A DNA stretch of 24,000 nt, from assembly GCA_002381185.1 (NCBI GenBank), contig DFOA01000041.1, positions 57,994-81,993 of the forward strand. Reading direction: 5' to 3'. This stretch comes from Firmicutes bacterium UBA3553. GTDB taxonomy: Bacteria; Bacillota; Clostridia; Tissierellales; Sedimentibacteraceae. Positions 1 through 24,000 of this stretch are shown here, piece by piece; the first letter of the stretch is position 1; the number at the start of each line of letters is the position of its first letter. A model generated the notes under the pieces. The model saw nothing but the letters and a program-made list of their open reading frames with translations, ran no database searches and was not told the origin of the DNA. Both the position numbers and the translations under genes were made by a program.

Positions 1-2
1 AG

Positions 3-992
3 GGCATGTATGATGAGCTTATAAACTCTGATAATTTAACCGGAAAGTTACTAGGGCAGAAAACTCCGCTAAAAAGAAATATCAGAAAACCGGAAAAATG
101 GTTTCCTGTAAAAAATGCTCATATACATAATTTAAAAAATGTTTCTGTGGATTTTCCCCTTGGAGTGTTGACAGTTATTGCAGGAGTTGCCGGCTCAGGG
201 AAAAGTTCATTGATGGAATATTTTCAAAATGTTTTTCATAAAAATGTAATTTCCATAAGCCAAAAAAACATTGGTATAAATTTACGCTCAACACCGGCTA
301 CATTTCTGGACATATCAGACAGCATAAGAAAATTATTTGCTAGTGAGAATAAAGTAAAACACAATTTATTCAGCTTCAATTCAAAAGGCGCATGCCCGGC
401 CTGCGGCGGCAAAGGCATTATTATTTCAGAAATGGCTTTTATGGATACTATAGAGACAGTGTGTGACGTGTGCCATGGCAAAAGATTTTCTAGGGATGTG
501 CTCAAATACACTTATCATAATAAAAATATTGCGGAAGTAATGGATTTTACTGTAGAAGAAGCAATAGAATTTTTCAGGGGAGAAAGTTTTGCAGAAAAGT
601 TTGAATCTCTTGAAAAAGTAGGGCTGGGATATCTCCATCTCAATCAGTCTATGACAACTTTGTCCGGCGGAGAGCTTCAGAGGGTCAAGCTTGCAAGTAA
701 GCTTAATCAAAAGGGTGCTGTTTTTATAATTGATGAGCCGACAGATGGTCTCCACCTGGATGATGTAAGAAAGCTCATGCAGCTTTTTAACAAGTTAGTT
801 GATGAAGGCAACAGCCTGTTTCTTGTTGAACACAGTCTTGAGGTCATGAAGGATGCGGATTATATAATAGAACTCGGGCCTGGCGGAGGAATGTCCGGAG
901 GCAATATCCTTTTCTCGGGAACTGTTAAAGATATGATTGATTCTGAAGCATCAATAACTAGGCCATATATAATTGACAGCCTGTCTCAATAA
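3..992 (+). CDS. UvrA-family ABC ATPase (excinuclease ABC subunit A or a paralogue), C-terminal ~330 aa; 5' end is outside the window
   Basis: The frame is open to the window edge. Motifs seen are Walker A GVAGSGKSS, Zn finger CPACGGKG...CDVCHGKRF, ABC signature LSGGELQRVKLA, Walker B FIIDEPTDGLH and H-loop LVEHS. This is the order of the second UvrA ATPase module. Confidence 0.85.
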   Translation, partial: GMYDELINSDNLTGKLLGQKTPLKRNIRKPEKWFPVKNAHIHNLKNVSVDFPLGVLTVIAGVAGSGKSSLMEYFQNVFHKNVISISQKNIGINLRSTPATFLDISDSIRKLFASENKVKHNLFSFNSKGACPACGGKGIIISEMAFMDTIETVCDVCHGKRFSRDVLKYTYHNKNIAEVMDFTVEEAIEFFRGESFAEKFESLEKVGLGYLHLNQSMTTLSGGELQRVKLASKLNQKGAVFIIDEPTDGLHLDDVRKLMQLFNKLVDEGNSLFLVEHSLEVMKDADYIIELGPGGGMSGGNILFSGTVKDMIDSEASITRPYIIDSLSQ

Positions 993-1063
993 ACTTGAAT
1001 GTGAATTGTTAACTCTTTAAAATTCGTCTGATTATATGTCATGCATTTTTTCTATAAACTATG

Positions 1064-1105
1064 CAGTATGGATATTTTGTCTTAATCCATACTGTGTTTT
1101 TATTT
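1064..1105 (+). terminator. Rho-independent terminator downstream of the UvrA-like gene
   Basis: 10-bp perfect stem CAGTATGGAT (1064-1073) / ATCCATACTG (1085-1094) with an 11-nt loop, followed by TGTTTTTATTTTT. Confidence 0.7.
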
Positions 1106-1178
1106 TTATTGCAAATACAGCTTGTCATCAGATCCTCAAGACTGCCATAAATTTCTAGTTTGAAAGTATAATAAATTG

Positions 1179-1206
1179 TTGACAAAATTATAAAAAGTGA
1201 TATTAT
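1179..1206 (+). promoter_or_regulatory. Sigma-A type promoter for the RpiR-led operon
   Basis: TTGACA (1179-1184), a 16-nt spacer ending in an extended -10 TG (1198-1199), then TATTAT (1201-1206). It lies about 70 nt upstream of the ATG at 1279. Confidence 0.55.
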
Positions 1207-1239
1207 TTAATTATGAAATATTTAATACATAACAATAAT

Positions 1240-1261
1240 AAATGAATTAAATAATTCATTT
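1240..1261. promoter_or_regulatory. 22-bp palindrome between promoter and RBS; candidate operator
   Basis: AAATGAATTA (1240-1249) - AA - TAATTCATTT (1252-1261), 10/10 complementary arms, immediately 5' of the GGAGAAGAGG Shine-Dalgarno of the regulator gene. Confidence 0.3.
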
Positions 1262-1278
1262 TGGAGAAGAGGTGTTTA

Positions 1279-2121
1279 ATGGATTTTATTAATTTGGTTA
1301 AAGACAAATTTGAAGTATTGTCAAAATCACATAAGAAGATAGCAAAATATATAATAGATAATTTTGAAAGCGTTATATTTGACACGGCTTCTGAATTGAG
1401 CAAAAAAGTTTCAGTAAGCGAGGTAACAGTTATAAGGTTTGCTTATGCATTAGGATTTGAAAGCTTTTCACATATGCGTAAAGCAATGGAAAAAAGCGTG
1501 GTCAATAATACGGAAAACACAGATATCAATATCAGCAAAGGCTTTTTTATGAATGGTCTGCCTGATTTGAAAAGAGATGAATATATACATAGACAAGTTT
1601 CACAGCTTAACAAAGCATATCAGAATATTGATTACGAAGAATTTAAAAAAATTTGTGAAATTTTAATGAGCAAAAAAAGAGTTTTGATAATTGGTTTTAT
1701 GGATTCCTTCGGCACTGCGTCTGAATTGCTGCATCTTTTTGACAGCATCCGAAGCAGAGTGTATTTTTCAAAGCTTATGTATGAAAACGCCTATACTTTT
1801 GATGATATAGACGAAGATTCTGCGACCGTTGTAGTATCGTTTGCACCTCATTATAAATATACAAAAGAGCAGGCCGAAATAGTCAAAAGAAACAAAAGCA
1901 CCATTATTACCATAACAGACAGCTTTATTAATCCCTTGAAGGATTTATCGGATTACTCGCTGATATTTAATTTAAGGAGAAATGAGCAGATAGGAGCAAT
2001 AGACACTTCGCCGGTCATAAGCTTTATTTATTTTATGATGAGTTATTTATATGAGAATTATAAAGATAAGATTGATGAATTCAAAGAAAGCAAAAAACGT
2101 TATGAAGAATATATAGATTGA
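1279..2121 (+). CDS. MurR/RpiR-family transcriptional regulator (N-terminal HTH_6 + C-terminal SIS phosphosugar-binding domain)
   Basis: The N-terminus MDFINLVKDKFEVLSKSHKKIAKYIIDNFE...SELSKKVSVSEVTVIRFAYALGF is the typical RpiR HTH, and the SIS-like segment is KRVLIIGFMDSFGTASEL. The start was moved from the TTG at 1261 to the ATG at 1279 because GGAGAAGAGG sits 5-8 nt upstream. Confidence 0.85.
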   Translation: MDFINLVKDKFEVLSKSHKKIAKYIIDNFESVIFDTASELSKKVSVSEVTVIRFAYALGFESFSHMRKAMEKSVVNNTENTDINISKGFFMNGLPDLKRDEYIHRQVSQLNKAYQNIDYEEFKKICEILMSKKRVLIIGFMDSFGTASELLHLFDSIRSRVYFSKLMYENAYTFDDIDEDSATVVVSFAPHYKYTKEQAEIVKRNKSTIITITDSFINPLKDLSDYSLIFNLRRNEQIGAIDTSPVISFIYFMMSYLYENYKDKIDEFKESKKRYEEYID

Positions 2122-2137
2122 AAGGAGTGAAATTAAA

Positions 2138-3766
2138 ATGAAAGAAAAAATTGTACATATTTTAAAGGAAACCGTTTCTATTAACAGTTTTTCCGCAACA
2201 GAAAAGGAAAATAAAGTGCCGGAGTATTTATATGATTATATGAAAAACATGGAATACTTTGCGGAAAATCCGAATCTGTTCGGTAATTTTGAGATTGAAA
2301 ATGATTACCTGGACAGAAAGGTTGCATATGGGCTGGTAAGAGGTAAATCCAATAAGACGGTTGTGCTCATGAATCATTATGATGTTGTGGGAATAGATGA
2401 TTATGGCAGCATAAAGGACTATGCATTTGATATTGAAAAACTTCCTGAGAAGATTAAGGAAATCAGTATCAATTCAGAAGCCCTGGAGGATTTGAATTCC
2501 GGTGAATGGATTTTCGGAAGAGGCGCGGCAGATATGAAGGGCGGACTGGCAATTCAGCTTGCATATCTGGAAAAGTACTCGGAGATGAAAGAAAAAGAAG
2601 GCAATATTCTTTTTATTTCAGTTCCGGATGAGGAATCTTATTCTGCCGGAATGAGAGGAGCTGTTAAGCTGCTAAGTGTGCTTAAAGATAAATTTAACCT
2701 TGAATATTCTTTTTTAATCGACTGTGAGCCGAATTTTAAAATTAACGGCAAACATGTTGTCTCTTTAGGCACGGCAGGAAAGTGTATGCCGGTGATTTTA
2801 GTACAGGGTCAGAAATCACATATATGCAGATGCTTTGACGGTCTGAATCCCATCGGGGTTTTAGGAGAGATTTTTTCAAGGACAGAACTGTCTTTGGAAT
2901 TCAGTGATGAACTTGATGGAGAAGTTACGGTTCCTCCAACATGGAATTATTTTAAAGATATGAAGGTGGAGTATGATGTGTCAATACCTATCAGAGCCTG
3001 CGGATATTTTAGCGTAATAAGCTTTTACACATCGCCTGATGAAATTTTGGAGAAACTGAGAAAAATTTCGTCTGATTCTTTTGAAGCATATGTAGACAAG
3101 ATGAAAAAGATATACAGGGAATATAAGTGCAAGAATATGTATTCTTCAGAAAGAGAAATCGATTTTAAACCCATAGTGCTCTCGTTTGAAGAACTTATGA
3201 ATATTGCTTCTGAAAAAGATAAGGAAGGGTTCAGTGCTTTTTATAAAAAGCTTTACGATGAAATTTCAGAAAAAGTAGTTAAAAATGAAATAAATTATCC
3301 CCAGGCGACTATTCAGATAATGGATGCGGTTCTGAATTTCACAGGTATAAGCTATCCGGTTACAGTGCTGGGATTTGCTCCCCCTTATTATCCTGCGCTA
3401 AACAGCAGAAAAATCAGCGGCAAGGGACATATAATTGACGAATGCTATAATTTGATAAGAGATTATTCACATGACAAATTCAATTATGATTTAACTTATG
3501 AAAATTACACCGTGGGACTTTCAGACTGCAGCTACTGTGCGGTTGACAAGGTGTTCGATTACAACAGTTTTTCTCTCAATACCCCTATGTGGGGCAAATT
3601 ATATTCTATAGATTTTGAAAATATAGAAAGACTGAATATACCTTCAATTATATTCGGGCCTTGGGGCAAGGACTATCATCAGGCAACAGAAAGGGTAAAC
3701 AAAGAAAGCCTGACTGTTATTGTACCGGAATTGATTGAAGAAATAACAAATTATATATTCAAATAA
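2138..3766 (+). CDS. M20-family metallopeptidase/deacylase, long RocB-like form (542 aa)
   Basis: Metal and catalytic motifs MNHYDVVG, GRGAADMKGG and SVPDEES. The length and extra C-terminal region resemble B. subtilis RocB-type M20 proteins. RBS AAAGGAG. Confidence 0.75.
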   Translation: MKEKIVHILKETVSINSFSATEKENKVPEYLYDYMKNMEYFAENPNLFGNFEIENDYLDRKVAYGLVRGKSNKTVVLMNHYDVVGIDDYGSIKDYAFDIEKLPEKIKEISINSEALEDLNSGEWIFGRGAADMKGGLAIQLAYLEKYSEMKEKEGNILFISVPDEESYSAGMRGAVKLLSVLKDKFNLEYSFLIDCEPNFKINGKHVVSLGTAGKCMPVILVQGQKSHICRCFDGLNPIGVLGEIFSRTELSLEFSDELDGEVTVPPTWNYFKDMKVEYDVSIPIRACGYFSVISFYTSPDEILEKLRKISSDSFEAYVDKMKKIYREYKCKNMYSSEREIDFKPIVLSFEELMNIASEKDKEGFSAFYKKLYDEISEKVVKNEINYPQATIQIMDAVLNFTGISYPVTVLGFAPPYYPALNSRKISGKGHIIDECYNLIRDYSHDKFNYDLTYENYTVGLSDCSYCAVDKVFDYNSFSLNTPMWGKLYSIDFENIERLNIPSIIFGPWGKDYHQATERVNKESLTVIVPELIEEITNYIFK

Positions 3767-3792
3767 AAATAACATTTAAATGGAGGTTGACT

Positions 3793-4263
3793 ATGTTTAA
3801 AGCTATGAGAAGGAAAGACAGACAAATTTCAGATGACGAAAGCCGTGAAATTTTAAGCCGCGGTGAATATGGAGTAATCGGAACAATTGGAATAAACGGG
3901 TATCCATGCTCAACTCCGTTAAATTATGTGCTGGACGGAGACAACATTTATGTTCATTTTTTTATAAGCGGCGGGAATATACACGAAAGTATTACCTCCA
4001 ACAATAAGGTATCATTTACCTATGTGGGAAAAACAACCGTGCTTGAAGATGAGTTCGTAACAAACTATGAAAGTGTAATGGTTTTTGGGAAGGCAGAAAT
4101 AGCTGATGATGAAGAAAAGAGACATGCACTTGTCTTAATGGTGGACAAGTATTCGCCAAACTTTAAAAAACAAGGTCTGGAGCATATTGATGAGGATTTC
4201 GACGTTGCATGTGTTGTAAAAATAAAAATCGAACATATAACGGGAAAGGCAAGAAGAGGCTGA
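3793..4263 (+). CDS. Pyridoxamine 5'-phosphate oxidase family (FMN-binding split-barrel, NimA-like) protein
   Basis: The N-terminus M(F)KAMRRKDRQISDDESREILSRGEYGVIGTIGINGYPCSTPLNYV is characteristic of the Pyridox_ox_2 family. The ATG at 3793 lies 6 nt after GGAGG (3782-3786), whereas the track start is the TTG at 3787. Confidence 0.8.
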   Translation: MFKAMRRKDRQISDDESREILSRGEYGVIGTIGINGYPCSTPLNYVLDGDNIYVHFFISGGNIHESITSNNKVSFTYVGKTTVLEDEFVTNYESVMVFGKAEIADDEEKRHALVLMVDKYSPNFKKQGLEHIDEDFDVACVVKIKIEHITGKARRG

Positions 4264-4301
4264 TGAACTAACCGGCTGAAATACTTATAAGGAGCAGGAA
4301 A

Positions 4302-5267
4302 ATGGCAAGATATCTTAGAAAAAGAATATTAACTGGAATTCTTGTAATTTTAGTTTCATTAGTCATAAACTTTTTATTAATACATATGGCTCCGGGAAAT
4401 CCCATCAGTCTCTTGGCGGGTAAAGACAACCCTTCTCAGGAAATGATCGATTCATTAACGGAAAAATACGGACTTAATGATCCCATACATATTCAGTTTA
4501 TCAACTATATAAAGACGCTGATGAAGGGTGATCTCGGATATTCCATAATGAGCAGTGAACCTGTAAGTAAATTAATTATCGAAAAGGTCGGACCTACATT
4601 GCTTTTATCTCTGACAGGCATAATACTGGCCTTGATAATAGGAACATCGGCAGGCATTTATGCCGCAAGGAAAAGGGGATCATTATTCGATTCCGCAATG
4701 TGCGGAGTATCGTATTTATTTGATTCCACACCGGGCTTTTGGCTTGGGCTCATGCTGATTCTTATATTCGCATCAACTCTGAAAATCCTTCCTACTGCCG
4801 GAATGGTGGATTTAAGGGCACAAAACGAAGGATTTGCAAAAGTTCTTGATATCCTTAAGCATTTAGTATTGCCTCTGACAACAGTTACTTTAATCCAGAT
4901 ACCGTACTTTTTCCGTATAGCGAGGGCATCTGTAATCCAAACCATGTCTGAAGATTACATAACTACATTCAGGGCTGCGGGAATGAAAGAAGGCAAAATA
5001 TTTAAAAGATATATATTTAAAAATTCCATGCTTCCCACAATAACAGTATTCGGTATAAACCTGGCATACGTTATATCGGGAGTTGCAATTATTGAAATTG
5101 TATTTGCATGGCCAGGGATGGGCAGGTTGATGATGACGGCAATTTCTAAAAGGGATTACCCGCTGCTTATGGGAATTTATCTTGTTCTGTCGGTTTCCAT
5201 AGCTGTCTGTATGATTGTTGTGGATGTGGTTTATGCCGTTATTGATCCGCGAATAAGATATGATTGA
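4302..5267 (+). CDS. Peptide/nickel (Opp/Dpp-type) ABC transporter permease, OppB/DppB-like
   Basis: The typical N-terminus RKRILTGILVILVSLVINFLLIHMAPGNP, six hydrophobic segments and the EAA-loop region SEDYITTFRAAGMKEGKIFKRYIFKNS. Confidence 0.9.
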   Translation: MARYLRKRILTGILVILVSLVINFLLIHMAPGNPISLLAGKDNPSQEMIDSLTEKYGLNDPIHIQFINYIKTLMKGDLGYSIMSSEPVSKLIIEKVGPTLLLSLTGIILALIIGTSAGIYAARKRGSLFDSAMCGVSYLFDSTPGFWLGLMLILIFASTLKILPTAGMVDLRAQNEGFAKVLDILKHLVLPLTTVTLIQIPYFFRIARASVIQTMSEDYITTFRAAGMKEGKIFKRYIFKNSMLPTITVFGINLAYVISGVAIIEIVFAWPGMGRLMMTAISKRDYPLLMGIYLVLSVSIAVCMIVVDVVYAVIDPRIRYD

Positions 5268-5286
5268 GATAGAGGAGGTATTAAAA

Positions 5287-6147
5287 ATGAACGGTTCAAA
5301 CAGCTTAAAAGCAAAATTTAAAAGAGCATTATCCTCCATAAACAGTGTTAAGCAGCTTAAAGCAGGGATAATCCTGCTTGCTGTAATCATTTTTCTTGCT
5401 GTGTTCGCACCTTTGCTCGTCACTCATGATCCATTTGCACTCAATGATGATATGGTAGAGCCTCCCGGAAGTGATTACATACTTGGTACAGATGGCTTAG
5501 GAAGAGATATATACAGCGGAATATTGTACGGAGCGCGCACATCTATAGTTATAGGTATTGTGGCTGCTTCTATATCCGGAATTATAGGAACTCTCATAGG
5601 AGGTGTTTCGGGATTTTACGGAGGTAAAATCGATGCGGTTTTATCTGAGGTAATAAACATATTTCTGATGATGCCAACCTTTTTCCTTATACTTATCATT
5701 GTGGCGCTGTTCGGGTCAAGCATGCTGAACGTAATGATAGTAATCGGGCTGACAACATGGACCGGAAATTCGCGGCTCATGAGAGCCCAGGCCTTGTCAC
5801 TTAAGCAGAGGACATTTGTAAAGGCTTTGGAAACTATTGGTGAGAGCAGATTTAAAATTCTGGTCAAACATATTATTCCAAACGGAATATTTCCCATCAT
5901 TGCCAACACTACCATGAACATATCAGGTGCGATACTGACAGAATCGGCATTAAGTTTTTTAGGGCTTGGAGATCCTAATATTATCAGCTGGGGACAAATG
6001 GTGTATAACGGAAAAGCATACCTTACAAACGGATGGTGGATATCAACATTTTCAGGCGCTGCTATTGTACTTACGGTTTTGACATTTTACTTAATCGGTG
6101 ACGGAATGAACAACATACTGAGTCCAAAGCTGAACGGTAATAAATAG
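5287..6147 (+). CDS. Peptide/nickel ABC transporter permease, OppC/DppC-like
   Basis: The motif GTDGLGRDIYSGILYGARTS and the EAA region ALSLKQRTFVKALETIGESRFKILVKHIIPN. The ATG at 5287 lies 8 nt after GAGGAGG. An alternative start is the ATG at 5260, which overlaps the upstream stop. Confidence 0.88.
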   Translation: MNGSNSLKAKFKRALSSINSVKQLKAGIILLAVIIFLAVFAPLLVTHDPFALNDDMVEPPGSDYILGTDGLGRDIYSGILYGARTSIVIGIVAASISGIIGTLIGGVSGFYGGKIDAVLSEVINIFLMMPTFFLILIIVALFGSSMLNVMIVIGLTTWTGNSRLMRAQALSLKQRTFVKALETIGESRFKILVKHIIPNGIFPIIANTTMNISGAILTESALSFLGLGDPNIISWGQMVYNGKAYLTNGWWISTFSGAAIVLTVLTFYLIGDGMNNILSPKLNGNK

Positions 6148-6156
6148 GAGGCTTTT

Positions 6157-7122
6157 ATGGCATTATTATCAATTAAAAATGAAAATGTGATTTATAAGGT
6201 TAAAAATAAAAATATTCATGCTGTCAATAATGTATCATTTGATATTGAACAGCAGGATTCTCTTGGCATAGTAGGAGAATCAGGCTCGGGAAAATCAACC
6301 CTTGCTTTGTCAATATTGAGATTGCTGCCACAAAAGATAACTGAAGTGAGTGGTGAGGTAATTTTTGAAGACATCAATTTGTTGGGCTTAAGTGAAAGTG
6401 AGCTTGAAAACATAAGATGGAAGGAAATTTCTGTTGTATTCCAGAAATCAATGAATTCATTAAGCCCTATCCATAAAATCGGCAGCCAGATGTCGGATAT
6501 ATATATGCTGCATAATAAAACTGCCTCCAAGGCAGAAGTAAAGAGCAAGATGCTGGAGCTTTTAGAATTGGTAAATCTGCCCCAAAGAGTGTATACAATG
6601 TACCAGCACGAGCTGTCAGGCGGCATGATGCAGAGAGTATCCATTGCACTGAGTCTGATGCATAATCCGAAGCTCATTATCATGGACGAGGCAACAACAG
6701 CTTTGGATGTTATAACACAGGGGCAGATATTAAGTGAAATAACAGAGCTTGAAAAAAGACTTAATATAACCCGTATAATGATAACCCATGACATGTCTGT
6801 GGTTGCAAATACATGCAAAAAAATTGCGGTAATGTATGCGGGATATCTCGTTGAGTTCGGGTTTGTAAAAGATATAATATCAAATCCGAAACATCCGTAT
6901 ACTCAAGGGCTTTTGAAGTCATTTCCCACATTGAAAGGCGAAAGAGGAGTTCTGAGAGGTATATCCGGTTCGTTGCCGGATTTGAGTGCTCAGCACGAGG
7001 GATGTATATTTGAAAGCAGGTGCCCGGCAAAGAAAGAGAAATGCTTAAAAGAAAAGCCCAGGACAGTCATGCTGGAAAATGGACGCATGGTAATGTGTCA
7101 TTCTGCGGGAGGAGATAATTAA
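6157..7122 (+). CDS. Peptide ABC transporter ATP-binding protein, OppD/DppD-like
   Basis: Walker A GESGSGKST, signature LSGGMMQRV, Walker B IIMDEATTALD, H-loop ITHD and a C-terminal oligo_HPY-like region KHPYTQGLL with a cysteine cluster. Confidence 0.9.
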   Translation: MALLSIKNENVIYKVKNKNIHAVNNVSFDIEQQDSLGIVGESGSGKSTLALSILRLLPQKITEVSGEVIFEDINLLGLSESELENIRWKEISVVFQKSMNSLSPIHKIGSQMSDIYMLHNKTASKAEVKSKMLELLELVNLPQRVYTMYQHELSGGMMQRVSIALSLMHNPKLIIMDEATTALDVITQGQILSEITELEKRLNITRIMITHDMSVVANTCKKIAVMYAGYLVEFGFVKDIISNPKHPYTQGLLKSFPTLKGERGVLRGISGSLPDLSAQHEGCIFESRCPAKKEKCLKEKPRTVMLENGRMVMCHSAGGDN

Positions 7123-7123
7123 T

Positions 7124-8119
7124 ATGGAAAATAATTATACTTTAGAAGTCAATAATGTCCTTAAATATTATACGCAGAGGGTAAAAGAAAAAAAACAATT
7201 CGGCGCTGTAAAAAAAACCGTCAAGGCAGTTGATGGCATAAGCTTCAAATTAGAGGCCGGAGAAGTAATAGGTGTCATCGGCGAATCCGGATGCGGAAAG
7301 TCCACATTGGCTAAGCTTCTGACAAAACTTGAACAGCCTACTCAGGGTGAAATTTTAATTAACGGAGAATCCTCTGATGAAATGATAAAAAAGGACAGAC
7401 TTAAGTACAAGAGAACGATTCAGATGGTTTTTCAAAATCCTTTTGACACATTTGACCCCAGAAATACCATAGAGAAGGTAATTGTTGAAACCTTAAAGCT
7501 GCACGGCATAGGTAAAACATATGATGAGAGAATATCAACAGCCGTCAAGGCAATGGAGGAAGTAGGGTTAACTCCCGCGGAAGATTATTTGCACAGGTTT
7601 CCTCATGAACTGTCGGGAGGGCAGCTTCAGCGCATTTCAATATTGAGGGCAATGCTGTTAAAACCAAAATTTCTCATAGCAGATGAGCCGGTTTCAATGC
7701 TTGATGTCTCGGTAAGAGCAGATATAATCAGGATGCTTCAGGATTTGGTCCATGACAGCAATGCAGCATTGATATTTATAAGTCATGATATAAATACCAC
7801 AAGATATATATCGGATAAAATAGTCGTAATGTATCTAGGGAGAATAGTTGAGTCAGGAACAACTGATTATGTATTACACAACCCTGTGCATCCCTATACA
7901 AAGACATTGATATCCAACTGCGCATCCATCGACATGGATGAAAAGACAAATATAATAAAGATAACAGGAGAACCCCCAACTCCCATCGATAACGGACCGG
8001 GCTGTTATTTTGCACCAAGATGTTATATGAAAAAAGACATATGTTTTAAAGAATATCCTAAACAAACAGTCATAGAAAATAATCATTTTGCTTCATGTCA
8101 TTTTATTAATGATAATTGA
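7124..8119 (+). CDS. Peptide ABC transporter ATP-binding protein, OppF/DppF-like
   Basis: Walker A GESGCGKST, signature LSGGQLQRI, Walker B LIADEPVSMLD, H-loop ISHD and a C-terminal VHPYTKTLI region with a cysteine cluster. Confidence 0.9.
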   Translation: MENNYTLEVNNVLKYYTQRVKEKKQFGAVKKTVKAVDGISFKLEAGEVIGVIGESGCGKSTLAKLLTKLEQPTQGEILINGESSDEMIKKDRLKYKRTIQMVFQNPFDTFDPRNTIEKVIVETLKLHGIGKTYDERISTAVKAMEEVGLTPAEDYLHRFPHELSGGQLQRISILRAMLLKPKFLIADEPVSMLDVSVRADIIRMLQDLVHDSNAALIFISHDINTTRYISDKIVVMYLGRIVESGTTDYVLHNPVHPYTKTLISNCASIDMDEKTNIIKITGEPPTPIDNGPGCYFAPRCYMKKDICFKEYPKQTVIENNHFASCHFINDN

Positions 8120-8175
8120 TTTATTAATACGAATAGAAAACTTTTAAGTTTTCCAATATAAATTAGGAGGAGAAA

Positions 8176-9789
8176 ATGAAAAAAATATCTTTATTATTGG
8201 CAGTCTGTCTAATCATGGGAATGCTTGCGGGATGCGGCAGTACCAGCACGGGAAATGAGGCTCCGGCAAGCGAGCCGAAAACATCGGCTGATAACTCATC
8301 AGTAGACACACCTAAAAAAGGCGGAACATTGATAGTGGGAATGACTGGTGACCCTGCAACCTACAATCCGGATTTTCAAGCTGATGGATACTTGCAGCCA
8401 ATTGCGGAAAATATCTTTAACAGATTAGTAAAAATAACAAATGAACAAAAGATAGTACCTGACTTGGCTAAAAGCTATGAAATATCTGAGGATGGAAAAG
8501 AAATAACATTTCACTTAAATGAAAATGTTAAATGGCATGACGGAGAAGCATTCTCATCAGCAGACGTAAAATTTACATTTGATACTATCATCAGCCAAAA
8601 CGGACAACTGGCAGGATCGTTGACATCTGTGGAGGAAATAACCGCACCGGATGACAACACGGTTGTATTTAAGCTTAAAAACAATGATTCTTCACTGCTT
8701 GGATATCTGGCATGGGATGCATGCTACATTATACCTAAGCATATCTATGAAGGAAGCGACTGGGGTACAAACCCTGCAAATCAAAATCCTATAGGAACAG
8801 GACCTTTTAAATTTGTAAAACACGAAAAGGGTGTAAGTGTCACTCTCGAAAGATTTGACGATTATTGGGGAGATGTGGCGTATCTGGATAAAGTAATTTT
8901 TTCTATAATTCCGGATGCAAATACAGCGGTTCAAGCCTTGTATAACAATGAGCTGGATGTGTTGGGAATAGAACCGCCTCTGTCTGAAATACAAAGGTTT
9001 CAATCTGATTCAAACCTTAAAATCGGTAAGCAGTATTGGCCATCCAGATATTATGTGTTTTTTAATGTAAAAGACAGCATGTTTGCCAATGAAAAGTTAA
9101 GACAGGCTGTTTCACTTGGTATTGATAAGGATGATATAATCAAAAAGGCATTAAAAGGCGTAGGCGAAAGATCCAATACTGCTATGACTCCTGTATACGA
9201 CTGGGCCTTGAACACCACTGATGTATTTCCGGAAAGAGATGTTGAAAAGGCAAGACAGCTTATAGAAGAAGCCGGCTACAAGGCAGATTCAAACGGTATA
9301 TATTTCAGCGCATCCTTTGATGTGTTCAATATTGAGCCTTTTCCTGATATAGCAGCCATATTGAAGGATAATTTAAAAGAAATCGGTATTGATGTTAAAA
9401 TCAATGTAATGGAAGGTGCTGCCTGGGATGAAAAGGTGTGGTACGGAAGAAATTATGAATTTTCGCTGCTTGCCGGATATCAGGGACCTGATCCTGGAGC
9501 ACTTAAACCAAGATTCGCAACTGATGAAGTTATTAATTTAATGGGTTATTCAAATCCGAAGGTTGATGAAGTTCTGACCAAGGGTGCAGCATATGTAGAA
9601 CAGGATGAAAGAGCACCGTACTATAAAGAAGCCCAGAAGTACATTGTTGAAGATGTTCCCATAGTTCCAATATCAGAATATATATCTGTCATACCGTATC
9701 AGTCATATATTATGGGACACCCCACATCGGAAGAGGCTATAGATAAAACCGGATTCCATGAATACACTTATGTTTGGCTGAACAAATAA
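8176..9789 (+). CDS. ABC transporter substrate-binding lipoprotein, family 5 (peptide/nickel)
   Basis: Signal peptide with lipobox LAGC (Cys20) and a Ser/Thr/Pro-rich linker. The body shows typical SBP_bac_5 features (GGTLIVG..., KWHDGEAFSSADVKFTF, ERFDDYWG). Strong RBS AGGAGGAG. Confidence 0.9.
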   Translation: MKKISLLLAVCLIMGMLAGCGSTSTGNEAPASEPKTSADNSSVDTPKKGGTLIVGMTGDPATYNPDFQADGYLQPIAENIFNRLVKITNEQKIVPDLAKSYEISEDGKEITFHLNENVKWHDGEAFSSADVKFTFDTIISQNGQLAGSLTSVEEITAPDDNTVVFKLKNNDSSLLGYLAWDACYIIPKHIYEGSDWGTNPANQNPIGTGPFKFVKHEKGVSVTLERFDDYWGDVAYLDKVIFSIIPDANTAVQALYNNELDVLGIEPPLSEIQRFQSDSNLKIGKQYWPSRYYVFFNVKDSMFANEKLRQAVSLGIDKDDIIKKALKGVGERSNTAMTPVYDWALNTTDVFPERDVEKARQLIEEAGYKADSNGIYFSASFDVFNIEPFPDIAAILKDNLKEIGIDVKINVMEGAAWDEKVWYGRNYEFSLLAGYQGPDPGALKPRFATDEVINLMGYSNPKVDEVLTKGAAYVEQDERAPYYKEAQKYIVEDVPIVPISEYISVIPYQSYIMGHPTSEEAIDKTGFHEYTYVWLNK

Positions 9790-9859
9790 ATAAAATAATT
9801 GTACGTATACTTTATGTTTGCGGGCAATTTAAAGTAATGAAAAACATCGGAGGTATAGC

Positions 9860-11248
9860 GTGAATATAAATAAAATAGTAGAAAATGTTCCGGATTACAA
9901 GGTATTTTTAACCGTTGATGAGATGGATGAAAGTACCCTTCAACTTCAAAGAGATTATCCAGAAGTTGTGGAAGTTTTCGAAGCAGGCAGATCAAGAGAA
10001 AATCACCGTATATTATGTTTGAAAATCGGCAAAGGAAAAAAGAACGCTCTTTGTTTTGCCTGCCCTCATCCAAATGAACCCATAGGGGTAATGACACTGG
10101 AATATTTGTCAAGGGCACTGGCTGAGGATGATGAATTCAGGGAATCAACAGAATATACCTGGTATATAATCAAATGTGTTGATCCTGACGGAACAAAGTT
10201 AAATGAAAACTGGTTTAAAGGACCATTCAATATCTATAATTATATGAAAAATTATTTTAGGCCTGCAAGCAATAAACAGGTAGAATGGACGTTTCCCATA
10301 GATTATAAGAAGCTCCATTTCAATGATGCACTTCCTGAAACGAAGGCAATAATGGATATTATAGAAAAAACAAGGCCGGAATTTATGTATACTTTGCATA
10401 ATGCAGGTCTTTGCGGAGCCTATTGGTACATAACTCATGAATATGACGACATATATGATGAACTAAGGAAAACAGCACTGAAAAACGGCGTTGCCCTTCA
10501 ACTGGGAGAGGCGGAAAGTCCTGCATGTATAAAGCTTTCAGATGCAATTTACAAAATGTCCGGCATATCTGAAGAATATGATTATTTGGAAAGATATTCG
10601 GACATCCCTCCAGAAAAAATATGCCAGGGAGGTACCAGCAGTTCTGATTATGCATCAAGATACAATGATTGTGTGACGCTGATGACTGAACTGCCGTATT
10701 TTGCAGATGACAGAATATCGGACTCTTCACCTGCGGATATAACAAGGAGACAGTCCATAAGAGATAAAATAAAAAATACGGTTGAGCATTACAGAGGGCT
10801 GGATAGAGAATTGAGCAAGGTCAGAAAGTATATTGTTCCGGATAATCCGTTTGTCTTGCTTGTGGAACAGATTATCGCAGGATTGGATTCTTCCACTGAT
10901 GCTCAAATGAAGTGGTCGGATAATCCCGAATTCGAAAGGCCTGCGAAGGTGTCGGAAGTATTTGACAATGAGCTGGTAAGCAAATTTTATAACAGTCTTT
11001 CAACAAGTCTTTCTGCAAGAGCTTGCCAGTATGAGCTGGACAGGCTGAAAAAAGAGGGATGTGAAGACAATGAAGCATCTCATCAGCTGCAGGAAGTATA
11101 CGAAGTACTGTCGAAGAACCTGAAGAATGAATGCGAATATCTTGAAAACAAATTAAATTATAAGGTTGTGCCTATACGTGATCTTGTGAGGATTCAAATA
11201 GAATGTGGTTTGATTGTAGCAAGCCGCAGGCAAAAAAATAAGAATTAA
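9860..11248 (+). CDS. M14-like zinc carboxypeptidase/amidase family protein (462 aa)
   Basis: HxxE zinc motif in CFACPHPNEPIG, a later YTLHNAG candidate third ligand, and no signal peptide (cytoplasmic). The GTG start lies 6 nt after GGAGG (9849-9853). There is no terminator between it and the SBP gene. Confidence 0.6.
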   Translation: MNINKIVENVPDYKVFLTVDEMDESTLQLQRDYPEVVEVFEAGRSRENHRILCLKIGKGKKNALCFACPHPNEPIGVMTLEYLSRALAEDDEFRESTEYTWYIIKCVDPDGTKLNENWFKGPFNIYNYMKNYFRPASNKQVEWTFPIDYKKLHFNDALPETKAIMDIIEKTRPEFMYTLHNAGLCGAYWYITHEYDDIYDELRKTALKNGVALQLGEAESPACIKLSDAIYKMSGISEEYDYLERYSDIPPEKICQGGTSSSDYASRYNDCVTLMTELPYFADDRISDSSPADITRRQSIRDKIKNTVEHYRGLDRELSKVRKYIVPDNPFVLLVEQIIAGLDSSTDAQMKWSDNPEFERPAKVSEVFDNELVSKFYNSLSTSLSARACQYELDRLKKEGCEDNEASHQLQEVYEVLSKNLKNECEYLENKLNYKVVPIRDLVRIQIECGLIVASRRQKNKN

Positions 11249-11265
11249 TAGATAAATGAATAAAT

Positions 11266-11312
11266 AAAACACTCCTACTAACAATAATAAAAAAATAAAT
11301 AGGAGTGTTTTT
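11266..11312 (+). terminator. Putative terminator ending the peptide operon
   Basis: 12-bp perfect stem AAAACACTCCTA (11266-11277) / TAGGAGTGTTTT (11300-11311) with an unusually long A-rich 22-nt loop. The right arm also supplies the AGGAG RBS of the next gene. Confidence 0.5.
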
Positions 11313-11314
11313 AT

Positions 11315-11557
11315 ATGCCAGAATATTCAGGAAGAGTTGATATACGTGCAATTATGCCGCACCAGGATAAATATCCTACTGTCCACAAAACCTTTGAATC
11401 TTTAAATGCAGGTGAAAAAATGGAGCTCATAAATGACCATGACTTTAAGCCTATTTTCACATACAAATTCCCAGATGATTTTCCCGGTCAATATGAATGG
11501 AACTATTTAGAGCAAGGGCCTGAAGTGTGGAGGGTGGAGATTAAAAAAATAAGGTAA
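11315..11557 (+). CDS. DUF2249 domain-containing protein (80 aa)
   Basis: The size and pattern DIRAI.PHQDKYPTVHKTFESLNAGEKMELINDHDFKPI...GPEVWRVEIKK match my memory of the DUF2249 (SirA/TusA-like fold) family. Confidence 0.6.
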   Translation: MPEYSGRVDIRAIMPHQDKYPTVHKTFESLNAGEKMELINDHDFKPIFTYKFPDDFPGQYEWNYLEQGPEVWRVEIKKIR

Positions 11558-11572
11558 ATTACATTTTACCTT
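11551..11572. terminator. Short hairpin spanning both stop codons of the convergent DUF2249 / YkvI genes (possible bidirectional terminator)
   Basis: AAGGTAAA (11551-11558) / TTTACCTT (11565-11572) with a 6-nt loop, flanked by AAAAAAAT upstream and TAAATTTT downstream. Confidence 0.4.
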
Positions 11573-12641
11573 TAAATTTTGCAGATATTTTACCATTGAA
11601 TCTGGTATGGATAAAACATATCAGAAGTACAATTCCGCCATAACCGACCAACGGGTATAAATATTTGACCAAATTTGAAAATCCGAACTGACTTGCCAAT
11701 AAAGCAGCTATAGTAGATACTGCAACAATTATAATACTATTTAATGAAAATTTTTGTATGTCAGTGATTCTGGATGCAAATCCGTATAAAGAACCTACTG
11801 CGGTTGTATAAATTTCAGCTATCAGAACCACAGCATATGCCAACTGTACGGGGTAGGATATTCTTCCCGCCACATAAATCATGGGGACTTCAAGATTAGC
11901 AATTTCTGAAATGCTTCCGCTCAGTGCAAGATAAATCATAACAGACCCTAATCCAAGCCCGAGTCCTCCCAGGATAGCCCCTTTTTTTACAGCCTCTTTG
12001 TCTTTTGCTTCGGATCCAAGCGGCCCCAGCACCGCGACGGAAAGTATAATGTTGTATGATACATACAAGACCGAAGACAAAAACCAGTTGCTTATGATTC
12101 TGTTCTCTGCGAAGAGTGCTGATGAAGATGTAAAATCAGGCGGGGAAACGGAAATTGAAAATAAACTTGTTCCGATGACTGCCGTTAACAGAAATGGAAC
12201 CACAAAGCTGATAGAATTAATTACACCGTTTATGCCTGTTAATACAGTTACCGCTGTCAGAACTGCCATGAGTATATTTCCTATCAGGCGCGGTAAATTA
12301 AATTGCTGGGTGAACAAAGCACCGGTGCCGGCTATCATTGCCGTAAAAGATCCGAAAAGAAAGAAAGTAATCAGTGAGTCTATTATCGTACCCATTATCC
12401 TGCTGCTGGAATGCCTTATGATTTCAACATGGGAACGGGCACCCAGCTTTTTTCCTAAATCCATTACAATATATCCGAACAATATAAACATTATTGTGGT
12501 AACTAATATACCTGCCAGCCCCATTAGCCCGAACCTTGTAAAAAACTGCAGTATTTCCTGTCCTGTTGCGAAACCGGCTCCGACTATTGTTCCTATGTAT
12601 GTTGCTGCAACCTTCAGCGCTGAGACCTTTTTTTTGCTCAT
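11559..12641 (-). CDS. YkvI-family polytopic membrane protein (putative transporter of the amino-acid/spore-germination permease type)
   Basis: The N-terminus MSKKKVSALKVAATYIGTIVGAGFATGQEILQFF is characteristic of YkvI-like proteins, and there are about 10-11 hydrophobic segments. The start was set to the ATG at 12641 (AAAGGA 9 nt upstream). The track start at 12671 has no RBS. Confidence 0.6.
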   Translation of the reverse strand: MSKKKVSALKVAATYIGTIVGAGFATGQEILQFFTRFGLMGLAGILVTTIMFILFGYIVMDLGKKLGARSHVEIIRHSSSRIMGTIIDSLITFFLFGSFTAMIAGTGALFTQQFNLPRLIGNILMAVLTAVTVLTGINGVINSISFVVPFLLTAVIGTSLFSISVSPPDFTSSSALFAENRIISNWFLSSVLYVSYNIILSVAVLGPLGSEAKDKEAVKKGAILGGLGLGLGSVMIYLALSGSISEIANLEVPMIYVAGRISYPVQLAYAVVLIAEIYTTAVGSLYGFASRITDIQKFSLNSIIIVAVSTIAALLASQFGFSNLVKYLYPLVGYGGIVLLICFIHTRFNGKISAKFKGKM

Positions 12642-12747
12642 CCTGCCACATCCTTTCAACCTATATAACATTGTATAAGGTATAAGGATTTTTATGACTT
12701 AACGTACAGCAAAAGATACGCATGCCGGATATTATCATGTCTGAAAT

Positions 12748-13302
12748 TCAATCAGCCATGGATTTGTAAACTTTTTGAACTGTATTGATATTCCTTGAAG
12801 TCAGCAGATTTTTGTATTTTTTGTTTCCAAGTACCTTTGAGCCGAAATAACTTTTAAGGGTATCACCCTTTGATACAATCCAAAAAGTACCGGCTTCAAG
12901 TATAACCAATTTCTCGTTCGGCATATGTGACACAGAATCAAAAAGATTCTTCAATTCCGGGGACAGCTCCTTGTCGTCATACAATAAGCAATAATTGTGG
13001 AATCCCTCCGGTACATCAATTGTTTGAGCGGCAGCACATATTTCATAAATTTCTTTATTATTGAGTATTATAACATGAGCATCATAATGAAAACATTTAC
13101 TCAGCTCTTCTTCAATAAAAGATTTTAATTTTTGCCTGCAGCTGTTGCATTCGGATAAAAATATAATTACATTTCCTGTTGCAAGTATTGTCTTGACATC
13201 CTGAAATCCCATTTTACAAAAGGTTTCTTTCAGAGCACTCATTTTTATGTTAATTCCATTCACATTAATTCCACGAAGGAATACACAATATTTTTCTCCC
13301 AT
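12748..13302 (-). CDS. DUF1697 domain-containing protein
   Basis: The N-terminal YCVFLRGINVNGINIKMSALKE motif and a length of about 180 aa are typical of DUF1697. The RBS GGTGA overlaps the stop of the upstream GNAT gene, indicating translational coupling. Confidence 0.7.
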   Translation of the reverse strand: MGEKYCVFLRGINVNGINIKMSALKETFCKMGFQDVKTILATGNVIIFLSECNSCRQKLKSFIEEELSKCFHYDAHVIILNNKEIYEICAAAQTIDVPEGFHNYCLLYDDKELSPELKNLFDSVSHMPNEKLVILEAGTFWIVSKGDTLKSYFGSKVLGNKKYKNLLTSRNINTVQKVYKSMAD

Positions 13303-13307
13303 TTAAA

Positions 13308-13847
13308 TCACCATTCAGAACGGAGCAATCTATATGCAACGCGATCCTTAAACATTCCATCATGCCATTGATATTCTTTGAATTCTGCTTCTTTTATCAT
13401 TCCGCATTTTTGCATTACTCTTTCCGAGGCTTTATTTTCTTTTAAACATCCGCATGAAATTCTGAATACGTCATTTTCAAAAGCAAACTGAATCACTTTT
13501 TTTAGCGCCTCTGCCGTATACCCAAGCCCCCAGTATTTGTCACGTATAAAATATCCCACTTCAACATGTTTCCCGGCAGGTGTAAACTCTAAAACCGTAT
13601 ATCCTATTTCACCTATGTGTTCATTTGTCAGCTTGTTTTCTATTCTAAAAAAATAATACCTTCTGTCAGTACATCCGATTTGATCAATTGCCGTACGCAA
13701 ATTAGCTTCAGATTCTTCTATGCTGTCTGTTACTATATCCTGCAAAAACCACATTGCTTTTTTATCAGAAAGCAATTCATGGTGTGATGCAAGGTCTGCG
13801 CTTGTGTGGTCGCGAATTAAGAGTTTGTCGGTACATAATTGAATCAT
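13308..13847 (-). CDS. GNAT-family N-acetyltransferase (RimJ/RimL-like)
   Basis: LLIRDHTSADLASHHELLSD..., the acetyl-CoA pocket region YWGLGYTAEALKKVIQFAF and the C-terminus CGMIKEAEFKEY...DRVAYRLLRSEW. The ATG at 13847 lies 5 nt after GGAGG. The track ATG at 13859 overlaps that SD. Confidence 0.85.
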   Translation of the reverse strand: MIQLCTDKLLIRDHTSADLASHHELLSDKKAMWFLQDIVTDSIEESEANLRTAIDQIGCTDRRYYFFRIENKLTNEHIGEIGYTVLEFTPAGKHVEVGYFIRDKYWGLGYTAEALKKVIQFAFENDVFRISCGCLKENKASERVMQKCGMIKEAEFKEYQWHDGMFKDRVAYRLLRSEW

Positions 13848-14049
13848 ATATGCCTCCATTTCAATATGTAAATTATAAATTTATTTTATTATAAACCATG
13901 CAATAAGCTAAACACAACCGCATTTTATAGCATTTTGAGAAATTCAGTAAATATTGTTTCGTCAATCCATACTAATCCTTCTTTTGTTTTTGAAATACAT
14001 TGCTGCTGCAATACATTGGAATACTGAAAATCCCAGGAAACAATTTTTC

Positions 14050-14077
14050 TTGAATATTCAATGAAATTTGATATAAT
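14050..14077 (+). promoter_or_regulatory. Sigma-A type promoter for the upstream GGDEF gene
   Basis: TTGAAT (14050-14055), a 16-nt spacer with an extended -10 TG (14069-14070), then TATAAT (14072-14077). This implies a leader of about 160 nt. Confidence 0.55.
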
Positions 14078-14245
14078 ATAATTAGATGATTATTTATACA
14101 GGTTTTTGCCTTATTGAAAAAGGGTGTATATGGTAACAAATAAATTAACAAACGGATTATTTCCGGAAAATAAGAACATTTATATGAAAGATCAATGAAA
14201 ATAACGTGTAAACATAAAAAGGTTCCGGAAAGAAGGGAATAGATA

Positions 14246-15415
14246 TTGACATCTTCTGTCATAGATATGAGAAGCACTTCAATTATTATAGTGATAGGGC
14301 ATATATTAGCAGTTGTACTGCTGGCTTCATATGCCATACAACCCAAAAGCAAAAATGAACCTGTGAAAATATATCTTCAAGCTAAGTTAATTCAGTGCAT
14401 TGGCTGGATAATGCTTTTACTGAGGGGCTATATATCTGACATTCTCTCCATTTCAGTTGCCAATTCCGTATTTTTTATCGGCGTAGCGGCTGAAATGACT
14501 GCTTACCTGGTTCTAAGCGGCAATTATAATAAAAGAATAAAACAATATAATTATATTTTCATTAGCGGCTATATCCTTATTTTTAATCTTGTGACAGTAT
14601 TTTATAATATTGAGAGCATAAGAGTATTAACAGCATCATTATTAACCTCATTATTGATGATATATCCCACCTATAAAATTATTAGTGAAAAAAATTCCTC
14701 TGTGCTGCAAAAGATAATGTGTGTTTTTTTAATTATAACGATTATTATATGGCTTGTTCGGGCGTATCTGGCTGTCACTATACCATATTCCTTGAATTTC
14801 TTATTTACTGATTATCCTAATACATGGATATTTTTTGCAGTGTCCATAGTTATACTTACAGGAAGTACAGGATTTATACTCCTGGCTAAGGAAAAGCAGG
14901 ACGCAGAAATAAAAAAAGCCGCATGCTTTGATGAACTTACCGATATATTGAACCGAAGGACCTTCATACTGCGTTTCAAAGAATCTATTTCAATGTTGCT
15001 AAGTAAACATGAATTTCTTTCGTTTTTACTTATAGATATTGATGATTTTAAAAATGTAAATGATACCCACGGACATTATGTGGGAGACATTGTACTGAAA
15101 TCCTTTGCGGATATAATAAAAAGCAATCTGAGGGAATACGATTTGTTCGGAAGATACGGAGGTGAAGAATTTGCCGTTATGCTTCCCGGAGCTGATGAAA
15201 AAGAATCACTTGAAATAGCCGAAAGATTAAGAAAGGCAGTAGAAAATTCCTCGCCTGATTTTACTCAGGAAATAAAGTACACTGTAAGTATAGGTGCCGT
15301 GACTATTGCCGCGGATAGGGATATCAATTTAGAGATGCTTTACAAATTAAGCGACAAAGCACTCTACAAGGCTAAGGAGCAAGGCAAGAATCAGGTTGTC
15401 GGAATCAAAGTTTAA
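14246..15415 (+). CDS. Membrane-anchored diguanylate cyclase (multi-pass N-terminal domain + GGDEF domain)
   Basis: About 210 aa of 6-7 hydrophobic segments, followed by DELTDILNRR, IDIDDFKNVNDTHGH, RYGGEEFAV (GGEEF at 15158-15172), the I-site REYD five residues upstream (15131-15142) and DKALYKAKEQGKNQV. The TTG at 14246 lies 8 nt after GAAGGG. An alternative start is the ATG at 14267. Confidence 0.9.
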   Translation: MTSSVIDMRSTSIIIVIGHILAVVLLASYAIQPKSKNEPVKIYLQAKLIQCIGWIMLLLRGYISDILSISVANSVFFIGVAAEMTAYLVLSGNYNKRIKQYNYIFISGYILIFNLVTVFYNIESIRVLTASLLTSLLMIYPTYKIISEKNSSVLQKIMCVFLIITIIIWLVRAYLAVTIPYSLNFLFTDYPNTWIFFAVSIVILTGSTGFILLAKEKQDAEIKKAACFDELTDILNRRTFILRFKESISMLLSKHEFLSFLLIDIDDFKNVNDTHGHYVGDIVLKSFADIIKSNLREYDLFGRYGGEEFAVMLPGADEKESLEIAERLRKAVENSSPDFTQEIKYTVSIGAVTIAADRDINLEMLYKLSDKALYKAKEQGKNQVVGIKV

Positions 15416-15458
15416 AGCTACATTAATATTTTCATAATGTTAATGTAGCTTTATTATT
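15414..15458 (+). terminator. Rho-independent terminator after the first GGDEF gene
   Basis: 13-bp perfect stem AAAGCTACATTAA (15414-15426) / TTAATGTAGCTTT (15440-15452) with a 13-nt loop, followed by ATTATTT. It overlaps the stop codon. Confidence 0.7.
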
Positions 15459-15525
15459 TAAGAGGACGCATTTAGTTAATGAAGTTTACATATCTTATGT
15501 ATTTTTTTACCTATACTAAAAAGCG

Positions 15526-15554
15526 TTGTGTTTTTCCGCATGTAATGATATAAT
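15526..15554 (+). promoter_or_regulatory. Candidate promoter of the agr-type operon
   Basis: TTGTGT (15526-15531), a 17-nt spacer with an extended -10 TG (15546-15547), then the consensus TATAAT (15549-15554). It lies 39 nt upstream of the ATG at 15593. Confidence 0.5.
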
Positions 15555-15592
15555 TTGCTAATAAATTATGTCTATAAAGTAGGAGAAATTAT

Positions 15593-16045
15593 ATGTTGCA
15601 TCAACCATTATATTCATTGTTTATTAGAATGATTCCTGAAGCTTTTTTGATAATGCATTCAATTTGTCTGCTGACTGCTTCACATAAAGATTTAAAAAAA
15701 ATATCAACTGCTGCTGTTCTAGGAGGAATTGGAGTATATATAGTAAGGCTGATGCCAATTCATTTTGGGGTACATACAATTTTGTCAGTTATGATTGATA
15801 TACTATTGGTTGTAAAAATACTTGATATTAATATACAAAAAGCTATATCAGGAACACTAATATCAATAATTATAATTTTTATGTCTGATATAATTCTTTT
15901 TGCAATTTATACAAATGTTTTTCACTTTTCATCCGAAGTAATTGCGGGACAAACAATTGTATCTGTTATTTCAGGAATTCCTTCCCTGATTATATTTTAT
16001 TTTATAATACGAGCAGTTGTATATGTAAAGGAAAAGAGGTTTTGA
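15593..16045 (+). CDS. Small polytopic membrane protein (150 aa, about 5 TM), unknown function, first gene of the agr-type operon
   Basis: RBS AGGAG 7 nt upstream and five hydrophobic segments by eye. The stop TGA (16043-16045) lies 1 nt before the agrB GTG, indicating translational coupling. I recognise no catalytic motif. Confidence 0.7.
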   Translation: MLHQPLYSLFIRMIPEAFLIMHSICLLTASHKDLKKISTAAVLGGIGVYIVRLMPIHFGVHTILSVMIDILLVVKILDINIQKAISGTLISIIIIFMSDIILFAIYTNVFHFSSEVIAGQTIVSVISGIPSLIIFYFIIRAVVYVKEKRF

Positions 16046-16046
16046 T

Positions 16047-16712
16047 GTGAGCAGAATTGAAATGTTTTCAAAATTTATTGCTTCTAAAATCTCAAAAAAT
16101 TTGTCTGTTGACAATGAGCAAGAAGAAGTTATTGCTTATGGTGCCTTTGCATTGATACAAACAATGGTATCCATATTGGCCGTTGCTGTCTTCGGCATTA
16201 TTTTTGATGTGCTGCTGGAATCACTGCTTATTTCTTTTTCGGCAGCGACCTTAAGAAAATTTTCGGGAGGAGCACATGCCACTGCACCAATGAGCTGTGC
16301 ATTAATTGGCATGTTTGTGTTTGGAGTACAAGCTCTTTTTGTTAAGCATTTTATTATAAATTTTAGTTTAATACATTTATTATTAATTATGATTGCAGCA
16401 TTTACATTTGTTTTTTATATTATGTTTAAATACAGTCCGGTGGGTTCTGCTAATAAACCGTTAAAAAAAGAAGCAGTCAGGAGACGCTTAAAAAGGCAGT
16501 CGATAAGCTATGTTATTTTCTTATTGCTGGTAAATGTTGTATTGACAGCTATATATATTAAAACAAAAAACATTTGTTTGGTTTCTGCGGCATCTTGCAT
16601 CACAGCAGGAATTGTATGGCAATCTGTTACTTTGGTATCTCTGGGACATTTAATTATAGAAACTCTGGATAAGGCATTAAGAGGTACAATTTCAGCAAGG
16701 AGGACAAACTAA
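16047..16712 (+). CDS. agrB: AgrB-family accessory gene regulator B (membrane cysteine endopeptidase that processes and cyclises AgrD)
   Basis: The hallmark LRKFSGGAH(77)ATAPMSC(84), with His and Cys 7 residues apart as in the S. aureus AgrB catalytic pair. There are about 5-6 TM segments and a basic loop KPLKKEAVRRRLKRQS. The GTG start lies 7 nt after AAGAGG, and the gene is followed directly by an AgrD-type ORF. Confidence 0.9.
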   Translation: MSRIEMFSKFIASKISKNLSVDNEQEEVIAYGAFALIQTMVSILAVAVFGIIFDVLLESLLISFSAATLRKFSGGAHATAPMSCALIGMFVFGVQALFVKHFIINFSLIHLLLIMIAAFTFVFYIMFKYSPVGSANKPLKKEAVRRRLKRQSISYVIFLLLVNVVLTAIYIKTKNICLVSAASCITAGIVWQSVTLVSLGHLIIETLDKALRGTISARRTN

Positions 16713-16849
16713 TGAAAAAAAACTTAGTATTAAAGGTTATGACTTTGGCTGCAGGTATGTTGACATTTTTAGCAACAACTACTACAGCTTCTGCATGCTG
16801 GTGGGGAATTTATCAGCCGGAAGAACCGAAATCATTAAGAGAAGAGTAA
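16712..16849 (+). CDS. agrD: AgrD-type autoinducing peptide precursor, 45 aa (not in the supplied ORF track)
   Basis: My translation is MKKNLVLKVMTLAAGMLTFLATTTTASACWWGIYQPEEPKSLREE. It has an amphipathic/hydrophobic leader, a Cys followed by 4 residues (CWWGI), and an acidic tail QPEEPKSLREE almost identical to the C. perfringens AgrD tail as I recall it (..SACLWFTHQPEEPKSLRDE). Strong SD AAGGAGGA (16697-16704) 7 nt upstream. The ATG overlaps the agrB stop (TAATG). Confidence 0.9.
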   Translation: MKKNLVLKVMTLAAGMLTFLATTTTASACWWGIYQPEEPKSLREE

Positions 16850-16850
16850 A

Positions 16851-16875
16851 AGGAGGTCTTTAATGACCTCTTTTT
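16851..16875 (+). terminator. Weak hairpin / leaky terminator between agrD and the GGDEF-HD-GYP gene
   Basis: GAGGTC (16853-16858) / GACCTC (16865-16870) with a 6-nt loop, then TTTTT (16871-16875). The stem is only 6 bp, so partial read-through is plausible. Confidence 0.45.
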
Positions 16876-16895
16876 AGGTATCGCAAAGGTGAAAT

Positions 16896-18593
16896 ATGAA
16901 TAAATTTGATATAAACAGAAAGCAGAAATTATATGAAATGATATCGGTTTTAAAGCTGATATCATTGATGATATGTGGAATTGTAATTTTTGCGCAATAT
17001 CCGGCAGATGTTTTCAATGTTCAATTTAACTTGGCAAAAAACGGAGGAATTATTTTCTTCAATTTTGTATGTGTGGCTGTATTTGTTTTAATAAGTGAAG
17101 GATGGTTATATTCTGTAAAAGAAAGTCAAGCTATTTCAAAAATTAATCTGAGAGGGCTAATAGAAAATTTTATACTGATATTTATATATACAACACTGAT
17201 ATTTATATCCGGATTTCATGAAAGCCAATATAAATTTTTATATTTATTTATTATTATTGCAAACACCATCCAATATGGTATGAAAATAGGTATAGCCACC
17301 GCAATTTTAAATTCTCTTACAATTTTAGCAATTGATATCATAGGAGTTGAGTACGGTATTATTAACAAGTATTTCGAATCAGACCTGGTGATGTCGGGCG
17401 TGTTTATTATAGTGGCATGGATGTTAGGCTACTATGCAAATTTAGAAAATGAATACAGAGATAAGGCTGTGCATTTAGTGAATGTAGACGAATTAACCGG
17501 TGTTTACAATCACAGGTATTTTCAGAACATTCTATCAGAACATATAGATAAAGCGTCGGAGAATAATAAAAGTATATTTCTGCTGTTCATAGACATAGAT
17601 CATTTCAAATATTACAACGATCTTTACGGACATAGTGCAGGAGATGTTGTGCTGGGCAGTATTGGCGAGGTTTTAAAGAAAAATGTAAGAGAACAAGATG
17701 TAGTCGCACGATACGGTGGTGAAGAATTTGCTGTAATATTGCCTGATGTCTCAGAAGAGGAGGCCTTCAATATAGGAAACAGATTGAGGGATGCAGTTGA
17801 AAACACTTATTTTGATGGTGAAGAAAACCAGCCTAACGGTAAAATAACCATATCAGTAGGAGTATCCTCCTATCCTTTAAAGGCAAAAACTAAAAAGGAA
17901 CTTATTAATACCGCAGATGATGCGCTGTACCGGGCTAAGTTTTTTAATAAGAACAGGGTTGAAAGCTATTATTCAGTGTTGGAAGAGTTAAAATCAGATA
18001 TTGATGAACAGCATATTGATTTGATAAGTTCAATAAAAACATTAATAAGCGTCATCAATGCAAAAGACCGGTATACATATGCCCATACAGACAGAGTTGT
18101 AATTTACTGCGAATTAATGAGTCATCACTTAGGGCTGGGCGATAACGACAAGAAGCTTTTACGATACGGTGCGTATCTGCACGATATAGGCAAAATACAA
18201 ATATCAAAAGATATATTAATTAAGAGAACCAGATTAAGTGATGAGGAGTGGAAGATTCTTAAAGAGCATCCGGCAAATGGTGTGGATATAATAAAGACAG
18301 TATCTGCACTCAAGGATGTTTGTCCCATTATACTTCATCATCACGAGCGTTATGATGGAACTGGGTATCCTGAAGGCCTAAAGGGTGAAGAAATTCCTTT
18401 TCTGGTAAGAATTTTAAGCATTGCTGACAGTTTTGACGCCATGACTTCCAACAGGCCTTACAGTCAAAGGAAAAGCTATGATGAGGCTGTGCAGGAAATT
18501 AAAAACTGCGGCGGATCTCAGTTTGATCTGGAAATTGTAAATGAATTTATTAAAATGCTGGATGAAAATAAAAATAAACTGGATTTTATTTAA
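16896..18593 (+). CDS. Membrane-anchored bifunctional c-di-GMP enzyme: about 6 TM sensor region + GGDEF diguanylate cyclase + HD-GYP phosphodiesterase
   Basis: About 185 aa of hydrophobic segments. The GGDEF domain shows DELTGVYNHRYF, IDIDHFKYYNDLYGH, RYGGEEFAV (17715-17729), I-site REQD and DDALYRAKFFNKNRV. The HD-GYP domain shows YTYAHTDRV, GAYLHDIGK and HHHERYDGTGYP (18336-18371). Confidence 0.92.
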   Translation: MNKFDINRKQKLYEMISVLKLISLMICGIVIFAQYPADVFNVQFNLAKNGGIIFFNFVCVAVFVLISEGWLYSVKESQAISKINLRGLIENFILIFIYTTLIFISGFHESQYKFLYLFIIIANTIQYGMKIGIATAILNSLTILAIDIIGVEYGIINKYFESDLVMSGVFIIVAWMLGYYANLENEYRDKAVHLVNVDELTGVYNHRYFQNILSEHIDKASENNKSIFLLFIDIDHFKYYNDLYGHSAGDVVLGSIGEVLKKNVREQDVVARYGGEEFAVILPDVSEEEAFNIGNRLRDAVENTYFDGEENQPNGKITISVGVSSYPLKAKTKKELINTADDALYRAKFFNKNRVESYYSVLEELKSDIDEQHIDLISSIKTLISVINAKDRYTYAHTDRVVIYCELMSHHLGLGDNDKKLLRYGAYLHDIGKIQISKDILIKRTRLSDEEWKILKEHPANGVDIIKTVSALKDVCPIILHHHERYDGTGYPEGLKGEEIPFLVRILSIADSFDAMTSNRPYSQRKSYDEAVQEIKNCGGSQFDLEIVNEFIKMLDENKNKLDFI

Positions 18594-18630
18594 CCGGGTG
18601 AAGAATTGTTTCATGCTGACTCAATACTTA

Positions 18631-18669
18631 CAGTAAAAGTCCCTGACTTTTGGTTGAGGACTTTTACTG
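18631..18669. terminator. Terminator hairpin between convergent genes
   Basis: 12-bp perfect stem CAGTAAAAGTCC (18631-18642) / GGACTTTTACTG (18658-18669) with a 15-nt loop, followed on the + strand by CTGTTTGTTTG. Confidence 0.6.
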
Positions 18670-18687
18670 CTGTTTGTTTGAAAAAGA

Positions 18688-19647
18688 TTAGTTATTTACC
18701 ACATTTATAGGATTTCCTTCTAAAAATTTAACTAGATTTTCTGTTGTGTAATCCAATAGTCTTTTTCTTGATTCTATGGGTGCCCATGCTATGTGGGGAG
18801 TTATAATCATGTTTTTGGCATCCAACAGGGGATTATCGTTTTTAATAGGCTCCGAAGAAACAACATCACAGGCTGCAGCTGCTACTTTTCCGCTGTTTAA
18901 TGCATCTCTTAAATCTAGTTCTTCAATTAAGGGGCCTCTGGAAGTATTAATTATAATTACTCCGTCTTTCATTTTAGAGATAGTATTTTTATTAATAATA
19001 CCCTGGGTCGATGGAGTTAACGGGCAGTGAAGCGCAATAACATCAGACTCCTTTATCAAGGTATCCAAATCAACATATTTACAATTTTCATTTTCCAGAG
19101 CGGGATTTGGATGGCTGGCATTTGCTAAAACCTTCATGCCCAGTGCCTGAGCAATTTGCCCCGTTCTTTGCCCGATTCTGCCGTAGCCTATAATTCCCAT
19201 TGTCTTGCTCTCAAGTTCAATCAACGGATAATTCCAGAAGCTCCAATCCTCGCTGTTTGCCCAGTCTCCATTTTTAACTGCTCTGTTGTGCTCTCCGATA
19301 TGGTGGCATATTTCCAATAAAAGCGCAATAGTGAATTGTCCTACAGCAGCGGTACCATATGTTGGTATATTAGTCACAATGATGTTTCTCTCTTTAGCGG
19401 CGGACACATCTACTATGTTATATCCAGTTGCCAGAACACCTATGTATTTTATGTTTTTGCATTTTTCTATTGTCTCTCTTGAAACTGGAGCTTTGTTGGT
19501 CAATACAATTTCAGCATCACCGATTCTTTCGGCAGTCAGTTCGGCAGGTGTTCTGTCGTAAATTGAAACATCACCTAATTCCTTCAGCTTATCCCAGGAC
19601 AAGTCTCCGGGATTTGTTGCATATCCATCTAAAACAACTATTTTCAT
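18688..19647 (-). CDS. D-isomer-specific 2-hydroxyacid dehydrogenase (glycerate dehydrogenase / hydroxypyruvate reductase-like)
   Basis: MKIVVLDGYATNPGDLSW N-terminus, NAD fold GIIGYGRIGQ, and the catalytic region SRGPLIEE...HIAW (Arg/Glu/His triad context). The ATG at 19647 lies 8 nt after GGAG. The track GTG at 19656 overlaps that SD. Confidence 0.88.
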   Translation of the reverse strand: MKIVVLDGYATNPGDLSWDKLKELGDVSIYDRTPAELTAERIGDAEIVLTNKAPVSRETIEKCKNIKYIGVLATGYNIVDVSAAKERNIIVTNIPTYGTAAVGQFTIALLLEICHHIGEHNRAVKNGDWANSEDWSFWNYPLIELESKTMGIIGYGRIGQRTGQIAQALGMKVLANASHPNPALENENCKYVDLDTLIKESDVIALHCPLTPSTQGIINKNTISKMKDGVIIINTSRGPLIEELDLRDALNSGKVAAAACDVVSSEPIKNDNPLLDAKNMIITPHIAWAPIESRKRLLDYTTENLVKFLEGNPINVVNN

Positions 19648-19661
19648 ATGTATCACTCCAA

Positions 19662-19704
19662 GTTATATTATTTAAATATTAATTATTATTTTAAATAATA
19701 TAAC
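19662..19704. promoter_or_regulatory. Perfect 15-bp inverted repeat in the divergent intergenic region; candidate operator or 5'-UTR hairpin
   Basis: GTTATATTATTTAAA (19662-19676) / TTTAAATAATATAAC (19690-19704) with a 13-nt spacer. It starts 3 nt beyond the SD of the dehydrogenase gene. Confidence 0.3.
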
Positions 19705-19901
19705 ATATGCAAAAAGATAACAAGCGTTTTCAATTAAATTTTTACAGATCTCTCCATTTTACAGAATTATAAATGCTTGACCGATTGTAATATTCTGTTT
19801 TTAAGTGTATTATGTTATAAGAGTATTTTTCTGGTAATTTATATTGCCAGATATATTATAGAAACTTATTTTATGATTTATTGAAAAATATGGAGGATTT
19901 T

Positions 19902-20669
19902 ATGAAAAATGCATTGAAAGAAAAATTAAACCAAGGCAAGTCAGTGTTTGGAACTTTTATTATGACCAGCGGATTAGATACTGCAGAGATATTATCATAT
20001 ACGGGAGTAGACTGTATAATGATAGACGGAGAACACGGCTCAATGAGTTTAGAAACTGCGGGCAGAATGGTGTCCTTAATTAAAAATACAAAGACAACAC
20101 CGCTCTTGAGAGTTCCTTCAAATGAAATTTCTTTGGTTAAAAGAGGACTGGATACCGGTACAGCAGGATTAATGATTCCTATGATTAATACAAGGGAAGA
20201 TGCTGAAAGGGCTGTTCAATATTGCAAATATCCCCCAATGGGAGTAAGAGGCATGGGAGCAGGAAGGGCTGTTTTGTTCGGAGCTCCTGCGGATGAAATT
20301 AAAGACTACTATGCAAAAGCCAATGACGAGGTGTTAATAATTGTTCAAATTGAACATTACCTTGCTGTTGAAAATATAGATGAAATACTTTCTGTTCCAG
20401 GAATTGACATAGCATTTGTGGGACCGATGGATATGAGCACTTCAATGGGGCTCACAGGACAGTTAAATCATCCTGATGTGCAAAACAATTGCAGAAAGGT
20501 TATAGAATCCTGCAGAAAGAATAATGTTGTTCCGGGAACTATGACATGGGCAGGAGGTATGAAGCAGCACCTGGATATGGGATTTAAGTTCCTTTTGGGA
20601 GGAATTGACGGGCAAATATTGTATAACGGAGTAAAACAGCTTGTTGATGAATACAAATCCAAATTGTAA
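19902..20669 (+). CDS. HpcH/HpaI-family class II aldolase (2-keto-3-deoxy-acid aldolase type)
   Basis: LKEKLNQGKSVFGTF......DCIMIDGEHGS...LRVP...GLMIPMINTREDAERAVQYCKYPPMGVRG...VQIE...IDIAFVGPMD is the family pattern. The ATG at 19902 follows GGAGGA (19892-19897). The track start is the TTG at 19881. Confidence 0.85.
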   Translation: MKNALKEKLNQGKSVFGTFIMTSGLDTAEILSYTGVDCIMIDGEHGSMSLETAGRMVSLIKNTKTTPLLRVPSNEISLVKRGLDTGTAGLMIPMINTREDAERAVQYCKYPPMGVRGMGAGRAVLFGAPADEIKDYYAKANDEVLIIVQIEHYLAVENIDEILSVPGIDIAFVGPMDMSTSMGLTGQLNHPDVQNNCRKVIESCRKNNVVPGTMTWAGGMKQHLDMGFKFLLGGIDGQILYNGVKQLVDEYKSKL

Positions 20670-20886
20670 TAATCATTTTCTTGAACCTCGGGTGAAATAC
20701 TAATATTTTCAGATGGTGGAAATTACTTTGTCATCTGACATATTTAGCTCTTTGACTTTTAGTGTCATATGTGTAAAAATAAATAAATGCAATGAGAACG
20801 TCAGCCGTCTCTCATATTACATTGTGGTTTTAACACAGATATTCAATATTTCTATTGAATATAAGACATTAAAGGAGGACTTTAAA

Positions 20887-21813
20887 ATGATTAAAAAAAG
20901 ATTATCGTTAATATTGTCGGTAGTGATGATTACGGCATTTACAGTGCCAAGTGTTGCATTTGGTGCTGATTATACTGATCATTGGGCCGAAGCTACTATA
21001 CAGGAATGGTTTAACAATGAAAAAATATCAGGTTATGAAGATGGATCATTTAAGCCTGAAAACTCTATAACAAGAGCAGAGTTCATGACAATGGTCAACA
21101 GTGCATATGATTTCGAGGAGCTGGCAGACATAAGCTATGCCGACGCTGACTCTGAAGAATGGTATTATGCAGAGATTCAAAAAGCAGTTAAGGCCGGATA
21201 TATTGTAGGTGACGATGAGGATACTGTAAGACCTGCTGATGAAATTACCAGACAGGAAGTTGCCGTTGTTATTACAAGACTGAATGAACTTGAGCAAAAT
21301 GCTGACGTATCTGTGTTTGCCGATAGAGATGAAATAGCAGACTGGGCAGCCGGATATGCAGGAGCAGTTTTAAAGTCCGGATACATGATAGGCGATGACA
21401 ACAAAAATTTCAATCCCACAAATGATATAACCAGAGCTGAGGCATTGGTTACTTTGGACAGGTCAATGAAAGACAAGGCTGAAGATGCGGAAATAAATGA
21501 ACTTTCAGTTGAAGGCGCGGAATTAGAACAGGCATTTGATGCAGAAAGAACGACATACAGTGCCATTGCGGCAAATGATGTGACAGAAGTTACAATAACA
21601 GCAGATGTTGCTGAAGATGCAGAAGTCAGCTTCTCTTCCAATGTAAAAGATTCAGATATTAAAGTTACAACAGCATCAGCTATAGAAGGCGGCGTTGTAT
21701 ATACAGCTGATGCAGCTTTATCTGATTCAGAAGATACAGTTGTAAACATAACAGTGTCACAAGAAGGATTAAAAGACAGAGTTTACACAATTACGTTCAG
21801 TAAAGAAGAATAA
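20887..21813 (+). CDS. Secreted S-layer-homology (3x SLH) cell-surface protein with a C-terminal cadherin-like beta-sandwich-type domain
   Basis: Signal peptide MIKKRLSLILSVVMITAFTVPSVAFG. Three SLH repeats each end in ITRAEF / ITRQEV / ITRAEA. The C-terminal region ELSVEGAELEQAFDAERTTYSA...VTITA...VYTITFSK is the cadherin-like type. AAAGGAGGA RBS. The upstream 58 codons in the track ORF lack an RBS and a signal peptide. Confidence 0.85.
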   Translation: MIKKRLSLILSVVMITAFTVPSVAFGADYTDHWAEATIQEWFNNEKISGYEDGSFKPENSITRAEFMTMVNSAYDFEELADISYADADSEEWYYAEIQKAVKAGYIVGDDEDTVRPADEITRQEVAVVITRLNELEQNADVSVFADRDEIADWAAGYAGAVLKSGYMIGDDNKNFNPTNDITRAEALVTLDRSMKDKAEDAEINELSVEGAELEQAFDAERTTYSAIAANDVTEVTITADVAEDAEVSFSSNVKDSDIKVTTASAIEGGVVYTADAALSDSEDTVVNITVSQEGLKDRVYTITFSKEE

Positions 21814-21823
21814 ATAACATTCA

Positions 21824-21860
21824 GGACCTTTCGTCAAAATGAGAAAGGTTCTATTTTTTT
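21824..21860 (+). terminator. Rho-independent terminator after the SLH gene
   Basis: GGACCTTTC (21824-21832) / GAAAGGTTC (21843-21851), 9 bp including one G-U pair, with a 10-nt loop, then TATTTTTTT. Confidence 0.75.
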
Positions 21861-21917
21861 GTGGAAAAATCATTTTTTTAGTGGTAGACTGATATATATT
21901 TATTATAAGGAGACATT

Positions 21918-22457
21918 ATGAAGGAATTTCTTGACATTTACTTGACGTTTTTAAAAATAAGCTCTGTTACCTTTGGAGGAGGCATGGCAATGCTGCCGAT
22001 TCTTCAGCGTGAAATTGTTAAAAACAAATCTTGGGTGACAGATGAAGAAGTTATGGATTACTACGCGCTAAGCCAAGGCTTGCCTGGTATTTTGGCTATA
22101 AATGTATCTTCCATGATTGGCTATCATAAAAAGGGAATTTTGGGAGACATTGCAGCCGGCCTTGGAATTATATCACCATGCATTATAATTATTACGGTAC
22201 TGACCGCATTTATAACCAATTTCAGAGACATTGAAATAGTAAGGCATGCCTTTGCCGGAATAACACTTGGGGCGACGGCCTTAATATTCAGTGCAATTAA
22301 AGGCCTTTGGAAGAAAAGCCTTGTGGATAAGTATTGTATTGGAATATTTATAATAACATTTTTATTAATGATAATTTTTGATTTATCTCCTATTGTATTA
22401 ATTATAATCGGTGCTATATCAGGAATAATAACTAAGAAAACAGGTGCGAAATTATGA
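21918..22457 (+). CDS. chrA: Chromate ion transporter (CHR) family protein, short-chain half-size subunit 1
   Basis: FLKISSVTFGGGMAMLPILQREIV...WVTDEEVMDYYALSQGLPG is the Chromate_transp signature. The protein is 179 aa with about 5-6 TM. RBS AAGGAG. Confidence 0.85.
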   Translation: MKEFLDIYLTFLKISSVTFGGGMAMLPILQREIVKNKSWVTDEEVMDYYALSQGLPGILAINVSSMIGYHKKGILGDIAAGLGIISPCIIIITVLTAFITNFRDIEIVRHAFAGITLGATALIFSAIKGLWKKSLVDKYCIGIFIITFLLMIIFDLSPIVLIIIGAISGIITKKTGAKL

Positions 22458-23014
22458 TATATCTGCAATTGGCGTATGAATTTTTCGTTATAGGACTATT
22501 TACCTTTGGAGGAGGGCTGGCAACCATTCCGCTTTTAAAGGACTTAGCCGAAAGAACCGGATGGTATGAGGTTTCATTCATAACAGATATGATTGCAATA
22601 TCTGAATCTACACCAGGACCTATCGGAATCAACATGGCAACATATGTAGGAAATGAAGTTGCGGGATTTATGGGCGGAGTGCTTGCAACAATTGCAGAGA
22701 TATTGCCTTCAATTATAATTGTGGCATTGGTTTCCAGATTTGTGACTAAGTTTAAAAACAATTCAAGTTTTAAAAATGCTTTTTACGGTATCAGGCCTGC
22801 GGTTACCGGAATACTTGCAGTTGTTGGAATTGAATTGCTGAGTGTTGCCGTAATCCGCACTGACATGATTCCGGTACATGGAATTCTCGGAAGTATTGAT
22901 ATATTAAAATCGGTAATATTTTTAATTGTTTTTTATTTAATTGTTAAGTTTGATAAACATCCTGTATTGTATATTTTGCTTTCAGGCCTCATTGGCATTA
23001 TATTAAAGCTATAG
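22454..23014 (+). CDS. chrA: Chromate ion transporter (CHR) family protein, short-chain half-size subunit 2
   Basis: FFVIGLFTFGGGLATIPLLKDLAERTGW...ITDMIAISESTPGPIGIN is a second copy of the CHR signature. It overlaps the previous gene by 4 nt (ATGA). Confidence 0.85.
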   Translation: MIYLQLAYEFFVIGLFTFGGGLATIPLLKDLAERTGWYEVSFITDMIAISESTPGPIGINMATYVGNEVAGFMGGVLATIAEILPSIIIVALVSRFVTKFKNNSSFKNAFYGIRPAVTGILAVVGIELLSVAVIRTDMIPVHGILGSIDILKSVIFLIVFYLIVKFDKHPVLYILLSGLIGIILKL

Positions 23015-23016
23015 CA

Positions 23017-23044
23017 AAGACTGCGTACTAAACGCAGTTTTTTA
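23017..23044 (+). terminator. Rho-independent terminator after the CHR pair
   Basis: ACTGCGT (23020-23026) / ACGCAGT (23032-23038) with a 5-nt loop, extendable by A/T pairs, followed by TTTTTT. Confidence 0.75.
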
Positions 23045-23108
23045 TTTAATGGATAATAGTAAAAAATGTGAATACAATAATCCTAAAATCCATTTCAGGA
23101 AGGCAATT

Positions 23109-23840
23109 ATGAGCGCGGTAGAAAGATCATATTCATTTTTATATAAAAAGGTTGTAAAAGCTGTAAATCCATTAAAAAAGAAGGTTATAAAAACCGAATG
23201 CATAGTCCATAAATTTATAAACAATCAGGCTATTGAAATACTTAAAAACGATAGGCACGATGAAATTTATGGCGAACTTTCAAAATATATAGATAATATT
23301 AACGAAGGTGCAGTATGGGCAGATCAGGATTTTAAAAGCAGTAATCACTTTTTTAATCCAAATACAAAAAAGGGGTTATATGGAAACAGTAATGCAAAAA
23401 TAGAGTGCATTGCTTATTATAAACGTGCAATAAAAGAATATTTGCAGGGAGATGTGAAGACAGCTATGTTTTATTTAGGTGCAGCCTGCCATTTGATTCA
23501 GGATTTGACCATACCCCAGCATGCAAACGTGGAGCTTCTCCATAGTCACAGGGCTTATGAAAACTGGGTTATTAAGATGCACAACAAACAGCAGAAATTC
23601 AAGGTGCAAAAAGGAGGAATATATCTTAATTCAATAGAAGGATATATTTATTTAAACACTAAATATGCTCTGGAAACTCACAGGAAATATTCCTGTATTA
23701 AAAACGAACACATGAGATTCCATAAAACCACATCAGTTGTATTGGTTATGGCGCAGAAAACCACGGCAGGATTAATGTATAACTTTTTCTATGACATGCA
23801 AAGATTGAAAGCAATAAAAGCATACAAGGAGAATAAGTAA
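23109..23840 (+). CDS. Zinc-dependent phospholipase C family protein (alpha-toxin N-domain-like), no signal peptide
   Basis: A ligand-like pattern VHKF ... WADQDF ... SNHFFNP ... ACHLIQDLTIPQHA (H-x3-D-x5-H) ... HRAYE. The ATG at 23109 lies 5 nt after GGAAGG. The track ATG at 23049 abuts the upstream terminator and has no RBS. Confidence 0.65.
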   Translation: MSAVERSYSFLYKKVVKAVNPLKKKVIKTECIVHKFINNQAIEILKNDRHDEIYGELSKYIDNINEGAVWADQDFKSSNHFFNPNTKKGLYGNSNAKIECIAYYKRAIKEYLQGDVKTAMFYLGAACHLIQDLTIPQHANVELLHSHRAYENWVIKMHNKQQKFKVQKGGIYLNSIEGYIYLNTKYALETHRKYSCIKNEHMRFHKTTSVVLVMAQKTTAGLMYNFFYDMQRLKAIKAYKENK

Positions 23841-23862
23841 ATTTTATTATTTTAAATACTTA

Positions 23863-23891
23863 TTGACAAAGCGTAACTGGTTACATATAAT
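23863..23891 (+). promoter_or_regulatory. Consensus sigma-A promoter for the next (truncated) gene
   Basis: TTGACA (23863-23868), an exactly 17-nt spacer, then TATAAT (23886-23891). It lies about 72 nt upstream of the ATG at 23963. Confidence 0.7.
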
Positions 23892-23916
23892 AAAAATGTA
23901 ACCAGTTACGCTTTTT
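23868..23916 (+). terminator. Perfect 15-bp inverted repeat + T-tract: terminator of the PLC-like gene and/or operator overlapping the promoter
   Basis: GCGTAACTGGTTACA (23871-23885) / TGTAACCAGTTACGC (23897-23911) with an 11-nt loop that is the -10 box. It is flanked by AAA and TTTTT. Confidence 0.6.
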
Positions 23917-23962
23917 GATTAAAACATTTGCAGCGAAAATAAATTTAAATAAGAGGAAAATA

Positions 23963-24000
23963 ATGAATGATATTATAGAAAAAGCACATATTTTTGGGTC
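23963..24000 (+). CDS. 5' end of an unidentified CDS (MNDIIEKAHIFG...), truncated by the window edge
   Basis: The ATG lies 5 nt after AAGAGGA (23951-23957), downstream of the consensus promoter. Only 12 codons are visible. Confidence 0.35.
   Translation, partial: MNDIIEKAHIFG

What the first reader, a model, noticed from the sequence alone, without database searches (positions are those of the whole stretch)
14246..18593. Orphan agrBD quorum-sensing cassette bracketed by two membrane c-di-GMP enzymes instead of AgrC/AgrA: candidate peptide-signal to c-di-GMP circuit
Seen directly: (1) ORF 16047-16712 carries the AgrB hallmark RKFSGGAH77ATAPMSC84. (2) A 45-codon AgrD-type ORF follows with a 1-nt TAATG overlap. 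(3) No ORF in the 24 kb shows histidine-kinase boxes, a receiver domain or a LytTR domain, so there is no agrC/agrA here. (4) The cassette is bracketed on the same strand by two polytopic membrane proteins whose cytoplasmic parts are c-di-GMP enzymes. One is 14246-15415, a multi-pass domain plus GGDEF with RYGGEEF and I-site REYD. The other is 16896-18593, about 6 TM plus GGDEF with RYGGEEF and I-site REQD, plus an intact HD-GYP (HDIGK, HHHERYDGTGYP). (5) Only 46 nt separate agrD from the second enzyme. That gap holds a weak 6-bp hairpin and no recognisable -35/-10, so read-through co-transcription is likely. Inference: one or both multi-TM N-terminal domains, or the small 5-TM protein, may take the place of the AgrC sensor. 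A thiolactone peptide signal would then be converted directly into c-di-GMP synthesis or hydrolysis rather than AgrA phosphorylation. I know of no characterised Agr system wired this way. The established alternative is an orphan agrBD whose receptor is an unlinked two-component system, as with VirS/VirR in C. perfringens.
Basis: partly seen in the sequence, partly recalled or inferred. Interest (0 to 1): 0.85.

Follow-up and report, generated by a model that had tools for sequence, protein, structure and literature searches.

The report
Peptide pheromone receptor making c-di-GMP
A four-gene quorum-sensing module (small membrane protein, AgrB, AgrD, and a six-helix membrane sensor fused to c-di-GMP-making and c-di-GMP-breaking domains) is conserved across many Clostridia, and its evolution suggests that this enzyme, not a kinase, is the receptor for the secreted cyclic peptide.

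Summary
In detail: AgrB (H77/C84), a 45-aa AgrD (ring CWWGI) and two membrane GGDEF proteins lie at the stated coordinates. No kinase, receiver or LytTR gene is in the window.

- **Upstream GGDEF (14246-15415): not part of the system.** A terminator-like hairpin follows it, and it is absent from all but the closest relatives.
- **Downstream GGDEF/HD-GYP protein (16896-18593): the likely receptor.**

Evidence for the downstream protein:
1. The module small 5-TM protein, AgrB, AgrD, 6TM-GGDEF-HD-GYP recurs in about 30 loci. These include Sedimentibacter, Tepidibacter, C. sporogenes and C. botulinum, and their flanks are unrelated.
2. Its 6-TM domain is homologous (E 1e-31 to 1e-40) to the sensor of histidine kinases that occupy the same position after other agrD genes.
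3. Against a 98-100% identical relative, a sharply bounded block (15416-17440) is only 61-89% identical. dS is 0.5-1.2 there versus 0.00-0.08 in the flanking genes. The block ends at the sensor/GGDEF junction, as in staphylococcal agr specificity groups.

The sensor is not AgrC-like. No biochemistry exists, and ligand binding is inferred.

Verdict: a new variant of Agr signalling, worth testing in C. sporogenes.

The parts
15526..15554 (+). Module promoter: -35-like TTGTGT (15526-15531), 17-nt spacer, extended -10 TGATATAAT (15546-15554)
   Evidence: Read from the sequence. The TTGT and TG-TATAAT positions are invariant in 8 of 8 related loci whose upstream flanks are unrelated. No LytTR-type direct repeats are conserved upstream.
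15593..16045 (+). Small 5-helix membrane protein (150 aa), obligatory partner of the receptor. Invariant P15-E16, R52, P55, I56, G59, H61 and P130 (H57 and S131 in at least 90%). Unnamed family.
   Evidence: No Pfam, NCBIfam or PDB sequence hit. A homolog lies upstream of every module in 53 loci, including receptor-only pairs that lack agrBD. Public sources call it 'hypothetical protein'.
16047..16712 (+). AgrB, the membrane cysteine peptidase that cyclises AgrD (catalytic H77, C84)
   Evidence: PF04647 E=1.5e-38. Motif RKFSGGAH77ATAPMSC84.
16712..16849 (+). AgrD precursor (45 aa). Predicted thiolactone ring C29-W-W-G-I33, followed by the conserved YQPEEPK recognition tail.
   Evidence: TIGR04223 E=1e-12. 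Orthologs vary only in the ring: CWWGI, CWFGI, CIWGL, CWFGL, CWWGM. All 30 GGDEF/HD-GYP-linked rings are C-x-[WFY]-x-x.
16847..16876 (+). Conserved terminator/attenuator-like hairpin directly after the agrD stop codon (AAAAGGAGGTC-TTTAAT-GACCTCTTTTT)
   Evidence: dG -18.5, z -4.5. A hairpin at the same position occurs in 19 of 19 loci, with a different sequence but the same structure. The receptor's start codon follows about 20 nt later.
16896..17450 (+). Six-helix transmembrane sensor domain (aa 1-185) of the receptor, weakly PilS-like. Extracellular loop 1 (aa 34-50) is hypervariable.
   Evidence: AF2 model pLDDT 80.5, pTM 0.75, six helices. Homologous to the TM domains of kinases downstream of agrD in C. 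sporogenes, E=1e-31 to 1e-40. Some orthologs pass the Pfam 6TM_PilS cut-off. Entropy is 2.1 bits in EC loop 1 versus 0.4-0.6 in TM4 and TM6.
17481..17954 (+). GGDEF diguanylate cyclase domain (GGEEF active site, REQD I-site)
   Evidence: PF00990 E=1.7e-47. GGEEF in 30 of 30 and the I-site in 24 of 30 orthologous receptors.
18039..18533 (+). HD-GYP c-di-GMP phosphodiesterase domain (HDIGK, HHHERYDGTGYP)
   Evidence: PF13487 E=3.8e-39. HD[IV]GK in 30 of 30 and HHE..DG.GYP in 29 of 30 orthologs.
15416..17440 (.). Hypervariable allele block (candidate pherotype region). It covers the promoter-proximal spacer, the small protein, AgrB, AgrD and the receptor's sensor domain.
   Evidence: Window versus L001: 61-89% DNA identity inside the block and 98-100% outside. 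dS is 0.53-1.17 inside, against 0.00-0.08 in flanking genes and 0.125 in the receptor's catalytic half. dN/dS is about 0.2.

Best explanation
The unit is a four-gene operon transcribed from its own promoter at about 15526-15554. It comprises a small 5-TM protein, AgrB, AgrD and a 6TM-GGDEF-HD-GYP protein.

Proposed mechanism:
1. AgrB cyclises AgrD to a five-residue thiolactone (ring CWWGI), which is exported. This step is inferred from family membership.
2. The peptide is sensed by the six-helix membrane domain of the 565-aa protein, probably together with the small 5-TM protein. The main contacts would be the variable extracellular loops.
3. Helix 6 runs straight into the GGDEF domain. Ligand binding would therefore shift the balance between c-di-GMP synthesis (GGEEF) and hydrolysis (HD-GYP) inside the cell.

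The pheromone would thus be converted into a second-messenger change in one protein, with no kinase or response regulator. The direction of the change, up or down, is unknown.

The hairpin after agrD probably lets only part of the transcripts continue. That would keep the receptor scarcer than the signal-making genes.

Different strains carry old, mutually divergent alleles of the whole signal-plus-sensor block. These probably define pherotypes.

Shown here: gene content, domain integrity, synteny, sensor homology with kinases, and the allele-block boundaries. Inferred: peptide structure, ligand binding, co-transcription, and enzymatic activities and their regulation.
For: 1. Synteny. The same four genes, same strand, with 46-70 nt gaps (34 nt in L021), occur in 8 of 8 AgrB-homolog loci (51-78% AgrB identity) with unrelated flanks. 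They also occur in C. sporogenes and Crassaminicella and in about 29 of 41 loci from named genomes.

2. Same sensor, swapped output. The TM domain matches the TM domains of PAS-HisKA kinases that sit right after agrD2, or after a small-protein gene, at 36-46% identity and E=1e-31 to 1e-40. A census of 55 family members gives 29 HisKA kinases and 26 GGDEF+HD-GYP proteins.

3. Hypervariable block. It is bounded by the module's upstream edge and the TM/GGDEF junction. The receptor TM domain is 72% identical while GGDEF is 100% and HD-GYP 97%. Synonymous divergence is more than ten times that of the flanking genes, with dN/dS about 0.2.

4. The same pattern recurs in two other lineages. In one, the block spans the AgrB C-terminus to receptor TM1-4.

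5. Signal class tracks receptor class. All 30 GGDEF/HD-GYP-linked AgrD rings have W, F or Y at ring position 3, while kinase-linked rings are mostly aliphatic there.

6. AgrD stays next to the receptor even where agrB is missing (L024, L031, L026).

7. Variation is strongest in predicted extracellular loop 1.

8. Catalytic motifs of both enzyme domains are nearly invariant in 58 orthologs.

9. No kinase, receiver or LytTR gene is in the window. No receiver gene was detected in the held flanks of nearly all modules, and the three loci that have one carry it in what looks like a separate two-component system.
Against: - There is no biochemical or genetic evidence for ligand binding or for either enzymatic activity.
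- The allele block could reflect co-adaptation of membrane proteins with each other (AgrB, small protein, sensor) rather than with the peptide.
- The block also includes the small protein, so linkage alone could explain part of the divergence.
- Intracellular loop 1 is nearly as variable as extracellular loop 1.
- The partial-Mantel co-divergence test did not discriminate.
- The conserved hairpin after agrD looks like a real intrinsic terminator. If it were efficient, it would uncouple the receptor gene from agrBD.
- Some genomes also carry a canonical agrD-agrC-agrB cluster nearby (L035). An AgrC-type receptor elsewhere in this genome therefore cannot be excluded.
- Fold search found no significant match that would indicate a peptide-binding sensor.
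Confidence: 0.65

Rival explanations
1. Orphan agrBD with an unlinked receptor. The peptide is sensed by a two-component system elsewhere, as with VirS/VirR in C. perfringens. The GGDEF/HD-GYP gene is only co-expressed with agrBD and senses something else through its membrane domain.
For: Orphan agrBD loci with distant receptors are established in C. perfringens and C. difficile (background knowledge; PMC2706048 and PMC10602386 discuss these systems). A canonical AgrC-type kinase coexists near the module in L035. A terminator-like hairpin separates agrD from the enzyme gene.
Against: It does not explain why the allele block ends exactly at the sensor/catalytic junction. It does not explain why the same sensor domain is found on kinases in the same post-agrD position. 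It does not explain why AgrD stays adjacent to the receptor when agrB is lost, or why ring chemistry correlates with receptor output class.
Confidence: 0.15
2. Intramembrane self-monitoring. Like PilS sensing pilin in the membrane, the 6-TM domain would sense unprocessed AgrD, AgrB activity or the small protein within the producer's own membrane. c-di-GMP would then report signal production rather than population density.
For: Some orthologous sensors pass the Pfam 6TM_PilS threshold. The small membrane protein is always paired with the receptor. Intracellular and TM positions also vary. Co-divergence of membrane partners would produce the same allele block.
Against: Receptor plus small-protein pairs persist without any local agrBD (C. 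aceticum L012; the second pair in the C. sporogenes group). That fits detection of an external peptide better. The strongest variability is in a predicted extracellular loop. The window protein itself does not reach the PilS model at E<=1.
Confidence: 0.12
3. One reading: both flanking GGDEF enzymes, upstream 389 aa and downstream 565 aa, form one peptide-to-c-di-GMP circuit with agrBD.
For: Both are on the same strand, and both have intact GGEEF and I-sites.
Against: The upstream gene ends in an 18-bp-stem terminator-like hairpin. It lies outside the hypervariable block at 99.7% nucleotide identity. It is absent from L003-L009 and all more distant loci. Its TM region does not align with the sensor family.
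Confidence: 0.03

Closest known systems
Staphylococcal agrBDCA quorum sensing (AgrB/AgrD signal, AgrC HPK10 kinase, AgrA LytTR regulator)
   Same: AgrB with catalytic His/Cys. AgrD with Cys plus a four-residue ring and an acidic C-terminal tail. The receptor gene lies immediately downstream of agrD. A hypervariable allele block spans the AgrB/AgrD/receptor-sensor region and ends at the sensor/output junction.
   Different: No AgrC and no AgrA. The sensor is a different six-helix family (hhalign probability 0.08% against a real AgrC-type sensor). The output is GGDEF+HD-GYP instead of phosphotransfer. There is an extra obligatory 5-TM protein. No AgrA-box repeats are at the promoter.
agr-1 / agr-2 loci of proteolytic C. 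botulinum and C. sporogenes (Cooksley et al. 2010, AEM; paper not held, recalled from its abstract) and the C. perfringens CPE1563-CPE1562-agrB-agrD operon (PMC2706048)
   Same: The C. sporogenes region fetched here (L010) has the same module. Its first agrBD set has the orthologous GGDEF/HD-GYP gene (55% identity, full length), and its second set has the kinase version. In C. perfringens, upstream hypothetical genes are co-transcribed with agrBD, and the only complementing construct carried them.
   Different: Those studies treated the flanking genes as being of unknown function. I found no paper in the library that assigns the receptor role to the GGDEF/HD-GYP protein. The window's allele and host (an uncultured Sedimentibacter-like Tissierellia) are distinct.
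RpfR of Burkholderia (PAS-GGDEF-EAL one-component receptor for the fatty-acid signal BDSF) and RpfC/RpfG of Xanthomonas (kinase to HD-GYP regulator). Both from background knowledge.
   Same: A quorum-sensing signal is converted into c-di-GMP turnover. In RpfR this happens in a single polypeptide. RpfG uses an HD-GYP domain.
   Different: Those signals are fatty acids in Gram-negative bacteria, sensed by a cytoplasmic PAS domain or through a phosphorelay. Here the signal would be a ribosomal cyclic peptide sensed by a membrane domain in Gram-positive anaerobes. The domains are GGDEF+HD-GYP, with no PAS or EAL.
PilS six-helix sensor domain (Pfam PF25323 6TM_PilS)
   Same: Six TM helices at the N-terminus of a signalling protein. 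A minority of orthologs pass the Pfam cut-off (P0096 at 32 bits against 27; 9 of 55 family members).
   Different: The window protein has no hit at E<=1. PilS senses pilin within the membrane and is a kinase. No pilin link exists here, except that one locus (L007) lies among pilus genes.

Membership tests
Agr-type signal production (AgrB/AgrD) | AgrB family membrane peptidase with catalytic His and Cys | tested here: met
   PF04647 E=1.5e-38, covering positions 2-185 of the 185-position model. H77 and C84 lie in RKFSGGAHATAPMSC.
Agr-type signal production (AgrB/AgrD) | Short AgrD precursor with Cys (or Ser) followed by four ring residues and a conserved acidic C-terminal tail, adjacent to agrB | tested here: met
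   TIGR04223 E=1e-12, 47.9 bits against a cut-off of 19. The C-x4-YQPEEP pattern is conserved in 35 modules. No Pfam family, PF05931 included, hit at E<=1.
Canonical agrBDCA system | AgrC-type (HPK10, HATPase_c_5) receptor kinase encoded with agrBD | tested here: not met
   No kinase domain in the scanned window proteins or in the Pfam-annotated collinear genes of L001. The receptor's TM domain shows no similarity to a verified AgrC-type sensor from L035 (hhalign probability 0.08%).
Canonical agrBDCA system | AgrA LytTR response regulator and AgrA-box direct repeats at the agr promoter | tested here: not met
   No receiver or LytTR domain in the window. The only receiver genes in the held flanks, at three loci, look like separate two-component systems. 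The conserved promoter has no conserved upstream repeats. The rest of the genome is not available.
Canonical agrBDCA system | Hypervariable specificity region spanning AgrB, AgrD and the receptor's sensor domain | tested here: met
   The block at 15416-17440 is 61-89% identical against a 98-100% background. dS is 0.5-1.2 against 0.00-0.08 in flanking genes. A second example is L027 versus L030.
Clostridial agrBD module with small TM protein (C. sporogenes / C. botulinum type) | Homologous small TM protein, AgrB, AgrD and a downstream receptor with the shared 6-TM sensor, in this order on one strand | tested here: met
   Window proteins against C. sporogenes L010: small protein E=5e-14, AgrB E=3e-52, receptor 55% identity over its full length. 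The same order is found in 41 genome loci.
Bifunctional GGDEF/HD-GYP c-di-GMP enzymes | GG[DE]EF active site and RxxD I-site five residues upstream | tested here: met
   REQDVVARYGGEEF. GGEEF in 30 of 30 orthologs and the I-site in 24 of 30.
Bifunctional GGDEF/HD-GYP c-di-GMP enzymes | HD and GYP motifs of the HD-GYP subfamily | tested here: met
   HDIGK and HHHERYDGTGYP. PF13487 E=3.8e-39. Conserved in 29-30 of 30 orthologs.
Bifunctional GGDEF/HD-GYP c-di-GMP enzymes | Demonstrated cyclase and/or phosphodiesterase activity | not testable with these tools
   Requires an enzyme assay.
6TM_PilS (PF25323) | Match to the Pfam model above the gathering score | tested here: inconclusive
   The window protein has no hit at E<=1. 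Orthologs P0096 (32 bits) and P0128 (27.5 bits) pass the cut-off of 27. Only 9 of 55 family members match.
One-component quorum-sensing receptor with c-di-GMP output (RpfR-like logic) | Direct binding of the signal to the enzyme, with a change of activity | not testable with these tools
   Only evolutionary inference is available.

The most novel reading that the evidence does not exclude
A previously unrecognised family of Gram-positive peptide-pheromone receptors exists. It consists of a 6-TM sensor plus an obligatory 5-TM partner protein, and it is unrelated to AgrC. It reads thiolactone peptides and feeds them either directly into c-di-GMP turnover (GGDEF/HD-GYP output) or into orphan HisKA kinases. 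Strain-specific pherotype alleles are maintained over long times. On this reading, the GGDEF/HD-GYP protein is the long-missing receptor of the agr-1 system of C. botulinum and C. sporogenes.
Probability: 0.5. Interest if true: 0.88.

Novelty: new variant of a known kind. Interest (0 to 1): 0.8.

Why it matters
Agr peptide signalling is the model for Gram-positive quorum sensing, and it has always been drawn as peptide, then AgrC kinase, then AgrA.

Many clostridial agrBD loci lack agrCA, so their receptors have been an open question. One case is C. botulinum / C. sporogenes agr-1, which from my memory of the 2010 abstract affects sporulation.

The data here name a concrete, testable candidate: a membrane enzyme that would turn the peptide directly into a c-di-GMP change. 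They also show that the same sensor is used on orphan kinases.

If confirmed, this would have four consequences:
- It would be, to my knowledge, the first link between ribosomal cyclic-peptide pheromones and c-di-GMP within a single protein.
- It would define a new sensor family and a new accessory protein.
- It would reveal pherotype polymorphism outside the staphylococci.
- It would give a handle on sporulation, toxin and biofilm control in pathogenic and industrial Clostridia.

Tried and rejected
- **c-di-GMP riboswitch feedback.** The Rfam scan of the whole window at E<=1 found only three sub-threshold chance hits and no riboswitch.
- **Small protein as a paralog of the sensor domain.** hhalign probability was 0.3%.
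- **Sequence search of PDB with the sensor and small-protein profiles.** No hits at E<=10.
- **Structure prediction with locus-derived alignments.** It was redone with permitted orthologs for the sensor. The small protein could only be folded alone, giving pLDDT 57, which is unusable.
- **Partial Mantel test of sensor versus AgrB, AgrD and small-protein divergence, controlling for catalytic-domain divergence.** It was significant in both directions and so uninformative.
- **First homolog search with the TM domain alone.** It found only 3 hits because of the word index. The full-length query and the exhaustive phmmer search corrected this.
- **Cooksley 2010 paper.** Not held, so what it says about the GGDEF gene could not be checked.
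- **Locus-tag searches (CBO0331-0334).** No papers found.
- **One script bug.** An alignment file reused the names 'window' and 'L001' and overwrote the sequences. This was fixed. Earlier scripts predate that file.

Full report
**1. The observation**

Profile searches confirm the domains.

| Coordinates | Protein | Evidence |
|---|---|---|
| 14246-15415 | multi-pass membrane region + GGDEF | PF00990 E=1e-43 |
| 15593-16045 | 150 aa, about five helices | no Pfam or NCBIfam hit |
| 16712-16849 | AgrD, 45 aa | TIGR04223 E=1e-12; no Pfam family, PF05931 included, at E<=1 |
| 16896-18593 | membrane region + GGDEF + HD-GYP | PF00990 E=1.7e-47, PF13487 E=3.8e-39; GGEEF, REQD, HDIGK, HHHERYDGTGYP |

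The rest of the window encodes an ABC ATPase, an RpiR regulator, peptidases, an Opp-type transporter and other unrelated genes. There is no kinase, receiver or LytTR domain.

**2. What belongs together**

I fetched the neighbourhoods of AgrB homologs at 51-78% identity. All eight loci carry the same four genes in the same order on one strand: a protein of about 150 aa, AgrB, AgrD, and a GGDEF/HD-GYP protein of about 565 aa. The genes on either side are unrelated from locus to locus.

The upstream 389-aa GGDEF gene is present only in the two near-identical relatives (L001, L002).
- In the window an 18-bp-stem terminator-like hairpin follows it (15413-15453).
- Its membrane region does not align with the sensor described below.

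It is a neighbour, not a component.

The module has its own promoter: TTGTGT, 17 nt, then TGATATAAT (15526-15554). Its core positions are invariant in 8 of 8 loci despite unrelated upstream DNA. No conserved direct repeats of the AgrA-box kind lie upstream. No c-di-GMP riboswitch is present.

**3. The module is widespread**

A full-length search with the 565-aa protein returned homologs covering 100% of its length at 53-58% identity. They came from C. sporogenes, C. botulinum, C. aceticum, Geosporobacter, Crassaminicella, Tepidibacter and many others.

In C. sporogenes the ortholog lies directly after a small-protein/AgrB/AgrD set. A few kilobases downstream lie two further units:
- a small-protein gene plus a PAS-HisKA kinase;
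- a small-protein/AgrB/AgrD set followed by another PAS-HisKA kinase.

From memory, this is probably the agr-1/agr-2 region studied by Cooksley et al. 2010. That paper is not held, so I could not check what it says about the flanking genes.

A scan of species-representative genomes with the small-protein alignment gave 41 loci. I classified them with HMMs built from my own alignments.
- In every locus but two (L019, whose held DNA ends after agrB, and L042) the small protein is followed by a receptor carrying the same membrane domain.
- About 29 receptors have GGDEF+HD-GYP output, and about 17 are kinases.

**4. Same sensor, different outputs**

The first ~190 residues of the GGDEF/HD-GYP proteins align with the N-terminal membrane domains of the C. 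sporogenes kinases at 36-46% identity, E=1e-31 to 1e-40.

An exhaustive phmmer search of 1.84 billion representatives with the window's membrane domain found only 126 proteins at E<=1e-3. Of 55 near-full-length members, 29 carry HisKA and 26 carry GGDEF plus HD-GYP.

Nine members reach the Pfam 6TM_PilS model. The window protein does not.

A genuine AgrC-type kinase (HATPase_c_5, SPOB_a) lies next to a second agrB in locus L035. Its sensor shows no similarity to this family: hhalign probability 0.08%.

The AlphaFold model of the domain (pLDDT 80.5, pTM 0.75) has six helices. Helix 6 continues into the linker to GGDEF. Foldseek against PDB gave nothing significant. The best hit was the membrane domain of the diguanylate cyclase ImcA, at E=0.09.

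**5. A hypervariable allele block**

The window is collinear with contig L001 over 15 kb. DNA identity is 98-100% everywhere except 15416-17440, where it falls to 61-89%.

The block's edges are sharp.
- It begins just after the stop codon of the upstream GGDEF gene.
- It ends at the junction between the receptor's membrane domain and its GGDEF domain.

| Region (window vs L001) | Protein identity | dS |
|---|---|---|
| Small protein | 61% | 1.17 |
| AgrB | 78% | 0.61 |
| AgrD (ring CWWGI to CWFGI) | 89% | 0.53 |
| Receptor membrane domain | 72% | 0.80 |
| Receptor catalytic half | GGDEF 100%, HD-GYP 97% | 0.125 |
| Flanking genes | not computed | 0.00-0.08 |

dN/dS is about 0.2 across the block. 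The block is therefore an old, functional, divergent allele in an almost identical background. This is the architecture of the staphylococcal agr specificity groups.

The pattern recurs elsewhere.
- In two further lineages the catalytic domains differ by 4-7% while the sensors differ by 38-40%.
- In Clostridium sp. FAM 1755 versus C. tepidum, the divergent stretch runs from the AgrB C-terminus to receptor helices 1-4, and the kinase-type module in the same region shows a milder version.

Among 38 orthologs, variability peaks in predicted extracellular loop 1 (2.1 bits). Helices 4 and 6 and both catalytic domains are conserved at 0.4-0.6 bits. Intracellular loop 1 is also variable, which is a caveat.

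**6. Signal-receptor correspondence**

- All 30 AgrD peptides linked to GGDEF/HD-GYP receptors have W, F or Y at ring position 3. Kinase-linked peptides mostly have aliphatic residues there.
- Where agrB is missing (L024, L031, L026), agrD still sits between the small-protein gene and the receptor.
- Where both agrB and agrD are missing (C. aceticum L012, L050, and the middle unit of the C. sporogenes group), the small protein and receptor remain adjacent. These look like receptor-only 'listening' units.
- The small protein therefore travels with the receptor rather than with AgrB.

**7. The hairpin after agrD**

A hairpin at the same place occurs in 19 of 19 loci, with different sequence and often with A-tract/U-tract flanks.

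It looks like an intrinsic terminator. The receptor's start codon follows within about 20 nt, which leaves no room for a promoter.

The most economical reading is partial termination. Signal genes would then be expressed more strongly than the receptor. This is inference.

**8. Mechanism proposed**

1. AgrB cyclises AgrD, and the thiolactone is released.
2. The six-helix domain binds it, probably with the small protein.
3. The conformational change passes along helix 6 to the GGDEF dimer and the HD-GYP domain, changing c-di-GMP.

Both catalytic sites are intact and nearly invariant in 58 orthologs. The 28-residue segment between the two catalytic domains is the most conserved part of the protein.

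The direction of regulation, the targets of c-di-GMP and the role of the small protein are unknown. The small protein's invariant E16, R52 and H61 and near-invariant H57 fit either a co-receptor or a metal-dependent peptidase analogous to MroQ.

**9. Rivals**

| Rival | Main evidence against | Weight |
|---|---|---|
| An unlinked two-component receptor, with the enzyme merely co-expressed | does not explain points 4-6 | 0.15 |
| PilS-like intramembrane sensing of AgrD, AgrB or the small protein | receptor-only units; variability of the extracellular loop | 0.12 |

**10. Novelty**

Searches of the paper library found no description of an agr-linked GGDEF/HD-GYP receptor. This covered agrBD with diguanylate cyclase, GGDEF, HD-GYP or c-di-GMP, and C. 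botulinum locus tags.

Public annotations call the small protein 'hypothetical protein' and the receptor a generic diguanylate cyclase.

The closest functional analogues are RpfR and RpfC/RpfG. These use fatty-acid signals in Gram-negative bacteria (background knowledge).

I rate this a new variant of a known kind: Agr signal production coupled to a non-AgrC sensor with second-messenger output. It is widespread rather than peculiar to this window.

Confidence that the 565-aa protein is the cognate receptor is 0.65. Interest is 0.8, because this makes the long-open question of the clostridial agrBD receptor directly testable in tractable species.

Noticed in passing
window 14246-15415 and 15413-15453: The upstream TM-GGDEF gene is an independent unit. 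It is 99.7% identical to L001, and an 18-bp-stem terminator-like hairpin follows it. Its multi-pass N-terminal domain has no Pfam hit, apart from a weak GdpS-like NCBIfam alignment over aa 100-385.
   Followed up: partly
window 23585-24000: Identity to the collinear contig L001 drops from about 97% to about 83% at the window's right end. This is a second divergent stretch, unrelated to the agr block.
   Followed up: no
window 4302-9789: A complete Opp/Dpp-type oligopeptide ABC transporter (two permeases, two ATPases, SBP_bac_5) lies upstream, preceded by an M20 peptidase and an RpiR regulator. No link to the agr module was seen.
   Followed up: no
window 11559-12671 (- strand): A 370-aa polytopic membrane protein with no Pfam hit, conserved in L001.
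   Followed up: no
L010 (C. sporogenes), L027, L030, L032, L049: The Group I C. botulinum / C. sporogenes / C. tepidum lineage carries three tandem units. Unit 1 is small+AgrB+AgrD+GGDEF/HD-GYP. Unit 2 is small+PAS-HisKA kinase without agrBD. Unit 3 is small+AgrB+AgrD+PAS-HisKA kinase. The held flanks show no linked receiver gene, so the kinases appear to be orphans. They might phosphorylate Spo0A directly, which is speculation.
   Followed up: partly
L035 159-2330; also L045 1617-2267: A canonical-type agrD-agrC(HATPase_c_5)-agrB cluster lies about 3 kb upstream of the GGDEF/HD-GYP module. Two kinds of agr system therefore coexist in one genome. The putative AgrD there lacks Cys (SFGSV), which suggests a lactone.
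   Followed up: partly
L010 3951-4502; L035 4335-4886: A DUF5317 membrane-protein gene precedes the small-protein gene in Clostridium sensu stricto loci. This may correspond to the two upstream hypothetical genes of the C. perfringens agr operon. It is absent from the window.
   Followed up: no
L007 1128-7478 and 10774-14366: In one relative the module is inserted in the middle of a type IV pilus/pseudopilin gene cluster (N_methyl, PilM_2, VWA). This hints that pili could be a c-di-GMP target.
   Followed up: no
L028 4642-4779 and 6113-6265: C. aestuarii has two AgrD-like ORFs, one upstream of the small-protein gene (ring CTFFA) and one in the normal position (ring CFFFS).
   Followed up: no
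L008 vs L017, L014 vs L017: In some close pairs the small protein is by far the most diverged component (about 31% different) while AgrB, AgrD and the sensor differ by 4-12%. The small protein may be a separate hotspot of diversification.
   Followed up: no

Follow-up and report, generated by a model that had tools for sequence, protein, structure and literature searches.

In Clostridium perfringens the agr operon consists of hypothetical open reading frames (ORFs) followed by agrB and by a 135-bp agrD that was at first missed by annotation (PMC2706048); the CLWFT ring of its autoinducing peptide (AIP) is likely tailless (PMC7300355, PMC12312760), and VirS/VirR is the proposed sensor of that peptide, which role has been described as not firmly proven (PMC6534674, PMC7300355). 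Three regions of AgrD are likewise described, namely a hydrophobic or amphipathic leader, a Cys or Ser followed by four residues, and a charged tail that contains a conserved proline (PMC6534674). The direct reading of a quorum signal by a c-di-GMP enzyme, for its part, is described for Burkholderia, where the signal is BDSF and the enzyme RpfR (PMC13220807).

The window—by which we mean the whole 24-kb stretch of DNA that was analysed—contains a genuine AgrD precursor of the C. perfringens type, ordinary in itself (Table 1). That this ORF encodes an AgrD-family cyclic AIP precursor within a three-gene operon, orf150-agrB-agrD (15593-16849), with hairpin terminators on both sides, we consider highly probable. 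The window shares with the C. perfringens system (CPE1563-CPE1562-agrB-agrD) the operon layout, the AgrD register ...SA-C-x4-[Y/H]QPEEPKSLR[D/E]E, the lack of an adjacent AgrC/AgrA, and the presence of a GGDEF/HD-GYP membrane protein directly downstream. The identities to the C. perfringens genome surveyed (L073) are 28% for Orf150 (over 135 aa), 38% for AgrB, 51% for AgrD, and 51% for the downstream protein (over 560 aa). The differences lie in the ring (CWWGI in the window, CLWFT in C. perfringens); in the residue that follows the ring (Tyr versus His); in the upstream ORFs, of which the window has one and C. perfringens two, the second being a DUF5317 protein in L073; and in the host, since C. 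perfringens is a pathogen, whereas the organism considered here is an uncultured Bacillota species known only through metagenome-assembled genomes (MAGs) and metagenome contigs.

Table 1. Coordinates of the features of the agr locus within the window.
Feature	Positions	Strand	Basis
Terminator-like hairpin closing the upstream GGDEF gene; 5' boundary of the agr operon	15413..15453	+	18-pair stem, then T-rich tail
orf150, 150-aa polytopic membrane protein, first gene of the operon	15593..16045	+	Hydrophobic segments
agrB, predicted membrane endopeptidase/cyclase processing AgrD	16047..16712	+	Pfam AgrB PF04647, E = 1.5e-38
Shine-Dalgarno sequence AAGGAGGA for agrD, within the agrB 3' end	16697..16704	+	Sequence reading
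agrD, 45-aa AIP precursor	16712..16849	+	Translation; TIGR04223; family alignment; codon changes
Codons of the predicted thiolactone ring Cys29-Trp-Trp-Gly-Ile33	16796..16810	+	Gap-free register with C. perfringens CLWFT
Hairpin and U-run just 3' of the agrD stop	16847..16876	+	RNA fold
565-aa membrane protein: MASE3-like multi-helix sensor (aa 1-185), GGDEF, HD-GYP; candidate receptor/output	16896..18593	+	Pfam

The agrD reading frame and its operon

Direct translation of the 45 codons yielded MKKNLVLKVMTLAAGMLTFLATTTTASACWWGIYQPEEPKSLREE*, exactly as the initial annotation had given it, with the tripartite build of AgrD: a leader (residues 1-28), a ring (C29-I33), and the recognition tail YQPEEPKSLREE (residues 34-45). 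The AgrD architecture proposed in that annotation—leader, ring of Cys plus four residues, acidic tail—was borne out by NCBIfam TIGR04223 (AgrD family cyclic lactone autoinducer peptide), whose positions 2-37 align to residues 8-43 of the peptide with 47.9 bits and E = 9.8e-13, the curated cutoff being 19 bits. In Pfam the 45-aa peptide matched no family even at E <= 10, the Pfam AgrD model included; the peptide belongs to the clostridial branch and not to the staphylococcal one. The description of the ORF as unannotated held for the first-stage ORF track only: in the public databases the exact peptide has already been called as a gene product, and a cluster look-up placed it on 17 or more contigs of metagenomes or MAGs, from NCBI, JGI/IMG, ENA, and the Logan assemblies. 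Close homologues are named "cyclic lactone autoinducer peptide" by JGI, and a collection of 5.8 billion proteins contained 20 homologues.

The ATG overlaps the TAA stop of the 221-aa agrB ORF (TAATG), and the strong Shine-Dalgarno sequence reported inside the agrB 3' end was found in place, 7 nt 5' of that start; the same signal is kept even in one relative (L135) in which agrB is deleted. Comparison with close relatives gave 11-14 synonymous and only 5-8 non-synonymous codon differences, the latter at residues 4, 6, 14, 31, 33, and 41; the frame is under purifying selection. An ORF so short, in AT-rich DNA, might be suspected of being open by chance or of being an unexpressed remnant in decay, and L135, in keeping agrD despite the loss of agrB, indicates that agrD is able to persist without its processing enzyme; but that reading, to which we give hardly any credence, is already contradicted by the fit to a curated model, by an intact AgrB with its catalytic residues, by the Shine-Dalgarno sequence together with the start/stop overlap, by the excess of synonymous over non-synonymous changes, and by the identical sequence on many independent assemblies. 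A peptide of another secreted kind (a bacteriocin, for example, or a lipoprotein-type signal peptide) that merely resembles AgrD would also begin with a hydrophobic segment and an AxA-like site; the specific fit to the AgrD model, the translational coupling to AgrB, and the gap-free alignment to an experimentally studied AgrD nevertheless render that explanation highly improbable.

The loci compared here come from a genome scan with a degenerate DNA pattern for C-x5-QPEEPK, which scan returned at least 120 matches and constitutes a sample, not a census; back-translated AgrB peptides, tried as the query, had given no confirmed relative and were replaced by that pattern. Among the matches listed, AgrB lies directly 5' of agrD in 72 of the 78 loci that have a sufficiently long contig, and the AgrB residues G74, G75, H77, and C84 are invariant in all 46 cassette orthologues listed. 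Orf150, present in 60 of the 69 listed loci with sufficient contig, matched nothing in Pfam (also at E <= 10) or NCBIfam, and by its sequence corresponds to the hypothetical ORF that immediately precedes agrB in C. perfringens. The gene also adjoins kinase versions of the downstream sensor in loci that lack agrBD. That Orf150 might be paralogous to the sensor domain or to AgrB was rejected, the hhalign probabilities being 1-3%.

The hairpin that follows agrD has a folding energy of -18.5 kcal/mol (z = -4.4), a value equalled by none of 200 shuffles, and recurs in two relatives (L135 and L138) with the stem conserved and the loop variable; it is probably an intrinsic terminator or an attenuator. 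An Rfam scan of the window found no RNA family and, in particular, no c-di-GMP riboswitch. As to AgrC and AgrA, no kinase or LytTR domain occurs in any sizeable ORF of the window. The locus is accordingly not a canonical agrBDCA locus, and a GGDEF/HD-GYP gene comes after agrD; it is a cassette of the C. perfringens "agrBD-only" type, with an orf150-like ORF, a QPEEPK tail, and a downstream membrane GGDEF/HD-GYP gene.

Set beside the Staphylococcus aureus agrBDCA system, the window shares the tripartite precursor with a ring formed by Cys and the next four residues, an AgrB with His77 and Cys84, and a hypervariable core between conserved flanks, with specificity regions that appear to co-diversify. 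The differences are the absence of agrC/agrA after agrD in the window, the lack of a Pfam AgrD match, a product predicted to be tailless, and a QPEEPK tail motif typical of clostridia.

The ring and the predicted signal

The AgrD of the C. perfringens genome reads MKKLNKNLLTVFAALTTVIATTVATSA-CLWFT-HQPEEPKSLRDE, its tail being the one that the initial annotation had given for it. It matches TIGR04223 with 52.3 bits in the same register as the peptide of the window, the cysteine falling at model position 23 in both, so that the assignment of the ring to Cys29-Ile33 by analogy with C. perfringens is sound. An alignment with clostridial AgrD had been recommended as a check on that assignment; with C. 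perfringens AgrD it runs without gaps through the leader end, the ring, and the tail, and the predicted signal is therefore the tailless thiolactone cyclo(CWWGI), for which we computed a monoisotopic mass of 645.273 and an [M+H]+ of 646.281. Both the ring size and the missing N-terminal tail are predictions by analogy with one species, C. perfringens.

In the family survey, the positions A(-8), S(-2), A(-1), Cys, and L(+13) were about invariant in 98 precursors among the matches listed, independently of the search pattern, while the invariance of QPEEPK among the genome matches was imposed by that pattern. The motif preceding the ring, small-S-A|C, has S in 94% and A in 99% of those same 98 listed precursors; this site resembles an AxA signal-peptidase site. 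Positions -2, -1, Cys, and +13 show about 0-0.5 bits of entropy in that set and ring positions 2, 4, and 5 about 3 bits, the latter ranking with the most variable columns in the alignment of the 98; 77 distinct cores occur in those listed precursors. The core is thus a hypervariable stretch of five residues between conserved flanks.

The view of CWWGI as a distinct and very hydrophobic pherotype stood in part: the exact core is unique, but its composition is typical, Trp being common at ring positions 2 and 3. Among the matches listed, position 3 is Trp in 62% of precursors, more often than any other residue, and at position 2 Trp shares the first place with Phe; the cores CWWAM, CWWYF, CWWCA, CWWMM, and CWWGL are found in other species. 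Trp-Trp cores are common in the AgrD family, and CWWGI is one more ring variant.

By extension from the Agr biochemistry of S. aureus and C. perfringens, the hydrophobic leader would hold the precursor at the membrane; AgrB would recognize the conserved YQPEEPKSLREE tail and cut after Ile33, upon which the Cys29 thiol would capture the new carboxyl group to form the thiolactone; and cleavage at the nearly invariant small-Ser-Ala|Cys motif would then take off the leader, with release of the tailless five-residue ring cyclo(CWWGI). A genuine AgrD might nevertheless give another mature signal, either one retaining the leader residues A, SA, or ASA or one trimmed otherwise, in the manner of the S. 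aureus AIPs, which have N-terminal tails (PMC7300355), and of an early proposal for C. perfringens, TSACLWFT (PMC2688746); we hold this unlikely, as the nearly invariant small-S-A|C fits a cut directly before the cysteine and more recent studies of C. perfringens point to a ring without a tail.

The membrane GGDEF/HD-GYP protein downstream of agrD

The 565-aa protein matched Pfam GGDEF (1.7e-47) and HD_5 (3.8e-39), and its AlphaFold2 model has a pLDDT of 88. The REQD I-site and the GGEEF, HD, and GYP motifs are intact and, among the matches listed, are kept in 44-45 of 46 orthologues. The sensor N-terminus gave no Pfam match even at E <= 10, 6TM_PilS being matched by 8 of 61 of its relatives, and no solved AgrC-like structure matched the model. 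Kinase-fused homologues of the sensor domain are 34-38% identical to it and score 573.9 and 561.4 bits with NF047874 ("MASE3 domain-containing sensor histidine kinase"), whose cutoff of 560 they thus exceed, the alignment to that model taking in the membrane part. A word-indexed protein search with the sensor domain gave only 3 matches, and exhaustive HMMER was used instead; among the 1.84 billion proteins covered by the latter the domain family had 118 representatives, and it is narrow.

In 72 of the 75 informative loci (about 96%) among the matches listed, C. perfringens included, the gene directly after agrD opens with this sensor domain, which adjacency spans many genera and different genomic neighbourhoods. 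The domain mostly has GGDEF/HD-GYP as its fusion partner and in some cases a histidine kinase: in at least six agrD-adjacent loci the fusion is to PAS-HisKA-HATPase_c, and in Alkaliphilus metalliredigens a kinase with the sensor domain adjoins orf150-agrB-agrD. In a single clade, sensor residues 1-100 were as conserved as the enzymatic half between proteins accompanying the same ring (ratio 0.97) and much less conserved when the ring differed (ratio 0.67), with no ring-linked effect in residues 101-185, in a comparison of eight species that takes in about three changes of ring and whose pairs are not independent. The clade of the window itself shows the same ring-linked gradient along the sensor. 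A partial-Mantel test of sensor against ring similarity over 46 species among the matches listed (r = 0.40, significant) was rejected as non-discriminating because AgrB, orf150, and the AgrD leader gave equal significance.

We propose, tentatively and at a little under an even chance, that the 565-aa protein may be the cognate receptor of the thiolactone, possibly together with Orf150; that quorum sensing would here run straight into c-di-GMP with no two-component system; and that the same family may be the receptor class of the clostridial "agrBD-only" loci, including those of C. perfringens and of the C. botulinum/sporogenes group. Under this proposal the MASE3-like domain would bind the thiolactone and so switch the attached GGDEF/HD-GYP enzymes, cell density would become a change in c-di-GMP directly, and Orf150 may act as a specificity partner of the receptor. 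Counting against the proposal are the standing of VirS/VirR as the suggested C. perfringens sensor, the hairpin between agrD and the sensor gene, the small number of ring changes behind the co-diversification, the failure of the partial-Mantel test to set the sensor apart, and the structure comparison, in which nothing AgrC-like matched.

A real AgrD signal could instead be read by an unlinked two-component system, VirS/VirR- or AgrC/AgrA-like, the GGDEF/HD-GYP protein being then just a neighbouring regulator, or an output under shared control, that responds to another cue. This we regard as a quite possible but still doubtful account. It agrees with the proposal of VirS/VirR as the receptor in C. 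perfringens, which has the same cassette; with the terminator hairpin between agrD and the sensor gene; and with MASE-type membrane domains having no established ligand, the kinase relatives being filed only under the MASE3 designation. Against an unlinked sensor, however, speak the adjacency in 96% of the informative loci among the matches listed, in many genera and varied neighbourhoods; the retention of the membrane domain in the AgrC position while the output domain is swapped; and the confinement of the ring-linked divergence to sensor residues 1-100.

The candidate receptor resembles AgrC in that the gene after agrD also opens with a polytopic membrane domain, in the histidine-kinase fusions of the related loci, in the AgrC-type GHKL domain of a distant sensor relative (P0118), and in an N-terminal part that varies with the ring. 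It differs from AgrC in that the output in the window is GGDEF plus HD-GYP and not a kinase; the kinase relatives, moreover, are of the HisKA type and match NF047874 and not the AgrC model, whose only match is weak (E = 5.5e-4) and below the cutoff, and one such kinase (in locus L115) has no response regulator after it. If the receptor reading is true, the likeness to RpfR would consist in a quorum signal read by a GGDEF-containing c-di-GMP turnover protein without a two-component relay. RpfR, though, is cytoplasmic, has a PAS-GGDEF-EAL build, and takes a fatty acid as its ligand; in the protein of the window the ligand would be a peptide thiolactone, its sensor would be a membrane domain, and HD-GYP is the hydrolase. 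The sensing parts of the two are non-homologous.

Bearing on the agrBD-only clostridia

The agrD ORF taken alone is a CWWGI variant within a large, catalogued clostridial family, from an uncultured anaerobe: useful for annotation, and unsurprising. The interest lies in the missing receptor genes and in the conserved genes that surround agrD. In the literature searched, none of the papers that name agrD together with GGDEF, or agrBD together with HD-GYP, describes this cassette, although a prior mention of the adjacency is possible. The adjacency of about 96% among the matches listed, the swapping of outputs, and the divergence of residues 1-100 with the ring together make the membrane protein a concrete and cheaply testable candidate receptor for the agrBD-only clostridia, which lack agrCA and whose peptide sensor has been sought since 2009. 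If that candidate is the true receptor, Gram-positive anaerobes would have a direct link from peptide quorum sensing to c-di-GMP, and hence to biofilm, motility, and pili, and a new anti-virulence target would be at hand in C. perfringens.

The AgrD precursor and its predicted ring

The initial annotation had placed here a 45-aa agrD, and its translation, its start/stop overlap with the preceding 221-aa ORF (the ATG and TAA having one base in common, TAATG), and the site at 16697–16704 were all found in their places. The peptide passes NCBIfam TIGR04223 (AgrD family cyclic lactone autoinducer peptide) at 47.9 bits (E = 9.8e-13, cutoff 19), a score that bears out the AgrD architecture previously proposed; the Pfam AgrD model gave no match to the peptide, as expected because the sequence is clostridial. 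Relative to close relatives, agrD exhibits 11–14 synonymous and 5–8 non-synonymous codon differences, the latter at residues 4, 6, 14, 31, 33, and 41—at the beginning of the leader, within the ring, and at a single variable position of the tail—and the excess of synonymous differences therefore indicates purifying selection on the frame. These sequence data support the reading of the ORF as a C. perfringens-type AgrD precursor that would be processed by the neighboring AgrB.

The ORF had been considered unannotated, which proved incorrect: assemblies of NCBI, JGI/IMG, ENA, and Logan already carry the exact peptide as a called gene product (17 contigs by cluster look-up; 24 contigs covered by locus look-up), and two close homologues bear the JGI label "cyclic lactone autoinducer peptide." The contigs with the exact peptide are MAGs or metagenomes of a single species with identical synteny (e.g., GCA_002386685.1), the nearest labeled relatives being a Tissierellia MAG (AgrB 64% identical) and a Sedimentibacter MAG (AgrD 89% identical). 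The C. perfringens agrD was likewise first found as an unannotated 135-bp ORF (PMC2706048). By itself, the precursor adds one more member to an already known family.

A genome survey with the back-translated pattern Cys-x5-QPEEPK, at one genome per species, gave at least 120 loci, about 85 of the 120 listed encoding AgrD-like peptides. The AgrD of C. perfringens strain v20 (L073) is MKKLNKNLLTVFAALTTVIATTVATSA-CLWFT-HQPEEPKSLRDE, its tail being exactly that which the initial annotation had cited; on TIGR04223 this precursor scores 52.3 bits, with the Cys at the same model position as in the window peptide, and CLWFT is the macrocycle tabulated for that species (PMC12312760, PMC6534674). Since the two precursors align without gaps, the placement of the ring at Cys29–Ile33, formerly by analogy, is upheld; the mature signal is most likely cyclo(CWWGI), with a predicted M of 645.2733 and [M+H]+ of 646.2806, the predicted masses of the tailed forms being 717.318 (A-), 804.350 (SA-), and 875.387 (ASA-).

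Anchored on the Cys, the 98 distinct precursors among the matches listed have nearly invariant columns at A(-8), S(-2) (94%), A(-1) (99%), the Cys itself, and L(+13), the conservation of those four flanking columns being independent of the search pattern, which required none of them. The invariance of QPEEPK in the genome matches was imposed by the pattern, and the motif is also kept in metagenome homologues found independently, the exceptions being two QPVEPK and one QPEVPK. The small-Ser-Ala motif before the Cys resembles an AxA signal-peptidase site, a likeness that would favor a tailless product. The most variable columns in these 98 precursors are ring positions 2, 4, and 5 (about 3 bits each); Trp occupies position 3 in 62%, and at least 77 distinct cores occur. 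The expectation of a distinct, very hydrophobic ring held in part. As a variant CWWGI is new, its occurrence among the matches listed being confined to the window species and a small number of metagenome relatives; a hydrophobic Trp-Trp ring, on the other hand, is usual in the family, where CWWAM, CWWYF, CWWCA, CWWMM, and CWWGL are found. At position +12 after the ring Cys, 39% of the listed precursors carry a Cys (QPEEPKCLRE) and the window peptide a Ser.

The precursors of C. sporogenes (L126, SSA-CVWCV-YQPEEPK) and C. tepidum (L018, SSA-CYWCV-YQPEEPK) have, in the family register, the ring start at their first Cys (CYWCV). C. botulinum AIP-1 is tabulated as ACYW[CVYQP], the second Cys being taken as the ring start (PMC12312760, PMC3673130); judged by the C. 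perfringens alignment, this published assignment may be shifted.

The operon and its surroundings

Features of the agr locus and its flanks
Feature	Position	Strand	Description
Membrane diguanylate cyclase gene	14246-15415	+	about six hydrophobic segments, GGDEF (GGEEF)
Strong hairpin	15413-15453		end of upstream GGDEF gene
orf150	15593-16045		polytopic membrane protein
agrB	16047-16712		AgrB (PF04647, E = 1.5e-38)
AAGGAGGA	16697-16704		7 nt 5' of agrD ATG
agrD	16712-16849	+	MKKNLVLKVMTLAAGMLTFLATTTTASACWWGIYQPEEPKSLREE, then stop
Hairpin and U-run	16847-16876		3' of agrD stop; -18.5 kcal/mol, z = -4.4
Sensor gene	16896-18593		565 aa; residues 1-185 with some six or seven membrane helices, then GGDEF, HD-GYP
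Phospholipase C domain gene	23049-23840	+	zinc-dependent (PF00882); about 6 kb 3' of agrD

The genes orf150, agrB, and agrD are packed with hardly any spacing, in a layout like that of the C. perfringens operon CPE1563-CPE1562-agrB-agrD. All 46 AgrB orthologues aligned from related cassettes share Gly74, Gly75, His77, and Cys84; the last two correspond to the catalytic residues of S. aureus AgrB, His77 and Cys84. Family searches with orf150 gave no assignment, and comparison with the sensor domain and with AgrB indicated that orf150 is related to neither. In relatives, the hairpin 3' of agrD keeps its stem, the loop being variable.

With the diguanylate cyclase gene directly upstream, the agr operon has c-di-GMP genes on either side; this second cyclase is missing from the related locus L006 and lies outside the conserved cassette of other species. 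The PF00882 gene, whose domain family includes C. perfringens alpha-toxin, is syntenic with agrD in the relatives L135 and L138, and in C. perfringens Agr controls the alpha-toxin gene (PMC2706048). In L135 (Logan SRR27258020, 7640–7990, versus window 16560–16900) orf150, the sensor gene, and all but about 100 nt at the 3' end of agrB have been deleted. What is left is an intact agrD (CWFGI, 89% identical) with its Shine–Dalgarno sequence and its terminator hairpin, lying between homologues of the window genes 11559–12671 and 20713–21813. Here agrD is either an orphan signal gene lacking local processing or one served by an AgrB encoded elsewhere.

The sensor protein and its exchangeable outputs

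Neither a histidine kinase nor a LytTR regulator is encoded across the 24-kb window, and therefore the locus is not a canonical agrBDCA. The motifs of the sensor protein are all intact—GGDEF with the REQD I-site and GGEEF, HD-GYP with HD and GYP—and are retained in 44–45 of 46 orthologues. The four-gene cassette was found again in differing genomic neighborhoods, and in named species including C. perfringens, C. sporogenes, C. tertium, C. tepidum, and Tepidibacter; a same-strand gene opening with the sensor domain lies at most 600 nt from agrD (median gap 77 nt) in 72 of the 75 loci whose contig extends far enough, among 80 non-redundant loci listed. In L136 (Logan SRR27258120, 1–14300) the entire cassette sits inside a type IV pilus-like cluster (prepilin N-methyl proteins, a VWA protein, a PilM-like protein). 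Eight sensor relatives match Pfam 6TM_PilS, and c-di-GMP controls pili in clostridia, both of which the setting of L136 suggestively fits.

An exhaustive HMMER search of 1.84 billion proteins gave only 118 representatives of sensor residues 1–185, in which the domain is joined to GGDEF and HD-GYP (24), to GGDEF, mostly truncated (31), or to HisKA and HATPase_c, sometimes with PAS (27); fragments number 37. The kinase versions score above the cutoff of NCBIfam NF047874 ("MASE3 domain-containing sensor histidine kinase"), whose alignment includes the membrane region, and occupy the AgrC position in at least six agrD loci, including those of C. beijerinckii (L094) and C. prolinivorans (L115). In Alkaliphilus metalliredigens QYMF an orf150-agrB-agrD operon without a GGDEF gene has such a kinase about 1 kb away, and its precursor is ...TTSA-CAWGV-YQPKEPKLLRK. 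The distant relative P0118 bears an AgrC-type GHKL domain and matches the staphylococcal AgrC model weakly, below cutoff. The part linked to agrBD is the membrane domain of the sensor protein.

An orf150-family gene accompanies the kinase version in three of four loci devoid of agrBD, and orf150 and the sensor therefore form a conserved pair by themselves. Clostridium psychrophilum (GCA_018861705.1; L145 and L116) has in one genome both a full agrBD cassette with a GGDEF/HD-GYP sensor (ring CWWCA) and a second pair, a kinase-type sensor with an orf150-like gene but no agrBD; this second pair might act as a further receptor or as one for eavesdropping. In L065 (4276–4684, Bacillota MAG BP5.bin74) two tandem agrD, both CSWST with the tail FQPEEPKCLRK, precede a kinase-type sensor; tblastn found no clear AgrB at the expected position.

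Divergence of the sensor with the ring

When run globally, a partial-Mantel test gave no discrimination. The informative clade is a group of eight closely related Clostridium species whose AgrD flanks are almost the same and whose rings are of four kinds (CWWAM in four species, CFWAM in two, CIWVM and CYWLM in one each). Identities relative to the enzymatic half, for 7 same-ring and 21 different-ring pairs, respectively, were 0.97 and 0.67 in sensor residues 1–100, 0.94 and 0.94 in sensor residues 101–185, 0.97 and 0.89 in AgrB residues 1–110, and 0.90 and 0.79 in orf150 residues 76–150, a divergence that rests on about three independent ring changes, the pairs not being independent. At the DNA level, identity between the loci L129 and L110 is about 93% 3' of the cassette, 59–75% over the sensor gene's first 300 nt, and 67–73% at the orf150 3' end and the agrB 5' end; no such trough is present in the same-ring pair L025/L096. 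The gradient recurs in the window clade, where every ring is different: identity is 46–61% in sensor residues 1–100, 62–82% in 101–185, and 77–88% in the enzymatic half. This pattern resembles the hypervariable agrB-agrD-agrC segment of S. aureus.

We found no description of the cassette in the literature searched, where the key agr papers were covered in part and a prior mention is possible. The VirS/VirR model from C. perfringens competes with a reception of the peptide by the downstream protein. Synteny, domain swapping, and ring-linked divergence support this latter reading, in which the conserved MASE3-like GGDEF/HD-GYP protein would be the receptor of the peptide, with the chances about evenly balanced.
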